This document shows positions 1 through 64,000 of a DNA stretch of 64,000 bases, piece after piece. A program made the position numbers and the translations under genes. How positions within the stretch are numbered: position 1 is the first letter of the stretch; the number at the start of each line of letters is the position of its first letter. This DNA comes from an uncultured virus (IMG/VR IMGVR_UViG_3300037296_000405) (Duplodnaviria > Heunggongvirae > Uroviricota > Caudoviricetes), in the IMG/VR virus record IMGVR_UViG_3300037296_000405. One strand, written 5' to 3'. The notes under the pieces were generated by a model, which saw only the letters and a list, made by a program, of their open reading frames with translations, was not told the origin of the DNA and did no database searches.

Positions 1-78
1 ACGTATCATCATAATATTAGTATACCCTATTATTATATTAAAATCAAAGAATAAAATGCATAATTAAGTGATCAAATT

Positions 79-1158
79 TTATTTACTTAGTAAGTAATTA
101 ATTTCATCAAACTCATCGTACATTGGAGGATAAAAGCTTTTAATCATTCTATCTATAACTTCTGGTTTAATAAACTTAGATTCCGTTTCTTTTCTTTTGA
201 TGTTTCTAAGTTCTAAACTCTTTAAGTCACAAAGAATAACTTGAGCAGTTTTCTTGTACTTACTATTTAAAAGAGAAAGAGACTTTCTTCTTGATTTTCT
301 GTTTAGAGATGTCAAGTCAAATATAATATTTTTCTCTTGTTTAACCATATCAGATACTCTTTCTCTAAATAGATTATTAGCTTTATCCGAGTCAACAAAA
401 GCGAAAGCATCATTGTATGAACGACCTTCTCCAAGTTCTAAAATAATATCATCTCTTGATGCAACAACATAATTTTCATTTTCTTTTAAGAAATTTTTAA
501 TCCAAGTACTTTTTCCAGACATAGGAAGTCCAATTAGAGAAATAGACTCTAGAGGATATTCTTTTTTCTCTGTTACTTCAATAGAAGATTCTTTCATCAT
601 TTTTTGAGTGTATTCTTGTAGAGATTTCACTCCTTGTTCTCTAGGCGAAATAGTTTCGTCAGTATACCTTCCCATACCGTCACAAGTCGCTAGTTGAGTT
701 AAATCCTGTAGAAGCTCATTACAGCCTCTATATTTCTCTACATAGTTTTTAAAACCCTTATCATCACACCTGTACAGATCGGTATGTAAGGCTATCATTT
801 TAAATAATCTAATTATAGATTTTTCTGATAGGTTTAGTTTTTGCATATAGTGAATAGCCTTGAAGGCAGAATAGGCATCATGATTATAAAAAGATACTCT
901 TTGTTTATCGTGGTTTACACCTCTAGTATCAAATTTACCAAAATCATGAAACAAACAACCAAGAGCAATGATATCGGGTACTTGCCTCATTTCTCCTTGT
1001 TGAATCACCATTAGAGTATGAGTAAGAACAGTGCCTTCTAAGTGGTAAGGATTGAGTATTCCTTTTTCTTCATCATAATGATGATTACAACTTCTCATCT
1101 CTTGGACGATTTCAGGACAGTCTTTAAAGAAAAATTTTATTAAATTATCGTAGTTCAT
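79..1158 (-). CDS. HD-domain hydrolase fused to P-loop polynucleotide kinase-like (AAA_33) domain; RNA end-healing
   Basis: H-x-EG-x-V-x-x-HT, LFHDFGK and CDGMGR (HD); GLPMSGKST and SRD (kinase). Start moved to ATG 1158, 6 nt after TATAAT. Confidence 0.85.
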   Translation of the reverse strand: MNYDNLIKFFFKDCPEIVQEMRSCNHHYDEEKGILNPYHLEGTVLTHTLMVIQQGEMRQVPDIIALGCLFHDFGKFDTRGVNHDKQRVSFYNHDAYSAFKAIHYMQKLNLSEKSIIRLFKMIALHTDLYRCDDKGFKNYVEKYRGCNELLQDLTQLATCDGMGRYTDETISPREQGVKSLQEYTQKMMKESSIEVTEKKEYPLESISLIGLPMSGKSTWIKNFLKENENYVVASRDDIILELGEGRSYNDAFAFVDSDKANNLFRERVSDMVKQEKNIIFDLTSLNRKSRRKSLSLLNSKYKKTAQVILCDLKSLELRNIKRKETESKFIKPEVIDRMIKSFYPPMYDEFDEINYLLSK

Positions 1159-1225
1159 AAATACATTATAGATCAATTAATCTTAAATAGCAATAAAAAA
1201 TATTATTATAAAATAAAAAAAGAAC

Positions 1226-1254
1226 TTGATCTTAAATTGTATTCATTGTATAAT
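1226..1254 (+). promoter_or_regulatory. sigma70-type promoter TTGATC-N17-TATAAT
   Basis: ttgatc ttaaattgtattcattg tataat. Confidence 0.7.
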
Positions 1255-1288
1255 TAGTTATTATACTAATAACATTAAGGTAGATTAT

Positions 1289-2050
1289 ATGAATACTAAA
1301 CAAAAAGATAAGAAACAGTTAATGAAATTAGCAATACATCATTTTTTTAACATTGGAACAACAAAAAATAAGTCAGATTTTTTAAATTTTTATAATAAAA
1401 CTAAGTTTAATCACTTTTTGACAGAAAAAGAAGTCGTTAGTACAGTTGATAAAATTTGGGATGTACCTCTTGAACGAAATGGTTATGGCTTACGTTATGG
1501 TTGTCCACAGGAACATTTCAAATTAATGTTAAATTTTGAAAGAGGCGAAGATGATGTCCAGAAGAGCATAGATATTAGATTTGAACATTTCTCGGACTTG
1601 CTTGCATATTTAATAGAATTTAATAATGATATGAAAAATTCTTTTTATAAAATTAAGGATACTAGATTGTTTTATAAAAAAAATAAAGATTATTCATCTT
1701 ACAAATGGTTATCTGATTATGATGAGTCAAAAGAAAAAGAATTTTCACGATTAATAGATGCTGTTTTACTACTAGAAGGTAAATGTTTTAAAAAACTAAA
1801 TAAAGAATTTAAGTTTTTAACTGGTGTTGATAGTTTAATCCATAGCTCAGAAGCACTATCTTGGTCTTTTGCAAAGCCATATAAAATCTTGTTTTTTTCA
1901 GTTATTATATTCTCATTTATTTTTATGAGTAATACATTAATTAGTTACTTATCTTTAGCTGTATCATTACTATTAATCGCTAGACTTCATAAAAAAGCTT
2001 TTGATGAAGAGATAATTAAAAGATACTTAAAAGATTTAAAAGAATTGTAA
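1289..2050 (+). CDS. hypothetical protein with C-terminal transmembrane segments
   Basis: ORF; hydrophobic C-terminus; the TTG at 1226 is a -35 box, so ATG 1289 is preferred. Confidence 0.7.
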   Translation: MNTKQKDKKQLMKLAIHHFFNIGTTKNKSDFLNFYNKTKFNHFLTEKEVVSTVDKIWDVPLERNGYGLRYGCPQEHFKLMLNFERGEDDVQKSIDIRFEHFSDLLAYLIEFNNDMKNSFYKIKDTRLFYKKNKDYSSYKWLSDYDESKEKEFSRLIDAVLLLEGKCFKKLNKEFKFLTGVDSLIHSSEALSWSFAKPYKILFFSVIIFSFIFMSNTLISYLSLAVSLLLIARLHKKAFDEEIIKRYLKDLKEL

Positions 2051-2069
2051 AAAAATAAACAGGAGATAT

Positions 2070-3281
2070 ATGTTTTACTTACCATCATTTGAAGAATGTA
2101 AAAAAATAACAGAACAATCAGAAGCATTTATTCATAAGGTTATTGAATTTGAAGGATATAAATTTCATTTATTTAACTATCTGCTAGCACAGTATTCAGA
2201 TTTTAATAAGCCAATTAAAGGAGATGATAAAATTTCCGCATTTGAATTAAGAGGATTAACATTTCTTGAGAATGAAGGTAAGTATTATCGGAGTTTAATG
2301 CTTCATAAATTTTTTAACATAAATCAATGTGAAGGTTACCAATACGAAGATTTAAAAGACTTAAAGGTTAGGTCTATTCAAGATAAAAGAGATGGGTCTA
2401 TGATTCGTTTCTTAAGACTTCCTGATGGAAGAATAGTAGCTAAAACTAAAATGGATTTTAGTAATGAGCAAACTACACTTGCTAATAAACTTATTAATAC
2501 AGATAAAAAACTTTATGATTTTGTTTCTGAAACACTAGATAAAGGTCTATCTGCAATTTTTGAACTTACAAGTTCTTTGAATATGATTGTAATTAGATAC
2601 TCAGAAACTAAATTAACGCTTATTCAATTAAGAGATGAGTCTAATGGTGAGTATTTAGACTTAAAAGATAATGATATCATAAAAAAACATAATCCCTCAG
2701 TAGTTGACGAATGTCCATTTTATGAACATTTAGATTATTATCTTGAAAAAAAAGAAGTCCTAAAAGGAATTGAAGGTTGGGTGTTCACTGTTGTAGATAA
2801 AGAAAATCACACTTTGATGTATAAAGTTAAGACGGCAGATTATGTGGCTAAGCATTCTCTAATGACTGATACTTTTGGTAGAGAGAATAAATTATTAAGT
2901 ATTATTTTTGAAGAGAAAATAGATGATGTTCTAGGTGAATTGGATAAGGATGATGAAAGAAAAGATATTTTAATCGATATTGGAGATAAAGTATCATCTT
3001 TTGTAAACAATAAAGTTTTAGATATGTATAATTTTTTAAAAGAAAATTACAAAGGTGATAGGAAATCTTTTGCTATGAACTTTTCTCAGCATGAATACTT
3101 TTCTTGTACAGTGAAAGTTTGTCACTTAGAAGACGAGGGTTCTATTAAGGAAGGAATTTATAATCATTACTTAATCTTTCTAAAAAGAAAAACTGGAAAA
3201 TTAGAAAATGCTAGGTCATTTATGAATGATGAGTTAAACATAAATATAATGGATTACTTTGTAATTGAAGATGATTCTTAA
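2070..3281 (+). CDS. T4 Rnl1-family RNA ligase
   Basis: ELRGLTF, KFFN, KRDGSMI (motif I), FEL, EGWV, KVKT; AGGAG RBS. Confidence 0.9.
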   Translation: MFYLPSFEECKKITEQSEAFIHKVIEFEGYKFHLFNYLLAQYSDFNKPIKGDDKISAFELRGLTFLENEGKYYRSLMLHKFFNINQCEGYQYEDLKDLKVRSIQDKRDGSMIRFLRLPDGRIVAKTKMDFSNEQTTLANKLINTDKKLYDFVSETLDKGLSAIFELTSSLNMIVIRYSETKLTLIQLRDESNGEYLDLKDNDIIKKHNPSVVDECPFYEHLDYYLEKKEVLKGIEGWVFTVVDKENHTLMYKVKTADYVAKHSLMTDTFGRENKLLSIIFEEKIDDVLGELDKDDERKDILIDIGDKVSSFVNNKVLDMYNFLKENYKGDRKSFAMNFSQHEYFSCTVKVCHLEDEGSIKEGIYNHYLIFLKRKTGKLENARSFMNDELNINIMDYFVIEDDS

Positions 3282-3315
3282 ACAATTGTACAAGTAATTT
3301 ATACTAGGAGTTTAT

Positions 3316-3822
3316 ATGAAATTTAAAAGTAAAAAACAGTTTTCATCTGCGAAAGTTTTGAGAAAGTCTAATGTCGTAATAGTAGATAGAAGATTTTCAA
3401 TGAAGCTACCTCCAGAGAATGTTTTTATATTTCAAAAGTCAGAAAAGAACGTCTATAGTTTTTCTAATCGTGAAGAGATTAATTCTTTCTATGGAGAAGA
3501 TTTTATTTATTTTACAACAATACCTGATGAATTAGTTGAAAAGTATCAAAAGTCTCATTTGATAGCATTAATTGTCTCTGGAGTATCTTTCTATACACTT
3601 ATAACTTGTTTAGCTTTCATCATGTGTATATTTCTATCAGTTAATGGTTCGTTTATTTTTAGTTCAGATATAGAAAGAAACTATGGTATTTTTATAGGTA
3701 TTGTTTTTACTCTATCTTTAGTATCTCTTCACTATTTAATTCATGGAGGTATTATGAATAAAGAAGTCTTAGATAAAAGAGAATTAGAAATAAATAGCTA
3801 TATAAAAAGTAAAGTTGTTTAA
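3316..3822 (+). CDS. hypothetical membrane protein
   Basis: AGGAG RBS; two hydrophobic segments. Confidence 0.7.
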   Translation: MKFKSKKQFSSAKVLRKSNVVIVDRRFSMKLPPENVFIFQKSEKNVYSFSNREEINSFYGEDFIYFTTIPDELVEKYQKSHLIALIVSGVSFYTLITCLAFIMCIFLSVNGSFIFSSDIERNYGIFIGIVFTLSLVSLHYLIHGGIMNKEVLDKRELEINSYIKSKVV

Positions 3823-3856
3823 ATATTGATTTTACTTATAAATAAGTAATTAAATA

Positions 3857-4492
3857 TTAATATAATGATTTAATGGCTTTTTCAGAATCAGTATAAGTTA
3901 GACCATTATCAGGATTCGTTTGAATAAAGTGATTAGACTCTTTGTATTCTCCCATATCAGAATCATCGTCTAGTATTACGAAATGACTAATATTAAGAGA
4001 CTTGTTTTTCTGTATCCAAGTTTTAATCTCATCACCTCTAGAAGCGCCTTGAACAACAGGAGTTTTATCTATAATTATATTATAGTCTATTTGATTATTA
4101 TTTAATCCATTTCCAGAACATTTTTTACAATCTGAACCTTTCTCTGAAAAACCATTTGTAAAGTTAAATAGATGACCGACTCCATTACAGACAATACATT
4201 TATGAGGTTTACTCACTCCCATAGTATGGAGTAAATCGTTTAGTTCGTCTATAGAAAGTCGCTTTCTCCAAGTACTTGATATTACAATTTTAGCTTCTGG
4301 AACCTCTAGCAATATTTTAGATAGATTAGCGCAATTATGTAAAGATAATTGGGACACGTTATGGATGTCAATATTATCTTTTTTGTCAGATTCACTAATA
4401 AGATATTTTACTAATTTTTCATTTGAATTATTGAAATAGTAAGATGTTGTACTATTTAAAACTCCGTCAATGTCCAAAAAGATTATTTTCAT
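3857..4492 (-). CDS. HAD-family phosphatase (Swiss-army-knife RNA repair type) with inserted DnaJ-type Zn finger
   Basis: FLDIDGVLN, VISSTWR, RGDEI, ILDDD; insert CIVCNGVG...CKKCSGNG. Confidence 0.85.
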   Translation of the reverse strand: MKIIFLDIDGVLNSTTSYYFNNSNEKLVKYLISESDKKDNIDIHNVSQLSLHNCANLSKILLEVPEAKIVISSTWRKRLSIDELNDLLHTMGVSKPHKCIVCNGVGHLFNFTNGFSEKGSDCKKCSGNGLNNNQIDYNIIIDKTPVVQGASRGDEIKTWIQKNKSLNISHFVILDDDSDMGEYKESNHFIQTNPDNGLTYTDSEKAIKSLY

Positions 4493-4547
4493 AATAACTC
4501 CATTATAGATTATACCAAACAATTTGCGATTGGTCAACAATAGTAGA

Positions 4548-5744
4548 TTATATATTTATTTTGTTTATAAATATCTTATATTCGGACATAAATTCATCAT
4601 ACGAGGTATTGTTGTATCTACTTAGTTTTAAGTTAAAACACTCTTTTTTTAAAGTATTATTATGAAAATTATTTATGTGATTTCCAATAGCCTTACCAAA
4701 TTTACAAGGTATTGCATTTCCAAGTTGCCGATATTTGTTAACCGTACTGCCAAGTATTATATGCTTATTAGGAAATGTTTGAATGGCTTTGTACTCTTCT
4801 ATAGATAGAGGTCTATCTTCACTAGGATGACAAAGTGCAGTACTCATCATATTAGGACTAGTAAGTAGTGTTGGAGAAGGATTATCCCAAGATAACCTTC
4901 TAAAGAATCCAGTTTTACCACCACCAGAATTATAGGAATTTCCCATTGCTTCTTTTTTAATTTTCTCTGAAGGTAAATTTTTCCAGTTCTGACCACTTTT
5001 AAGCATCTTAAAGAATCTTAATCTTTTCTCTGGAAACTTAGACCACTCTTTGCTTTTTATGTTTTCTATAGAATCTCGAACATTTTTGACAGGATGTTTA
5101 CCTAGAGAAATAAATGAGTCTTTATGTGTAGGGTATATATCAGGCACTTTTTTATTATCTCTATTTGCAATTATTATAACTCGCTCTCTTTTTTGAGGAA
5201 CACCATAGTATGACGTATCATACAAATTAAAGTTAACTGTATAACCTTCTTTTTCTAATTTTTCAACAATAGAATTAAGTGCGCCACCTTTAATCTCTAC
5301 TTTGTTTTTCCCATGATTCAAATCTCTATCTTCATGAGGAGTATATATTAGCGGAGAGGACAATATCCCTCGAACATTTTCTATGATAATATAATTAGGT
5401 TTTAATTTTGTAGCAATATCTAAAAAATGTAGAAAGACATTCCCTCTAGGATCTTCAAACCCAAGTCTCTTTCCTGCCGTAGAAAATGATTGACACGGTG
5501 GTCCACCGACAATTGCAAACAGTTCTTTTTCTTTTATGCCTAAGTCTTTTTTAATTTGGTTTGCTGAAAGTTTTCTTATATCGCAGTTATAGATCTTCTT
5601 AACACTATCTGGTTTATTTGCTTCTATAGTCGGTATAAATTTTTTTTCGTACTCATTAATTGATAGACATTCCCATCCCGCTTGGTCTAGACCAACATCG
5701 AGACCCATCGCTCCAGAGAAAAATGATAAATATTGTTTTTTCAT
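4548..5744 (-). CDS. DNA (cytosine-5) methyltransferase, orphan
   Basis: FSGAMG, GGPPCQSFS, ENV, QKRER, RQLGNA motifs. Confidence 0.95.
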   Translation of the reverse strand: MKKQYLSFFSGAMGLDVGLDQAGWECLSINEYEKKFIPTIEANKPDSVKKIYNCDIRKLSANQIKKDLGIKEKELFAIVGGPPCQSFSTAGKRLGFEDPRGNVFLHFLDIATKLKPNYIIIENVRGILSSPLIYTPHEDRDLNHGKNKVEIKGGALNSIVEKLEKEGYTVNFNLYDTSYYGVPQKRERVIIIANRDNKKVPDIYPTHKDSFISLGKHPVKNVRDSIENIKSKEWSKFPEKRLRFFKMLKSGQNWKNLPSEKIKKEAMGNSYNSGGGKTGFFRRLSWDNPSPTLLTSPNMMSTALCHPSEDRPLSIEEYKAIQTFPNKHIILGSTVNKYRQLGNAIPCKFGKAIGNHINNFHNNTLKKECFNLKLSRYNNTSYDEFMSEYKIFINKINI

Positions 5745-5852
5745 TAATCTTAAATATAGAATTTCATCATTTTAGTATTTTTTAATAAGAACATTTCTTT
5801 TTTAAATCAATCAACTTTAGTTATTTTGCTTAGTATATTCCATTTATAAAGG

Positions 5853-7193
5853 ATGAAAATAAAATTAATATTTCTTTGTTTACTAACATTTAATGCCATG
5901 GCAGATTTAGATTCTAATCTAAAGATCATTGAAAATTCAGAGATAAAAGCAAGTGATTTAAATTCTAAGTTCGCAGAATTAAACTCTTACTTAGACATCC
6001 CGATATCGTTCTCAAGTTTTAATGTAGGTCAAGAGGTAAACTCTTTGTTTTTGAAAAATGAATTAATGAAAATCTCAGGAGTTTTTTCTGATTTAAGTGA
6101 AATTAATTTAAGTAGTGAAATTAATTCTGTAATTATTAATAGCGTTTTTGATGTTGCAATTAGCAAGATAAAGTTTTTAAAAGATTTTATTTATGATGTT
6201 TCTTGTAACTGTTATAGAGATGTTGATTATGTAAATAATGATTCTGTAAATTGGATTGTCGATAACGGATTTTACATTAATGACGTCGTTAAAAGAGATA
6301 TGAATGTTTACCTTCCTACAGGAACTCCAAATGGTAAGATGATTATTTACACACATCCAGTTGGAGAGACTAAAGATATGAATGGTATTTTTGCTAGTGG
6401 TTTCCTTGAATCAATGACGGGAGAAGGTTACTTAGTTTCTAGTGTAGAATTTAGACATCCGATACTAGAGGGTTCTCAATTAAATAATCTAGCTGAAGAC
6501 CAAGTTGATATTATAAGAGCTGTTAGAAAGATAAGAGAAAATTATTCTCACTTAGGTATGAATAATCCAGATAGTTTAATTTCTGTAGGGTATTCAAAAG
6601 GGTCATTTATTTTATCTAATATTTTATCGAATGAACCTTTACTAATTGATGAGTTTGGTAGAATGGTTTTTGAGAAAGTATATTTGTACGATGGACAAAT
6701 AACATATAATTTTGATACTTACCATTCTTTATTTATAGTTGATACATTACCTTCATTAATTTGTTATGTAGAGTTCTTAGGAAGTTGTCTTGTTGGGGAA
6801 TTTACTCCATATCAAGCTCTAGCTTTTGTAAATGATGATGTCTTAGTTGGGCTAGGAACAATAGCACTCACTAGAGATCCAAATGTAAATGAGTCTTATC
6901 GAAATGTTAAGAATGTACCTCTAATGACAAATTTATCATTAAATGAGTATATTCCTGAAATAAGATTTGGAAACAATCAACCTAACGTAGGAAAGAGGTC
7001 TCCTCAGTTTTTAGTAGATTCTAGTTTAAATATTGACTATGGTGAATTCGATTACTTGTTGCATCAGCCAATGTCTCCTAATTACTTCTGTACAGAATTA
7101 CTTCCTTATAGCACAAATTGTTCTTCAATAAGTAATTTAGGTTTCTTGTATGAAGATGTATATAACGATATGTTAAACTTTTTTGATGAATAA
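5853..7193 (+). CDS. secreted alpha/beta-hydrolase-fold protein
   Basis: signal peptide ending AMA/D; SVEFRH; DIIRAVR; GYSKG nucleophile elbow. Confidence 0.6.
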   Translation: MKIKLIFLCLLTFNAMADLDSNLKIIENSEIKASDLNSKFAELNSYLDIPISFSSFNVGQEVNSLFLKNELMKISGVFSDLSEINLSSEINSVIINSVFDVAISKIKFLKDFIYDVSCNCYRDVDYVNNDSVNWIVDNGFYINDVVKRDMNVYLPTGTPNGKMIIYTHPVGETKDMNGIFASGFLESMTGEGYLVSSVEFRHPILEGSQLNNLAEDQVDIIRAVRKIRENYSHLGMNNPDSLISVGYSKGSFILSNILSNEPLLIDEFGRMVFEKVYLYDGQITYNFDTYHSLFIVDTLPSLICYVEFLGSCLVGEFTPYQALAFVNDDVLVGLGTIALTRDPNVNESYRNVKNVPLMTNLSLNEYIPEIRFGNNQPNVGKRSPQFLVDSSLNIDYGEFDYLLHQPMSPNYFCTELLPYSTNCSSISNLGFLYEDVYNDMLNFFDE

Positions 7194-8010
7194 TTCTTTT
7201 AAAGTAGATTTTTTTAAATTAAAAGAAGATGATATTTATTCTTACAATTTAGTGAAAGCTAGTTGGTTACAAAAATCAATAAGAAGAGGTTTAACTAATA
7301 CCGCAGTTAGTATTGCACAGACTTATATTGACGAAGGTCAAATCAAAGGATTAGAGAGGAAGTTAATCGTTATCTGTGCAGAGGATATTGGATTGGGGTT
7401 TCCAACAGCAATTCTACATCTAGATGAAATTAAAAACCCTTTAGATAAAGTTGCATTTTTGTGTAATGTACCAAAGAATAGAGAAACTGACAGGTTTATG
7501 TTATCTGTCAGGACTAACTTTGAAAATTTAGTTTTAAATAAAGAAATAGAGCAAGAAGTAAAATGCATGAATATTGTTATGAAGATTGTTGATAATTGGG
7601 TTGCCAATAAGAGATTGAAAGTAAATAAAGAAAGATTAAAAAATGCTTTTGACGTACTCTCAGATAGAGTTGATGATAATTTAACTAAAGAAGTTATTTA
7701 CTCTTTATATAGAAATTTTTTAACGGTTAGTAAACAAAAATCATTTGGGTACAAGAATTTAGTATCATTAGCTGTATTGTTGTCTGTAAGAAATCTTAAA
7801 TTAAATAAAAAGAAATCGGAAATTTTGGTTTATGATAAAATTAAACTTGACTATGTAGACGACTTTGCTTTAGATAAACATACTTCATTTGGCAAAATTT
7901 TAAATAGAGGATATTCTCACTGGCTAAAAGAGGGTGCCCCTGTCAACCCAGAATTAAAATACAAAGAAATGTATTTAAATAGTGGTTTAGAAAAATATCC
8001 TTACAAATAA
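7183..8010 (+). CDS. MgsA/RarA C-terminal-like domain protein lacking the AAA+ module
   Basis: SWLQKSIRRG, RKLIVICAEDIG, ALDKHT. Confidence 0.6.
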   Translation: MMNNSFKVDFFKLKEDDIYSYNLVKASWLQKSIRRGLTNTAVSIAQTYIDEGQIKGLERKLIVICAEDIGLGFPTAILHLDEIKNPLDKVAFLCNVPKNRETDRFMLSVRTNFENLVLNKEIEQEVKCMNIVMKIVDNWVANKRLKVNKERLKNAFDVLSDRVDDNLTKEVIYSLYRNFLTVSKQKSFGYKNLVSLAVLLSVRNLKLNKKKSEILVYDKIKLDYVDDFALDKHTSFGKILNRGYSHWLKEGAPVNPELKYKEMYLNSGLEKYPYK

Positions 8011-8064
8011 TAGATTGCCTTAAATTTAAAAATATGATATAATCATAGTTGGAGGATTACCATT

Positions 8065-8691
8065 ATGAAGCATTTAGTATTGATTGGCGCACCCGGAGCT
8101 GGTAAAGGTACGGTAGCAAAAGAATTAACAGAATATACTCAGTTATCTACTGGAGATATGTTAAGAGCCGAAAAAAGTAAAGGTACTCCATTAGGGGATA
8201 AAGTTGCATCTTTAATTGATTCAGGTAAGTTTGTAGACGATGAAACAATGTTCTCAATAATACAGGAAAATATACCAAAAGAAGAATCTTTGATTTTTGA
8301 TGGATATCCTAGAAATATCAGTCAAATCGCATATTTTGAAAAATTAGTTAGAGATAAAAAAGATGTTACAGTTATTTACTTTAAAGTAGAATTTTCTGTA
8401 TTAGAAGATAGAATTGTTAATAGAAGAACTTGCTCTGTTTGTGGAGAAATTCATAATACAAAAACAAACCCACCTAACAGTAAAGGTAACTGTAATAAGT
8501 GTGATGGAAAGTTATCTCTTAGAGAAGATGATAATGTAGATGCTTTAGTTGAAAGATTAGAAACATTTAAAAGGGAAACTCTTCCTATTGTAGACCATTT
8601 TAAAGATTATCCATCTTTTTTTGAAATAGAAGCTAGTCGAAGTCCAGAGGAAGTTTTGTTAGATGTAAAAAAAGTTTTAAATATATCTTAA
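8065..8691 (+). CDS. adk: adenylate kinase with Zn LID
   Basis: GAPGAGKGT, STGDMLR, DGYPR, CxxC...CxxC LID, REDD. Confidence 0.95.
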   Translation: MKHLVLIGAPGAGKGTVAKELTEYTQLSTGDMLRAEKSKGTPLGDKVASLIDSGKFVDDETMFSIIQENIPKEESLIFDGYPRNISQIAYFEKLVRDKKDVTVIYFKVEFSVLEDRIVNRRTCSVCGEIHNTKTNPPNSKGNCNKCDGKLSLREDDNVDALVERLETFKRETLPIVDHFKDYPSFFEIEASRSPEEVLLDVKKVLNIS

Positions 8692-8742
8692 TTGATCATT
8701 AGATTAATTATAAAAAATAAAAAAATATAGTATATTCTTATA

Positions 8743-9045
8743 ATGGCAAAGAACATAGTTAACCAATTACCTACTGAAAGCTTAATGGATGTATTACTAG
8801 TGAATCCATACGTTTGGTTAGCTACGGCGGTTATATCAGGAGTTTTTTTATATTTTAAATATTTTAACCCTAAAAAAATTGAATGGATAGAAGCTTTATG
8901 TTCTTTACTATTTGATTTCTCTATTTATTTAATAACATTTCAATGGATGAGAGATAATAAAAACTCCAGTGATAAATTTATTACAGTTATTATAGTTTTT
9001 TCAATGATTTTCTTTGGATATAAAATTATTTCTCTATTTATTTAA
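8743..9045 (+). CDS. small membrane protein
   Basis: three hydrophobic segments; -10 box 6 nt before ATG. Confidence 0.65.
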   Translation: MAKNIVNQLPTESLMDVLLVNPYVWLATAVISGVFLYFKYFNPKKIEWIEALCSLLFDFSIYLITFQWMRDNKNSSDKFITVIIVFSMIFFGYKIISLFI

Positions 9046-9068
9046 TTAAAAAAATCTATTTATAGTAT

Positions 9069-9272
9069 ATGAAAGAAAAATTATGGGAATTAGTTATATC
9101 AAAAGAGTTGAATGTTGAAGAAGTCGATATATTATCTATCATGGAAATTGATTTGCTAGATGCTCTTTTTCAATCTTTTTTTTGTCAACAAGGCGATTTA
9201 ATTGATATACACTATCCTCTTTCTATTAATTACATAAGAATTAATAAGAAGATTGATAAACTAAATCTTTAA
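9069..9272 (+). CDS. hypothetical protein
   Basis: ORF fills gap; CTATTTA 6 nt before ATG. Confidence 0.55.
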   Translation: MKEKLWELVISKELNVEEVDILSIMEIDLLDALFQSFFCQQGDLIDIHYPLSINYIRINKKIDKLNL

Positions 9273-9887
9273 TTTATTAGGAATAACTTCTTTATGCATC
9301 CAGTGCGTATCTGTTTGAACATGATTTTTTCTAACAAACTTAGCCACTGAATTAGAAAAGTCACTATACTTAAATGAATCAGCTAACCTTACAACATATC
9401 CTTCTGTGCTACCATCTGAATTAAACAAAGTTTTTATTTTAGCTTCATCATAAACTCCATCATACAATACTGGTACAGGTTGTATAGAAAGTTCTTTAAA
9501 TCTAATGATAGTATCATCCCAACTCATGCAGTCTTCATTTACCCAATAAGAAAATGCATAAAAAAAATTTAAAAGATTGTCGTATTTTATAGAATGTTGT
9601 GCGAATAGATTTTCTCCACAAATTTTTTCATTTTCTTTAATTAAATAAGATATTGAGTTATGGAATCTTTTTAGCCAAGACCTAGATTCGTGATGTTTCG
9701 AATCTAAACTTCTAGCATGAAAGTTGTCATTGTAAAGAGATGAATTTTCTCCATCCATCTTTTCTGTAACAATAACTCTTTTATTTTTAAAAATATCTGT
9801 AGATTTTATTACTTTATCATCGCTAGTTACAGATTCACTGAAAGGTAAGTGTAATGTTCTAGGATATTTTTTCTTTAAGATACTCAC
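9261..9887 (-). CDS. RNA ligase family protein (Rnl2-like nucleotidyltransferase domain)
   Basis: KYPRTLHLP, TEKMDGEN, GEN, EGYVVR, AKFVR; start uncertain (GTG 9887 or up to 9956). Confidence 0.85.
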   Translation of the reverse strand: MSILKKKYPRTLHLPFSESVTSDDKVIKSTDIFKNKRVIVTEKMDGENSSLYNDNFHARSLDSKHHESRSWLKRFHNSISYLIKENEKICGENLFAQHSIKYDNLLNFFYAFSYWVNEDCMSWDDTIIRFKELSIQPVPVLYDGVYDEAKIKTLFNSDGSTEGYVVRLADSFKYSDFSNSVAKFVRKNHVQTDTHWMHKEVIPNKLKI

Positions 9888-9888
9888 T

Positions 9889-10149
9889 CTACTTTTCTTC
9901 TCTGTAAATAAATATAGCTTGCTTAAGTATTTCTTTTGTTGTAGGAGATACTTCAAAAGAAGATAGAATCTTAGAATCTTCTACCGAATCTTTGGTTAGG
10001 TCTAAAACTTTATGAATCATGATTAGTGAAGCTTCTGAAAAAGTTATGTAAGTTTTCTGTTCTAACTTTTTTAAAACAATCTCTCTTTTGATTTTTTCGA
10101 TACTATCAATCAAGAATAACTCCCATAGGTCTGATAAACTTACCTTCAC
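9889..10149 (-). CDS. hypothetical protein
   Basis: ORF directly upstream of the ligase. Confidence 0.5.
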   Translation of the reverse strand: MKVSLSDLWELFLIDSIEKIKREIVLKKLEQKTYITFSEASLIMIHKVLDLTKDSVEDSKILSSFEVSPTTKEILKQAIFIYREEK

Positions 10150-10255
10150 TTATTTCTTTAAGTTCTTCTTCAGTATAATTAGTTAATCCAGCTTCTTTAG
10201 ATTGTTCAGTAATGATCTTTAAATTTTCAAAATCAATAGATTCATTTTTATTCAT
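10106..10255 (-). CDS. small hypothetical protein (49 aa, MNKNESIDFENLK...)
   Basis: AAGGAG RBS; not in ORF track. Confidence 0.55.
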   Translation of the reverse strand: MNKNESIDFENLKIITEQSKEAGLTNYTEEELKEISEGKFIRPMGVILD

Positions 10256-10309
10256 AAAATCTCCTTATATTGATTATATCATAGATAAGGCTTGTTGTAT
10301 ATTAAATGT

Positions 10310-10471
10310 TTATTCTCCATTTTGGCATAAGCATTGTTCGCCTCTTACCATAATTACTTGGGAGTTTTGAGAATTACAATGATATGTGCACTTAGAAAAG
10401 TGTTTATCATAAGATATAGAAGTGCAGGATACAAGAATAAGTGATAAAGTTAGATACATTATAGTTTTCAT
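10310..10471 (-). CDS. small Cys-rich lipoprotein (53 aa)
   Basis: MKTIMYLTLSLILVSC lipobox, then C-x3-C and CLC; not in ORF track. Confidence 0.65.
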   Translation of the reverse strand: MKTIMYLTLSLILVSCTSISYDKHFSKCTYHCNSQNSQVIMVRGEQCLCQNGE

Positions 10472-10626
10472 ATGAATATAAATAGGTAAATATTAAGTAA
10501 TTGTTCTTTTTTATTATAATTATTGAGGTAAAGCGCTGATATTACATTTATTTGTCGATTGATCTTAGTTGTTTAATGTGTTAACATATTATTAGTTTAG
10601 ATTGTTTATTTTAAAAAGAGGATATT

Positions 10627-11199
10627 TTGACTATACAAATTAAAGTTAAAGATTTATTTGGTAAAAATGTTTCTGGAATAAAGCTAGAAACTTATGAACA
10701 TGCCTGTATCTCATTTCTTAATCAATGGGGAATAACAAACGGCATAAACATTGAATTACATTTGGATTTTTTATATAAAGATTTTAATAATTCGAATTCT
10801 GTATTATATAAAGAAGAACAACTTAAACAAGCAACAGGGTCAACTTTTTTTATATCACAAAATAGATTTAAAGTATTTTTAAACAGAAAACATATAATTA
10901 AATTGGTTAATGAAAGCCGAGATTCGAAATTAAATAAAGATGATTTAATTATGTATTTTATTATAACTTCTTTAGCTCATGAGTTAGTTCACGTTAAACA
11001 GCACTTCTATAAAGAGCTTAAATACGTTCATAATAAAGTTTTTTTTAATAATCTTGATATAACTAATGTAGATTGTGAAGCTAATCCTTGCGAAGAAGAA
11101 GCATTTTATTATGCTGAATTAATGAGAAATTCTTATTATAAAGAAAAAGTTATTATGTATGATTTCTTTATAAATGATTATAGTTTTAAGGGTGAATAA
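10627..11199 (+). CDS. HExxH Zn-metallopeptidase-like protein
   Basis: LAHELVHVKQ...PCEEEA; paralog at 48113. Confidence 0.75.
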   Translation: MTIQIKVKDLFGKNVSGIKLETYEHACISFLNQWGITNGINIELHLDFLYKDFNNSNSVLYKEEQLKQATGSTFFISQNRFKVFLNRKHIIKLVNESRDSKLNKDDLIMYFIITSLAHELVHVKQHFYKELKYVHNKVFFNNLDITNVDCEANPCEEEAFYYAELMRNSYYKEKVIMYDFFINDYSFKGE

Positions 11200-11278
11200 A
11201 ATTACTAGGTACATTTACTTTAGCTAAAAATACAGACATTAGTTAATAAATATGATATATTGATTAAAAAGGAATATA

Positions 11279-11776
11279 ATGAAAATTTTAAAAAGTGAGA
11301 ATAATTTAAGCTATGTACCTCTTCCGAATAAAGCGAAATGGATTTCTTCAAGTTATAAAGAATTATCTCTGGATTTAGTTACATCATGTTTTTGTATTGT
11401 TAAATATAAAGATAATTATGTTTTTACTAAACACGTATCCAGAGGAATAGAAATTGCTGGAGGACATAGAGAAGATGAAAGTATACTTGATTGTGTTAAT
11501 AGAGAAATTAGTGAAGAGTTAGGCGTTAAAAATTTAATAGACGTCAAGTATTTGTGTCATCAAGAGATAGAGATTTTAGTGCCAAAAATAAAAGATTATC
11601 AATACCCTTATCCGAAATCTTGTCAAATAATGTTTTTCGCTAAGACAGATTCTTTAGAAGAGTTTGAGAAGTGCTTTGATAGTCTAGGTAGAGTATTGGT
11701 AAAAACTGATGAGATAAAAAAACATCCAATATATGAGCCATGGAGTTTTGTATTTGACCTAATAGTTAATTTTTAA
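11279..11776 (+). CDS. NUDIX hydrolase
   Basis: GGHRE...REISEELG Nudix box. Confidence 0.85.
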   Translation: MKILKSENNLSYVPLPNKAKWISSSYKELSLDLVTSCFCIVKYKDNYVFTKHVSRGIEIAGGHREDESILDCVNREISEELGVKNLIDVKYLCHQEIEILVPKIKDYQYPYPKSCQIMFFAKTDSLEEFEKCFDSLGRVLVKTDEIKKHPIYEPWSFVFDLIVNF

Positions 11777-11778
11777 TA

Positions 11779-12477
11779 TTAGTCAATAGATGAGTATTTT
11801 ATCTTATAGCCTTTTCCGTATACGCTCTCTATTATTGATGTTGGGTATAATTGTTTTCTGATTGAAACTATGTGAGTGTCTATATTCCTGTCATTAACAA
11901 AAACATCATTCCCTAGTATTATTTTGTTAATATCTTTTCTTGAAAATATTTTATTTGGATTTTGAAGTAATAGAAATAAAATCTTGAAAGGAGTCTCTTG
12001 AAATTTGAACTCTTTATCTTGAAGGGAAATTTTTTGTTCTGAAGGGAATATATTGATATCTTTATATGAAATAGTTTTATCATTTATAAATATTTTATTA
12101 TGAATTAAGTGGTTCTTTATTTTAAGTTCTAGAATTTCTAAAACTCTAGGTTTAGATTTGTCTAAGAAGTCTAAAGCTCCAACAGAAAGAGCCTTAAGTA
12201 TTGTAGGCGGATGAGTTATTCCAGATAATACAATTATAGGGATTTGACTTAATCTACTTTTCTCTTTTGACCATGAACAAAAAGTACAAGCGGTTTCTTC
12301 TAAAATATTCCAATCCAAAAGAAATAAATCAAAGTGTTGCTCATCTACAATTTTTTTAGCATCTTTAATTGAAGAAACATGAACAAAATCATACGGAGAG
12401 TCTTTAAAATGAAGATCAACAATCTCTTTAAAATCATTAGAATCCTCTACGTACAATATTGAAAAACTTTTAGTCAT
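11779..12477 (-). CDS. OmpR/PhoB-family response regulator
   Basis: REC (VED, LLD, LSG, DFLDK) plus winged helix (SRKDI, RNIDTHIVSIRK, VYGKGY). Confidence 0.92.
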   Translation of the reverse strand: MTKSFSILYVEDSNDFKEIVDLHFKDSPYDFVHVSSIKDAKKIVDEQHFDLFLLDWNILEETACTFCSWSKEKSRLSQIPIIVLSGITHPPTILKALSVGALDFLDKSKPRVLEILELKIKNHLIHNKIFINDKTISYKDINIFPSEQKISLQDKEFKFQETPFKILFLLLQNPNKIFSRKDINKIILGNDVFVNDRNIDTHIVSIRKQLYPTSIIESVYGKGYKIKYSSID

Positions 12478-12522
12478 TAAATTATTTTAGTAAAATAATA
12501 TAAAAAAGTCAAATAAAAGTGA

Positions 12523-13323
12523 TTAAACCGATGGAATGTTCATATAATCAAAGAAAACACCTTGAATTCCCGGAGATTTTCCTTTTTTTGTAACGTACTT
12601 AAAAACTTCATTTGACATTTGGCAACCACACATCCATACCATGCTTGGGAAATGTCTTTGAAATTCAAAATTGATTATCTTATCTACAATATCATCAGAT
12701 AGAATATTATCACTAGGAAAGTGCTTTCTCGTGTATTCAATATCTTTCTTTAAACAAGCCTTTCTTATTTCTTCAGTAAATTCATCTGAATGTTTGAGAT
12801 CTTTACTAGGATAGCCCATAAAGTCTTCTGGAGATATTTTTGAATTAGGCTCTACAACAAAAGTATTTACAACAGGAGTTAACCAAGCATCTACCATAAA
12901 TTTATTTTGTACATGAACTTCTCTTCTTAATAATATTGAATGTGCAATATCATCTATCCCATTAACTATCACCGTATGTGATTCCACTAGTTTAGAACGA
13001 TTTTCGTCAGTAATTCCTTCAGGAAGTTTAACTATTTTTACGTTAGGATTTATAGATTTGAAGTTCTCTACCAGCACATCAATTTTATTTTTATTTAAAT
13101 TTGTAGTATTACAGTAAATCTGTCTATTTGTGTTTGATATTTCAAAATAGTCAAAGTCAGCTATAGTAAAGTTTATAAATCCAAGTCTAACTAGTAATTC
13201 ACAACAAACGCCACCCATACCCCCAACACCAGCAACTAGTACATTTTGTTCTTGTATTTTTTTAAATTCATCTTTAGAATAAAAGTCAAAGCTTCTATTA
13301 AACATCTCTTCATTTGTGTACAT
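12523..13323 (-). CDS. ThiF/HesA/MoeB-family adenylyltransferase without Zn CxxC motifs
   Basis: GVGGMGG, DFDYFEISNTNRQ, NKID. Confidence 0.9.
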   Translation of the reverse strand: MYTNEEMFNRSFDFYSKDEFKKIQEQNVLVAGVGGMGGVCCELLVRLGFINFTIADFDYFEISNTNRQIYCNTTNLNKNKIDVLVENFKSINPNVKIVKLPEGITDENRSKLVESHTVIVNGIDDIAHSILLRREVHVQNKFMVDAWLTPVVNTFVVEPNSKISPEDFMGYPSKDLKHSDEFTEEIRKACLKKDIEYTRKHFPSDNILSDDIVDKIINFEFQRHFPSMVWMCGCQMSNEVFKYVTKKGKSPGIQGVFFDYMNIPSV

Positions 13324-13324
13324 A

Positions 13325-14119
13325 TTAATCTCCTTTGATTAAGTTAAAGCTTGATTTCTCAAGTATTTTTTTAAAGTTTTCATAAGATTTTTGGTTCATC
13401 ATTCCAATTTGAATAAGGTCTTCACCTTTAGTTAGGTCAATCCAGAAGTTAACAAAAAGAAGTTGATTTACATCATGATGACGAGGAAGGTCTCTTATGT
13501 TAGTTCCAAAACCCATTTCTGAAAGAGGTGATTGTAAGACGAATCTTTTTAAATTAAGTGTTATTCCACTTGGAAATAAAGGAACTATATATTCTTGATA
13601 AAGGAGTGAACAGAAATCTTTATATTCTTTAGGAGGAAATTGAAGGTTTTTGCTATAGTAATTTGGCCAGACATCTTCAAATATTTCAGATACAATTCCG
13701 ATAATATTCGGTACAGTCGATATATTAGATATATGATATTCTTTACCAAAGTATTCATACATTAATGCATTAGAATATAAATAAGGAATTTTTAATAAAT
13801 CTAATCCACTATTTTTAAAGATCATAACTAGACCTTGGTGAACAAAAGGTTTATCTTCAGCTATTATTACATTGTAGAAGAAACCACAAACTTCATTGTC
13901 TTCATTGTAATAAACAGCTAATAATATTTTACTGAAAAAGTCTAGTATCTCTTGTTTCGAGATATTTTCTTTAAAGATTCCATACTTTAGGTCATTACCT
14001 GAAGCTTTATTTACATAACAAAGTTCCTTATAAAGAGATTCAGTTAAGCTTGGATTACTTCCGGGCTTAATGTGATAATTGATCTTGTAGTTCTTGTATT
14101 GAGTTGTATATTTTTTCAT
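13325..14119 (-). CDS. hypothetical protein, possible GNAT/acyltransferase fold
   Basis: beta-rich LAVYY...VCGFFY...FVHQGLVMI followed by helix; coupled to ThiF; fold is inferred. Confidence 0.5.
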   Translation of the reverse strand: MKKYTTQYKNYKINYHIKPGSNPSLTESLYKELCYVNKASGNDLKYGIFKENISKQEILDFFSKILLAVYYNEDNEVCGFFYNVIIAEDKPFVHQGLVMIFKNSGLDLLKIPYLYSNALMYEYFGKEYHISNISTVPNIIGIVSEIFEDVWPNYYSKNLQFPPKEYKDFCSLLYQEYIVPLFPSGITLNLKRFVLQSPLSEMGFGTNIRDLPRHHDVNQLLFVNFWIDLTKGEDLIQIGMMNQKSYENFKKILEKSSFNLIKGD

Positions 14120-14160
14120 ATTGATTAAATATAAAATAGCAAAAATATAGATTGAACTTG

Positions 14161-14216
14161 AATGTTATTTAACATTGTTTTAACATTGTAAATTGATAAG
14201 ATCACTTTAAAGTGAT
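14161..14216. promoter_or_regulatory. tandem 11-bp direct repeat TTTAACATTGT x2 plus 16-bp palindrome ATCACTTTAAAGTGAT
   Basis: repeats at 14168-14178 and 14179-14189; palindrome 14201-14216; divergent promoter region. Confidence 0.65.
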
Positions 14217-14227
14217 ATAATATAAAA

Positions 14228-15385
14228 ATGAAAGAGGATAAAAATAAAATTTTTATAGGTTCAATTCTTTGCTTATTCTATTCAATACTAACTGTTTGTT
14301 TTGAGTACGAATCAATAATTCCTATTTATAGTAAACTATTTGTGGGAACAAAATCTATTATAATTTTATGCTACGTGTTAATTATAGGATTAATAAAGTT
14401 TGATAAAAATGTAAATATTCTTAGTGTTCAAAAGTTTTTTATAATAACGACTGCGGTGTACTGTTGTGTTGGTGAGGTTTTTTATCCGGGGTATCATTTA
14501 GCTTATATACAACTTAATATAGTGTTACCTCTAGTTTATTCTGTTAGTAAGAAGTTTAATACCCGATTTATTATTATTTTTGCTACATCATATCTAGGTG
14601 TATTTAATTATTTTAATTTACATGAGCAAAAAGAATCTTATGCAAACTATATATTTGATATAAATACTGCTGTAATAACAGTAGCTATGTTAACTTTGTT
14701 TTTATACTTGTATGTAGATGCTATAAAGAAAGAAAAGACTATTATCGATAACCAATTTAAAAAACTAGGAAAAAATTTAAGTAGAGTTGTTCACGATATT
14801 AAATCGGGGATTCAGGCACCCGTTATGATGGTAGATGATTTAATTCAAAATAAGTCAGAATATAGTCCAAGTGAATTCGATAGCACTTTAGTTGATGTTA
14901 AAGATTTTCTTGGCGATATACAATTAGATTTAAGAAATGTTAACTCTTTCTTTGAAGTTATAAATGATAAAGAAGATAATGACATGTCTATAATTACGAG
15001 TAAGCTATCAGAGGAATACAAAATTCAAAACCCTGATAAGAAACTTTTACATCTAAGTATTAAAGGAGACAATTCTATTAATTTTAATAAAAAACTACTA
15101 GAATCAGTCATTAGAAATTTAATCTCAAATTCTTTCTATTATGGTAAATCTGAATTTTTTATAGAAATTAATATAAAAAATAATACGATGAAATATTTAG
15201 ATTCTAATGGTGGATATCCCGTAGAAGTATTATCGAATATAAACAAGGGTATTCCAGTCAATTCCAATAGAAGTGATGGTAATGGTGTAGGTCTAGTTGG
15301 AATTAAAGAAGTTTTAGAAGATTGCGGAAGTAAGATATATTTTTTTAATAAAGGAGAAAAAGCATGTGTAGAAATAGTATTTTAA
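14228..15385 (+). CDS. membrane sensor histidine kinase (about 5-6 TM input domain)
   Basis: hydrophobic N-half; HDIKS H-box, NLISNS, DSNGG, GNGVGL. Confidence 0.88.
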   Translation: MKEDKNKIFIGSILCLFYSILTVCFEYESIIPIYSKLFVGTKSIIILCYVLIIGLIKFDKNVNILSVQKFFIITTAVYCCVGEVFYPGYHLAYIQLNIVLPLVYSVSKKFNTRFIIIFATSYLGVFNYFNLHEQKESYANYIFDINTAVITVAMLTLFLYLYVDAIKKEKTIIDNQFKKLGKNLSRVVHDIKSGIQAPVMMVDDLIQNKSEYSPSEFDSTLVDVKDFLGDIQLDLRNVNSFFEVINDKEDNDMSIITSKLSEEYKIQNPDKKLLHLSIKGDNSINFNKKLLESVIRNLISNSFYYGKSEFFIEINIKNNTMKYLDSNGGYPVEVLSNINKGIPVNSNRSDGNGVGLVGIKEVLEDCGSKIYFFNKGEKACVEIVF

Positions 15386-16437
15386 AGAAAAAAAATATTT
15401 TGGTTGTAGACGATGATCCTAAGATTGTAAAGGTTCTAAAAAGAGTTGCCAGTAGAAATTTTAATGAAGTTTATACAGCATATTCGGCTAATGAGGCTAT
15501 AAAGATTTTAGAGACAGAGATTGTTGATTTAGTTTTAACCGATTACGAAATGAAAGAAGGTGATGGAATCCACTTATCAAAGAATATAAAAGACAAATAT
15601 TTAATTCCATTTGTAGTAATGTCTGGAAAATTAACGAAAGAAGCTATGTTTTCTTTCTCTAATAATGGATGTTTTAAGATGATGGAAAAACCATTTGATT
15701 TAAAAGTGTTTAACTCTTTACTTGAAGAGCTAGAAGATTTCTTTACCAAAGAGAACGAGAGCCAGTCATTAATAGACTTAGGAGAATCTCTTGGGTTTAT
15801 AATTCATGAGATAGCTAATCCTTTAACTGTTTTAGATTTTAACTGTTCAAGGGCAAAAAGATTTCTTGATGATGAAGGTATTGAAACTGTAGAGTTAGAT
15901 AAATTACTGAATGTAACTCATCAAAATGTAGAAAGGATTTCTAAAATAATCACTAATATTAGAGACGTAATGTCTTTCTCATCCAAAGACCAAAGAAAAA
16001 CTGAATACGCATTAAGTTTTATATCTAATGAATTAGAAAATAACGATTACATAAAAATGCTATCTTCAGATTTAAATATAGTTTATGAAGGTTTTGGTGA
16101 GGAAGTTATTAATGTTAATTTAGATCAAATAGTTTTACTATTTACTAATATAATTAAAAACTCTCAAGAAGCTATTGGTGTAGGAAATAAAGGTTATATA
16201 AAAATTAATGCTAAGGAATCTGATGGAAAATTTAATTTTATAATTATCGATTCAGGTCCGGGCGTAACGGAAGAGCAAGCAACGAAGTTGTTTAAGAAAA
16301 GAGTAACTTTTAAAAAGAACGGTACTGGATTTGGTTTTGAATTATGTAAGAAAATTGTTGAAAATCATAAAGGCTCTATTGCCGTAGAAAATAATTATCC
16401 AATGACATTAAATTTGTCATTATCAAAAGCTCAATAA
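15364..16437 (+). CDS. hybrid receiver-histidine kinase (REC-HisKA-HATPase)
   Basis: VVDDD, LTDYEM, HEIANPL, NIIKNS, DSGPG, GTGFG. Confidence 0.9.
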   Translation: MCRNSILKKKNILVVDDDPKIVKVLKRVASRNFNEVYTAYSANEAIKILETEIVDLVLTDYEMKEGDGIHLSKNIKDKYLIPFVVMSGKLTKEAMFSFSNNGCFKMMEKPFDLKVFNSLLEELEDFFTKENESQSLIDLGESLGFIIHEIANPLTVLDFNCSRAKRFLDDEGIETVELDKLLNVTHQNVERISKIITNIRDVMSFSSKDQRKTEYALSFISNELENNDYIKMLSSDLNIVYEGFGEEVINVNLDQIVLLFTNIIKNSQEAIGVGNKGYIKINAKESDGKFNFIIIDSGPGVTEEQATKLFKKRVTFKKNGTGFGFELCKKIVENHKGSIAVENNYPMTLNLSLSKAQ

Positions 16438-16458
16438 AATAAGGAAAAGGAAGTTGTT

Positions 16459-16734
16459 TTGAGAAATGATAAAATGTTTAAAGTTTTAATAGGATATTCA
16501 GAAAGAAATAAAGGCTATCCAAAAGATATACCTTGGTCTATTGTTGAACCTTTTGAGTCAAGAGCTAAAAAGAATCATAGTCAAAGTTTAATTGAGTTAA
16601 ATGATCGAGGCGGATTAAGTATAGAAGAATTATATTGCTTACTGAATGACCAAGCGACTCATTGGTATTTTAATGATGACTCAAAAAATATAAAACATGC
16701 TTTAGAATTTGTGAAAAGTAAAATCGTTAGTTAA
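16459..16734 (+). CDS. phage-type hypothetical protein
   Basis: ORF with IPW...NHSQSL..L..RGGLS..E pattern. Confidence 0.6.
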   Translation: MRNDKMFKVLIGYSERNKGYPKDIPWSIVEPFESRAKKNHSQSLIELNDRGGLSIEELYCLLNDQATHWYFNDDSKNIKHALEFVKSKIVS

Positions 16735-16754
16735 TAAAAGACTATCTTTATCGT

Positions 16755-17303
16755 TTAGTCTTTTTGTTTTTTTATATCGACTTCATATATCTTCCATAAA
16801 AACTGTTGAAATACAATATCTAATGTAAGTGATGATATAAATTCTACTTCATCCTTATTTTCTTTAAACTCCTTAGTCATAGCATTTAAAATACTTTTCT
16901 TAAGACCTGTTTCATATTGTTTATAAATGTCATTAAAAGCAATTCTATCGTTATCATCTTTAAGTTTAGAGTAGTTGTCTTTGTATAAAGTAAATGTTTT
17001 AAAGAATTGCTCGGGGTCTTTATTGAATCCGTAATCATCTTCTAATTCCTTTTTTAAAGATTTTAAGTTATCTAAACAAGAAAAGTCAAGAATTACATTT
17101 TCTAAGTAAAATTCATTGTCTAGTATTTTTAATGTTGTATCTTTATAATCTGCATATTTAATTATTCTCTTTACGGAGTAATCATCTTCTTTTCCACTAT
17201 TTGCGACGCCCATATAAATATAACTTTGGTGGTCATTTTTCAATTTGACTCTAGTTCCTTCTGTTCGGCATTTCTTACTTACTGCAAATCTAATGTCACT
17301 CAT
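16755..17303 (-). CDS. hypothetical protein
   Basis: AGGAG RBS before ATG 17303. Confidence 0.7.
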   Translation of the reverse strand: MSDIRFAVSKKCRTEGTRVKLKNDHQSYIYMGVANSGKEDDYSVKRIIKYADYKDTTLKILDNEFYLENVILDFSCLDNLKSLKKELEDDYGFNKDPEQFFKTFTLYKDNYSKLKDDNDRIAFNDIYKQYETGLKKSILNAMTKEFKENKDEVEFISSLTLDIVFQQFLWKIYEVDIKKQKD

Positions 17304-17436
17304 AATTCTCCTGTTAATCAAATATAAGCTACTTTAACACAAAACATAAGTAATTACAATTAATTGTTATGTATATATTTCTTGAATATAACTTACTTCT
17401 ATGGTAAGATTAAATATAAAATAAAGGTTATAAAGT

Positions 17437-17703
17437 ATGAATAGTATTACAAAATTAACATTTCACTTAATAGTAACGTTTATAATTCTTGAGAAGTCAG
17501 GATCTACAGATGTTTTTTCCATGGTAACTTTTGGACACAACGTAACTTGGAAGATGTTTTTATGCGGGCTACATCTAGGATGTGTTCTATGGGTGTTAAT
17601 TCCATTATTAGAAAAAGAAAAGATTATATATATATTGTTTTATTTAGCTGTCCAAACTTTTATAGTATTCTATTCTCTTCACTTATTGGGTCTATCTGTA
17701 TGA
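17437..17703 (+). CDS. small membrane protein
   Basis: hydrophobic ORF. Confidence 0.6.
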   Translation: MNSITKLTFHLIVTFIILEKSGSTDVFSMVTFGHNVTWKMFLCGLHLGCVLWVLIPLLEKEKIIYILFYLAVQTFIVFYSLHLLGLSV

Positions 17704-17995
17704 AAAAATAATTAAGAAATTATTTTGTAAGCATAATTACTCAAAAATAGGTTATGCCGTATGTGTAGGTACTAATGAAAGCTCTATGATGAAATTTCAT
17801 AAACATATAATACATTGTGAATATTGTGGCAAAGAAGATATAGGTGATAATAAGTTTTGTTTAGATGATAACAATGATTTCACTTCTGTATACATACCTT
17901 GTAAAGTAGCTATTATAGATAAGTATTATTCACAAGATTCTTCTTATGAAAGCCCTGTTTCTGGGTGGATGGAACAGCCTGAGGGGTATTTCTAA
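17700..17995 (+). pseudogene. Zn-ribbon-type small protein frameshifted in a poly-A run after ATG
   Basis: ATG-A6-TAA; one extra A gives MKKIIKKLFCKHNY... in frame with 17786-17995 (CEYC). Confidence 0.6.
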
Positions 17996-18095
17996 ATTTA
18001 AGTTAAATTAAATTCATCTTTTGTAAAAAAAGTATTGATCTTATTAATCATTGGTGATATAGTTTATATAAGAACTAACCAACTTAGGAGATTAT

Positions 18096-18395
18096 ATGAA
18101 TTCACTTTATACACAAACAAAAATAAGTCCACCAAAGCTAAATATCAAAAGCGATTGTAAAGAAGTTATTTTAGAACTAGTTAGTGTTATGTGTGATAAT
18201 AAATATAGATTTCACTTTAAGAAAGAAAACGATGAATTTAAATTATCAACAATGGGTCAAGCCTTTGGTAACTTTAATATCCAAGGTGTAAAATCTATAG
18301 ATTTAGAGTGGTTAGCTGATGGGAATGATTGGGAAGGAATCGTAAGTAAAATTAATACTGGTACAGTAAAAGTTTATGATGCAAAAGCAAGATAA
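18096..18395 (+). CDS. hypothetical protein
   Basis: TTGATC-N17-TATAGT promoter and AGGAG RBS. Confidence 0.75.
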   Translation: MNSLYTQTKISPPKLNIKSDCKEVILELVSVMCDNKYRFHFKKENDEFKLSTMGQAFGNFNIQGVKSIDLEWLADGNDWEGIVSKINTGTVKVYDAKAR

Positions 18396-18421
18396 TCAAA
18401 TATCTAATAAAAGGATTAAAT

Positions 18422-18634
18422 ATGAAAGAAAAAATTATACCATTAGCTTGCTTGACTATTCTTGCAGTTGTAGCTTCTTATTTGTTTTACACAATGAATT
18501 TATCTGAAGTTATTGACTTTAAGGTAGTAGATAAATATTCAGAGATAAAAGATAAGTCCACTATATATTTTTTAGTTGGAGAAAATGAAACGGTTACAGC
18601 TTTCAATAATTTGAGTTATCTATTCGCACGATGA
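18422..18634 (+). CDS. small membrane-anchored protein, possibly truncated
   Basis: N-terminal TM; followed by degenerate sequence. Confidence 0.55.
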   Translation: MKEKIIPLACLTILAVVASYLFYTMNLSEVIDFKVVDKYSEIKDKSTIYFLVGENETVTAFNNLSYLFAR

Positions 18635-18882
18635 TCTTTGTTGCCTTAATTTCGTATCATTTTTGCTTTCAGTTCAAACCTTTGGATTAGTAAGACCTAT
18701 TCACTTTCTCTTTAAATGGGTTTTTTATTTTGAATAATGGCGTTTGTTTTTTGCATTTTTTTTATATTTGTATGGTTGTGTATTCAAATATATTTAAATT
18801 CTCTTTTATTACAGTGCTTTAGGTTGTGTTTTAGGGTTTAGTTGTGTTCATTTTTTAAACATATAAGATAAAATCCATTTAT

Positions 18883-19203
18883 ATGATGAGGTTTTTAATG
18901 CATATAATTATAAAATTAATTAAACAAATGAATAATGACACTCTGAATGTTTCAGAGATACATTACGATGATGAACGCATAAGATTTTGTTATAAAGGTT
19001 TTAATTTTTGTATTAATGAGTACGTTTCTAAGAAGAACTATTCTTTAGAATATAACTTATTTTGTAAAGATTATGGATTGATGTATGAGTCATATTTTTC
19101 TCAATTAAAAAACTTTAAAGAAGATTTTAGAATTCTTTATCGTTCACTAATGAAGAAAAAAGAAGATAAGACAGAAATTGAGAAAATACTCTATTGTTAT
19201 TAA
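18883..19203 (+). CDS. hypothetical protein
   Basis: ORF. Confidence 0.6.
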   Translation: MMRFLMHIIIKLIKQMNNDTLNVSEIHYDDERIRFCYKGFNFCINEYVSKKNYSLEYNLFCKDYGLMYESYFSQLKNFKEDFRILYRSLMKKKEDKTEIEKILYCY

Positions 19204-19273
19204 TAATTTAATTTCTTAACTTTGTAAATTTTATTATATACTCTATACATTTTTTAGATTATCTTTTATTATC

Positions 19274-19759
19274 TTAATATAAATTTAACGATATAATTTC
19301 TTTTTTCACTTTTTTGCTTGTTCTATATTTTTTACTTCTAAATCTTTGGTCTTTTTTCTTTTGTTCACTTAGACATTTTTCAATCAAAGTACTAAGTATT
19401 TGTAATTTTCCTTTGTTGATCGATTTAATTTTTGTGCCATAGTACTTATTATGAGAAGCTATAGTTAAATATAACTCTTTATTATTAAAATAAATATCAA
19501 TACTCGATAATCTATCATTAGCATTATAAACAAACTCAAAGTATAAAACATAGCTTTTTTGATTTTCAAACTCAAATTTTTTATGAAAAGATTGAATTTG
19601 AGCTGTTTTAATATCCTTATTTGTATGATGAATCATCTGAGAACTTGTCCAGTAACCCTGTTTAGAATGAGATATTCTAAAGTTAGTACCAACATTTTTG
19701 TGGTTATAGTTGTTTATCATTGTTAAGATTTGGTTCGATGTAATTTCTTTTAATTTCAT
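19274..19759 (-). CDS. hypothetical protein
   Basis: AAGGAG RBS. Confidence 0.7.
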   Translation of the reverse strand: MKLKEITSNQILTMINNYNHKNVGTNFRISHSKQGYWTSSQMIHHTNKDIKTAQIQSFHKKFEFENQKSYVLYFEFVYNANDRLSSIDIYFNNKELYLTIASHNKYYGTKIKSINKGKLQILSTLIEKCLSEQKKKDQRFRSKKYRTSKKVKKEIISLNLY

Positions 19760-20004
19760 AAAATCTCCTTTTAATTATCTTACCACGAATGATTAAAAGG
19801 GGAAAGTACTTTTTGTTGTTTTTGTAGAATAGTGTATTAAAATCAGTAATTTAAAAAAGTAGTAACAGTATTTAAAGAGAATAATAGACTTTTCTATAGG
19901 AATTGTTTAATATTTATTTAATGTTTGTAGTGACAATCTTATAAATTTATTTAAATCTTTTTATTTTAAGTATTTATGGTATAATTTAATAAAAAGGATA
20001 AAAT

Positions 20005-20349
20005 ATGTTTCCTATATATCAATTAAGTAACGATGAAATATCAGCTAAGTACTTTAATACAATTACCGAAATGAAGTCATATATGGATGGATTTTATCTT
20101 ACACAAAACCCTCATATTTCAATTACTACAAAGATAAAAGATTTGTACAATATGACTAATTATAATGAATTGAGGAGTATTGACATTGAAGAATTAGTTA
20201 ATTCAAATTGGAAGGGTTTTAGCACTTTTGATAAGTACTTTGATAAAACGTTTAAAAAAGACATAAAATTAAATAAAGACGATTATATAAAATTTGTTAC
20301 TTTTGTTAAGAAAGATGTTGAAGAATTAATTAAAGACGTTTGTTGGTAA
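20005..20349 (+). CDS. hypothetical protein
   Basis: TGG-TATAAT promoter, AAGGA RBS. Confidence 0.7.
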   Translation: MFPIYQLSNDEISAKYFNTITEMKSYMDGFYLTQNPHISITTKIKDLYNMTNYNELRSIDIEELVNSNWKGFSTFDKYFDKTFKKDIKLNKDDYIKFVTFVKKDVEELIKDVCW

Positions 20350-20359
20350 TATATAGGGG

Positions 20360-20998
20360 TTGTTTATGAAAAAAATGAAAGAGATGTATTTAAAGAGTTA
20401 TTTTTATAGTGATTATTTAATTGAATCGTACTCTCTTTTATTTTTAGTTATATCTTGCACCTGTTTTGCATTTTTATTAAAATGGTTACTATTAGACGAT
20501 AATATAACGATAATGATAGTATCATTTGTTCCTTTGTTCATATACCAGCAATATGTTCTTAGGTTTGATTCTAAACCTTTATCAATGAGAATATTAAATA
20601 AAATATTAAGAGATGAAGAAATTAATCTAGATATTGACTTTACAGTTGATAACTTAATTAAAATATTTGGAGAACACAATCTATTATTTAATGAAGATGA
20701 TGATATAAATAAGCTTCTTGTTTATAAGAGCGAGAAAATTCAACAAAAAATAAAAGATGAATCTATAAATATGAAATACGTCATTATAAATAGGTATCTC
20801 TTAAGTCAATTTTTAAAAGGTGAAAGAGCATACATTGATTATTCTTATATAATCAATAAGAAAGCAGTCCAAGAGTATCTAAAAACAAATAAAGAAAAAC
20901 AAAATTTTGTTTTAGATTTCGAAAATATTAACGATAAGAAGTGTGAATATTTGGCTAGTGATTTTAATTTTTTGAAAAATTTTTTGGGATTTAACTGA
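20360..20998 (+). CDS. membrane protein (2 TM)
   Basis: ORF, two hydrophobic helices. Confidence 0.65.
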   Translation: MFMKKMKEMYLKSYFYSDYLIESYSLLFLVISCTCFAFLLKWLLLDDNITIMIVSFVPLFIYQQYVLRFDSKPLSMRILNKILRDEEINLDIDFTVDNLIKIFGEHNLLFNEDDDINKLLVYKSEKIQQKIKDESINMKYVIINRYLLSQFLKGERAYIDYSYIINKKAVQEYLKTNKEKQNFVLDFENINDKKCEYLASDFNFLKNFLGFN

Positions 20999-21087
20999 TA
21001 TAATTCAAATTAAAGTAAGTAAATTTTTAATGAAGCAATATTAATATAGTATATTATATAATTATAACTATTACAAAGGATTATTAA

Positions 21088-21285
21088 ATGGCGAAGAAAA
21101 AAGAAACAAAACTGGAAAAAGCTCAAAAATTTGCTTTTGAATTTATGTTTATGCAAAATGATTGCGGAGGTTCAGCAGTACAAGATTTTGCAGAAAATGA
21201 TGAGGATTGGGAAGATGAAGACATAGATGAAATTATGGCTACCCTTAAAAAACAGTATAAAGACCATGATAAGTGTTACGGATAG
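21088..21285 (+). CDS. small acidic protein
   Basis: AAGGA RBS. Confidence 0.65.
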   Translation: MAKKKETKLEKAQKFAFEFMFMQNDCGGSAVQDFAENDEDWEDEDIDEIMATLKKQYKDHDKCYG

Positions 21286-21317
21286 TAAATATCTTAAAAT
21301 CAAATTGAGTTAAATGT

Positions 21318-21358
21318 TCTTCCTTAGTATAAATTATATTAGATTTGTCTAAGGAAGA
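21318..21358. terminator. hairpin between convergent genes
   Basis: TCTTCCTTAG...CTAAGGAAGA. Confidence 0.55.
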
Positions 21359-21376
21359 TAATAAATTATTTCATTA

Positions 21377-21695
21377 TTAATTTTTATCTAGTTCTAAATT
21401 AGATAATTCTGAGTCTATATATACTTGTTCGTTAGTTTCATTATTTTCAGATAAAATATGAATACATTTCTTACCAAGATGTTTATTCCTGTAAATGGAT
21501 ATTACAGCTTTTGCATCTTCTGTGGAGTCTTTAATTTTAAAGGTTATATCCTTACTAGTATCAATTAGATAAACTCCTTTATAATTCCAAATTTGGGCAG
21601 GATAAAAAGTATTTAATAGTTTAAACAAATGAACAATAACTATCCATAACAATGGTAGTGGAGAGAACATGATTTTTAATAATATTTTTTTTCAT
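21377..21695 (-). pseudogene. membrane-anchored protein with +1 frameshift in poly-A after ATG
   Basis: AGGGG RBS then ATG-A8; A7 gives MKKILLKIMFSPL... in frame with 21377-21670. Confidence 0.5.
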
Positions 21696-21728
21696 TTAAA
21701 TACCCCTATAGTACATGATGATTTGATT

Positions 21729-21989
21729 TTAGTTATTGTAATCGCGTAGGTAATTTTCAATTTTTCTTTTAATAACGTCTGCAAATTTATAAGATACCGA
21801 GTACTCTGTATTTTCATAAGAGCCATTCGAATCTTTTTTTAAATATATGATATCTATTGTGTCATAGGCTATTTCTTTATTATAGTTTACAATAAAGCTG
21901 ATTGCTTTAACACTTTCATATATATTGTTTATATTGAGAACTAATTCTTTATTTTTAAATTTAGATAAAACAAATTTATAATCTCTCAT
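21729..21989 (-). CDS. hypothetical protein
   Basis: ORF with RBS. Confidence 0.6.
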   Translation of the reverse strand: MRDYKFVLSKFKNKELVLNINNIYESVKAISFIVNYNKEIAYDTIDIIYLKKDSNGSYENTEYSVSYKFADVIKRKIENYLRDYNN

Positions 21990-22014
21990 ATGGTTTAAAT
22001 ATTCCTTTTATTTT

Positions 22015-22425
22015 TTATAAATAACATTCAAGTATAGATTCACATATTAAAATTGATTCAGCATATTCTTTAGATGAATCAATTACGTTAGATATCTTTT
22101 TGTTATTTAGTGTAAATTCTAATTTATATTTATTTTTTATTCTTACAAAAGCATAATCTTTAACTTTTTCTTCAAGAATAATCTTTGCTTGAGATAAGTC
22201 AAAACAAGGTCTAAACTGATGAGCTTCTTTTGGTTCAGACCATCCAACCCACACAAAACCATCGTCAAGAGCTGGGTCTAAAGATTCACCATTAGACCTT
22301 TCATTCCAATAACTAACCTTTTCTCCTGTTTCATAATTTTCGCAAGTCCACTTCATGACTTTTGTTGCAATGTCATAATTTAATTGATATAGTTTATCTA
22401 AATCTTGTTCTTTATTTTTTTTCAT
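22015..22425 (-). CDS. phage ABA-sandwich (BC1872-like) protein
   Basis: IATKVMKW...FRPCFDLSQA pattern. Confidence 0.5.
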   Translation of the reverse strand: MKKNKEQDLDKLYQLNYDIATKVMKWTCENYETGEKVSYWNERSNGESLDPALDDGFVWVGWSEPKEAHQFRPCFDLSQAKIILEEKVKDYAFVRIKNKYKLEFTLNNKKISNVIDSSKEYAESILICESILECYL

Positions 22426-22537
22426 ATGTTCCCTTAATGTTACCTGCTAATAATTTATTATAGTTATTACTTAACATATTACAATTATAATGGGACTTTG
22501 TAATTAAGTCAATGTCTTTTTTTAGTATGTTTTATTA

Positions 22538-22566
22538 TTGACTCTATTTGTTTTTATAGGTATAAT
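22538..22566 (+). promoter_or_regulatory. sigma70 promoter TTGACT-N17-TATAAT
   Basis: near-consensus match ahead of three-gene operon. Confidence 0.75.
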
Positions 22567-22589
22567 ACTACTAAACGAAAGGATATATT

Positions 22590-22844
22590 ATGAGTAAAAT
22601 AGGTTATCACTTAAAAGACATTCCGAAAGGAAAGATTGGAGAGGTTAGTAAGATTCAAGAAGAAGTGCTTGAGTTAGAAGATGCAGAAACACAAGGTATT
22701 AGAATAATGCAACTAGTTGAATTGTCAGATATTTACGGAAGTATTGATCTTTATTTAAAAAATCATTTTCCTGACATAAGCATGGATGATTTAGCAGATA
22801 TGAGTAGAGTTACTCAAAGGGCTTTTATTAATGGAAAAAGATAA
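22590..22844 (+). CDS. MazG-like NTP pyrophosphatase-fold protein
   Basis: KIQEEVLEL...VELSD (EExxE...ExxD). Confidence 0.7.
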   Translation: MSKIGYHLKDIPKGKIGEVSKIQEEVLELEDAETQGIRIMQLVELSDIYGSIDLYLKNHFPDISMDDLADMSRVTQRAFINGKR

Positions 22845-23385
22845 TTTATCATTAGAAGTAAACTTAGATGATTTTTCGATAGATTTTCTAAAAAAAAATA
22901 ATCAGAGGTTGTATTACTTTGGTCTAGGGTTTATCCAATTAAAATTAACAGATAATCATAGAGTTCACTTTTATACTGATCAACTAGACAATAATACAGA
23001 TTCTATTCATAATCATAGATATGATTTTTCTTCAAAAATATTAAAAGGTACATTTTGTAATAAAATTTTTAATCAAGTCAAAGGCTCTGATTACGTATTA
23101 GTTAATGAAAGTTGTAATCCTGATATTGATGCCCCTGAAGAGAAAGAGACCTGTTCAGTAATAGAAATATCAAAAATTGAATATAGAACTAATGATATTT
23201 ATCAAATGGACCATAAGAAATTTCATCAAGTGTCATCTAAATATGCTGTAACTATATTAGAACGTTCTGATTATAAGCAAGAGTTTGCTCAGATTATCTA
23301 TAAAAAAGGAGAAGAGAGAAATTGTCCTTTTAAAATAAAGAATGAAGATTCAGTATTGTGGGAAATAATAAGGAGTATGTTATGA
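22831..23385 (+). CDS. cupin/double-stranded beta-helix protein
   Basis: IHNHRYDFSSKILKG and later FHQV. Confidence 0.65.
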   Translation: MEKDNLSLEVNLDDFSIDFLKKNNQRLYYFGLGFIQLKLTDNHRVHFYTDQLDNNTDSIHNHRYDFSSKILKGTFCNKIFNQVKGSDYVLVNESCNPDIDAPEEKETCSVIEISKIEYRTNDIYQMDHKKFHQVSSKYAVTILERSDYKQEFAQIIYKKGEERNCPFKIKNEDSVLWEIIRSML

Positions 23386-23963
23386 TTGATTACAAAAAGA
23401 TTGCAGATAGTATTTCTTTTTTTGATAAAGAAAATTATAAAAGGATAGAAGCTCCTTGGTGGGTCAGTCAGGATATTTCTAATATTACAAAGCCGAAAGA
23501 AGAGCAAGCTAATGATTACTTTATTAACCAGAATCAGAAATCACTTGTAGCCTCTGGTGAACAATCCTTTCTTTACCTCGCTAATAAGGGAAGGCTTCTA
23601 GAAGGTCAGTATCAGACGACAACACCTTGCTTCAGGAATGAGTCAATAGGAGTTCTTCATAAGAAGTGTTTTATTAAGAACGAGCTTATAAAGACCGATA
23701 AAGTTACAAAGACAGAGTTAGATAAAATGGTCGATATTGCATTTCAATTTTTTCTTAATTATTTTGATAAATCTGACATAGAAATAATTGAAACAGATAA
23801 GAATTCTTATGATATCCAAACTATGAATTTAGATAAAAATATTGAGCTTGGATCTTATGGGATTAGAGATTGTGAATTTCTTGAATGGATATATGGAACT
23901 GGATGTGCAGAGCCTAGATTAACTAGGGCTATTAAAATTAATGAAAAATATAAAAGTAAATAA
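23382..23963 (+). CDS. stand-alone class II aminoacyl-tRNA synthetase-like catalytic core
   Basis: motif 1-like IEAPW, LVASGEQ, motif 2 PCFRNE, ELGSYG, motif 3 GTGCAEPRL; no anticodon domain; ATGA overlap. Confidence 0.8.
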   Translation: MIDYKKIADSISFFDKENYKRIEAPWWVSQDISNITKPKEEQANDYFINQNQKSLVASGEQSFLYLANKGRLLEGQYQTTTPCFRNESIGVLHKKCFIKNELIKTDKVTKTELDKMVDIAFQFFLNYFDKSDIEIIETDKNSYDIQTMNLDKNIELGSYGIRDCEFLEWIYGTGCAEPRLTRAIKINEKYKSK

Positions 23964-24186
23964 TGAGTCTTTTTTTCTTATCTATAAATAATTTATAGCA
24001 TGCGCTATGCTCTTTACTTTTTTGATGGTTTTTATTTTATTTATATAACGCTTAATCTTTAATAATAAACAGGAATACTAATATATTATTGTATTTCTAT
24101 TTATTTCATGTAAATCATTGATGGAGTTGGGATTCAATTAGTGTTTAGAGAGTAAGTAAATTGACTTATTAGTATGTGTTTGTTTT

Positions 24187-24230
24187 AAATAAGGTTATAA
24201 AAAACAAAATATTTTTTTATAACCTTATTT
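24187..24230. repeat. perfect 18-bp inverted repeat
   Basis: AAATAAGGTTATAAAAAA-N8-TTTTTTATAACCTTATTT. Confidence 0.8.
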
Positions 24231-24411
24231 TCTCTTTCTATTCTTCTAAATCTTTAATTAATTCTTCTTGCATCTCAGCAGTTTTTAATAATGCTGATGA
24301 AATTACCGAATTCTTAGACATTTTTCTTAATCTAGCGGAATCCCACTTTAAAAATTTAATAAATAATTTATTCTGGGTTGCAAATATGATAAAATATTAA
24401 AAAGGAATTTT

Positions 24412-25059
24412 ATGAAATATTATTATATAGAACATGACCAACATACTCTGCCTAGACCCACTGAAGTGAAAATTCTTAAAAGGACTAAATCTCAAGTTTT
24501 TATAAAAAGGAAATCAGGGAAAGAAGTTTTAGTTCCTACCAAATACATATTTGCAGAAGATGAAGTTTCATTTGTCGAAAATGAATACTATATAGAAACT
24601 GAAGATACATTTAAATATAAAAGTGTTAGTCTTGGTAAAAATGAAGCTAAAGAAGTGTTCTCTGCTCTAGGAGTTTATCTAAGAATAGACGTAGAATCAT
24701 CATCATTCAAGATGCCTCCAAAAGACATATTATATATACGAATGTGTGCCAACGTAATTCATAGTTTTAAAGTTAAAAAATCTTTTAAAGGCACTAACAT
24801 CAAGCTTATTCAAGAATATTCCCCAAATACAGATGGTAAGAAAGATCGATATGGACATAAGTATCTACTTGATTTAGATATCACCAAACCAAGTAATCTT
24901 ATATATGTGTTACAACATCAAGGATACAAGAGTCATTCACTATTTATCCATAAAAAGAATGGTCTGTTTTTTAACTATCAATTTTCAAATAAAGAAACTA
25001 ATGATTTATTTAATGTGTTAGCTGAATACTTAGATTATGAAATAAAGGATTATAGATGA
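24412..25059 (+). CDS. hypothetical protein (tandem paralog A)
   Basis: SLGKNEAKEVFSALGVYL shared with next gene. Confidence 0.75.
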   Translation: MKYYYIEHDQHTLPRPTEVKILKRTKSQVFIKRKSGKEVLVPTKYIFAEDEVSFVENEYYIETEDTFKYKSVSLGKNEAKEVFSALGVYLRIDVESSSFKMPPKDILYIRMCANVIHSFKVKKSFKGTNIKLIQEYSPNTDGKKDRYGHKYLLDLDITKPSNLIYVLQHQGYKSHSLFIHKKNGLFFNYQFSNKETNDLFNVLAEYLDYEIKDYR

Positions 25060-25715
25060 TAACTCACTACATGATTCAACATAATGATAAAACTAAAGCA
25101 ATTGGAGTCAAACTAGTTTTTAGTCAAGATTTTAGCCATGTAATCGAAATTAAGAAAAAGAAGAATCTAGTTTATAATTGTTCTTTAATTAGAAAAGAAG
25201 ATATAGGTTTTATTGGTAAAAATTATTACACTAAAGATAAAAAAGGGCTTAACTATAAAAAATTCTCGATGGGTAAAGAAAATTTAAAATCTTTCTTCTA
25301 CGCTCTTGGTTTATATTTAGACATTGAAATAGAGGGAGCTAAAGCCATAGTTATCCCTGATAATATCGTATACACTTATGACGAGAGAAGAAATTTGTCA
25401 CTATTACCATTTCTAATAGATAAGACAATAAGAGATAAAAAAGATATTGTTGCAAGACAAATTTTTACTTATACTAAGGTAACAGGTGATACATACTCAA
25501 CAAAAGATTGCTATCAAGGTATTTATGTTTTTCATAAAAAAAGTTCTTCTCTAATTAGACCTATCTTCGTTGAAAATAATTCAGGTTGTGTTTGGAGACA
25601 TACTTACATCGATAGTAATATCGGAGTAGTTATTTATCGTAAAAAACAAAGTCATGAGGAATGTTTAGAATTATTTGAAGTACTATGTCATTATTTTGGA
25701 TATAACTTATTATAA
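25056..25715 (+). CDS. hypothetical protein (tandem paralog B)
   Basis: SMGKENLKSFFYALGLYL; ATGA overlap. Confidence 0.75.
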   Translation: MITHYMIQHNDKTKAIGVKLVFSQDFSHVIEIKKKKNLVYNCSLIRKEDIGFIGKNYYTKDKKGLNYKKFSMGKENLKSFFYALGLYLDIEIEGAKAIVIPDNIVYTYDERRNLSLLPFLIDKTIRDKKDIVARQIFTYTKVTGDTYSTKDCYQGIYVFHKKSSSLIRPIFVENNSGCVWRHTYIDSNIGVVIYRKKQSHEECLELFEVLCHYFGYNLL

Positions 25716-25913
25716 TTGTTTTACTTCTAAATACTTTAGTTCGACTAAGATTTTATATTTAATTATTTCTTCCTCATATAATAATTGAATTTCTTTGTAA
25801 ATTAAGTATATATTCTTCATGTAGAATAATACCAAAGTAACACTTCTCTTTCACAGAATCTCTAGGTTCTTCCTTTCTATCTATCATGAATTTCTACAAC
25901 ACACTTTCCAAAA
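25710..25913 (-). pseudogene. degenerate fragment of an endonuclease I gene
   Basis: FGKCVVEI / RKEEPRDSVK / LFYMKNIY separated by frameshifts versus YGECDFEI / RKAEPRDSVK / MFYMQDRY of 27841-28554. Confidence 0.7.
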
Positions 25914-25927
25914 GATATTTACTCTTA

Positions 25928-26410
25928 TTACTTTAAGGGGAAAAATTTACTAGGTTTATGTGAAAATGGATTAAATAAAGTTCTATTTTTTCTATAGTAT
26001 GGACAATCTATATAATTTTTAACATGTCTGTTTATTATATCAAATTCTAATAACAAAGGGAAAATATACCATAAAGAAAATTCATAAAACTTGTTAGGAT
26101 TCCTAGTAAAATATTTGATAATATGTGTAATGAAATATATTAAATATAAATTCATTAAAAAATGATCAAATAAAAAAAACAATATGATAGGGGTTAGTGC
26201 ATATATATATTTTTCACTGTCGATAAAATAGGTGTTCAATATACAGCGATAAGCATATGCAAAGGGTATGATTACATAAATCAATTCTGTCATGAAGTAC
26301 TCTTTAATTGGAGTTCCATAAAATGGTAGTATATCTTTTTTATAGCAATAGGTACAATAGAAAATATGTATTAATAGCTGTGTAATAATAATTGATGTCA
26401 TAATTATCAT
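25928..26410 (-). CDS. membrane protein
   Basis: multiple hydrophobic segments. Confidence 0.6.
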   Translation of the reverse strand: MIIMTSIIITQLLIHIFYCTYCYKKDILPFYGTPIKEYFMTELIYVIIPFAYAYRCILNTYFIDSEKYIYALTPIILFFLFDHFLMNLYLIYFITHIIKYFTRNPNKFYEFSLWYIFPLLLEFDIINRHVKNYIDCPYYRKNRTLFNPFSHKPSKFFPLK

Positions 26411-26414
26411 ATAT

Positions 26415-27824
26415 TTATACCTTTAAAGACTCAAAATACATCTGTACAGAATCTTCTAATCTTTTAATCTTATTTTCATCATATTTATCAAAATTAAAAG
26501 ATACTGTTTTTCTTTGAACTGTATATTTTGTAGTGTTCTCTTCTGTAATATTAGAAATATTCATTTCTTTAGATTCTATTTCTTTCTTTTTTGAAAATAG
26601 GGGGTTTCCATCAACATCACACCAAGAACTCATGTCAACTTTCTTCTTAATTAAATCATTTTCTTCAATTTTATTCAAGATGTTAATTGAAGAAATATTA
26701 TCCAAAATAGATTTTAAAGAAATCCCTTTTAATTTTTCATTAATTAAATTATTAGAGTGAGATTCTATAGATATGTCATAAGTATCTAAATCTTTAAAAT
26801 TAAAACTTCTATCTCTGTTATCTACTAATTTATACCTACTGTTCATGTTATAGGATAGAACACTAATGGGACTTAAAAATCTAAACCCAAATTTATAAAT
26901 TTTTTCATAATTATTAGGGCTATTTCTACTATGATGAGACCATTCTACAAATTCTTTCTCTTCTTTTGTAGCTTTTTCTTCTTCAACTTTATCAATATAT
27001 GAAGAAAAATTATCTTTTAAGTGAGAGAATTTCCTCTCCATTTCTTCTTGTTTTTTTAAGAATTTTGAACTTTTTACATGTACTGTTTTTCCTTCATCTT
27101 GAAGTCTAATACTATTTGATTGTACATCATAATCTATATTGCTACCACATAAATTATCTCTTAGAATTACAGTATCTTTTGATAAAACTGTATATTCATT
27201 AAATCCTAATAATTCATGAATATTATCTTTATTTTCTTTTAAAGCATAATATAATTTAGTTAAATTAAAATTAAATCCATCATAAGTTAATTCTTTTAAT
27301 AATGAATTAGATAAGTAATTATGTAGATACTTTCTAGTAAAGAACTTCTCTAGAGGCTTATCTTTACTAATTTCTTCATTGCTAACAACAAATTTTGTGT
27401 TAGTAGTTAGTCTTGGACTATGATCTTCTGAAATGGTCTCTTTGAAATCTTCAAAAATATTATCAACTAGCTCTTTTACCTCTTCCTCTGTGCAAGCAAC
27501 ATCTCCTAAAATACATTGAATTTCTTTTATATAAAAATCATAAGATAGATGAGTTCCTTTTATATTAAAATTATCCGTAATCTTTATTGAACGTTGGATA
27601 TTATTTTCTTTTGCATATATTCTTTCTAAAGACGAAATAATGTAATTATGCTCATGATTTAATAATTTATCTCTTTTTATATTATACATATCCATAAATA
27701 ATTTAATTGAAATGGGGGATAATCCAATTTGATTGTCTTTTCCCATTTTCACGTAAATATGTTCATTTTTAAAATGTTTCACAAATTCTGATACTTTCAT
27801 TCCGCCGTGATTATTATATCTCAT
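26415..27824 (-). CDS. hypothetical protein
   Basis: 469-aa ORF with AGGAG RBS. Confidence 0.75.
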   Translation of the reverse strand: MRYNNHGGMKVSEFVKHFKNEHIYVKMGKDNQIGLSPISIKLFMDMYNIKRDKLLNHEHNYIISSLERIYAKENNIQRSIKITDNFNIKGTHLSYDFYIKEIQCILGDVACTEEEVKELVDNIFEDFKETISEDHSPRLTTNTKFVVSNEEISKDKPLEKFFTRKYLHNYLSNSLLKELTYDGFNFNLTKLYYALKENKDNIHELLGFNEYTVLSKDTVILRDNLCGSNIDYDVQSNSIRLQDEGKTVHVKSSKFLKKQEEMERKFSHLKDNFSSYIDKVEEEKATKEEKEFVEWSHHSRNSPNNYEKIYKFGFRFLSPISVLSYNMNSRYKLVDNRDRSFNFKDLDTYDISIESHSNNLINEKLKGISLKSILDNISSINILNKIEENDLIKKKVDMSSWCDVDGNPLFSKKKEIESKEMNISNITEENTTKYTVQRKTVSFNFDKYDENKIKRLEDSVQMYFESLKV

Positions 27825-27840
27825 ATAATTCTCCTATATT

Positions 27841-28554
27841 TTATTTACATTCTCCAATAAACTTATTAACATTACCTTGATATTTCGCTTTTAAGCAGTT
27901 TATTCTTTTTTCCTCGCTATCGATAGGGTCTAGCTTATTCCAAGCATCATAGAGCTTCCTGTTGGATATCACCTTAATTCCATATCTATCTTGCATATAA
28001 AACATGATTCTAGCAACATCTCCTTTTACAGAATCTCTTGGCTCGGCTTTCCTATTTTCAATCTCAAAATCACATTCTCCATATTTTCTTTTTTCACCAG
28101 AAATTTCAGTTAGTCTAAAATTACTTCTTCTTCTATTAAGTTCTGGTAAAGCAGGAACTAAATTATGCAAATCAGCCTCCATAGCTTTATATTTAGGGTC
28201 TTTCTTTGCACATCTTCTACCTTTATATCTTTTACCTTTATTTTTACCTTTTTTTATAATACACTTAGGATCTCCTTTGAACCAGAATGGGAGATGCCTT
28301 CCAAAGCTGCTGGCTGCTGATACATGTTCCCAATCGATGAAGCCCTTATAATTTCCTGAGGGGATATATCCACAGCTTGAGGTATCAACTTTTTTTGTTT
28401 TATATGAGTAATCACATCCACAATAAAATGTCTTATATTCTGGATATATTTTTTTAAGAATCTTTTTTGCTTTATTAAAAGACGATACCTTATGATTAAA
28501 GTTATCTGCAAAAACATTTCCTGTTATTAAAATAATTACGATTAATAATTTCAT
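27841..28554 (-). CDS. endA: endonuclease I (EndA/Vvn family), secreted
   Basis: signal peptide; FYCGC, WEH, EADLHNL.P, N..RSN, KGDVARIMFYM. Confidence 0.92.
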   Translation of the reverse strand: MKLLIVIILITGNVFADNFNHKVSSFNKAKKILKKIYPEYKTFYCGCDYSYKTKKVDTSSCGYIPSGNYKGFIDWEHVSAASSFGRHLPFWFKGDPKCIIKKGKNKGKRYKGRRCAKKDPKYKAMEADLHNLVPALPELNRRRSNFRLTEISGEKRKYGECDFEIENRKAEPRDSVKGDVARIMFYMQDRYGIKVISNRKLYDAWNKLDPIDSEEKRINCLKAKYQGNVNKFIGECK

Positions 28555-29018
28555 GTATCTCCTTGTTTTTTTTGTACAATATAACCTGAAGCGGGGAAGC
28601 CTCCTGAAAGAGTATATTCTCCTCCATCTTTACAATAGGCTATCTCTTCATCGAGTTGCTCTTTCATTAATTCTTTTAAAATTAAAGAATCTTTTTCTGG
28701 TAAAATAAGAAAGCTTTGATTTTCCCAAGGAGCCAAGTCACCATCAAAAGTTCTTATGAGTATTTTATTTGTATTATGAATTCCTTGATTCAATCTGTTT
28801 TGAACAATATATCCAAGAAATTTGTTTAAGTTAGGAACAAAGGGCGTCGGCATAGCAACTAAAAAAGAAAATTGTTTAATTTCTTTTATATCACCAAAAC
28901 TATGGTAAAGAGGGTATTGGTCAAAAGTTCCTAATGAATCCCATGCTTTTTGAATGATATTAATTACTTTAGTATTAAGTAAAGTGTTTGCTTTATAATC
29001 TTTTAAATCAATTTTCAT
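28551..29018 (-). CDS. hypothetical protein
   Basis: ORF with RBS, overlap with endA start. Confidence 0.7.
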   Translation of the reverse strand: MKIDLKDYKANTLLNTKVINIIQKAWDSLGTFDQYPLYHSFGDIKEIKQFSFLVAMPTPFVPNLNKFLGYIVQNRLNQGIHNTNKILIRTFDGDLAPWENQSFLILPEKDSLILKELMKEQLDEEIAYCKDGGEYTLSGGFPASGYIVQKKQGDT

Positions 29019-29029
29019 TACTATCCTTG

Positions 29030-29347
29030 TTATACTTTGGGTCTGTAGTCAGCTAAAAAAAATATATTGTCATTTTTAAGTTCTTTTTTTCTTTTTGGTT
29101 TTATCAGGATTTTATTGTATTTTTGTATATTGACGTAATTTACCTTTCTATTAACTTTTATTTCACATTCATAGTCACTAGGGTAAAGACACTCAAAGTA
29201 TTCTTCAAAAGGGTATTCTCTGTTAACTATTAAGAACTTGGCTAACTTAGTAAACTCTTTTTTCTTTAAAAAAATCTTTTTATTTTTTAAACTTCTAAGT
29301 CTAAATATTTCTATATTAAATAAAATAAAATTTATGATATTTCTCAT
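29030..29347 (-). CDS. hypothetical protein
   Basis: TATAAT 6 nt before ATG. Confidence 0.55.
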   Translation of the reverse strand: MRNIINFILFNIEIFRLRSLKNKKIFLKKKEFTKLAKFLIVNREYPFEEYFECLYPSDYECEIKVNRKVNYVNIQKYNKILIKPKRKKELKNDNIFFLADYRPKV

Positions 29348-29382
29348 AGTAATATTATATCATGATTTGATTATAAATCAAG

Positions 29383-31452
29383 TTAAAACAGCTCTTCGAT
29401 CAGGTTTCTTTGCTTTCGGCTTAATCTCTTTCCGTCATTGGAGTATTCTTTTAAGTCATTAATTAATTCTTGAGCAAATTTACTTTGATTATAATGTACA
29501 GTTAGTTCAAGTTGTCCCAAAGTATTTTGATACTCTTCCATTGTATTTGCTGTCCACCATATTTTTTTAACAGGATTCCATACGAAGCCTAAATCTTTGT
29601 ACTTCTCTCTATCTTTGAATTGACTTTTTTTAACTTGAATGATAAACCTTTGTAGATCGTCTAGAGATTGCTTTATGAATGATAGATAAGGAGGAAGAGA
29701 ACCACTTGGAATAATTGTAAGTTCATCAATGCATTCACTTAGAGTTGTTGAAGAATAGTAACTTCTATCTAAAAATTGTTCTAAATTAAAAGATTCTCTC
29801 ATTCTAGACTGTACTTTTTGAATATTAAAAGTATAAGTTGTGTTTGCAACTTCATAAAAGTTAGTGTCGTCGCTAGTCTGCTTAGTTTTAACTTTTTTTC
29901 TATTTTCTATTCTAGTCCATTCACAAAGGTCTTTTAAGGCATTTTTATTTTTATCACTAGGTTCTGAATTTTGAATACCTCTATGTTGTTTTACAGTCCA
30001 GAGACCTCTAACTCGAATTAATTCTGCAGTCGATTTTTTATTATCTATAGTGATATTAAATATTCTATGTTTTTCATTGATTGAATCAGAATAACCTCCA
30101 ACACAATGAATCATCTCTTCTCCTTCTAATTCTAGGTCAACAGTTGTGGTTAGTTCCTTGAATGAATCCTTCATTGGAAAACCATCTAAGTTTAAAGGAG
30201 TAACAAGGATTCTCTCTCCTTTTCTTCTTTTTGTCCAAAATTCATCAACAAGCTTCTTTACTGATTCAACAACTTCAATAGTGTTTTTAGGCTTAGGTAA
30301 TTCTAAGTCAGGGTAATTCTCTATAAATCCAATTATAGAAAGACGTTCAGTTGATAATCTATTGATGAAATCTATTAGATTTTGAATGGACCAACCTTGT
30401 TTAATTAGATGAGAATTTACTTTAGCTAGTGCAGAGTGTTCTTTCATAAATTGAGATAGTTTTAGCAATTTTTCTTCGTTGAAGTCTTTTTTTATTAAAT
30501 TATTAATTAAATCTTTAGATAAGTATTCTTTTCTATTGCCAATATAGATTAGATTAGAAAAAGCAAGTACAGATTTTTTGTTTTGCGCTTCAGGAGAACC
30601 CTCAATAAAAAAGTTTGTGTTTCGTAATATAAATTGTTGAGCAAGTTTACTCATTTTATAAAACCTAGATTTTGAAATTAGTGGATGAGATTTATTTGAA
30701 TAGTTAATAGCTAATTGGTCGTTTTGTATTTCGAAATAAGAATTGTCTTCTAAGTATTTTAAATTTTCTTTATTAGGTTTCGAAATATAAAGTCTATTTA
30801 TTGTGAAAGTACTTAGGTCAGTATAAGAAAACTTATCATAGATATTTAAATAAAAATTTTTATCAGCTCTATTCCAGTCATCTCTACCTAAAAGTAAAAG
30901 TGACACCCTCATAAAATCTTTTTCTTTATCGTACTTTAGAGTTTTAAAGTCATGAACTATTTTTTGATTAGATATGAAATTATCAAAACTATAGTCTTTT
31001 TTTGGTATTTCTATTGTAGATGTCTTTAAGAATTTGATAAATTCTGAACTGAAAAATAACATATTTTTTGATGGAGAATAAGCTACTTGTAAATAATTAT
31101 AAGAAGTATCTACATCTATAAATTCTTCAAGTATAGATTTCGTTATATTTATATTATCTAAATCTATAGAAAATTTACATTCATATTGGTGAAAATTATT
31201 TTTAAATGAGTGACCAACATTATTTATTTTAGAATGACTAATATTATTATTTGTGTTTATATTTACTTTTACAAAGCTAAGTTGTTCAATATTAAAATCC
31301 CCACCAGTAAGATAAGCTACTAGCCATCGACTAAACTGAACACCTTGCACAATCAAATCTTCGCCAAGAAGTTCTTTATCTTTAAGTTTTGAAATTTTAG
31401 ATTTAATTAAATTACAAATTTTGAATCTATCATTATTAAATTTATTTATCAT
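29383..31452 (-). CDS. PcfJ-like domain protein (large)
   Basis: LELEGEEMIHCVGGY...STAEL...QHRGIQN. Confidence 0.75.
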   Translation of the reverse strand: MINKFNNDRFKICNLIKSKISKLKDKELLGEDLIVQGVQFSRWLVAYLTGGDFNIEQLSFVKVNINTNNNISHSKINNVGHSFKNNFHQYECKFSIDLDNINITKSILEEFIDVDTSYNYLQVAYSPSKNMLFFSSEFIKFLKTSTIEIPKKDYSFDNFISNQKIVHDFKTLKYDKEKDFMRVSLLLLGRDDWNRADKNFYLNIYDKFSYTDLSTFTINRLYISKPNKENLKYLEDNSYFEIQNDQLAINYSNKSHPLISKSRFYKMSKLAQQFILRNTNFFIEGSPEAQNKKSVLAFSNLIYIGNRKEYLSKDLINNLIKKDFNEEKLLKLSQFMKEHSALAKVNSHLIKQGWSIQNLIDFINRLSTERLSIIGFIENYPDLELPKPKNTIEVVESVKKLVDEFWTKRRKGERILVTPLNLDGFPMKDSFKELTTTVDLELEGEEMIHCVGGYSDSINEKHRIFNITIDNKKSTAELIRVRGLWTVKQHRGIQNSEPSDKNKNALKDLCEWTRIENRKKVKTKQTSDDTNFYEVANTTYTFNIQKVQSRMRESFNLEQFLDRSYYSSTTLSECIDELTIIPSGSLPPYLSFIKQSLDDLQRFIIQVKKSQFKDREKYKDLGFVWNPVKKIWWTANTMEEYQNTLGQLELTVHYNQSKFAQELINDLKEYSNDGKRLSRKQRNLIEELF

Positions 31453-31528
31453 GTTTAAATAATAGCATGATAACAAAGAGATATCAATATTAATTTGCTT
31501 AATTTTAGTTAATTTGCTATAATTAGTA

Positions 31529-32512
31529 ATGGGAAAGATATATCTAACAGGGATAAAACCAACAGGAGAAATACACTTAGGAAACTATTTAGGTGCAATA
31601 AAACCTTCTTTAGACATGGTAAACGAAGATGATTTATTTTTGTTTTTTATCGCAGATTACCATGCATTAAACTCAATGAATAGAGAAGAAAGTAAACTAA
31701 TAAAATCAAATACTTATAAGATATTAGCGACTTATATTACATGTGGTTTAGACCCAAAAAAAGTTCTTTTTTATCGACAAAGTGATATATCTGAGATATT
31801 TGAACTTAAAACTATTCTAAATAATTTTACCCCAAAATCTTTACTCAATTTAGGACATGCCTATAAATCTAAAGTGAATGAAGAAGGTTTAAACAACTAT
31901 TCTAATATAAACATGGGATTGTTTAATTATCCAAGTTTAATGGCATCTGACATATTAGCATTTAATTCTAATTATATTCCTGTAGGCTCGGATCAGATTC
32001 AGCACATAGAAATTGCAAGAGAAATTGCAAGAAGATTTAATTTTAATATAGGTAAAGAATTAATAACTTTACCTGAAGCAATAGTCAAAGAGCCTGAAGT
32101 GTTAATTGGTATAGATGGTAGGAAAATGAGTAAGTCTTATCAAAATACTATTCCAATTTTTTGTTCTGAGAAGAAACTACATAAGCTTATAAAATCTATT
32201 AAGACAGATTCTACTCCAGTGGACTCACCTAAACCTTTAAATTGCGATATTCGTAATATATATAGTAAATTTGCTACTGAAGATCAACTTTGTCATTTTG
32301 ATAATAAATTAATAAATGGCATAAGTTATGGAGAAGCTAAAGATTGCCTTTTTGAATTGATAAATAACCAACTGAATCCGATGAGATTACATTACGAACA
32401 ATTAGTCACAGATACTAAGAATTTAGATAAAATATTGTTACAAGGTAAAGTAACTGTTAAACGAATCTCTGAAAAAAATCTAAACAAGATTAAAAAAAAT
32501 CTTATCGGATAA
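31529..32512 (+). CDS. trpS: tryptophan--tRNA ligase
   Basis: TGIKPTG.IHLGN, ADYHA, YP.LMASDIL, GSDQ, KMSKS. Confidence 0.95.
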   Translation: MGKIYLTGIKPTGEIHLGNYLGAIKPSLDMVNEDDLFLFFIADYHALNSMNREESKLIKSNTYKILATYITCGLDPKKVLFYRQSDISEIFELKTILNNFTPKSLLNLGHAYKSKVNEEGLNNYSNINMGLFNYPSLMASDILAFNSNYIPVGSDQIQHIEIAREIARRFNFNIGKELITLPEAIVKEPEVLIGIDGRKMSKSYQNTIPIFCSEKKLHKLIKSIKTDSTPVDSPKPLNCDIRNIYSKFATEDQLCHFDNKLINGISYGEAKDCLFELINNQLNPMRLHYEQLVTDTKNLDKILLQGKVTVKRISEKNLNKIKKNLIG

Positions 32513-32523
32513 TTTATTGATTT

Positions 32524-34620
32524 CTATTTTATAAAATCTATTAATCTTCTAATTTCTTCATCAAACATAGGATTATAATGTGTTATAGAATGAAAAAGAA
32601 GAGGACTTATTCTCTTAATCTCCTTTAATCTTTCCATATGTTTAGTTTCTTGAGGGTACATTTCTGAGAATGTTTCAATGCTTGAAAGAGAAGAGCCATA
32701 ATAAAGTTTCATCTTCTCTAGTTCTTTAAATTCGGGGATTTTCAATTTAAATATGTCTTTTAATATCTCATCTTCTGGAAAAAACTTTTCAAGAATATTC
32801 ATATCTAGTTGACCTAAAGTGATATTAGTAGAATGAATGAAGAAAGAGAATTCATACCATTTTAATTTATTTTTTGTTGAATTACTGATAGCTTCAATTC
32901 TTCGTCTTCTTTTTATTGATTTTTCTTGTAACTCTTTCTCTTCAGAAATTTTTAACTCATATTGTTCTCTTTTATTTCTGACGAATGATTTAGTAAGCTC
33001 TTTGAATCCAAAATGCTTCATTATTTTTAAATTTTCAGGAGTTGCTACATAATATTCTAAACTTAATTTTTTTACGCTTGCACCAAATTTGAATGAGTTG
33101 TCTTCATAATAACGTTTTCCTCCTGACCAATAAACCGAAGAAATTACAGGTACGGTCTTATTTAGTTCAGATATTTTAAATTTTTTATTAGCCGTATAAG
33201 TTTTAATGCAATTGACAGTTCTGTAGTTATCCTTTAATCCTCTTTCTATTATATTTACTTCTGGGTCTAATTGATTAATCTTATCCTCAGTAGACAAAGG
33301 TAATTTAATATTGTATTCAGTGATATCTTTTATTGTAAAGAATTGAGAATAAAGCTTTTCTTGGGTCTCATCAAAATTACCTTCTTTGTTAACAAAACAA
33401 ATGGAAGTAAACTTATTTGATTCGTCTAGTTCTCCAAGGATAGCTCCACTTAGAAATTTTTGAAGTTTAACAAGAGAAGGTTTTATTTTTATCATTAATA
33501 CTGTTGGGTCAATTGCAATATACCCTGATATTTTTGAACGTTTACTCCATGACTCTTTATGTGTTCTATCGAAAGGAAGCTTGTTCATTTTATCAATCAT
33601 AATAGGTAAACCTTTGTAAACCATAGAATAGCTATTATGTGGATATTCTCTTGTATGAACCATTTCTATTATTTTGTTTAGATCAGTTTCTTTCCTTACT
33701 AAAGATTTTAATATTTTTGGTAACATATTAACTGCAACATTAAATTTTTTACAAACATGTTCTTCCATTGTTAGTGCAAAATTCTCTCTGTCAGGTCCAA
33801 CTTCTTGTGAGTTTTTTAATTTTACTTCACCAACTTCAAATTTTATTTGAATAGAATAGTTCTCTGCGTATTTTTTATAAGAATTTAAAGTGTCAAAATC
33901 ATTAACTGAATATTGTGTTTCTCCTAAAGTAACAGCTAAATCAGTTTTTTTACAATTGATTGCAATAATCTTAAAGTCTTTATTTTCATATACACAAGGT
34001 AGTGGACCTAATTCAAAGTTTATTGTTTTAGGTCTAACACTCCAAAATTTAATTGCTCTCTTAATAGCCTTAATCGCAGGTTCGATTTGATTAGAATCTG
34101 CTAAAGGTAGAATTACTTCTACACCATTAGGTTCTTGAGAATCTTCAGATTCTTGCATGTCAACGTATATATTGTCAGTGAAAGAAATCTCATAATATGT
34201 TTTGGTTCCGTTGAATGTAGAGACTACATAAAAACTGGGGTTAATAGCAAACCAAGATTTAGACCCAATCCCGAATCCTCCGTTAAAACTATCTGAAGTA
34301 TCTTTATTTGAAGCTGTAATTCTTGCAAATACATTTTCTATGTCTTCGGGAGACAATCCAGTTCCAAAATCTTTTATAATAACATTTTGATTAGCCATGG
34401 TAGGTGCCGTTATTTCTATAGTACTACAATCCTTTTTAGCCATAATGTGAGCATCTTTAGCATTGTTTATGTACTCTTGAATAGCCGTTTGTAAAGGATG
34501 CTTATATAAGTCTTTAGTGAACATTCTAAGCATTTTAACTGGGTTGTCAATTGATGCAACAATCCTCTTTTTTTCAGTAAAATTACTTGAAGTTTTAAGC
34601 GTATATTTGTTTAATTTCAT
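32524..34620 (-). CDS. rIIA-like protein with N-terminal GHKL ATPase
   Basis: LY..P...IQEYINNAKDA, DFGTGL, GGFGIGSKS, NGVEV, PDRE. Confidence 0.75.
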   Translation of the reverse strand: MKLNKYTLKTSSNFTEKKRIVASIDNPVKMLRMFTKDLYKHPLQTAIQEYINNAKDAHIMAKKDCSTIEITAPTMANQNVIIKDFGTGLSPEDIENVFARITASNKDTSDSFNGGFGIGSKSWFAINPSFYVVSTFNGTKTYYEISFTDNIYVDMQESEDSQEPNGVEVILPLADSNQIEPAIKAIKRAIKFWSVRPKTINFELGPLPCVYENKDFKIIAINCKKTDLAVTLGETQYSVNDFDTLNSYKKYAENYSIQIKFEVGEVKLKNSQEVGPDRENFALTMEEHVCKKFNVAVNMLPKILKSLVRKETDLNKIIEMVHTREYPHNSYSMVYKGLPIMIDKMNKLPFDRTHKESWSKRSKISGYIAIDPTVLMIKIKPSLVKLQKFLSGAILGELDESNKFTSICFVNKEGNFDETQEKLYSQFFTIKDITEYNIKLPLSTEDKINQLDPEVNIIERGLKDNYRTVNCIKTYTANKKFKISELNKTVPVISSVYWSGGKRYYEDNSFKFGASVKKLSLEYYVATPENLKIMKHFGFKELTKSFVRNKREQYELKISEEKELQEKSIKRRRRIEAISNSTKNKLKWYEFSFFIHSTNITLGQLDMNILEKFFPEDEILKDIFKLKIPEFKELEKMKLYYGSSLSSIETFSEMYPQETKHMERLKEIKRISPLLFHSITHYNPMFDEEIRRLIDFIK

Positions 34621-34630
34621 AAAGCCTTCT

Positions 34631-34945
34631 TTATTTATTGTTTATTCGATTTTTATACTTTTTTTTATTATGAATAACATAACACCAACTATCATCTAGA
34701 ACATGTTTTTCTAGTACTAGTGATTTATAAATTATACTATATTTTATATTTTTTTCATAGAAAACTTTATCTTTCATATTTTCAAAAACAGAGTTTATCC
34801 ACATAATCTCTATATTACTAGTGATTATTTTAGATAAAGTTATTTTATTTATAAGCTTATTCGTTAAAAGTTTAAAATTATTAGAATTATAATATTCTCT
34901 GTATATTATTTTTTTCTTCATTAATGTTGACATAGGCTTATTCAT
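34631..34945 (-). CDS. hypothetical protein
   Basis: ORF; -10 box 6 nt before ATG. Confidence 0.5.
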   Translation of the reverse strand: MNKPMSTLMKKKIIYREYYNSNNFKLLTNKLINKITLSKIITSNIEIMWINSVFENMKDKVFYEKNIKYSIIYKSLVLEKHVLDDSWCYVIHNKKKYKNRINNK

Positions 34946-34981
34946 GTTATTATCTTATCATAGCTAACATTATAATTCAAG

Positions 34982-35701
34982 CTACTTATCAGATATTTTT
35001 TTAGCAATTTCAATAGCATACCATGCACTGAAATAAAGATTGTCTATGGTTGCTACAATTTGATAATGATTACTCGATGAAATACTTTTAATTTGATAAT
35101 TAATATTGTTAGTTCCTTTAACTTCGTCTGTATTAATTGTTTTATTGTAAATAAAATTATACAAAAGTATTTTTTTATTAATGAAGTTAATATCTTGTTT
35201 GCTTTCAAAAGTGATATTCATTTTAATACAATTAGGTCTATTTGTTAAATATGTATTGTAATTAATAGATGTTCCAAGAGCAAGTTCTATTTCACTCTTG
35301 TGATAGTGAATTTTATTTATTTTAATGATTTTATCTATTTTGATTTTATCTTTATTTGGGCTATTGTTTGATATAGCAGATAAAGGAAAGTAAGAATCTA
35401 TTTGTATGTTCTCAATATGTTTTCTAATATTATATAGTAGATGAAGAGCTAGATTTGCACTACATCCGGGGTTTGATACATTTTTATTGAAATTAGATAA
35501 AGGAAAGCCATAATCAAAAGACGAATTTTTACTAATCTTTGATAGAGAAGTCATATCTATTATTATTTGTGAAGTTTGTAAAGAAATCTTCTTTGTTTTA
35601 AATAATAAACTGGCTGAAGAATCTAGTTCCCAAGACTTAGGAGCTATTTTTTTTAACTGTTCGTAAATTTTACCTCTAGAAGAATCTATATTATATTTCA
35701 T
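34982..35701 (-). CDS. hypothetical protein
   Basis: ORF. Confidence 0.65.
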   Translation of the reverse strand: MKYNIDSSRGKIYEQLKKIAPKSWELDSSASLLFKTKKISLQTSQIIIDMTSLSKISKNSSFDYGFPLSNFNKNVSNPGCSANLALHLLYNIRKHIENIQIDSYFPLSAISNNSPNKDKIKIDKIIKINKIHYHKSEIELALGTSINYNTYLTNRPNCIKMNITFESKQDINFINKKILLYNFIYNKTINTDEVKGTNNINYQIKSISSSNHYQIVATIDNLYFSAWYAIEIAKKISDK

Positions 35702-35798
35702 AGATTTAGATGATATCAAATAATTTAAAAAAAGTATAATTATTTACTATATTTGTCCATTTACTGAACATATATAAAGTAACAAAAGAGATGATTAT

Positions 35799-36062
35799 AT
35801 GAATATATTTAAATTTGTAAAGAAATCAGTTATACAGTCATTAAACCCGTTAGAGTTAAGACTGTTACTTGATTTATATGATATTGCAGAAGGGAATATT
35901 ATTCAAAACTTTAGGATAACTGAATATGTTCAAAAAAATAAAGATGAAGATAATGGTGGAATTACATCAAGGACAACTGTTACTAACTTACTTAAATCGT
36001 TAGAAGATAAAAATTTAATTGAAAAAAGAGTTAAACGTGTTGATATCTTACCAATTATTTAG
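35799..36062 (+). CDS. winged-helix DNA-binding protein
   Basis: LNPLELRLL...SRTTVTNLLKSLEDKNLIEK. Confidence 0.7.
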   Translation: MNIFKFVKKSVIQSLNPLELRLLLDLYDIAEGNIIQNFRITEYVQKNKDEDNGGITSRTTVTNLLKSLEDKNLIEKRVKRVDILPII

Positions 36063-36712
36063 TAATTAAAACCAATACCAAATGAACTTATCGTTATTAA
36101 TGGTGTAATCACATTTTTTATTTTTATGTAAGAACTTTCACTTATTTGTATTTGTCCATTAAATTCTATACCAACTATAACATTAACTCCTTTAAATCTA
36201 GAACCGTAAGTAACATATAGCCAAGAAGGGGTCTGAATGTCCCTCCCTTCAAATCTATCTTCCCAAGCACTTTCATCATAAAAGTAAGCTCCTAATATTC
36301 CACCAAATTGAAAACTTGTACTATTTATACTACCTAAACCAGCACTGGTCATAAATCCGTACATAGGAGAACCAATGGAATCTTCGCCACCGTACAATGA
36401 TAAACTTGAATAAGATATTGGAGAGAGTTCCCATAGCATTGTTACAGAATATAGTGGATTGTCGATTGTCTTTCCATCCGCTGATACTTTATTTTTATAC
36501 AAGTCTGCATTGACATCACTAAAGTGGTGTGTTCTAAAAGCAGAAGAAAACTCTATTGCCATAGTATCTGGTTTTTTAATTTTTTTAAATCTTTTTTTAA
36601 ATACTCTTTGCTTTTTGCTGTTTTTTTTCTTAATTTGTCTATAACGAGACCAATCAGATTGAGCAAAAACTGTTGAACTGATTATAAGTGTAAGTAATAA
36701 TAGAAATTTCAT
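36059..36712 (-). CDS. probable outer-membrane beta-barrel protein
   Basis: signal peptide ending VFA/Q; amphipathic strands; C-terminal FGIGFNY. Confidence 0.6.
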   Translation of the reverse strand: MKFLLLLTLIISSTVFAQSDWSRYRQIKKKNSKKQRVFKKRFKKIKKPDTMAIEFSSAFRTHHFSDVNADLYKNKVSADGKTIDNPLYSVTMLWELSPISYSSLSLYGGEDSIGSPMYGFMTSAGLGSINSTSFQFGGILGAYFYDESAWEDRFEGRDIQTPSWLYVTYGSRFKGVNVIVGIEFNGQIQISESSYIKIKNVITPLITISSFGIGFNY

Positions 36713-36822
36713 ACTTCTCCCTTAAACTAATTATATCACATAAGATCTTATTTGCAAGTAATTAATTTATTATTTTTACAATTTATTAAAATGTGATATG
36801 ATTTTATAAAAAAAGGAGTTAG

Positions 36823-37350
36823 ATGAAGTATTATTCAAATCATTGTTGGTGTAGCTCAAGCAATTGGGGTGGAAATTTCGATTGTAGATATATTATTGGC
36901 ATTGATAGAATCAAAGAAGGTAAAACTTACTATGATACTCCAGAAGAAGACTGGACAAATTTAATTGATAAAATAGATGGTCATTTAAATGTTAAAGAGT
37001 ATCAAAATTTAAAAAATAATTCTCCTGATATGGATGATGAATCATTAAAGTCAATGGCTACTAGACCCACTTATAGATTAAATAAAGAAGTATTAGAATG
37101 GTTAACAGAAAATGTTAAAGATATAGCTAAAGGTGTTTATGCAGGAAAAGGCTGGTGTATTGGGTCTGATGATTATAATGCAAATTCAAGTTTAAAATTT
37201 TCTATATTTTTTAGAAGAAGAAGAGATGCCATGAACTTTGTTAAAGTTTGGAGTTCTTATAAAAAGCCTGTAACTTATTTTGATTACTTTAAAGATATTC
37301 GAAAAGAATTAAATCCAAAAACAAATACACTTCAGGTAGTAGAAGATTAA
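36823..37350 (+). CDS. hypothetical protein
   Basis: AAGGAG RBS. Confidence 0.75.
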   Translation: MKYYSNHCWCSSSNWGGNFDCRYIIGIDRIKEGKTYYDTPEEDWTNLIDKIDGHLNVKEYQNLKNNSPDMDDESLKSMATRPTYRLNKEVLEWLTENVKDIAKGVYAGKGWCIGSDDYNANSSLKFSIFFRRRRDAMNFVKVWSSYKKPVTYFDYFKDIRKELNPKTNTLQVVED

Positions 37351-37727
37351 TTGTTAAATTTATTTTTAGGACTAGATAGATTCTCTCTGGTTTAAATCTG
37401 CAGTTTAATTTTAATTATCTAGTCATTAATATTATAGGAAGATAGAGAGAAAAATTATTTTTTAAATTTCTTTAAAAATTCTTCTCTTCTTTTATCCATT
37501 TCTCTTCTTTTTTTGAATTCATTAATTGCTATATCTTTCCATATGTTATCAGGATGATTAAATTTTGTAGTGATTTTTTTCTTTTGATTTTTGTTTGATT
37601 TAGCTTTTATAACAAATCTCTTTTTTTAGTTTGTTAAATCTTAAATGGAATAATTATATTGTAACTCATAATATATAAAAAAGAAAGATCTTTTTTAATT
37701 TATTAAATATTATGGTATATTATTTAT

Positions 37728-38009
37728 ATGGAACTAAAAGAAAAAGAAATGGTTTTGAAATTGTATAATAAAGATGCTGTAACTAAGATATATCCATCTT
37801 TCACTCATCTTATAATTGATGGAAAACAGTATCCAATTACAGGTAGTTATTATTCTATTCTTAAAAAATTAAAAATTGATCTTGATAATTCTCACTTATC
37901 CTTATCCGTAATTGTAACAGGAAGAATTGTTCAGACTAAAGGAAATATGCCAAATCCGACAGTTAAAATGGATTCCGTCGAAATTGACACAATATCCTTA
38001 GTTGATTAA
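37728..38009 (+). CDS. hypothetical protein
   Basis: TGG-TATATT 6 nt before ATG. Confidence 0.65.
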   Translation: MELKEKEMVLKLYNKDAVTKIYPSFTHLIIDGKQYPITGSYYSILKKLKIDLDNSHLSLSVIVTGRIVQTKGNMPNPTVKMDSVEIDTISLVD

Positions 38010-38125
38010 TTTTTAGATGGCTTCTCATCCTCTTTAATTGGTAGCAATGGAATACATGGAAAGCCCATTTCAAATGCAATAGCCATTTTTTCTTCTAAAG
38101 ATAATTCATCACTTAGTTTCTCCAT
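38006..38125 (-). CDS. small protein (39 aa, MEKLSDELSLEEKMAIAFEMGFPCIP...)
   Basis: GGAGGA RBS; not in ORF track. Confidence 0.55.
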   Translation of the reverse strand: MEKLSDELSLEEKMAIAFEMGFPCIPLLPIKEDEKPSKN

Positions 38126-38330
38126 AAATCCTCCCAGAATGTTTTTTAGTGTATACATATTATACACTATTTGAACATTAAAGTCAATATAAAAATAAAA
38201 TTTTGTAGTCTAACTATTTAAAATTAAAGAGTTTTTGTTTATTAACCTAATTGATCTTAATTTATTTTAATGTAATTTAGACAGATTCTAAAACTAATGA
38301 TATTATAACTATTATATATAAAGGAATGTT

Positions 38331-38549
38331 ATGTGGAATGTTGATGAAAAGTTAAACGTAAATCATGAAATAGCGATTAATTCTCAAAGAAGCCAATATA
38401 AAAATATCTCGGATTATTGGTTTGATGGTCTTTTAGTTTCTAGTAAACAAGAAATTCTTAATGAATTTAAAGACATAATATCTAATTCTCATTCTGAGGA
38501 GTGTAGACAACAGATTGATGCATTAGTTGCAATTATGAAAGTAGGATAA
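38331..38549 (+). CDS. hypothetical protein
   Basis: AAGGA RBS. Confidence 0.65.
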   Translation: MWNVDEKLNVNHEIAINSQRSQYKNISDYWFDGLLVSSKQEILNEFKDIISNSHSEECRQQIDALVAIMKVG

Positions 38550-38552
38550 TAA

Positions 38553-39293
38553 ATGATTAAAGATATTAAGAAGATTATTAGAGAAGCTGGAAAAATAGCT
38601 TTATTTCATCAGTCTAGATTAACAATAGATTCCAAAGAAGATAAGTCTATTGTAACAAATGGTGATGTCGCTGTTAGTAAATTTCTAGAGAAAGAATTAT
38701 CAATATGGTATCCAGTTTTATCAGAAGAAAACTATAATGATTGTAAAGAAGATATAGTATTTATTGTGGACCCAATTGATGGGACATTATCTTACTCAAA
38801 AAAAGAAGACTCATGGAGTGTAATGATTTCTCTTGTTGATAAAAATGAGCCTGTTTTAGGTTTTATATATCAACCAACTAAGGATATATTATTTTATACA
38901 GAAGATGGGAGTTCTTATAAGGATGAAAAAGGTGTAATATCAAAATTACCAAAGTGTAATGATGACAATTTGACTGCTGTTATTTCTAAAAACGAAAAAG
39001 ATAATTCAGGATATATGTCAAAGTTACTTAGGATATCTCCAACTATAGAAAATTTTGAATATACTTATGGCGCAGGATTAAAAATTTGTCATGTTGCTGA
39101 AGGAAAATCTAGTATCTATTTATCTACAGCACAAAAATGTTCTATATGGGACTTAATGGCAGGTTGGGCAATACTTAGACTTTGTGGCGGTAATATTTAT
39201 TTTGAAAAAAATTATTCTTTAGACAGAACAAAGCCTCTAGTATCATCTAATTTCTATTGTTCAAAATTTAATCTGAATGAAGATGAATTATGA
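38553..39293 (+). CDS. cysQ: CysQ/inositol monophosphatase family phosphatase
   Basis: VTNGD, LSEE, VDPIDGT, WDLMAG. Confidence 0.88.
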   Translation: MIKDIKKIIREAGKIALFHQSRLTIDSKEDKSIVTNGDVAVSKFLEKELSIWYPVLSEENYNDCKEDIVFIVDPIDGTLSYSKKEDSWSVMISLVDKNEPVLGFIYQPTKDILFYTEDGSSYKDEKGVISKLPKCNDDNLTAVISKNEKDNSGYMSKLLRISPTIENFEYTYGAGLKICHVAEGKSSIYLSTAQKCSIWDLMAGWAILRLCGGNIYFEKNYSLDRTKPLVSSNFYCSKFNLNEDEL

Positions 39294-39694
39294 TTTTTAC
39301 ATTTTTGTTTTACGGACTTAGTGTTATAGTTTTTGTTTGCTTAATACGGTTGTTTATTAAAAAGATTCAAGTATATGTAAAGAAGAAAAAAGTTGTTGAT
39401 GAATTAAATAAAAAAGCTAGAAATATAAGACTTTTGCTAGGAAAAGAGCACAGCCGTATTTACCAAGATGGTCGTTCAGTTTGGGTAGACCCTGAGGACG
39501 TTAAGCATCGCTATATTGGAACTTCATTTAGAATGTCATTAGGAATATCAAAACTAAAAGCCAACGTAAATTATAATGGAGAAACTTATACTCAAGAAGT
39601 TATAGATTCTGCAAAGTTAAATATCGTAGAAATAAGAGAGAAAGTCGTTCGAGATTACGGCATAGATATTTTAAAAGAGACTTTGAATAATTAA
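39290..39694 (+). CDS. membrane-anchored hypothetical protein
   Basis: N-terminal TM. Confidence 0.65.
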   Translation: MIFTFLFYGLSVIVFVCLIRLFIKKIQVYVKKKKVVDELNKKARNIRLLLGKEHSRIYQDGRSVWVDPEDVKHRYIGTSFRMSLGISKLKANVNYNGETYTQEVIDSAKLNIVEIREKVVRDYGIDILKETLNN

Positions 39695-40293
39695 TTATAC
39701 CTATAAATAAAAAACCATTCAAATGAAATTACATTATTCTCTATGAGGTCTTTTGGTGGATTAGGATAGGGTGCCGATTTTTTGAAGGCTTCTATTGCAA
39801 TATCATCAAAAATTATATTATTTGAAGATTTTTTAATTTTAATAGATATCAATTCTCCTATATTGTTTAATACAACATAGACTTCTGTAGTTAAGTTAGT
39901 TTTTAAATTATAATTATTCGGAAACCAATTTGTATATAATCTTTTTTGTATTCTATTAAAGAATGAATAGTATTTAAACTTTATAGTGTTAAAATCAGTG
40001 AAATTGTTTTCTTTTTTATTGTGTAAAATATTATTTTTAATTAATTTAGGAACGATGTTGTTTTTGTAGCTCAAGTCTTGAAGGGATATTTTTTTCTTAT
40101 TGATTCTTTTAGGCGCAACAGGTTCACTATTCTTAATTGTCGGTGGATTATTTTTCATTTCATTGTTAATTAATTTTATCGTTATTTCATTATTCTTTAA
40201 AAATTTTTTCTTAATGAGATTATCATCTTTTAAGTAAAAAAGACCAATTACGTGGATAATTACTGAAATAGAAAGAGATATTAATATTTTCAT
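39691..40293 (-). CDS. TonB/TolA C-terminal domain protein
   Basis: TM with S-x3-H; KSS....DDIAIEAFKKSAPYPNPP. Confidence 0.85.
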   Translation of the reverse strand: MKILISLSISVIIHVIGLFYLKDDNLIKKKFLKNNEITIKLINNEMKNNPPTIKNSEPVAPKRINKKKISLQDLSYKNNIVPKLIKNNILHNKKENNFTDFNTIKFKYYSFFNRIQKRLYTNWFPNNYNLKTNLTTEVYVVLNNIGELISIKIKKSSNNIIFDDIAIEAFKKSAPYPNPPKDLIENNVISFEWFFIYRYN

Positions 40294-40382
40294 CTAGTTA
40301 GATTATACAGTTATTAGTAGATCAGGTCAAGGTTATTGTTTCATTAGTAAAGTTATGCTATAATATTATTAAAGGATATTAT

Positions 40383-40712
40383 TTGAAAGAATGTATATGT
40401 ATATCATTTCCAGATTATCACAGAAAAGATTGTTTTTTATTTGATGAGTATGGTAATGTTAAAAAGGCTTTTTTACTTAGTAATGAAAACCTTATCAACG
40501 ATAAGATACAGTCTTTAATTCAAGACGTAGTTCCATTTTTTTTAAAACTAAGAGTAATAAAGAAAGGTTTTTCTTTAAGATTAATCAATAAAATGGATAG
40601 TTCAACTGTATTGAATAAAGACATACCTCCTTACATTTCTGAAGTTTTGGAAAAAATATTTGAATACTTTAGGACCGAATTAGATATTTATATTGAATTA
40701 GACAAAAGTTAA
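40383..40712 (+). CDS. hypothetical protein
   Basis: promoter, RBS, TTG start; CxC-x6-H-x3-C. Confidence 0.6.
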   Translation: MKECICISFPDYHRKDCFLFDEYGNVKKAFLLSNENLINDKIQSLIQDVVPFFLKLRVIKKGFSLRLINKMDSSTVLNKDIPPYISEVLEKIFEYFRTELDIYIELDKS

Positions 40713-40753
40713 CTTTTTAAGTTTAATACCCATTTATTTAGTAGGGAGTTAAT

Positions 40754-41143
40754 ATGTACAATAAGAAAACTAATATTTTAAAGTCTGATGTTGAAATAGA
40801 AAACAAGCATTCATTTTCGGAGCTACCAAATGTTTTAGCGCTAGATTTATCATGGAATTTAACGGTTATCGAAAGTACTGCTTCAGTTTCTTTTATTTTT
40901 TCTATTCCAAGCCAGAATATTACGGCAAAGGGCGAAATAGAGAATGAAGAGGGTGACTATGAAGATGTTTATTTCAATATAAATATAACTGGAGATAAAG
41001 TAAAAGTTCTAGTCGATAGTTCTACTAAATTAATTCACAGTGATATCGCTCCACAAAGAGTCGAAATGGTTATTGAATCGCTAATTAAGCTAGACTCTTA
41101 TTCATATGAAATTAACGTTGAGTCTTTGAGTGTGACTTTCTAG
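40754..41143 (+). CDS. hypothetical protein
   Basis: GGGAG RBS. Confidence 0.7.
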   Translation: MYNKKTNILKSDVEIENKHSFSELPNVLALDLSWNLTVIESTASVSFIFSIPSQNITAKGEIENEEGDYEDVYFNINITGDKVKVLVDSSTKLIHSDIAPQRVEMVIESLIKLDSYSYEINVESLSVTF

Positions 41144-41699
41144 TTTTCTTTTTAAAATATTTCTTTTTAACTGGATTTTCTTTTATTTGGTCATGTACAC
41201 CAGCTGCTAAATTATTGTTAGGTAGATTGAATTCTAGCATACCTTCTTCTCTCTTAGTCCTAAGCTCTAAAATAATATCGCTTTTGCTCGTCGTCTTAGT
41301 ATTAATAAAGTCAACAAAGTTATTAAGATTATAAGAAGATTCTTGTTTGTGTTCAGATTCTTTAAATGTAAGTATCTTCTTATTACTTTCTTTGTCTATG
41401 GCTTGAGACATTAATCTAACAACTTCTACCACATCAGATTTTTTTGTTTTAGTATTATGAATGAATATGTAAAACTCTTTTCTTGAATTAGGTACTCTTA
41501 AATTTTTTTTACAAACTGATTGGGTAATATCATCAGGATGAAAAAATAATAGTTCATCATTTATTAGTACAGGAACTTCATCTTGAGATAAGTCTTTAAA
41601 TGAAGTGTTGTCTTGTAGTTTCCCAATTTTTTTATAAAGTGGGTGTGATGGATTCGATATAATAACCATATTGTTCTCGCTTTTAAATGTTAATAACAT
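41112..41699 (-). CDS. hypothetical protein
   Basis: ORF. Confidence 0.65.
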   Translation of the reverse strand: MLLTFKSENNMVIISNPSHPLYKKIGKLQDNTSFKDLSQDEVPVLINDELLFFHPDDITQSVCKKNLRVPNSRKEFYIFIHNTKTKKSDVVEVVRLMSQAIDKESNKKILTFKESEHKQESSYNLNNFVDFINTKTTSKSDIILELRTKREEGMLEFNLPNNNLAAGVHDQIKENPVKKKYFKKKTRKSHSKTQR

Positions 41700-41794
41700 G
41701 TTTTTATTAAATAGATATAGATCTAGTATATTATATATATGGAATAAGTCAAGCTAAAAAATAAAAAGTGTGTTATAATGAATAAAAAGGAGAT

Positions 41795-41926
41795 ATGTTG
41801 AACAATTTTAACCATTTATATAGCATGAAAGACCTGTGGGATAAGATAGTTGATTTTTTAGAAGATGTTTTAATTCCAAAACCTGAGCCAATTCCTATAC
41901 CCATTGAACGAGATAATAAAAAATAG
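41795..41926 (+). CDS. small protein (43 aa) with PKPEPIPIP tail
   Basis: TGT-TATAAT promoter, AAGGAG RBS; not in ORF track. Confidence 0.6.
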   Translation: MLNNFNHLYSMKDLWDKIVDFLEDVLIPKPEPIPIPIERDNKK

Positions 41927-42166
41927 TTATTTTTTGTAATTATTAATTTCTTCTTTTTTTACTGCAATTTCTTCTTCTAATTGAATAATAACCATTTCTT
42001 TAATTTTTGAAGTACTTTCTTTCTTGGCGTCTACCTGATGAAAAGCCGATTTTTTAGCATTGAATATATAGAATTCTTCATTTTCATCATTTAAAATATT
42101 ATACATTTTTTCTAAGTCAGCTAAAGCCCACTTAAGTTTAGAAAGTTTATAGTCAAATTTGTCCAT
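41927..42166 (-). CDS. hypothetical protein
   Basis: TGA-TATAAT 5 nt before ATG. Confidence 0.65.
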   Translation of the reverse strand: MDKFDYKLSKLKWALADLEKMYNILNDENEEFYIFNAKKSAFHQVDAKKESTSKIKEMVIIQLEEEIAVKKEEINNYKK

Positions 42167-42200
42167 AGCTTATTATATCACAGAAATTAAATTAAGCAAT

Positions 42201-42236
42201 GAAAAAGAAAAAGGAGCTATTCAGCCCCTTTTTTTT
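42201..42236 (-). terminator. intrinsic terminator
   Basis: AAGGGGCT-GAAT-AGCTCCTT followed by U tract on minus strand. Confidence 0.75.
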
Positions 42237-42350
42237 AATTATTACGACAAAGATTAAAAACCTTTGAAGAGATACTTGATCACCTCCTTATAGTGTATTT
42301 TTTTAGCCTAACAAAATTATAGAATAAACCTCCTTAGTTCGAACGGCTAA
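42201..42350 (-). ncRNA. candidate structured RNA with two strong SD motifs
   Basis: TAAGGAGGT (42328-42336) and TAAGGAGGTGATC (42278-42290) without downstream ATG; several hairpins with G-U pairs on minus strand. Confidence 0.4.
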
Positions 42351-42416
42351 TTGTAAATAAAATAATATATGATTATTTAGGTGTGAATTTTTAAATTTAT
42401 TCGAGTTATAACTCAT
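42303..42416 (-). CDS. possible small ORF (37 aa, MSYNSNKFKNSHLNN...)
   Basis: GAGG RBS; ends inside the structured region. Confidence 0.4.
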   Translation of the reverse strand: MSYNSNKFKNSHLNNHILFYLQLAVRTKEVYSIILLG

Positions 42417-42586
42417 TAAAAAACCTCTATAAGATAACTTACTCTCTAAATGGAGAAAATTAAAATCAAAAATACAAAAAAGATGAGATCTTTTTAATAA
42501 AATCTAAATAAATTTAAAGAGTTATCTGTTATTATTGTCTTGTAAAAAGCTGTTATTTGTGGTATAATGTCTAAAAGGGGAATTTA

Positions 42587-44485
42587 ATGTCTAAATTGAG
42601 AATTAAAGAGCTAAGTAGTCTTATATTAAAGCATAAAGAACTATATTATTCAGGTCAGGCAGAATTAGCTGATGAAGAATATGATGCCATAGAAAAAGAA
42701 CTAACGGCTTTAAGCGCTCAACACCCCACTTTAGGTATAGTTGGCTCTGCATTTTTCTCTGGAGAAAAAGTTAAACATGATACTAAAATGTTATCTTTGT
42801 CTAAAACTTATATTGAAGATGAACTTGTTTCTTGGCTTAATGGAAAAGAAGTTATAGCTACTTACAAAGTTGATGGAAATTCAGCTTCAATTATTTATGA
42901 AAATGGAAGTTTTACATTAGCTAAAACTAGAGGCGATGGTGAGTTTGGTGAAAACATTTCAAAACCATCGTTTTATATAAAAAGTATTCCTAAAAAAATA
43001 TCAACTAATAAAAAAGTTGAAGTTAGAGGAGAAATTTATTGTTCAAAGGAAAATTTTGAAATACTTGTAGAAGAAATGTTAAAGAGAGGAATGGATAGAC
43101 CTAAGTCTGAAAGAAATATTGTTGCTGGAATCCTTGGAAGAAAAGAGCATAAAGATTTAGCTCAATATTTAGATTTCTTAGCTTTTGATTATTTAAGCGA
43201 AGATGATGTAAAATTAGAAGAAGATAAATGTAAGAAGTTAGCTGATGAGGGTTTTGTTCTTCCACCTAACAAGAAAATAAAAAATAAAAAAGATTTACTA
43301 AACTTTGTAAACCAAACTCAGAAGTTTATGGAAGAAGGAACTTTCCTAATTGATGGAGCTGTTTTTTCTTATAATAAAATTTCAGACCAAGAAGAAGCGG
43401 GTTTCAATGGTCATCACCCTAAATTTAAAATAGCGTTTAAGTTTGCGGGAGAAGTAAAAGAATCAACAATTATTAATATAAATTGGCAAATTTCAAGATT
43501 TGGGGTTTTCACTCCTGTAGGAGATATTGAACCTGTTGAATTGGCAGGAGCCACAATTACAAATGTTACTCTTCATAATTTAAAGAATGTTAAGAATTTT
43601 AACTTAAAGAAAGGTGACACAATTAAAATAATAAGGTCTGGGGAAGTTATTCCTAAGTTTTTAAGTGTAGTGAAGTCGTCAAAAAATAAAATTAATATTC
43701 CTGAATCTTGTAGCTTTTGTAAATCAAATCTAGTTCAAGAAGATGTTCGATTAATGTGCAATAATATTCAATGTTCAGGAAGACATGAAAAATATATTCT
43801 TGATTTTATTAAGAAGATAGGCATTGATGATTTAAGTGATAAAAGACTTAGACCTATGATGGAATTAGGTTTAGTAAATTCTGTTTTAGATTTATATACT
43901 TTGACAGAAGCTCAATTGTTAACTTTGCCAAAGACAAAAGAAAAAATGGCAAAAAAAATAATTAAAAATATTGAAAAAACTAAAAAAGTAAATGTTATTA
44001 AATTTCTTTCCGCTTTGAGTTTAACAGGTGGAGCAAGAAAGAGTACTGAAACAATTTTAGATTCTGGAGTTAAAAATTTTGATGAATTGTTTGAATTAAA
44101 AGCTGATGATTTAGTTAAGTTAAAAGGTTTGGCTGAAATTAAGGCTAATAATTATGTTAATTCATTGAGAGATAATAAAGATATCATTAATGGGTTATTA
44201 AACTTAGGTTTTGAAGTAGAATTTCCACAAAGTAGTGGTTCATCAATTTTAAAAGATAAGACTTTTTGTATAACTGGGGAATTAGTAATCGCATCTAACC
44301 GAAAAGTATTAGAAGACTTAATTAAAAACGAAGGTGGAAAGTCATCATCTTCAGTTAGTTCTAAAACTAATTTTTTAATTTGTAATGAAGTGAGTTCTTC
44401 ATCTAAGTATGTTAAAGCTGAATCTTTGGGGGTTGAGATACTTACTGAAAAGCAATTTGAAGATAAATTTAAACTAAAAATATAA
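42587..44485 (+). CDS. ligA: NAD-dependent DNA ligase
   Basis: MLSL, KVDG, TRGDG, EVRGE, TLHN, C4 Zn finger, HhH, BRCT. Confidence 0.96.
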   Translation: MSKLRIKELSSLILKHKELYYSGQAELADEEYDAIEKELTALSAQHPTLGIVGSAFFSGEKVKHDTKMLSLSKTYIEDELVSWLNGKEVIATYKVDGNSASIIYENGSFTLAKTRGDGEFGENISKPSFYIKSIPKKISTNKKVEVRGEIYCSKENFEILVEEMLKRGMDRPKSERNIVAGILGRKEHKDLAQYLDFLAFDYLSEDDVKLEEDKCKKLADEGFVLPPNKKIKNKKDLLNFVNQTQKFMEEGTFLIDGAVFSYNKISDQEEAGFNGHHPKFKIAFKFAGEVKESTIININWQISRFGVFTPVGDIEPVELAGATITNVTLHNLKNVKNFNLKKGDTIKIIRSGEVIPKFLSVVKSSKNKINIPESCSFCKSNLVQEDVRLMCNNIQCSGRHEKYILDFIKKIGIDDLSDKRLRPMMELGLVNSVLDLYTLTEAQLLTLPKTKEKMAKKIIKNIEKTKKVNVIKFLSALSLTGGARKSTETILDSGVKNFDELFELKADDLVKLKGLAEIKANNYVNSLRDNKDIINGLLNLGFEVEFPQSSGSSILKDKTFCITGELVIASNRKVLEDLIKNEGGKSSSSVSSKTNFLICNEVSSSSKYVKAESLGVEILTEKQFEDKFKLKI

Positions 44486-44493
44486 GGAATATT

Positions 44494-45189
44494 ATGCAAA
44501 TTGAAATAGATAATTTTTTAAGAAGTTTTGAAGGCAAGTCCATTTCTATTGAAAATTTATCACAAGAATTAAAGTTATCCAATAAAGAAGTTAAAGAGTT
44601 CTTTACAGATTCTTCAAAATACTACGAATCAAAAGAGATACATAATTTCTATATTAAGAGAAATGATAACTCCAAAGATAGGCGGGAACCCTTAGCTTTA
44701 TTTAATAGATATTATAAAAGCGATTTAACAAAAGGGGATATTTATTTAACTGAATTATTAACAGGTCAAGAAGTATTTAAGGGTTCTGTAGATTATAGTG
44801 ATATAGGAGGTCTGTATTCTTCAGTTTTTACAGTGAAAGGGGATTATGGAAATGAGATTGAAAGATATTCTCGATACTCTATAGAATCTTTATTTTGTTT
44901 ATTTGAAAATGAAAGTTTTGTTATAGAAAATAAAGCAGGTGGAATCACTGTAAGTATTCCTAAAAGAAATATATCATGTAGTACAGAATCATTTTTTATA
45001 TCATTTGTGAATTGTATTAAAGAGCTTGAAAAATGTGAAGAATTTTACGTGATTCAGTACATTGAGGGAGATGATGAGTATGCGTATGATAATTCTAAAT
45101 TGTTTTACAGTAAAGAATCAGCATTAGATTTCTTAAATGATCTCAAGAAAGAACGAAATGTTAATTATAAGATTATTAAAACAAAATAA
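44494..45189 (+). CDS. hypothetical protein
   Basis: ORF with RBS. Confidence 0.7.
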   Translation: MQIEIDNFLRSFEGKSISIENLSQELKLSNKEVKEFFTDSSKYYESKEIHNFYIKRNDNSKDRREPLALFNRYYKSDLTKGDIYLTELLTGQEVFKGSVDYSDIGGLYSSVFTVKGDYGNEIERYSRYSIESLFCLFENESFVIENKAGGITVSIPKRNISCSTESFFISFVNCIKELEKCEEFYVIQYIEGDDEYAYDNSKLFYSKESALDFLNDLKKERNVNYKIIKTK

Positions 45190-45229
45190 AGTTGTAATTA
45201 GATCATAGTTATGTTACCATTTAATTACT

Positions 45230-45649
45230 ATGAGAAATCTAATATTAAAAATAGACATTAAAACTTTAAGGTGGGATTTCTTTCGAGGAAGCGGTAAAGG
45301 TGGACAGAAAAGAAATAAGACAGAAAATTGTTCAAGATGTACTCATATAGAATCTGGTGCGCAAGGTAAAAGTGAGTCTGGACGTTCTAAAGAACAGAAC
45401 AAAAAGAAATCAGTAGATAGGATGGTTGAGAACCTCGTTTTCATTGATTGGTCTCAGAATTTTATCAATAATCACGTTAAAGAAGAAAGGATATTAGATA
45501 TATCAGTCGAAGAAGATTTTATTCTATTATTTGATTTAGGCAAGTACGAGGCTCCTAAGCGAAAGAAAATTAAAAGGAAGCCCGTTGTTAAGGATAGAGT
45601 TAAAGAAGACCGCAGAAGCTCTAAAAAAGACCTTAAAGACTTTAATTAG
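45230..45649 (+). CDS. RF-1 (GGQ) domain peptidyl-tRNA hydrolase, ArfB/PrfH-like
   Basis: RGSGKGGQKRNKT, H..SG, RS...NK; basic C-terminal tail. Confidence 0.88.
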   Translation: MRNLILKIDIKTLRWDFFRGSGKGGQKRNKTENCSRCTHIESGAQGKSESGRSKEQNKKKSVDRMVENLVFIDWSQNFINNHVKEERILDISVEEDFILLFDLGKYEAPKRKKIKRKPVVKDRVKEDRRSSKKDLKDFN

Positions 45650-45762
45650 ACACTATATATGCTGGTATTGCCCATAATAGTATTATTATGAAAAGATAGC
45701 CTAATATTTTAATTAAATCACTCATAAATAATAAATGGTATTGTATTCGCTCTAAATAAGTT

Positions 45763-45972
45763 TTATTTGAATATTATTTCATTAAGATTTTTTGAATCTT
45801 TACCTTTAAATACTTTATTTCCGCATTTAATGGATTCATTTATAAATATGCCATTTGACAGCAACTTGGATATAAGTTCGGTTGTAGATATTTTTTCTTT
45901 TAAAGCACACTCTTTAATATATCCAATTAACTCAGATTCTATATTAAAAGATATTTTAACTGGTTTTTTCAT
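45763..45972 (-). CDS. ribbon-helix-helix (CopG-like) protein
   Basis: KISFNI...IKECALKEKISTTELISKLL; AAGGAG RBS. Confidence 0.65.
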   Translation of the reverse strand: MKKPVKISFNIESELIGYIKECALKEKISTTELISKLLSNGIFINESIKCGNKVFKGKDSKNLNEIIFK

Positions 45973-46098
45973 GTAAGATTCTCCTTGTGTTTTCTAAATG
46001 GATACTTAATATTTAAAATTTATTAATAATAGGTGTATATAATATAATAGTAAAAGTCTTATATTGAAGTAAGATCTTTAATAATAAAGGACACTTAA

Positions 46099-46722
46099 AT
46101 GCAACCAATGTTACTTAGTGATTATATTTTAGGAGACTCATTTTCAAAGAAATATCAAGATACCTTTGTGGAACAAGCACCAACTTTTATTCATTCATTG
46201 AGAGATATCGAATTTATTAGAGATGGAGCAGGGAATTATCAATTCAAAGAAAAAAGTGAACTGTACGTCCCTTTTATTCAGATTAGCTATAACAATAAAT
46301 CTTTGGGTAATTTTTTTATTATATTTCAGAAGTATATGGAAAATCCATTAAATATTATTCAAGTCAATAAGAAGCCTTATCATTCAGATTTTAAGTACGA
46401 AAAAAAAATAACTTGCTACTTGAAACCTAAAGATTTATTCGATGAAGAGGGGGAGTCGATCCAAGACGTTTTTTTAACTATAGATCCCTTAGTTGGTGAA
46501 GTCGTTATCGTATATTTTTATAGTAAAGCTAAAAAGGTGGGTTATCTCAGAACTACTGTTACTAGCTTAAATTTAGGATTACATATTCGTGAACATGATA
46601 GAAGAATTCTGTCTGTAGTGCAAGAATATCTAAATAATGGCGATGCTTATGAATTAAAAAAAGATGAGATTAAAGATAAGTACAAAGGTAAATTTACTGA
46701 ACAAGAGTATCTTGAAATATAA
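46099..46722 (+). CDS. hypothetical protein
   Basis: ORF with RBS. Confidence 0.7.
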   Translation: MQPMLLSDYILGDSFSKKYQDTFVEQAPTFIHSLRDIEFIRDGAGNYQFKEKSELYVPFIQISYNNKSLGNFFIIFQKYMENPLNIIQVNKKPYHSDFKYEKKITCYLKPKDLFDEEGESIQDVFLTIDPLVGEVVIVYFYSKAKKVGYLRTTVTSLNLGLHIREHDRRILSVVQEYLNNGDAYELKKDEIKDKYKGKFTEQEYLEI

Positions 46723-47003
46723 TGGATGTAATTAAATATAATTTTCCTCAACTAACAGAGCATCTTCCAGATATTGGCAATGATATTATCGGTTACGCAA
46801 CTTTGAGGCCAAAAATTCATATAAGTCATAATGGAATGTCCTATGTAGACAATAGTGATCCTGTCATATTAGAAATAGTTGGCTTGGCATATAACCAAAA
46901 TTGTGATAAAATATACATATCTAATGAATATTGGAGAGGGACTACTTTAAGAAAGATCGTCAGCGAAAAAGAAATTATAATATTTATTGAAAATAAAGGA
47001 TAG
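46722..47003 (+). CDS. hypothetical protein
   Basis: TAATG coupling. Confidence 0.65.
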   Translation: MDVIKYNFPQLTEHLPDIGNDIIGYATLRPKIHISHNGMSYVDNSDPVILEIVGLAYNQNCDKIYISNEYWRGTTLRKIVSEKEIIIFIENKG

Positions 47004-47007
47004 TTTG

Positions 47008-47508
47008 ATGGCAGGAAATAGTGCAAAAACTAAGCAAGTAATATTGATGCGAGAAGATTTAAATATAACTTCGGGAAAGATGATAGCTCAGGGTTCACAT
47101 GCGTCCGTTTCAGCTATATTAAATAAAAATAATTCAAAAGATATTAAGAATATTAATATCAATATTAGCGAAGAAGAAAGTGAATGGTTTAATGAAAGAT
47201 TTACGAAAGTTGTTTTGGGTGTTAAAAATGATATTGAATTAATGATGTTTTATGATTTAGCAAAAGAAAAAGGGTTAAATGTTTCAAAGCCTATTATTGA
47301 TGCAGGATACACTGAACTTAATGAGCCTACACTTACCTGTATAGCAATTGGACCAAACAATATAGAAAGAATAAATGAAGTAACAGGAAGTCTTAGAGTT
47401 TTTTCAGGAAATAATAAAGAGAAAAAAATTAGAAGGTTGTTAAGGAAGTTTTTGAAAAAAGAGAATAATCTAGATATAAAAAAACAAATAATGGAATCAT
47501 TAGAATAG
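47008..47508 (+). CDS. pth2: peptidyl-tRNA hydrolase, Pth2 family
   Basis: KQVILMREDL, GKMIAQGSHA, KVVL, IDAGYTE, TCIAIGP. Confidence 0.92.
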   Translation: MAGNSAKTKQVILMREDLNITSGKMIAQGSHASVSAILNKNNSKDIKNININISEEESEWFNERFTKVVLGVKNDIELMMFYDLAKEKGLNVSKPIIDAGYTELNEPTLTCIAIGPNNIERINEVTGSLRVFSGNNKEKKIRRLLRKFLKKENNLDIKKQIMESLE

Positions 47509-48056
47509 TGTTTTGTTTTTTTAAAGAATATTTAATTAATAGAAAAGATGTAGGATCGGTTATAGAGAGTTCACGTTTTTTATCCAAGAGTATATCTAAA
47601 TTATCCAAAGAATATACTCCTTTGAATGGAAATTTACTAGAAATAGGGGCAGGACTAGGTCCAATAAGTTCTGAAATAGTTAAATTAATTAAAGATGTAA
47701 CTTTAATTGAGATTAATGATGATTTTGTGAGTAAATTAAAAATAAAATTTAACAATAAAGAAGACATTAAGATTTTAAGTAAGAATTTTATGGATAAAGA
47801 TTTTGAAGGTTCATTCGATACGATAGTATGTTGCTTGCCTTTAAGCAATTTCTCCCAAGAATTAAACGATTCTTTTTCTAAAAAGATGGTGTCATTACTT
47901 AAAGATAAAGGTACTATTATATTCTTTGAGTACATAGGGTTTACTTTATTTAATAACGTTAAAAAATTAAATGAAGATAGTTTAATCGAAGTCCAGACAC
48001 TAAAAGTAATTAGGAATTTTCCACCAGCAAAAATAGTGGTTATTCAAAAAAGTTAA
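47508..48056 (+). CDS. class I SAM-dependent methyltransferase (PmtA-like)
   Basis: VGSVIESSRFL, LEIGAGLGP, IVCCLP, RNFPPA. Confidence 0.8.
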   Translation: MFCFFKEYLINRKDVGSVIESSRFLSKSISKLSKEYTPLNGNLLEIGAGLGPISSEIVKLIKDVTLIEINDDFVSKLKIKFNNKEDIKILSKNFMDKDFEGSFDTIVCCLPLSNFSQELNDSFSKKMVSLLKDKGTIIFFEYIGFTLFNNVKKLNEDSLIEVQTLKVIRNFPPAKIVVIQKS

Positions 48057-48112
48057 TGAAATCAAATGTTTACGTTTTTGCATAATCTTAATATTTATGG
48101 TATTATTTGTAC

Positions 48113-48646
48113 ATGACTATAAACATAAAAATAACAGATTCAGGAAAAAATAAGTTAACTCTAGAAAAACAAGAGACATATGAGCATGCATGCAATGTTT
48201 TTTTAGGTATTTGGGGGATTGTAAAAGAAGCTAATATAAATTTATATTTAGATTATCCTAAAAATTGCTTTGAAGATCCAAAATCTCTTTTTTATAAACA
48301 GTACGATTTAAAAAATCATGGTGGAGCTACATTTTTTGATGGAGAATCATTTAATATCTTTGTTGATAGAGAAAGGATTTTAAAAGAAAAACTTGAAGAC
48401 CATGTTTTTATGGGTGTTCTGATGGATGTTATTGCTCATGAAATAGTACACGTTAAGCAACTTTACTATAAAGAGTTAGCATATAGAAATGGCAAGACTT
48501 TTTTTTTAGATGAAGAAGTTAATGATATAGACCGAGAGTCTATGCCTCATGAAATAGAAGCTTATTCTAAGTCAAATCATATGGTACTAAAATATTACGG
48601 AGAATTAATTGAAATGCTAACTCATTCAGAAGAAATTTCAAAATAA
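48113..48646 (+). CDS. HExxH Zn-metallopeptidase-like protein
   Basis: IAHEIVHVKQ...PHEIEA; paralog of 10627. Confidence 0.75.
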   Translation: MTINIKITDSGKNKLTLEKQETYEHACNVFLGIWGIVKEANINLYLDYPKNCFEDPKSLFYKQYDLKNHGGATFFDGESFNIFVDRERILKEKLEDHVFMGVLMDVIAHEIVHVKQLYYKELAYRNGKTFFLDEEVNDIDRESMPHEIEAYSKSNHMVLKYYGELIEMLTHSEEISK

Positions 48647-49567
48647 AAAATCGTTAAACTGACATTTTCTTTTTTCATGAAAGAAAACTCTATCAAATTG
48701 ATTCAAATCTTTTTTATATTTTTCGGAGTTAAATCCAGAAAGGATGTACTTATAAACTTCAGTCATATGTGAAATAGGTGTTTTTTTGATATCCCAACTA
48801 TCGTTTTTATGTTTTTTAATAAAAAAATCATAATCTTTGTGTATTTTATGTAAAGAAAATTCTTCAATTCTAAGTTCAATGCCTAGTTCATTGGATATTT
48901 TTTTAATTTCTTTATTAAAGTTAATTTGCACATCATCTTTGTTAAATATGACTTCATCACTTGTTATTGATATTTTTATATTTTTATTTATTATCGATGA
49001 TGACTCTAATTTGTTAATTATTTGTTTTATTAACATTTTTTGAATACTTTGTTGTTTTTTCGGATTAAGTGTTGTATCACCAAAAATAACTTGCCTAATA
49101 ACTTTAGAGTTATAAATATAAGGTTCTTGTGTAAAGCCCTTTATAAATTCAACGAAATTTTTTTTATTGTTGACAATTTTTTTTGATATAAATTTAAAGG
49201 TTTGAAAATTTGCGGTTTTAATATCGACAGATATAAATTGTTTACCACTATTTTCTAATCTGTATAAATTGAATGTTTCATTTGATATAATGTTTTTGTC
49301 GATAGGGTAATTTTTAAATAAATGAAAATCAGGATGGTTTTTTATATGCGATTGAACATCATTCTTTAATCGATTATTTCTCGAAAAGAAATCATCTTCA
49401 TCTTTAACTGACTCCAAGTACTTTAACAATGTTTTTAACTTTGTTTTTGTATCATAAGCATTGTCATAGAGATCAATATAATATGAAAAATAAGGTTCCG
49501 AAACTATATTGAACGGTAATTTGTAGTCTTTAATAAATCTTTTCTTAATAGTCGTAGTTAATTCCAT
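48638..49567 (-). CDS. hypothetical protein with polymerase-palm-like acidic motifs
   Basis: FISVDIKTANF, SK.IRQ.IFG, SDEVIF. Confidence 0.5.
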   Translation of the reverse strand: MELTTTIKKRFIKDYKLPFNIVSEPYFSYYIDLYDNAYDTKTKLKTLLKYLESVKDEDDFFSRNNRLKNDVQSHIKNHPDFHLFKNYPIDKNIISNETFNLYRLENSGKQFISVDIKTANFQTFKFISKKIVNNKKNFVEFIKGFTQEPYIYNSKVIRQVIFGDTTLNPKKQQSIQKMLIKQIINKLESSSIINKNIKISITSDEVIFNKDDVQINFNKEIKKISNELGIELRIEEFSLHKIHKDYDFFIKKHKNDSWDIKKTPISHMTEVYKYILSGFNSEKYKKDLNQFDRVFFHEKRKCQFNDFLF

Positions 49568-49644
49568 AAATTATATTATACCATCAAATAAATAATATTC
49601 AATGCTTAGTTGCTTTTTTATCGTAGATCCTGTATAATTTAAAA

Positions 49645-50157
49645 ATGAAAAGAGTAATTGCTTTAGCAGAAAAGAAACATTCTTTAAATAATCAGAAGTT
49701 TGATGTTCATGATTATATATTCCACCTTAAAGGTGTTGCCGAAGTAGTTTTAGAATTCTTGAGTAAACATCCAAATATCGATAAATTAATGAAAATAGCT
49801 TACTTACATGATATCTTAGAAGATACCGATACTACTATTGACGAGCTTCTCAGTGTTGTAGATATTTCTATAGTAGATTGTATTAAGTTATTAACTGATA
49901 AAAAAGGCAAGAACCGAAAAGATAGACATCTTAATACGTATTACTTAATTAGAGAAAGTGAATCTGCTGTTATCGTAAAATTAGCTGATAGGATATTTAA
50001 TATTAGGTACTCTATTTCAAATAAAAATAATCTAGCAAAGATGTATTTTAAAGAAGCGGATATATTTAAATTTGCCCTTTATGACCCTAGGCATCCTTAC
50101 ACTAAGGATTTATGGAAAGAGTATGATAATTTAGTCAATAAACTTAGGAGTATGTAA
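49645..50157 (+). CDS. RelA/SpoT-type HD hydrolase (small alarmone hydrolase-like)
   Basis: H..Q....YIFHL..V, LHDILEDT, VKLADRIFN. Confidence 0.85.
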   Translation: MKRVIALAEKKHSLNNQKFDVHDYIFHLKGVAEVVLEFLSKHPNIDKLMKIAYLHDILEDTDTTIDELLSVVDISIVDCIKLLTDKKGKNRKDRHLNTYYLIRESESAVIVKLADRIFNIRYSISNKNNLAKMYFKEADIFKFALYDPRHPYTKDLWKEYDNLVNKLRSM

Positions 50158-50159
50158 TC

Positions 50160-50348
50160 GTGTATATTTTAGTTAAAGAGATTAGTCATAATATTTGGGA
50201 AATATCCACTAGTGAAGGGACTGTGTTTAATACTAGAAGATGTTATAATGTTGAAGAAGCTAGAATTTGGTCAAAAATATATATGAGTTCTTGGGACACT
50301 AATTTTAGAATCGATATATTAGCTAAATTTTACGAGAATGATGAATAG
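50160..50348 (+). CDS. hypothetical protein
   Basis: AGGAG RBS, GTG start. Confidence 0.55.
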   Translation: MYILVKEISHNIWEISTSEGTVFNTRRCYNVEEARIWSKIYMSSWDTNFRIDILAKFYENDE

Positions 50349-50353
50349 TATTT

Positions 50354-50758
50354 TTATGATTTTATTTTTTTCATACTGTACATTAAAGAGTTAAGATAAT
50401 CTAATAAGTCTTCTTTTGTTTCAAGAAGAGGTATTTTTTTTGTTTTAATTGAATGTAGTATAAATGAATTTGTTACACTAGTAATATTAATATCTTCAAT
50501 ATATTGTAGATGTTCTTCAATAGTATTAAAATCTTTTAGTAAGTTTTCTGAAGAATTTAAGTCGGTTATGACATTATCCCTATAATCAAATTCATCTATA
50601 TTATATTTAATTTTATTATCATTACTGTATACATCAGTATAACTTTCTAAAGTCCACAAATTTTTTACTGTACATTCTGATAAGTTGAAACTCTCAATGG
50701 CATTCATAGTTATCTTTTGATTATCTTCAAATAGTTCAATAAAGTATTTTACTTCCAT
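50354..50758 (-). CDS. hypothetical protein
   Basis: ORF. Confidence 0.65.
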   Translation of the reverse strand: MEVKYFIELFEDNQKITMNAIESFNLSECTVKNLWTLESYTDVYSNDNKIKYNIDEFDYRDNVITDLNSSENLLKDFNTIEEHLQYIEDINITSVTNSFILHSIKTKKIPLLETKEDLLDYLNSLMYSMKKIKS

Positions 50759-50962
50759 TGTCCACTAAATGGACATTAAACCTTCTAAATTGTAAATTAA
50801 TGAGGTTTTATTGAAATTATCGTTTAAATAAGTTTATTTTTATCTATAAAATAGCTAAGTTATTAAAATTATTTGTTTATTTATGGTTTATTTATTTATA
50901 TCTTTTAATAAAATAGGTATATTATATGTTCAAGTATAATAACCGTATAACAAGGAGTTATA

Positions 50963-51157
50963 ATGTCGGTACAAAAAATGTCAAAAGATTCTGTAGTAAA
51001 TGCTTTACTTTGTAAAGATAACATGAGAAATAATGCAAGTCCAAAGCTTGTAGAAGCGTTAGAGAGAACGTACCGAAATCTCTCTGATAGTAGGCTAGAA
51101 GATTTATATTGGTATTGTTATCATGAAGAAGTTGAACTCCCACGAAAAAGACAATAA
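50963..51157 (+). CDS. hypothetical protein
   Basis: AAGGAG RBS; terminator follows. Confidence 0.65.
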   Translation: MSVQKMSKDSVVNALLCKDNMRNNASPKLVEALERTYRNLSDSRLEDLYWYCYHEEVELPRKRQ

Positions 51158-51162
51158 TTCAG

Positions 51163-51184
51163 AGCCCTTTAATTAGGGCTTTTT
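51163..51184 (+). terminator. intrinsic terminator
   Basis: AGCCCT-N6-AGGGCT-TTTT. Confidence 0.6.
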
Positions 51185-52222
51185 ATTTATTAAATAAGAC
51201 AGTGCCAGTCTATTTTCCAAAGTAAAAATAATTTTATCAATCTTATATTTAATTAAATCATTATTTATGGATAGAGATTGTTCAATTAACTCAAGATTAG
51301 AAAGACTATCCTCAATGTACGCAAACAAAACATCTTGTTCAATATTACTATCTTTTATTTTTCTTAATAAATCGTGATGTTCCTTTTTTAAAGGTATTGA
51401 AATGGTTCCATTAGTAAGTAGCTCAGTGGCTTCAAATAATAATCTCTGAGCGTGGTATAACCCTTTAAACTCTTTTCCTGTTTCTGCCATTTTCTTCTGA
51501 CGATGTCCCGCTTTTTTTAATGATAATTCTAGTTGCTCAATAACATAAGTTATTTTTTTTCTACACTGATATAGTCTATTTCCAATATTGATTGTCTTGA
51601 TATAATTATTAGAGCCAGTTTTTGTTTTAGTTAGAGTAAAGTGTGAGCTATTCTTTTTTTGATAATCAACAATAGAATCCCAATGATCTTCTAATCTAAT
51701 CCCTCTTTTGAGTGATAAAGATTTAACAAATTTTAAAAAGTCACATCTGTATGAATGATGATTAATGTTTATTCCATATTTTTTATATTCTTTTCTAAAA
51801 AATCCTAAAAAAGATGAAGCATCTTTTACGAGAATATTGTGCTTAAAGTTTCTAATTTCTTTCATAATAGGTGTGTCTATTATTATTTTATCTTCTGGAC
51901 AGAAAAGAGTTTCCATCATGTTAAAATCACCATCTCTAAGTAATTCTAAAAACCTCGGTAGAGAAGTTATTGCCAAGTCAACATCATCATTATTGTTTTG
52001 TCCAGTATCGTTTGTTGTGTAAGTTAATATTTTATGAGTTTCTTTTTTGTTTTTCATGTAAAAATCTTCAGAGCTAGGTAGATAGATTGCTCTAAAATCA
52101 ATATCTGAGTTAGGCGAATTAAGGTTGAAAAAATGGCTTCCTGATATATACAAGAACAAAATTGTGCAATGAGGGTGATCTTCTTTAAAATTAGAAAGGA
52201 ATTTTTTTAAGTTTTTATTCAT
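51173..52222 (-). CDS. DNA pol beta-superfamily nucleotidyltransferase (RlaP / T4 NrdC.11-like)
   Basis: SGSH......SDIDFRAIYLP, F.ELL..G..N..E.LF, YHAQRLL. Confidence 0.85.
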   Translation of the reverse strand: MNKNLKKFLSNFKEDHPHCTILFLYISGSHFFNLNSPNSDIDFRAIYLPSSEDFYMKNKKETHKILTYTTNDTGQNNNDDVDLAITSLPRFLELLRDGDFNMMETLFCPEDKIIIDTPIMKEIRNFKHNILVKDASSFLGFFRKEYKKYGININHHSYRCDFLKFVKSLSLKRGIRLEDHWDSIVDYQKKNSSHFTLTKTKTGSNNYIKTINIGNRLYQCRKKITYVIEQLELSLKKAGHRQKKMAETGKEFKGLYHAQRLLFEATELLTNGTISIPLKKEHHDLLRKIKDSNIEQDVLFAYIEDSLSNLELIEQSLSINNDLIKYKIDKIIFTLENRLALSYLINKKP

Positions 52223-52272
52223 TTTAATATTGTATGATCTTTTAATGAGAAAAGCAAGGTTTTTATTGAAAA

Positions 52273-52767
52273 TTAATCAATATCTTCGTCACGAACTAAG
52301 TCTTCAACGATATCATAAAATCTTCTTAATCTTTCATCTCCAATATCGCAGTGTTCATTTTTTTCATTGAAGTCTAGAACTAAGTCAGTAATATCATTAG
52401 AAGAGAATTCATCACAAGTATCATTAAAAAAAGTTAAGGTCACATTCTTTAATGATAATAAGAATCTGTAATCCGAAACCTGAACATTATCTGAAAGAGA
52501 AGTTTCAACTCCCTTTAAAAGAGTTTCTGTTTCATAATTAGTTATATTTCTTTCTACAGAAACTGAGAAATCTGCATATAATGGATTTGCTCCATTAAAT
52601 TCAATCTTATAATTTTCTTGAATTTTTTCAATAATATCACTAAAATATAAAGGAAGAACAAAATCTACTCCGTGTCCGATTAATTTATAGTGAGTGTCAG
52701 CGACCGCCTCAACAATAATAGGGTCTTTTGTTCCGTCAAAAATATTAGTATATGTAAAGTTTTCCAT
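52273..52767 (-). CDS. hypothetical acidic protein
   Basis: ORF. Confidence 0.7.
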   Translation of the reverse strand: MENFTYTNIFDGTKDPIIVEAVADTHYKLIGHGVDFVLPLYFSDIIEKIQENYKIEFNGANPLYADFSVSVERNITNYETETLLKGVETSLSDNVQVSDYRFLLSLKNVTLTFFNDTCDEFSSNDITDLVLDFNEKNEHCDIGDERLRRFYDIVEDLVRDEDID

Positions 52768-52853
52768 AACAACTAAATGTAAATCATTTAGAAAAAAGCA
52801 TGTTTTAAACTAAAAAAAGGAATAAAAAGTGATATTATTTATATTTAAGAGAT

Positions 52854-53732
52854 ATGACTTCAAAAAAAAACTCTTACCCCTATAAAAACTTAGTTATATT
52901 AATTATTGCTGTTTTTTGGACTTTAGCTATTCCTAAATTTTTAACTTATTTTTTGATTGGTGAAGATGTCCCCTTATGGAACCCAATGTTTTTGATAGGA
53001 TATCCTCTGATTCTTGCGAGCGTGGTTACTTTTTTTGATAAGATAAGTTCAAATGCAGATATTATATTCAGGACAATACTTTTATATATTATCTTTAATA
53101 GTTTTTTTCTTGTTTCAGGTTTAGTTAAAACATTACCTCAAAATAACAAATTAAATAATAAGACATTTGTAGAAGTTTATAATTTGTGGGAAGGAAGTTT
53201 TTTTGACTACAATTTTTATATGAAAATATACACGAACGTATTAAAGGAAAACAATTCTTTGATAAAATTCGGAGAGCCTAATTCGAATAAGACAGCTAAG
53301 CTCCTAGGTCATTATATTTCTTTAGTTAAAATAAATAGAATAAAGGATGAGATAAGCTTGTCTGGAGAAGTGAAAGATGTAATATTGAAACTAAAAAGAG
53401 GGGAAGATATTTTTAATAAATTCTACTCAAATTTAAAGTATAAAGATATAATATTTATTATAGAAAAAGATGAATTTAAAATAAGTGAGATTGATTGCTC
53501 AATCGCTAACAATATCATTGATAATATGATAATTAATAATAATATATCTAATAATAAGTTTTATGAAATCATTTATGTATTCGAAAATAAGAAAACTGGT
53601 TGTATTGATAAGAAAATACTAGAAAACAATAAAGAATCTATCTCTAATAACCAAGACATTTTTTGGTTTAATAAATTGAAAGACTTGAATCCTTATTTCA
53701 ATGAACTGTTAAGGAATAGTTATGCTAAGTAA
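52854..53732 (+). CDS. membrane protein (3 TM N-terminus)
   Basis: hydrophobic N-terminus. Confidence 0.7.
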   Translation: MTSKKNSYPYKNLVILIIAVFWTLAIPKFLTYFLIGEDVPLWNPMFLIGYPLILASVVTFFDKISSNADIIFRTILLYIIFNSFFLVSGLVKTLPQNNKLNNKTFVEVYNLWEGSFFDYNFYMKIYTNVLKENNSLIKFGEPNSNKTAKLLGHYISLVKINRIKDEISLSGEVKDVILKLKRGEDIFNKFYSNLKYKDIIFIIEKDEFKISEIDCSIANNIIDNMIINNNISNNKFYEIIYVFENKKTGCIDKKILENNKESISNNQDIFWFNKLKDLNPYFNELLRNSYAK

Positions 53733-54915
53733 AAGTATAAATAATTACATTATTAAAAAGTCGGAAGATTATTTTATTGAAGAGAAAAAAAACATACTGT
53801 TTCTTAAGAAGAGTGAATTAGAATATTTATTTGTTTTTGTTATTTTGTACTCACTGGCATTAATTATTCCTTTAATTAATATGACAGGTGAAGTTTCTTT
53901 AACGTCAGTTCTATTTGATTATTTTTTTATAGTAGTTCCTATAATATTATTAACAATTGGGCAAATGAAGTCTAAAAAAATAATCATGCTACATTATTTA
54001 GTTTTTTGGAATAAAAAAGAAAGGGAAGAAGAAGTTGAAGCTTATGTATCTAATAATAGTGATAATTTAATTAGTTTAATGAGCAGTAATTCAGAGCAAG
54101 AATCAATTAGACATGATACTTTAGATAAAAAAGTTGATTTGTACATTAAAAATATTGACATATTTTGTAAAGAGCATTTGTTGGATAATAATAGCTTAAA
54201 AAGATTTGTTAAAGAGCGTCTACAAAGTGAAACTAATGAGAATAGAGCATTTATTTTATGGTGTATGATAATTCCAAATAAAGAAGAATTAAGTCTAGAC
54301 GGATTAAAATTTCTTATAAGTCAGAATAGAATGAGTTTTTATAATTATGTAGCATTTAAGCAACAAGGAAAAGAATTTATTCATAGTATACTAAGCAATC
54401 AGATACATTGCTTTAAAGATTTTTCAGAAAAAAAACTAAAGAGGGTTTTTTCAATAAATTATGAATCTTCAATATTAATGGACGTTTTAATTTTTTCATA
54501 TAATAATGATTTCATCATTCCAAATAGATTGAAAAACTTAATTGAGATTGAAAAATTTGTAGAGTTAAATAAAGATTTAATTAAATTAAATAATGAAAAA
54601 TTAAAACAAGTTAATAGAAATCCTAGATTGTATTTTATTGAGAATAAAAAATTTAGAAATTTAAAATTTATTGTCTTAGATGATACTGAAGATTTAATCA
54701 GTTGGGGAGTTGATTTAAGTAACTGTATTAAAACTTATAGGGATAGATGTCTAAATGGTTACTCATATTTACTAGGAATTTATAAAGATGGAAAAAAATA
54801 CGGGAATATAGAATTAGATTGCAATAATAAAATAGTTCAAATACGAGGTTTTGCCAATAAGCCTTTAGATGAAGAATCAGATATTAAAGACATTGTAAAT
54901 TTAGTCTTGTTTTAG
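53722..54915 (+). CDS. membrane-anchored PcfJ-like protein
   Basis: 2 TM; LISWGVDLSNCIKTY...NIEL...VQIRGFAN. Confidence 0.75.
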   Translation: MLSKSINNYIIKKSEDYFIEEKKNILFLKKSELEYLFVFVILYSLALIIPLINMTGEVSLTSVLFDYFFIVVPIILLTIGQMKSKKIIMLHYLVFWNKKEREEEVEAYVSNNSDNLISLMSSNSEQESIRHDTLDKKVDLYIKNIDIFCKEHLLDNNSLKRFVKERLQSETNENRAFILWCMIIPNKEELSLDGLKFLISQNRMSFYNYVAFKQQGKEFIHSILSNQIHCFKDFSEKKLKRVFSINYESSILMDVLIFSYNNDFIIPNRLKNLIEIEKFVELNKDLIKLNNEKLKQVNRNPRLYFIENKKFRNLKFIVLDDTEDLISWGVDLSNCIKTYRDRCLNGYSYLLGIYKDGKKYGNIELDCNNKIVQIRGFANKPLDEESDIKDIVNLVLF

Positions 54916-55040
54916 TCGAGATCTCATCTTGATATTCCATTTTGGAAATTAGTCGTATTCTAAATACCTAATTTTAGGCTACGTTGTCAAATTAATTGAA
55001 TGTTAACTACATCTATGTTATTATAATTAGGAGGTATGTT

Positions 55041-55874
55041 ATGATAATATTAAAAACAGTAAGTCAAGAAGATGCGAAAAAATTAATTGTCAAAAGAGAT
55101 GACTATATCGAAGAGTTAACTGTATTTAATATAAAAAAGATAACTAAAAATAAAATTGACAATAAAGACGGTTTTATGGATTTCTTACCTAGCGCTTGTA
55201 TTCAGTGGAATGAAGAATCAAAAAAGAAAATATCTAGCATAGAGGCAACAATAAATTATCAATTTGATGAATTAGATTTTAATTTTTCTATGGAAATACA
55301 TCTTGTTAGAACAAATGGAGAGGACAGTTTTAATTTACCTTACACTAGAGATAATATTATATTTTTACCAGAAAAAGAAAATAAAAAAGAGAAGTTAGCT
55401 CACCTAAATGTTCATTTAATTACTCATGAAATATTTCATATTATAAGTAGGAGATATCCTCAAATAAGAGAAGTGTTATATCCTTTGATGGGATTCAAGA
55501 AGCTTTCAAATAGATTTGATATGGAAAAAAATCTTCCTAGGTATGTAGTTAATCCAGATGCTGTTCATTATGAATATGCAATTAATGTATTATACAATCT
55601 TACTGAATATAAAGCTATTCCAGTTATTTACTTTAAAAAGAAAAAAATGAAGTGGGAGCACTTGTTATTACTAGATGAAAATGAACAGGTGCATTCTATA
55701 GTTAATAGAAATGAAACAAATTTTTTAAATAATAAATACAATACTCATTACTTATCTCATCCAGAAGAGATTTGTGCTGAGAATTTTAGAAAGTGGATCT
55801 TACAAGATGAAGACATTGATAACGAATTATTACGTACAAATTATGGAATAGCTTTAAAGGAGTTGTTTAATTGA
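55041..55874 (+). CDS. HExxH Zn-metallopeptidase-like protein
   Basis: THEIFHIISR, NPD, HPEEICAENF; AGGAGG RBS. Confidence 0.75.
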   Translation: MIILKTVSQEDAKKLIVKRDDYIEELTVFNIKKITKNKIDNKDGFMDFLPSACIQWNEESKKKISSIEATINYQFDELDFNFSMEIHLVRTNGEDSFNLPYTRDNIIFLPEKENKKEKLAHLNVHLITHEIFHIISRRYPQIREVLYPLMGFKKLSNRFDMEKNLPRYVVNPDAVHYEYAINVLYNLTEYKAIPVIYFKKKKMKWEHLLLLDENEQVHSIVNRNETNFLNNKYNTHYLSHPEEICAENFRKWILQDEDIDNELLRTNYGIALKELFN

Positions 55875-57259
55875 AGGCTATTGATTTTTTAAAGAAAGTT
55901 CAAAAATCTAAAGAACCAGACGATGTGAAAATGCATATCGAAGACTGGGTTTTAAATAATTTTATTTTAAATACTGAAGTAAAAGAACTAGATGATTTAT
56001 CAATGAAAGAAGCTCTTGATAATGCGAATTTATGGATGTTGGATTTAGGTGATAGTGAAAAAATAGAATTAGGAGAAGTTGAAGAGATATTAGACTTTGG
56101 AGAAATGAAACTTATTTTACTGATAGACCAAAAATCCTTTGGTTGGGAAGGATTTCACATGAAACATTGTGTGAAGTCTTATTATAAAAAAAGTGAAGAG
56201 GGTTTATCTAAAGTATATTCTCTTAGAAAAAAAGACTACGACATTCCTGTTTGTACATTCGAAATAGAAAATGAAAAACTAATTCAGGTTCATGGACGAG
56301 GCAATGGGAAAGTATCTCCTAAGTATTTTGATACAATAATTACATGTCTAAGTCATTTGAAAGTTAGTGCATCAAGATATGTTGAAAAAATGGGGTACTT
56401 AATATTAACTCCATATATAAAAAAACAATTAATGTACTATTTTAGTGGAATTACAATTAGGAATATTCAAGAAATAGAAGTTATCTACGTACTAAGTGAA
56501 GTTAAATTTAAGAAACATATTAATATTCAAGACAATCGATTAGGAAAATTTATTTTTTATATAATATCTAAACAGCCTAATATGAATCTTTTTATGGATT
56601 TATAGAATAATTGTTGCTTTGAAGAAGAACAACTGCCTTATTTAGTTATTATAAATTGGAGAAACAGTAAATTTCTAGATAAAATAGATGATTTAGGTAT
56701 TGTCTACTATGAGAATAACAAGTATCAAAATAGGCATCAAGACAAACTGAATTTCTTTTGTGAAATATCTAAAGAAAAAGAAATAAAGTTTTTTAGTAAT
56801 GACTCGTTCCTTCAAGATTTAGTTCAGCAAATGGGTGTATCTGATTTTTATGGTTTAAAAGTTATGAGAGATTTTCCTATAGACAAAGAGAAGTTTATAA
56901 TTCTTTGGAATACATTTTTAAAAAAATTTAATGATAATAATTTATTTCCTTTTCCTAGATTAAGAGTTTTTTGGTTGTTTGCCGATGGATTGAATGAAGG
57001 TGTATTAGATGCAACAATAAAATACTTAGATTTAAATATTAGTTTTTCGGCTACGTATCAATATTTTAGGTTAGAACAGGTTAAAGATAGGATTGATGAA
57101 ATTATCAAGAAAGGACATAAGACATATGCATTCAAATTAATTTTTTATATATTAGAAAATATGTCTATTGAAGATAATGAGTCATGGTCTGAATACAAAG
57201 CTAATATAGGCTATAATCGAGAAGCAGTTAAAGCTATCCTAAGTCCTCGAAATAAATAA
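55871..57259 (+). pseudogene. PcfJ-like protein interrupted by one in-frame TAG (56603-56605)
   Basis: EGFHMKHCVKSY...YSLR...TFEI...QVHGRGN; frame stays open 75 codons past TAG into ORF 56831-57259. Confidence 0.7.
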
Positions 57260-57298
57260 TATCTTTACATGTTGTTGAAAGTATAGTATAATATTTTT

Positions 57299-57835
57299 AT
57301 GCAAACAAATAAATTATTAATAATTGATCTTGAGGCTACCTGCTGGAATGATAGACCTAAGGAATACTCTTTCCAAAACTCAGAAATTATAGAAGTAGGT
57401 GCAACTCTTATTGACATGGTTAAAAGAGAGATTATTGAGTCAAGGTCATATTTGGTTAAGCCAGAAAATACAAAGATATCTGAATTTTGTACAACCCTTA
57501 CAAGTATTACCGAAGAGATGGTTAATGATTCTAATTATTTAAAATTAGTTATTGAACAGATTAATAAAGATTTTAAGATAAAGAATCTCACATGGGGTTC
57601 ATGGGGTTTTTATGATTTTAATCAATTAAGAAAAGAATGTTTAAGGAAATCAATTTCAAATCCATTTGGTGAAAGAAATTTTATAAATTTAAAAAAAATG
57701 GTAGCTTTAAATAATTCTTGGTCAAAAGAGAAGGGCATTGAAAATGCACTTAAGTCTCTATCCATGGTTTTTGAAGGTACACCTCACAGAGGAATTGATG
57801 ATACTAAAAATATAGCTAAAATTATTTTGAAATAA
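57299..57835 (+). CDS. DEDDh 3'-5' exonuclease (ERI-1/KapD-like)
   Basis: IDLEATCW, EIIEVG, WG.YD, HRGIDD. Confidence 0.9.
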   Translation: MQTNKLLIIDLEATCWNDRPKEYSFQNSEIIEVGATLIDMVKREIIESRSYLVKPENTKISEFCTTLTSITEEMVNDSNYLKLVIEQINKDFKIKNLTWGSWGFYDFNQLRKECLRKSISNPFGERNFINLKKMVALNNSWSKEKGIENALKSLSMVFEGTPHRGIDDTKNIAKIILK

Positions 57836-57845
57836 AGAGGGATGT

Positions 57846-58082
57846 ATGATTACTAAAAAAAACATTAATAATAAATTAAAAAAGAATGGAATGTTTTTAA
57901 CAATCGAAGGATGTTCAGAATCAGGTTACTATTTCTACCCTTTACTTGATGAAGGAACTATTTATTTTGAATCTTACAGTTGTTTAAAGTCCAAAATTTA
58001 CAAAGATATTAAATATCCAATTAAAACTTGGTTAAAAAGAGCACAAGGTTTAGATTTTTATATAAAAAATAATATGAATTAA
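57846..58082 (+). CDS. hypothetical protein
   Basis: GAGGG RBS. Confidence 0.6.
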   Translation: MITKKNINNKLKKNGMFLTIEGCSESGYYFYPLLDEGTIYFESYSCLKSKIYKDIKYPIKTWLKRAQGLDFYIKNNMN

Positions 58083-58090
58083 AGGAAAAA

Positions 58091-59155
58091 ATGTCAAGTT
58101 TTGATTGTAAAGTTTATTCATTAGTCGTAGAAGAACATCCTAATGCAGATTCTCTAGAATTAGGAAAAATAGGAGGCTACTATTCTATTATCCCAAAAGG
58201 AAAATTTGTCACAGGTGATAAAGTTGTATATATTCCTGAGTCTGCGGTACTACCAGAAAATATTATTGAAGAGTTAGGCTTGTCGGGTAAATTATCAGGT
58301 TCAAAATCTAATAGAGTTAAAGCTCTTAAGTTAAGGGGAATACTTTCTCAAGGTTTAGTATATAAGTCTAGAGAAGAGTGGGTTGTCGGTCAAGACGTTA
58401 AGGATATTTTAGGTATCATTAAATACGAGGCTCCAATACCTGTACATTTAGGTGGAGAAGTATCTTCATGGGATTATAGTTTTAAGTTTGATATAGATAA
58501 TATTAAAAAATACACAGAGATATTTAAAGAAGGTGAAGAAGTTGTTTTTACAGAAAAGATACATGGCACATGTACGATAGGGACATTTGTTCCTGATAGT
58601 AAAAAACATTTGAGAAAAGAAGACATGTATGAAGGTTGTTGGGCAATATCATCAAAAGGTTTATCAAAGAAGAATCTATTCTTTAAAGAGAATGAAAAGA
58701 ATTCATCAAATAATTTGTATGTAAAATCTTTAAATTTGGACATAAGAAAAGCTATCTCAAATAAGTATAAAGACTCTACAGAATTAGTTACTGTAGTTGG
58801 AGAAAGTTTTGGTAAAGTACAAGATTTAAGATATGATGTTCCCGAAACAGTTTCTTTTAGGTTATTTGGAATTAAAGTAGGAGAAGCTTACCTCAATTTT
58901 GATGAATTAGTTGAAGTATCCAAAGAATTAAATATAACATTAGTTCCAATATTATATAGAGGACCATTCTCTCAGAAAGTTTTAGAAGATCATACAAAAG
59001 GTAAAGAACAAGTTTCAGGTAATGCTGTTCATCTTAGGGAAGGACTAGTCGTTTATCCAATAATAGAGAGAACTTCTGAAGAGATTGGAAGAGTGATTCT
59101 AAAATCTGTATCTGACGATTATTTAAGTCGGCACAATGGAACAGAATTTAATTAA
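58091..59155 (+). CDS. RNA ligase, DRB0094 family
   Basis: N-terminal OB (HPNADSLE, LRGILSQG), TEKIHGT, GE, REGLVV, LKSVSDDY. Confidence 0.9.
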   Translation: MSSFDCKVYSLVVEEHPNADSLELGKIGGYYSIIPKGKFVTGDKVVYIPESAVLPENIIEELGLSGKLSGSKSNRVKALKLRGILSQGLVYKSREEWVVGQDVKDILGIIKYEAPIPVHLGGEVSSWDYSFKFDIDNIKKYTEIFKEGEEVVFTEKIHGTCTIGTFVPDSKKHLRKEDMYEGCWAISSKGLSKKNLFFKENEKNSSNNLYVKSLNLDIRKAISNKYKDSTELVTVVGESFGKVQDLRYDVPETVSFRLFGIKVGEAYLNFDELVEVSKELNITLVPILYRGPFSQKVLEDHTKGKEQVSGNAVHLREGLVVYPIIERTSEEIGRVILKSVSDDYLSRHNGTEFN

Positions 59156-59205
59156 TTTTATTGTAAAATATTGTTTTTTATTAAATTAGACTGTATAATA
59201 ATTAA

Positions 59206-60168
59206 ATGAATATTTTTAAACTAACATTGTACAAAGTTAATCAACAAAAGTCTAAGCCAATAACAGAGTTAAGTAATCTTTCAAGAGAATTTAGTTGTGG
59301 TATGTTTGACACTAAGGAAAAAGCTTTAAAATGTGTAATAGAAAACTATTGTGATTTATTCGAAAGAGGTTACTATAATTTAGCTAGTATAGAAAATGTA
59401 CCGACAGGGCTTTATTCGACTTCCATTGAAACTTTATGGCTTAGGTCTACTGCTACACAAAATAAAAATACTTTTAGGATTCACTATAGTATCGAACTAG
59501 CGACCTCTCCTGTTTTATCTAATGAGTATGACCCATCATTTTCCTGTGAACTTGAAGAGAAATTTCAAAATTGGATATTTATTCATAACCACATGTCTAG
59601 AATATATTCGGAAATTAAAAATATAGGAGATATTTCTTTAGGATGTGAAACTAAGATAGTTTACGATAATTATTGTGGAGAAGATAGGTTTTATCATAAT
59701 TTAAATCATATAGCGGATTGTATCAAAAAGTTGAATTACTTTAATTTACCAAAGTCTTGTTATGACATCGCGGTATTGTCTTTCATTTACCATGATGTAG
59801 ATTACGGTAACAAAGATTCTGAGTATATTAGTTCTAATATATTTAAGAAATCGGTATGGTTTCTTAATGATGAATTTAAAGTAGTTCCTGATATAATTAA
59901 TATGACAAAGGATCATAATCCAACAAATGAATTAGAGAGAATTGTATCCGATATAGATATGAGTATATTATCTTCAGATAAAGATAAATTTAAAGAGTAC
60001 TGCGACAATATTGAAAAAGAATATTTATTTATAGGTGTTAATAAATATACATTTAATATGGGTAGAAAATTGTTTCTAAGAAAAATGAAGAAGTTTTCTT
60101 TTAGTACTAAAATAGGACGAACATTATGGCAAGTAAATCTATCTAATAACTTAAATAATATGTCATAA
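59206..60168 (+). CDS. HD-domain phosphohydrolase with N-terminal extension
   Basis: RFYHNLNHI, YHD, TKDH, DIDMSIL. Confidence 0.8.
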   Translation: MNIFKLTLYKVNQQKSKPITELSNLSREFSCGMFDTKEKALKCVIENYCDLFERGYYNLASIENVPTGLYSTSIETLWLRSTATQNKNTFRIHYSIELATSPVLSNEYDPSFSCELEEKFQNWIFIHNHMSRIYSEIKNIGDISLGCETKIVYDNYCGEDRFYHNLNHIADCIKKLNYFNLPKSCYDIAVLSFIYHDVDYGNKDSEYISSNIFKKSVWFLNDEFKVVPDIINMTKDHNPTNELERIVSDIDMSILSSDKDKFKEYCDNIEKEYLFIGVNKYTFNMGRKLFLRKMKKFSFSTKIGRTLWQVNLSNNLNNMS

Positions 60169-60204
60169 ATTTGTGATCATCGTATCATTATAATATAATA
60201 AGTA

Positions 60205-61464
60205 ATGGATTATATTAATCAATTTATAATTAAAAAAAGGTCTAAACGAATAGTAATTAGTAGACTAACAGATGTTGATAAAGTTGAAAGAAAACTTTTT
60301 CTTGATTTTATTTTTTTAATCCTAGGTATTTCTTCGGCTGCAATACCATTTTTTTATAATTCATTTAATAAAGAAATTGCCGTAATAAGTTTCTCTTTAT
60401 GGATTTTAATATCTCTTTTTATATATCTAATAAATGAGCATCATATAGGAGATTTACGAGGCACAGAATATTCAGGTGAGGATTATACAATACTTGATTT
60501 GTTCGTAGCTGTATTTCTTAAAGTTCTTATGTTTTTTTGTACACCAAATTATAAAAAATTTATATCTAGTAAAGTTGAGGATAAAGCTTATTTATCAATA
60601 GTTTCAATAAAATCTTTTTATGAGATGTATCATTTTGATTATGAACTTTTATTTGCTTTAGGAGTTAAACCTTTTTTAAATAGATACTTTCGTAGACAAG
60701 AAAAAACTTTAATTAATTTTTTTAAAGAAAGGTTGAGGAATGGGGATAGGGATTTTCAACATAATTTTGTATTTTATTCTTTGATTGTTCCTAAAAAAAG
60801 TATAATTTCTATAGATGCTCTTAAATCGATTTTAACTAATAATCAATTTCCAAACAATAAGTCTTTTTTTATTGAAGGGGCTTCTATGGATTGGATATTA
60901 GACCCTTACAGCAAAATTGATGAAATTTTTAATCTATATAGTGAAAATGATATCAAAAAATTATTTACTAAATATTTTGACTATGAATTATATCTAGAAT
61001 CACTTGAGATTGCAAATAAACATGAGATAGAAATACCTGTATATAAATCTATAGAGGAGATTCATAAATATTTAATTATTTTAGATTCAGATATCGAGAC
61101 AGGTTGTTTTTCGTTAGAGCAAGAAAAGAAAGAGCCAAAATTGATTAATTTGAAACAAGAATTTAAAATAGGAGATGATGTTTATAAATTTCACGTATTT
61201 TTTAATATGTATGAAATTTATGATTGGGGTAAAACTTTGAGGAATTGTCTAGAGAAAGATACTAGACACTATAAGAATGACATTGTAAATAAAAGAAGAT
61301 ACTTAGTTGGTGTTTATAAGAATGGAAAAAAATATGCCGTGTTGCAATTAAATAAGAAGGGGATTATTATGGAACTTAGAAAGAGATTAAATTTAGAATT
61401 AGATAGGTTAGAGATAACATACATTCATGCTAATGTTTCTGATTTTTTTAATTCAAGGAGATAA
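60205..61464 (+). CDS. membrane-anchored PcfJ-like protein
   Basis: TMs; IYDWGKTLRNCL; paralog of 53722. Confidence 0.7.
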   Translation: MDYINQFIIKKRSKRIVISRLTDVDKVERKLFLDFIFLILGISSAAIPFFYNSFNKEIAVISFSLWILISLFIYLINEHHIGDLRGTEYSGEDYTILDLFVAVFLKVLMFFCTPNYKKFISSKVEDKAYLSIVSIKSFYEMYHFDYELLFALGVKPFLNRYFRRQEKTLINFFKERLRNGDRDFQHNFVFYSLIVPKKSIISIDALKSILTNNQFPNNKSFFIEGASMDWILDPYSKIDEIFNLYSENDIKKLFTKYFDYELYLESLEIANKHEIEIPVYKSIEEIHKYLIILDSDIETGCFSLEQEKKEPKLINLKQEFKIGDDVYKFHVFFNMYEIYDWGKTLRNCLEKDTRHYKNDIVNKRRYLVGVYKNGKKYAVLQLNKKGIIMELRKRLNLELDRLEITYIHANVSDFFNSRR

Positions 61465-61466
61465 TT

Positions 61467-62051
61467 GTGAAAATCATTGCAATAGTAGGTGGTTCTGGTT
61501 CGGGTAAGTCTACTCTATCTGAATTTATATCGGAACATAATTCGAATGTTTCTATATTGAAACAAGATAACTACTATAAAACCCCAGATAGCGAAGATTA
61601 TAACTTTGATGACCCAAAAAGTATTGATTGGAAAAGATTAGTAAATGATATCCAAATGATGAAGAAAGGTTTAGAAGTTAAAGTTCCACAATATGATTTT
61701 ATAAATAGAGAAAGAATGAATGAAGAAAAAGATTTTGTATATAAAGATATTATAATTATTGAAGGAACATTATTATTATCAAAAGTTAAGTTAAGAAAAT
61801 TAGTAGATTTAAGTATATATATTGATACTCCCTCACACATCCGTTATAGCCGTAGACTTAAAAGAGATACAGAGATTAGGGGTAGAACTCCAGAAGCTGT
61901 TAAGAAGCAATTTTTAGAGCAAGTAGAGCCTATGCATATTCAATTCATAGAAACACACAAACATCATGCTGATATGTTAATAAAAGATAATAATTCAACA
62001 GAAGTTTTAAACAATAAGCTAATAGAATTAATGAAACTTATTTCGAGTTAA
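61467..62051 (+). CDS. udk: uridine kinase
   Basis: GGSGSGKST, QDNYY, NFDDP, IIEG, RRLKRD...RGR. Confidence 0.92.
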   Translation: MKIIAIVGGSGSGKSTLSEFISEHNSNVSILKQDNYYKTPDSEDYNFDDPKSIDWKRLVNDIQMMKKGLEVKVPQYDFINRERMNEEKDFVYKDIIIIEGTLLLSKVKLRKLVDLSIYIDTPSHIRYSRRLKRDTEIRGRTPEAVKKQFLEQVEPMHIQFIETHKHHADMLIKDNNSTEVLNNKLIELMKLISS

Positions 62052-62551
62052 CCTCGCCACTCTTCATTAGGTTTTCTTATGATGATTTTATTATCTGAAA
62101 GAATTTCTTCACAATCATCAATTAGTGCAAAGTACTCTTCATCACTAAGAGGAGGTTTGTCTAATGCAGACTTTTCAAGGGTGTCAAACTCAACCATTAG
62201 TGAATCTAGCATCGAAGGATATTTTAGTATATCTATTTTTTTTAAATTAGGAAAAGAATCTTCGGTAGGAATATTGTCTGAATAAACGACAGATATCTTA
62301 CTTTTAGATTTGTAAAAATCACTAACTCTAATAATTGATTTGTAATTTAAGAATTCAGATAGAGACATTTCAATTTGCCTTGAATATTCATTTATATTTA
62401 TATCATCATGAAAAGTCTCATATATAAGATAATATTCATAGTCTTTGACATTGTTAGTCTCATCTACAAGACTTTTAATTATTTTTTTATCTAAATAATT
62501 ATTATTTATTATTTCCTGAGCTTCTGATGAATTTATATGAAAATGAATCAT
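62048..62551 (-). CDS. hypothetical protein
   Basis: ORF, ATGA overlap. Confidence 0.65.
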   Translation of the reverse strand: MIHFHINSSEAQEIINNNYLDKKIIKSLVDETNNVKDYEYYLIYETFHDDININEYSRQIEMSLSEFLNYKSIIRVSDFYKSKSKISVVYSDNIPTEDSFPNLKKIDILKYPSMLDSLMVEFDTLEKSALDKPPLSDEEYFALIDDCEEILSDNKIIIRKPNEEWRG

Positions 62552-63894
62552 TTAGTATTTGCCTTAATAAGTCCGTGTTTATGTAGTAATTTTTTGATAA
62601 ATTTTCTATCTGGTAAAGAAACTCCCTGAGAACGAGTTTTCTTAGACTCAAATTGAACGATAACTCCATTTTTTATCTCTATATTATATTGAATATTTTC
62701 TGGAGTATAATCTTTAAATTTCTTCACTTTAGAGAACCCAATTAACAGAGTTTTTCCCTTTGATGCTTTGCTCGCATAACTTGTTCCTTGACCAATACAA
62801 TTTCCCATAGTATTAGACCAAGATATTAATTCATAATAGTCTTGAGGAATAATACAGGTCATTTCAATTTCATCAAAATATTTTGATTTAATTTCTTCAA
62901 GTTGAGGGAAGTGGCTTTCTTCTACTAAAGGAAAGTTTTCTCCAGCTTCTATTTTAAAAGCTTCTCTTTTTAAGAATTCTTTTAACTCAGTAATATTGAG
63001 AAATTTATTATTACTTAAATCATGTACTGTAGCGACGATAGGATATTTTTGTAATATTAAGATTACATCATCAACAACAAAACCTTTTTTTATAAAAGAT
63101 AGAATCTTTTTTTCAGTAAAATGTGAAAACACTTTGTTTAACAAGTGGAAGTTAACATTACTGTTAGTATTTTTAAATAAAGAATCTATTGATTTATTTT
63201 CGTATACTTTTTTAAAATTGTTAGAACTTAAAATATCTTTAAATATTGTGCCGTACATAAGAATACTACAATCAATAGACTTGGATTCCTCATCGAGTAA
63301 TTCATTTAAAATATATTTTTGTAAATTCTTTCCATCACCACCAAAGTAAGTTGAACAAATTTCCTCTATAGAAGATTCTTTTATGAATATACTTTTGATT
63401 GCATGAGGAAGGTTTGCATAACTATAGAATGGAAGCTCTTTATATTCGTTAACCTTATCCATGAAAACGACTTGACTTCTTTTATCGGGACAGTAAGCTT
63501 GACTATTGAAAAGATTCTTTACTTTTTTTCTGGTTTCTAAGTCTTCTTTATAGTTGGTATCAAACACCAAATTTTTAAAAAACTTAATTAAATAATCAAC
63601 TGAAACATCGTTACTTAAACTATTGTTAATTATTTCAGTAAATATTTTAGGGGCTTTAACTTCATTAATAAAAATATTACCTTTATCAATTCTAAGGTCT
63701 TTATTTGATTGAGCTTTAAATAAGCCCATCGAGGATAAAGCATCTTCAAATATTGTATCAGTTAAAGGTTTTTTACTTAATTTTTTTAGTACAGAGTTAT
63801 ATAGATTTTCATCTTCTTCTTTTTTTACAAAATACCAATGACCTTGATAGCAAATATTAAGTTGATTATCTACTTTTTGAAAAAATCGTTTCAT
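62548..63894 (-). CDS. PcfJ-like protein with rIIB-like N-terminus
   Basis: LISWSNTMGNCIG...NIEI...VQF; N-terminal IDKGNIFI...YLIKFFKNL. Confidence 0.65.
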   Translation of the reverse strand: MKRFFQKVDNQLNICYQGHWYFVKKEEDENLYNSVLKKLSKKPLTDTIFEDALSSMGLFKAQSNKDLRIDKGNIFINEVKAPKIFTEIINNSLSNDVSVDYLIKFFKNLVFDTNYKEDLETRKKVKNLFNSQAYCPDKRSQVVFMDKVNEYKELPFYSYANLPHAIKSIFIKESSIEEICSTYFGGDGKNLQKYILNELLDEESKSIDCSILMYGTIFKDILSSNNFKKVYENKSIDSLFKNTNSNVNFHLLNKVFSHFTEKKILSFIKKGFVVDDVILILQKYPIVATVHDLSNNKFLNITELKEFLKREAFKIEAGENFPLVEESHFPQLEEIKSKYFDEIEMTCIIPQDYYELISWSNTMGNCIGQGTSYASKASKGKTLLIGFSKVKKFKDYTPENIQYNIEIKNGVIVQFESKKTRSQGVSLPDRKFIKKLLHKHGLIKANTK

Positions 63895-64000
63895 GACTAA
63901 CTCCCTGTAATAATTATACAGGATCTATCCTGATATTGCAAGTTTTATTAAAAAATTAAGTTAAGAGACTTTTTTCTTAACCTTTTTTTTCTTGGTAGAT

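What the first reader, a model, noticed from the sequence alone, without database searches (positions are those of the whole stretch)
11779..16437. Candidate phage-borne signal synthesis and sensing circuit: GNAT-like + ThiF + OmpR regulator, divergent from two histidine kinases
Seen: a compact five-gene island. The minus strand carries an unknown 264-aa protein, a ThiF adenylyltransferase 1 nt downstream of it, and an OmpR/PhoB regulator. The plus strand carries a multi-TM sensor kinase overlapping a REC-HisKA-HATPase hybrid kinase. All phospho-relay residues (His, Asp, Lys, G boxes) look intact. There is no ThiS/MoaD/ubiquitin partner or cofactor gene nearby, and the ThiF lacks Zn CxxC motifs. 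Known: ThiF enzymes adenylate carboxylates, N-acyltransferase plus ThiF pairs can make small acyl-amino-acid derivatives, and membrane-embedded input domains sense autoinducers (CqsS, LuxN, AgrC). Inference: the element may make its own diffusible signal and sense it, as a quorum-like lysis/persistence or host-control switch distinct from arbitrium peptides.
Basis: partly seen in the sequence, partly recalled or inferred. Interest (0 to 1): 0.85.

Follow-up and report, generated by a model that had tools for sequence, protein, structure and literature searches.

The report
Phage-borne acyl-signal maker and sensor
A large uncultured virus of bacteria carries five genes that probably make a small fatty-acyl amino-acid signal and detect it, a kind of chemical communication kit otherwise found in predatory bacteria, which would let the virus count infected neighbours or steer its host.

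Summary
The five genes are there as described, inside jumbo-phage-like DNA. The 264-aa orphan has a GNAT fold (AlphaFold pLDDT 92, Z 10.8) but belongs to an unnamed family, not LuxI or FeeM. All 19 related loci with a close homolog have a ThiF gene within 2.5 kb, and two natural fusions exist. Of the 17 loci with enough flank, 16 have a sensor next door, of three unrelated kinds: this 6-TM kinase, a soluble-input kinase, or a LuxR-type regulator. One Vibrio locus has none. In several relatives the ThiF is a full-length homolog of AclA, the cyclase of N-acyl-cyclolysine quorum signals, and AclA is the top Foldseek hit of the window's ThiF. Both kinases' best genome hits are the cassette genes (4 of 4). 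A second 223-kb phage carries a separately acquired version. The OmpR regulator is not conserved in relatives. An 11-bp-period repeat lies in the divergent promoter. Best reading (0.55): an ACL-like make-and-sense circuit taken from Bdellovibrionota. Product, ligand and output are untested, and nothing supports a lysis/lysogeny switch. The scan earlier noted similar logic (FeeM-like enzyme, ThiF, kinase) in CPR bacteria.

The parts
13325..14119 (-). 264-aa GNAT-fold acyltransferase of an unnamed family (predicted first synthase step: N-acylation)
   Evidence: No Pfam/NCBIfam/PHROG/PADLOC hit; ESM Atlas GNAT 0.95; AF2 pLDDT 91.7; 11 Foldseek matches at E<=1e-3, those listed all acetyltransferases; VIA Z 10.8, rmsd 3.3, 165 aligned to FdhC; conserved H94, G96, L97, P137, P152, F204, F222, G239 in 71 homologs
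12523..13323 (-). ThiF/E1-like adenylyltransferase without Zn site or N-terminal extension (predicted second step: ATP-dependent activation and cyclisation)
   Evidence: Pfam ThiF; ATP motifs R10, G32-G38, D56, N66-R67-Q68, K80, D124 and subfamily motif D145-x-W147-x-T149-P150, R223; Foldseek top hit AclA 9EGB, E 1.8e-13; VIA Z 26.2 over 238 residues, tied with E. coli ThiF 26.4 over 223
11779..12477 (-). OmpR/PhoB-family response regulator (predicted output; phage-lineage addition)
   Evidence: Pfam REC + Trans_reg_C; best NCBIfam PhoB, 125 bits against cut-off 296; one close homolog, 48%, on an 835-bp contig; not found in related cassette loci
14228..15385 (+). Sensor histidine kinase with about six TM helices and no extracytoplasmic domain (predicted receptor)
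   Evidence: Six hydropathy peaks across 6 homologs; conserved intramembrane Y78, G82, P87, Y89, L91, A92, D144; weak 6TM_PilS-like feature match 0.91; best genome hit is the cassette gene in 4 of 4 cassette genomes
15364..16437 (+). Soluble REC-HisKA-HATPase hybrid kinase (predicted relay)
   Evidence: Pfam; best genome hit is the cassette gene in 4 of 4 genomes, 116-139 bits against at most 82 for others
14168..14189 (+). Tandem 11-mer TTTAACATTGT x2 with 11-bp period, candidate OmpR/PhoB-type binding site in the divergent spacer
   Evidence: 55 of 20000 shuffles of the spacer give such a repeat, motif noticed before the test; 4 such places in the window; only match of TTAACA-N5-TTAACA in the window; not seen in 19 upstream regions of relatives
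14193..14221 (+). Sigma-70-like promoter for the kinase pair (TTGATA-17-TATAAT, extended -10) with a 16-bp palindrome in its spacer (14201-14216)
   Evidence: Best of 34 sites (11/12), though the scan as a whole finds fewer than shuffles, 42.4; the palindrome alone is unremarkable (817 of 20000 shuffles; 15 in the window against 8-22 in shuffles)
12484..12512 (-). Sigma-70-like promoter candidate for the response regulator
   Evidence: 10/12 match in the 45-nt spacer; consensus match only

Best explanation
A two-enzyme small-molecule signal synthase with its own sensor relay, captured by a jumbo phage from Bdellovibrionota (host probably Bacteriovorax/Halobacteriovorax-like). SHOWN: folds, motifs, conserved linkage. 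INFERRED: (1) the GNAT N-acylates an amino acid or amine from an acyl-CoA/ACP; (2) the ThiF adenylates the carboxylate and closes a ring (lactam as in N-acyl-cyclolysine, or oxazolone), giving a neutral lipophilic molecule that leaves the cell; (3) the molecule binds in the 6-TM bundle of the kinase; (4) phosphate passes from H189 to D60 of the hybrid kinase, whose H148 feeds D55 of the OmpR regulator; (5) the regulator binds the 11-bp-period repeat in the divergent spacer (feedback) and other, unknown phage or host promoters. The phage would thus read the density of infected or kin cells, or join its host's own signalling.
For: ThiF within 2.5 kb in 19 of 19 loci with a close GNAT homolog (>260 bits; L008/L009 are duplicates and L006 a near copy). 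Two GNAT-ThiF fusions, P0068 and P0076. Sensor adjacent in 16 of 17 loci with enough flank, of three unrelated types: 6-TM kinase (L001-L005), soluble-input kinase (L047-L055), LuxR HTH (L008/L009). In 401 genomes of the phylum, a kinase lies within 165 bp of the enzyme genes in 12 of 12 close hits and 0 of 20 distant hits. The same GNAT family pairs with full-length AclA homologs (L001 ThiF vs 9EGC E 1.4e-30, residues 2-239; 9EGB is AclA). L008 has the ACL layout of LuxR plus two enzymes described in PMC13080023. Distant GNAT relatives sit in ThiF + nitroreductase operons like OxzAB (6 of 20; PMC12596934 section 4). Both kinases are best hits of the cassette genes in 4 of 4 genomes. A second phage (G001, 223 kb, portal and primase genes) has ThiF, 6-TM kinase and GNAT from other branches.
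Against: No product, ligand or expression data. The 12 close genomes are about two lineages, so independent events are few. Vibrio sp. THAF64 has the enzyme pair without an adjacent sensor. The 6-TM input family also occurs without synthase (19 of 23 genomes hit; 18 such regions read), so it is not dedicated to this signal. In the kinase tree the window's protein is a long branch outside the synthase-linked clade. The window's own ThiF is not an AclA ortholog by sequence: only the N-terminal half matches, and the family profile ranks TcdA first. The regulator is absent from related cassettes and scores lower against regulators beside 6-TM kinases than against several others. The kinase profile used for the adjacency count was built partly from these same kinases, and some distant loci are cut by contig ends.
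Confidence: 0.55

Rival explanations
1. The enzymes make an effector metabolite (antibacterial, lipid, surfactant, oxazolone-like), and the adjacent kinases only switch the operon on in response to an unrelated cue such as phosphate or envelope state.
For: The regulator's best family is PhoB. The spacer repeat resembles Pho boxes: 11-bp period, TT(A/T/C)ACA in B. subtilis (PMC11870197). A sensor-less pair exists in Vibrio. 6-TM kinases occur without synthase. The role of oxazolones is unknown (bioRxiv 2020.06.11.147165).
Against: Three unrelated ligand-type sensors recur beside the pair, including LuxR as in ACL. No transporter, immunity or tailoring gene is conserved. The PhoB score is far under the cut-off and no PhoR-type PAS kinase is present.
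Confidence: 0.2
2. One-way host manipulation: the phage makes (or jams) the host's own signal to push neighbouring predator cells into a state that favours infection; its kinases rewire host regulators rather than count phage.
For: Host-like genomes carry the same enzyme pair with their own kinase (9 loci) and orphan 6-TM kinase + OmpR pairs (9 of 9 regulators tested). Precedent proposed for phiCDHM1 agrBDC (PMC7790227).
Against: The phage keeps a complete relay with its own regulator and a candidate feedback site; its enzymes form a separate clade and may make a different product.
Confidence: 0.12
3. The pair modifies a macromolecule (tRNA as TcdA does, or a protein as E1 enzymes do), for example as counter-defence.
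For: The family profile ranks TcdA first in the PDB. Weak matches to CBASS E1-E2 models in the ATP-binding half. The window is rich in RNA repair and translation genes.
Against: Those matches cover only the shared ATP-binding half. No Zn motifs, E2, JAB or Gly-Gly carrier. The pair is chromosomal beside sensors in bacteria.
Confidence: 0.07
4. Recently captured or mis-assembled host DNA without a role in the phage.
For: The four-gene set is mostly bacterial; no RNA evidence; no contig in the read check spans the whole region.
Against: GC3 matches the flanks; all five ORFs are whole; contigs from other runs bridge the right border; the enzymes are at most 59-61% identical to any relative and form their own clades; a second phage has a separate acquisition.
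Confidence: 0.06

Closest known systems
N-acyl-cyclolysine (ACL) signalling of Bacteroidota (AclA, PDB 9EGB/9EGC/9EGD; Linares-Otoya 2025, seen only as cited in PMC13080023 and PMC13419125)
   Same: Two enzymes beside a dedicated sensor; ThiF without Zn site; AclA is the top Foldseek hit; relatives use full-length AclA homologs, one with LuxR.
   Different: Sensor is a 6-TM kinase relay, not LuxR; window ThiF is a separate subfamily; hosts are Bdellovibrionota and phages; the second ACL enzyme could not be compared.
OxzAB / TyzABC oxazolone synthases (PMC12596934 section 4; bioRxiv 2020.06.11.147165)
   Same: N-acyltransferase followed by ThiF adenylation and cyclisation of a small molecule.
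   Different: No nitroreductase in the window (only distant GNAT relatives have one); no receptor is described for oxazolones in the passages read.
Phage quorum genes: arbitrium, phiCDHM1 agrBDC, VP882 VqmA, an uncharacterised phage LuxI-LuxR pair (PMC7790227, parts 1-2 of 3 read)
   Same: Phage-encoded signal production and/or detection.
   Different: Not a peptide or AHL; synthase, membrane kinase, relay kinase and DNA-binding regulator are all present; the phage looks T4-like (rIIA) with no lysogeny genes in the window.
CqsA/CqsS and LqsA/LqsS type circuits (recalled, not tested)
   Same: Synthase next to a six-TM kinase that senses a lipophilic signal in the membrane.
   Different: Different chemistry (PLP enzyme there); no sequence match of the input domain to a named family was found.

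Membership tests
ACL system | AclA-type ThiF cyclase over full length | tested here: inconclusive
   Window ThiF: top Foldseek hit but 19% identity, VIA tie with ThiF, sequence match only residues 10-135; separate clade. Met for L001.
ACL system | Adjacent LuxR-family receptor | tested here: not met
   No GerE/LuxR hit among the island genes; met only in L008/L009 and the Riemerella locus.
ACL system | Second enzyme of the ACL acyltransferase type | not testable with these tools
   Primary paper not held; the Riemerella aclA-like locus has no GNAT homolog nearby.
ACL system | Produces secreted N-acyl-cyclolysine | not testable with these tools
   Needs LC-MS.
OxzAB/Tyz oxazolone synthases | Nitroreductase domain or gene with the ThiF | tested here: not met
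   ThiF is 266 aa, single domain; no nitroreductase among neighbours.
LuxI / FeeM acyl synthases | Match to Autoind_synth, FeeM or Acetyltransf_5 profiles | tested here: not met
   No Pfam hit at E 0.1, whereas a control FeeM-like protein hits all three; hhalign probability 0.25%.
GNAT superfamily | GNAT fold | tested here: met
   distant homologs L063 and L075 hit Acetyltransf_1.
GNAT superfamily | Acyl-CoA binding and transfer | not testable with these tools
   Fold only.
ThiF/MoeB sulfur-carrier activators | Two Zn CxxC motifs and a Gly-Gly carrier | tested here: not met
   all NCBIfam ThiF/MoeB scores below cut-off.
RiPP ThiF enzymes (MccB, PaaA) | N-terminal precursor-binding domain and precursor gene | tested here: not met
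   Model aligns to MccB only from its residue ~90; spacers hold only 5-16 aa ATG frames overlapping the promoter.
Two-component phosphorelay | His, N and G boxes; Asp, Ser/Thr and Lys in receivers | tested here: met
   the TM kinase G1 box is non-canonical.
Arbitrium | Peptide precursor and TPR receptor | tested here: not met
   No such gene among the five.

The most novel reading that the evidence does not exclude
A probably lytic jumbo phage of predatory bacteria runs its own non-peptide quorum circuit: a new acyltransferase family plus ThiF make a cyclised acyl-amino-acid, a 6-TM kinase relay reads it, and a phage-added OmpR regulator adjusts infection (lysis timing, host behaviour). The same cassette would be an undescribed autoinducer system of Bdellovibrionota, taken up by phages at least twice.
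Probability: 0.35. Interest if true: 0.92.

Novelty: new variant of a known kind. Interest (0 to 1): 0.77.

Why it matters
Phage communication described in the review read (PMC7790227) is peptide-based, receptor-only or incomplete. A phage with a small-molecule synthase and a full kinase relay would extend it to large, apparently lytic phages of Gram-negative hosts. The cassette also gives a testable candidate autoinducer for predatory Bdellovibrionota and extends ACL-like chemistry beyond Bacteroidota, with an unnamed acyltransferase family and three interchangeable receptors. Named isolates carry the genes (Halobacteriovorax ThiF records; Vibrio sp. THAF64), so the chemistry can be tested without the phage.

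Tried and rejected
No whole genome is held for the window, so capsid, terminase and integrase genes outside it were not checked. INPHARED phages: no match for the GNAT or ThiF; hybrid-kinase matches are generic. IMG/VR scans found only G001, nothing for the window-type ThiF, and only distant ligases when looking for sister phages; the deep alignment could not be used for such a scan. The GNAT-ThiF complex prediction gave no answer. General repeat and terminator scans gave nothing beyond chance. The palindrome 14201-14216 is not significant window-wide. No 11-bp-period repeat in 19 upstream regions of relatives. The idea that the regulator is the ortholog of regulators beside orphan 6-TM kinases was not supported (the comparison set was chosen as best hits, so it is biased). 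No tRNA genes. Paper searches for this gene set and for Bdellovibrionota autoinducers listed nothing describing it; the library lacks most subscription papers. Sequence look-ups among earlier scan notes were empty.
Full report
OBSERVATION. The TM kinase is divergent: HATPase_c scores just under the cut-off and HisKA is not hit, but H189, N297, N301, D325, G328, G351 and G355 are invariant in six homologs. The ThiF has no CxxC and the window has no small Gly-Gly-ending ORF.

SETTING. The window reads as jumbo-phage DNA: rIIA (E 1e-46), three RNA ligases, a Pnkp-like gene, a nucleotidyltransferase and many short unknown ORFs; the source contig is 248,888 bp. No structural, integrase or repressor gene was hit among the 74 ORFs scanned (44, 30), so phage status rests on gene content. 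GC3 of the island matches the rest. Runs X2-X4 (salt lake metagenomes) hold short contigs, mostly 99% or more alike, over island and flanks; one bridges 13888-14501 and one 16133-16516; none spans the whole. The phage NAD ligase is 46-47% identical (563-596 bits) to the ligase of three of five genomes tested and 31-32% to the other two, against at most 241 bits for solved ligases. Two of those three genomes carry the enzyme pair, with ThiFs that group with NCBI-named Halobacteriovorax proteins. A Bacteriovorax/Halobacteriovorax-like host is therefore likely; this is inference from one gene.

THE 264-AA PROTEIN. No profile library names it. It has 78 relatives among 50% representatives. The AlphaFold model (pLDDT 91.7) matches GNATs: Foldseek best E 9e-5, VIA best Z 10.8, with RpaI (9.0) and FeeM (8.8) among many near-ties. 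A profile comparison with a FeeM-like protein is negative. It is a GNAT of an unnamed family.

THE THIF. The top single-sequence PDB hit is 9EGC/9EGB, N-terminal half only. Foldseek names 9EGB as 'AclA from Tenacibaculum discolor in complex with substrate' and ranks it first (E 1.8e-13, TM 0.74; next 4.9e-11). VIA ties it with E. coli ThiF, and the family profile ranks TcdA first. So the window's ThiF is its own subfamily (156 proteins), not an AclA ortholog.

NEIGHBOURHOODS. Nine loci came from pattern scans, 32 hits from 401 genomes of the phylum of G003 (three are L002-L004, the other 29 were all fetched), and one from plasmid records (three near-identical Vibrio records, one read). Nineteen loci have a close homolog (>260 bits); all 19 have a ThiF within 2.5 kb. 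L002-L005 have the four-gene set (GNAT, ThiF, 6-TM kinase, REC-kinase) in three gene orders, none the window's; L111 has three of the four at a contig end. L047-L055 have kinase-ThiF-GNAT in a row, the kinase with a soluble input domain that Pfam does not name. L008/L009 (one sequence twice) have a LuxR-type regulator upstream. L006 and L007 are cut by contig ends. Vibrio THAF64 has no adjacent sensor. Among the genome hits, a kinase lies within 165 bp in 12 of 12 close and 0 of 20 distant loci (two at 2.8 kb). Caveats: the 12 are about two lineages, the kinase profile was built partly from these loci, and several distant loci are truncated. Six of the 20 distant loci have a ThiF in an operon with a second GNAT, a membrane protein and a nitroreductase-like gene (Pfam checked for L060 only). 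P0068 and P0076 fuse the GNAT to an AclA-type ThiF. L001, L006, L008 and L077 also use the AclA-type ThiF; L001 matches AclA over residues 2-239 at E 1.4e-30.

ORTHOLOGY AND HISTORY. Searched against whole genomes, both window kinases hit the cassette gene best in 4 of 4 cassette genomes (the fifth genome has no cassette). In a quick tree, however, the TM kinase is a long branch beside two orphan kinases, a join the tool flags as doubtful. The 6-TM input matches 23 of 401 genomes, four strongly, all four beside a ThiF; the weaker ones lie mostly beside OmpR regulators (9 of 9 tested) without synthase, like LuxR solos. The window GNAT sits in a supported clade of ten metagenomic proteins and its ThiF in a clade of six; whether these are phages could not be checked. 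The IMG/VR record G001 (223 kb, head-tail connector, portal, primase) carries ThiF, 6-TM kinase and GNAT from different branches, plus a lone REC protein 120 kb away: a separate acquisition by the trees, not tested with a formal clade test.

REGULATOR AND SPACER. The regulator has one close homolog and is absent from related cassettes. The 108-bp divergent spacer holds an exact 11-mer repeated at 11-bp period (55 of 20000 shuffles, noticed before testing) directly upstream of the best promoter match. PMC11870197 (passages) gives Pho boxes as 11-bp-period repeats, TT(A/T/C)ACA in B. subtilis. This fits feedback by the phage regulator, or control by a host PhoB-type protein.

MECHANISM. See Best explanation. 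Shown: folds, motifs, linkage, fusions, sensor swapping. Inferred from ACL and OxzAB: acylation then ATP-dependent cyclisation. Inferred from anatomy: ligand binding in the TM bundle and the relay order. Unknown: substrate, targets, effect on infection. Nothing here supports a lysis/lysogeny switch.

LITERATURE SEEN. PMC12596934: outline and sections 14 and 21. PMC13080023, PMC13419125, PMC11870197, bioRxiv 2020.06.11.147165 and bioRxiv 2026.07.27.740950: passages. PMC7790227: parts 1-2 of 3. The ACL paper (doi 10.1038/s41586-025-09418-9) is not held; that ACL synthesis is lysine acylation plus ATP-dependent cyclisation is recalled from its abstract. No supplements were read; the ACL supplements may list non-Bacteroidota homologs and could reduce novelty. 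CqsS/LqsS comparisons are recalled. Searches (listings only) showed no description of this cassette. Two earlier scan notes describe similar logic in CPR bacteria with FeeM-like enzymes; my ACL-like reading was recorded before and they are not counted as support.

VERDICT. Real, conserved and well anchored as an enzyme-pair-plus-sensor cassette; works like ACL signalling but fails membership tests for ACL, OxzAB, LuxI/FeeM and arbitrium. New variant of a known kind; signal-and-sense reading 0.55; interest 0.77.

Noticed in passing
L050:3116-5807, L052:3059-5751, L054:6908-9737: Next to the cassette lies a second kinase with a heme-oxygenase-like (Haem_oxygenas_2) gene and an unnamed 230-248-aa ORF, possibly another synthase-sensor module.
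   Followed up: partly
L056, L059, L060, L061, L068, L070: Operon of distant GNAT, ThiF, second GNAT, membrane protein, nitroreductase-like gene and, in L060, a RoxA-like cytochrome c: a candidate oxazolone-like biosynthetic cluster.
   Followed up: partly
L047:3707-5098 and L048-L055 equivalents: Histidine kinases with a conserved soluble ~200-aa input domain that Pfam does not name; by recall it resembles AraC-type ligand-binding N-termini.
   Followed up: partly
L112-L129: Orphan 6-TM kinases with OmpR regulators and no synthase, possible eavesdropping receptors.
   Followed up: partly
P0068, P0076: Natural GNAT-ThiF fusions on ~3-kb contigs with long low-complexity linkers; origin unknown, possibly eukaryotic transcripts.
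   Followed up: partly
L079:1324-6043: Rhizobium plasmid: membrane PAS-GGDEF-EAL protein, FeeM-like synthase and AclA-like ThiF in a row.
   Followed up: partly
L078:5992-7499: AclA-like ThiF convergent with a LuxR HTH gene, with no acyltransferase recognised nearby.
   Followed up: no
L001:9162-16514; L110:1480-1818: Phage G001 has a 2451-aa polyvalent protein (Acb1/ligase-like, ParB-like, GNAT, NUDIX pieces) and a lone REC protein right after the portal gene.
   Followed up: no
window:29386-31476, 53722-54912, 55871-56602; L001:2452-3849: Several PcfJ-like proteins in the window that resemble one near the cassette of phage G001.
   Followed up: no
window:31529-32509, 45230-45646, 46987-47505, 23358-23960: Translation-related cargo: Trp-tRNA synthetase-like and peptidyl-tRNA hydrolase-like ORFs (by eye), RF-1-domain protein, short His-tRNA-synthetase-like protein.
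   Followed up: no
window:10769-11044 and 21052-21273: Runs X2 and X3 share clusters of differences here but few inside the island, hinting at strain variation in the flanks (low depth).
   Followed up: no

Follow-up and report, generated by a model that had tools for sequence, protein, structure and literature searches.

A recurring viral gene pair of an armless seryl-tRNA synthetase-type core and a predicted MazG-fold protein, with an optional cupin

Introduction

Among the described systems closest to the module reported here is Atd1 of Pectobacterium phage PcCB7V, a small single-domain MazG-like protein that dephosphorylates ppGpp with a Km of about 50 uM, hydrolyzes neither rNTPs nor c-di-GMP, lowers (p)ppGpp in cells, and rescues from TIR effectors, 10-fold for T5 against retron-TIR (10.1101/2022.06.09.495361). 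The substrates named in the text of that work do not include dNTPs, and Atd1 was studied there alone; neither of the partners discussed below, a synthetase core and a cupin, appears in its text (10.1101/2022.06.09.495361). Atd1 is also cited by itself in the accessible parts of 10.64898/2026.01.27.700999 and PMC10419184. That the enzyme acts on ppGpp and not on rNTPs suggests a preference for a substituted nucleotide. The histidine pathway offers a parallel. In the series HisG-HisE-HisI, HisE takes a substituted NTP from the preceding enzyme and is fused to the next. HisE needs the substituted NTP and, according to the accessible part of one report, cannot process the diphosphate PRADP (PMC10242683).

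On the synthetase side, the bacterial and eukaryal seryl-tRNA synthetases (SerRS; TIGR00414; 7u2a, 1ser, 2dq3) have about 430 residues and an N-terminal coiled coil. Several other class II cores, EpmA, AsnA, Bll0957, and HisZ, have no tRNA-binding domain, and we know of none of these that is paired with a pyrophosphatase. The amino acid:carrier protein ligases are marked by a methanogenic-type Zn site. In the Z-genome phages, a MazG-fold enzyme (MazZ) is paired with an amino-acid:nucleotide ligase (PurZ) that has the PurA fold. Finally, the 3-His thiol dioxygenases (CDO, PCO/ADO) are proteins with an HxH...H triad and no acidic ligand.

Here we analyze three adjacent genes, which we call M, C, and S, of an uncultured virus. 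The module is real and recurring, and consists of one partly characterized member (M), one unstudied ligase (S), and an optional cupin (C). The hydrolysis of ppGpp reported for Atd1 was known already; the cupin as a real, optional third member is new. In a search of openly available main texts, we came across no work that studies S, C, or the S-M pair. The accessible part of PMC7824862 does not describe the pair, and in that of PMC8953757 a phage SerRS near two MazG genes is annotated as an ordinary synthetase.

Results

The locus

The window, that is, the whole 64,000-nucleotide stretch of DNA analyzed, belongs to a virus record of 147,356 bases with an estimated completeness of 58% and a G+C content of ~26%, in which no tRNA gene was found. 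The metagenome runs that contain the stretch are salt-lake samples. In one of them (X1), a single contig, which may be the source of the record, covers the whole stretch with 0 differences, and pieces from a separate study cover 27 of 30 bins, again with no difference. The DNA of the stretch is sound.

M, C, and S are three overlapping open reading frames on the + strand, 3′ of a promoter-like site. M (22590-22844, 84 aa) has a predicted HisE/MazG fold and belongs to PHROG 6408. C (22831-23385, 184 aa, start codon uncertain) is a cupin with a His triad and overlaps M by 14 nt. S (23382-23963, 193 aa, PHROG 4806) is an armless SerRS-type class II core; its ATG at 23382 overlaps the stop codon of C in the sequence ATGA, and an AAGGAG site lies upstream. 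An alternative start for S is a GTG at 23358; homologs, however, start with MIDY.

The original prediction had placed one strong promoter before three overlapping genes. The genes and the site are there: a sigma-70-type TTGACT-17-TATAAT at 22538-22566 (+), called by its 11/12 consensus match alone and one of 3 such sites within 7 kb. The word "strong", on the other hand, is unproven, since promoter-like sites as a whole are no more frequent than expected by chance (45, against 53.8 ± 8.7 after shuffling) and an equally good divergent match (11/12) lies upstream at 22512-22484 (-), back to back with that of the operon. Behind the divergent site stand small genes without assignment (22425-21377, -). 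Past the end of S, at 23994-24022 (+), a weak hairpin of 6 pairs with a T-rich run behind it is a possible operon end (the 70-base stretch folds with -5.9 kcal/mol in all), but a terminator scan called 0 terminators, this hairpin included.

M and its link to Atd1

The prediction of a MazG-fold protein for M holds up. All 58 members of its family keep an EExxE...ExxD metal cluster together with an upstream lysine (K21, E24, E25, E28, E44, D47); Y6, H7, Q35, and F79 are invariant as well. The helices of M are consistent with a helical hairpin carrying the cluster. The nearest Pfam model is HisE/PRA-PH, which matches 52 of the 58 members at E ≤ 0.1 (best 6e-6). A Foldseek search puts HisE/MazG entries on top, none of them at E 0.001 (best E 0.45, probability 0.94, 1yvw), and the match by VIA (Z 6.1, rmsd 1.8, 62 aligned) ties with unrelated bundles. 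A likeness of the N-terminus specific to HisE was considered and is unsupported; M against E. coli HisE gives E 0.54.

In PcCB7V, the 86-aa protein QQG33500.1 belongs to the M family, with 51% identity to M and an E-value of 8e-29. Its gene is 2 genes from a nucleotidyltransferase (NTase), and an S gene follows three genes downstream. The Atd1 screen considered ORFs that are shorter than 200 aa and no more than 4 genes away from an NTase (10.1101/2022.06.09.495361). QQG33500.1 falls under this rule, and the other MazG gene of PcCB7V, which lies 30 kb away with no NTase annotated in the surrounding 8.5 kb, does not. QQG33500.1 is therefore most likely Atd1. The S gene, being fifth from the NTase, lies outside the 4-gene range of the screen. 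The text of the Atd1 paper gives no accession, and we infer from this correspondence that M likely belongs to the Atd1 family.

S is an armless SerRS-type core

S is a class II core without the tRNA domain, as originally described, with the addition that not only motifs 2 and 3 are present, but also a motif 1 region that aligns to SerRS. Searches with a single sequence were uninformative, both against the PDB (nothing useful) and for loci (no result). Of 2588 candidates, 2427 are homologs of S, and a profile of 120 rows ranks SerRS first in the PDB, with E 4e-4. The structural model (pLDDT 94.9) has SerRS as its best Foldseek match (E 9e-10) and aligns with it over 189 residues by VIA (Z 19.5, rmsd 2.7). 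SerRS ranks ahead of HisZ/HisRS, PylRS, Bll0957, AsnA, and EpmA; the cores that, as S, have no tRNA-binding domain (EpmA, AsnA, Bll0957, HisZ) reach Z 13-18.

We counted conservation over 169 clusters of S at 80% identity. S58, E60, Q61, C83, K99, and E101 are invariant, and R85 (167/169), T173 (166/169), R179 (165/169), E155, and S158 are nearly so; position 87 is E in 123 clusters and D in 37, and H93 is kept in 153. In E. coli SerRS, S58-E60-Q61 matches T237-E239; R85/E87/F97/K99/E101 correspond to R268/E270/F287/K289/E291; E155/S158 to E355/S358; and T173/R179 to S391/R397, these last motifs having been aligned by eye. We take the roles of the SerRS residues to carry over to S. The residues for ATP and Mg and those of the serine pocket (TxE, KxE of motif 2, S/T of motif 3) are kept, and the pocket is of the bacterial type (S58/E101/T173), which together with the lack of a linked carrier sets S apart from the amino acid:carrier protein ligases.

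The differences from SerRS are also clear. S has no N-terminal coiled-coil tRNA arm, being 193 aa in all, and relative to SerRS the loop of motif 2 is shortened by 7 residues. Short motif 2 loops occur also in class II enzymes that charge tRNA. Against TIGR00414, S scores 16 bits, far from the cut-off of 301.65. A weak search among 7988 candidates of 414-2000 aa produced no armed form of S, and one longer form that is not armed. In a 443-aa protein (P0278), S is fused to a C-terminal region without assignment.

We conclude that S is likely an active serine-adenylating enzyme, a prediction from its conserved residues, and not a SerRS by membership; the amino acid used is most likely serine. S is mislabeled in cultured-phage records as a histidyl- or seryl-tRNA synthetase. 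The label of PHROG 4806, "histidyl tRNA synthetase", was rejected, since HisRS/HisZ rank below SerRS with 8-12% identity and 74 of 120 members match serS at E ≤ 0.1; a PylRS-like role was rejected too, with only 9/120 members pointing that way. A 578-kb phage carries a full-length SerRS as well as the mini module. tRNA genes occur near S in 23/109 loci, with no serine bias (tRNA-Ser in 7/109 loci, Leu in 8). Few natural class II cores with a complete active site are as small as S, and this makes it relevant to synthetase evolution.

S and M are a fixed pair

S and M form an obligate pair, of which the cupin is not an obligate part. Among 50,697 cultured-phage records, S is found in 275 and M in 279, with identical lists of genera. 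M lies within 2.5 kb of S in 133 of the 135 S clusters with 1-kb flanks (the other 34 of the 169 do not have such flanks and are left out of this count), and S lies within 4 kb of M in 79 of 80 loci fetched with M. The two genes occur in both orders, and in 7/169 S clusters they are fused. S-M fusions are also present on contigs that bear giant-virus MAG labels (L065/L222, L235). The distribution of the pair among unrelated phage genera is patchy, and its hosts belong to several phyla. Species genomes, 185,579 of them, contain only 5 loci, all on MAG contigs. A predicted complex of two S and two M chains scored 0.01, which is no evidence either way. In one locus (L197, 4270 and 4852), S occurs in two tandem copies after a single M.

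We looked for a fixed fourth partner and found none; no other neighbor family exceeds 8/169 clusters. We scanned 67 neighboring proteins, which represent 63 of 109 recurring neighbor clusters plus 4 extensions of M. They form a loose assortment of nucleotide, NAD/ADP-ribose, and RNA-repair genes, with ThyA, DHFR, dCMP deaminase, RNR, and dNMP kinase among them; carrier protein, EF-P, HisG, and HisI are all missing from the recurring neighbors. One variant on an archaeal-labeled MAG contig (L089 3846-6444) has, in a row, an AAA_28 kinase-like gene, an S-M fusion, and a radical SAM gene.

The cupin is a genuine but optional member

Relatives of C number 874 at E ≤ 1e-10 among representatives at 50% identity. 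In the best 150 of these together with the window sequence (151 rows), H60 and H132 are kept in 151 and H62 in 150, in agreement with the HxH...H cupin of the original prediction; there is no Glu or Asp at the usual fourth position. R44, F66, S68, and G73 are invariant, C95 and C165 are kept in 149 of 151, and H46, R63, Y64, Y124, and a motif of its own, FGLGFxQ, are also conserved. The Atlas model of C has TM 0.54 to JmjC and 0.49 to Cupin_7 models, and the nearest named Atlas clusters are CDO and PCO/ADO at 0.77-0.79, below the 0.9 bar. Profiles of the family gave no real match in the PDB, with designed-repeat artifacts in one search; of 23 cupin members, 1 matches Cupin_2 of Pfam and 0 match CDO_I or PCO_ADO. 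It is by the Atlas model that we place C in the cupin superfamily, with HxH...H on a modeled double-stranded beta-helix, and we predict that it binds metal. C shares its triad without acidic ligand with the thiol dioxygenases, from which the FGLGFxQ motif and the two conserved cysteines set it apart.

Is the cupin part of the module? Among the best 150 representatives, 12 are fused to M (11 as C-M, 1 as M-C) and 0 to S. In Phab24 an M-C fusion precedes S, and C lies between the other two genes whether S or M comes first. Of 23 cupin loci in IMG/VR, 10 are linked to M and S by adjacency or fusion, another 10 have S or M elsewhere on the contig, and 3 have neither; a second cupin scan returned the same 23 contigs. 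S or M thus occur on 20/23 cupin contigs, compared with 1/17 controls (Fisher p 3e-7, which is overstated because some rows are near copies). The controls are PTH2-bearing contigs of at least 100 kb, 17 of 51 loci, with shorter ones and seed contigs left out, and the sole positive among them is a fragment of 22 residues. All 15 phage records matched by C carry M, but they amount to about three lineages. On a FastTree tree of S, in a row set enriched by the cupin scan, cupin-linked rows are scattered (12 changes for 14 of 169 rows). The co-occurrence of the three genes elsewhere, which had been put forward as a check, is therefore found.

On the other hand, the cupin family appears in only 10/170 loci fetched with S, in 0/80 fetched with M, and in 0/49 further S+M contigs, selected among those with no cupin known beforehand. 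We found no distinct pocket residues in cupin-linked S proteins. The cupin is real, but it is an optional third member. The three genes are thus not an obligate three-step pathway: S and M alone are obligate, and the cupin is a minority partner.

Beyond the module, PB1 gp11 (L317 2456-3043), annotated as hypothetical, is a true homolog of C (hhalign 99.2%) that is missing both cysteines. Weak matches of the PB1 type in 284 Pseudomonas records suggest that this sister is common to PB1-like phages. In one locus (L041 4518-4748) a 76-aa cupin remnant between S and M keeps both ends and has lost the middle with the His triad. The M of AbTZA1 (L003 3357-3980), whose S is sister to that of Phab24, has a C-terminal extension of 127 aa; we considered it as a decayed cupin and rejected this, the match being only E 0.006. 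Short HxH cupin-like genes of another type lie near S+M at L080 5351-5740, L124 3392-3916, and L139 3221-3763, and at L054 4543-4932 such a gene directly abuts S.

Discussion

What do S and M do together?

Our best reading, in which we place somewhat less than even confidence, is that S attaches serine to a nucleotide polyphosphate, M then removes pyrophosphate, and C oxidizes the product, with disposal of an alarm nucleotide as the likely purpose. Judging from its kept residues, S would make seryl-AMP from ATP. Because S is armless, the seryl group would then go to a nucleotide polyphosphate and not to tRNA. M would take the 5′ (pyro)phosphate off the substituted nucleotide, and so pull the serylation forward, as HisE does after HisG; the activity has been reported for the family, and the order of substrates is our supposition. 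C, which is often joined to M as HisI is to HisE, would oxidize the product once it is bound at the metal site. Genomes without a cupin would omit this last step, or would use a kinase and a radical-SAM enzyme in its place. The phage would likely profit from a stringent or abortive response that is blunted early in infection.

This reading is consistent with the coupling of S and M, the intact SerRS site, the Atd1 link, the cupin-M fusions, and the kinase/radical-SAM variant. The analogy with the histidine pathway is incomplete, as HisG and HisI are absent from the module. Against the reading are that Atd1 acts on ppGpp alone, an activity for which S is not needed, that the cupin is dispensable, and that S-M fusions occur in giant-virus- and archaeal-labeled contigs. 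The hosts of such contigs mostly lack a ppGpp stringent response, and these carriers argue against ppGpp as the sole substrate. That the redox partner may be either a cupin or a radical SAM enzyme fits a small-molecule product.

The fullest version, a widespread viral three-enzyme pathway to a novel seryl-nucleotide, in which S serylates an alarm or immune nucleotide, M trims it, and the two-cysteine cupin or a radical SAM enzyme oxidizes it, is more doubtful. If it were true, it would be a new counter-defense chemistry, of which the hydrolysis of ppGpp seen with Atd1 would be no more than one half. Removal or remodeling of a nucleotide signal had been one of the options offered for the operon, and it gains support from the likely membership of M in the Atd1 family, while the chemistry is our proposal.

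Other explanations

SerRS without its arm loses tRNA specificity. The module could then be two independent arms against the stringent response, in which M degrades (p)ppGpp and S charges any uncharged tRNA with serine, removing the trigger of RelA. We consider this unlikely. It would account for the reported activity of Atd1 (10.1101/2022.06.09.495361), for the intact serine site of S, and for the tRNA genes close to S in some loci. But independent arms are expected to be found often alone, and S and M nearly never are, and neither the cupin-M fusions nor the kinase/radical-SAM variant is explained. The acidity of S (median pI 5.4, 145/169 below 6.5) also speaks against it, which is a weak point, given that the core of E. 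coli SerRS has 5.78.

Decidedly unlikely, in our view, is a modified DNA base made in the pattern of MazZ/PurZ, with M converting dNTP to dNMP, S adding serine, C or the radical SAM enzyme tailoring, and a kinase restoring the triphosphate. The operon of kinase, S-M fusion, and radical SAM has the right composition, the nucleotide genes scattered around S+M (ThyA to dNMP kinase) are of the right kind, dNTPs are not named as tested for Atd1, and two unlinked cupins come directly after ThyA, whose end they overlap (L256 3931-5576, L261 3970-5528). However, neither a polymerase, as dedicated in MazZ/PurZ, nor a kinase or any other gene accompanies the pair regularly, the pair occurs patchily, in phage genera that are unrelated to each other, and the accessible literature listings on the carrier phages yield no lead to such a base.

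Orthogonal to these, the cupin could be a fellow traveler with its own substrate, which shares no more than the promoter. It is absent from most S+M genomes and unlinked on 13/23 contigs, its PB1 sister lives without M, and a cupin of another type stands beside S in L054. We give this a comparably small chance, since C-M and M-C fusions both exist and the cupin gene separates S from M whichever of the two comes first, and since, even where unlinked, the cupin shares its contig with S or M in 10 of 13 cases, a situation seen in 1/17 controls.

In a further scenario serine would be catalytic only: S would move AMP from seryl-AMP onto ppGpp or NTPs, giving ApppGpp and Ap4N, which M would cleave or limit. 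Class II synthetases make dinucleoside polyphosphates without tRNA, and S has the conserved H93 in its short motif 2 loop, which we presume to be LysRS-like. A longer chain could also help M, if it is limited as HisE is with PRADP (PMC10242683). The chance of this is slim, as Atd1 already acts on ppGpp, the cycle would be partly futile, and the cupin would be left without a substrate.

Finally, it is highly improbable that S serylates a protein or carrier, possibly M itself or a host target, by analogy with the stand-alone cores of EpmA and the amino-acid:carrier-protein ligases (structural neighbors 3a5y at Z 13.6 and 3mey at Z 16.1), because no carrier protein is among the recurring neighbors, the acidic metal cluster of M is complete, as in an active hydrolase, and the hosts of the pair span several phyla; the modification of a host protein, also suggested originally, thus finds no support.

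About 275 of the 50,697 cultured-phage records carry the pair, many of them of phages that are tractable in the laboratory, and the link of M to Atd1 gives an experimental foothold. This link suggests that a longer reaction includes the ppGpp activity already published, and the cupin-M fusions in both orders together with the radical-SAM variant point to a small-molecule product.

Other genes in the record

Several other genes in the window deserve mention. Downstream of the operon, at 24412-25715 (+), two genes (215 and 219 aa) overlap each other, and neither can be placed in Pfam or clearly in a PHROG family. They are followed at some distance by an Endonuclease I-like gene (27841-28554, -) and a PcfJ-domain gene of 697 aa (29383-31476, -). 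A TrpRS-like full-length class I synthetase at 31529-32512 (+) matches tRNA-synt_1b with E 1e-49, in a record where no tRNA gene was found. Outside the window, three genes at 138360-142828 (-) of the record (G000:C1) are perhaps host DNA at the end of what is classed as a provirus; their N-termini presumably resemble the threonine operon.
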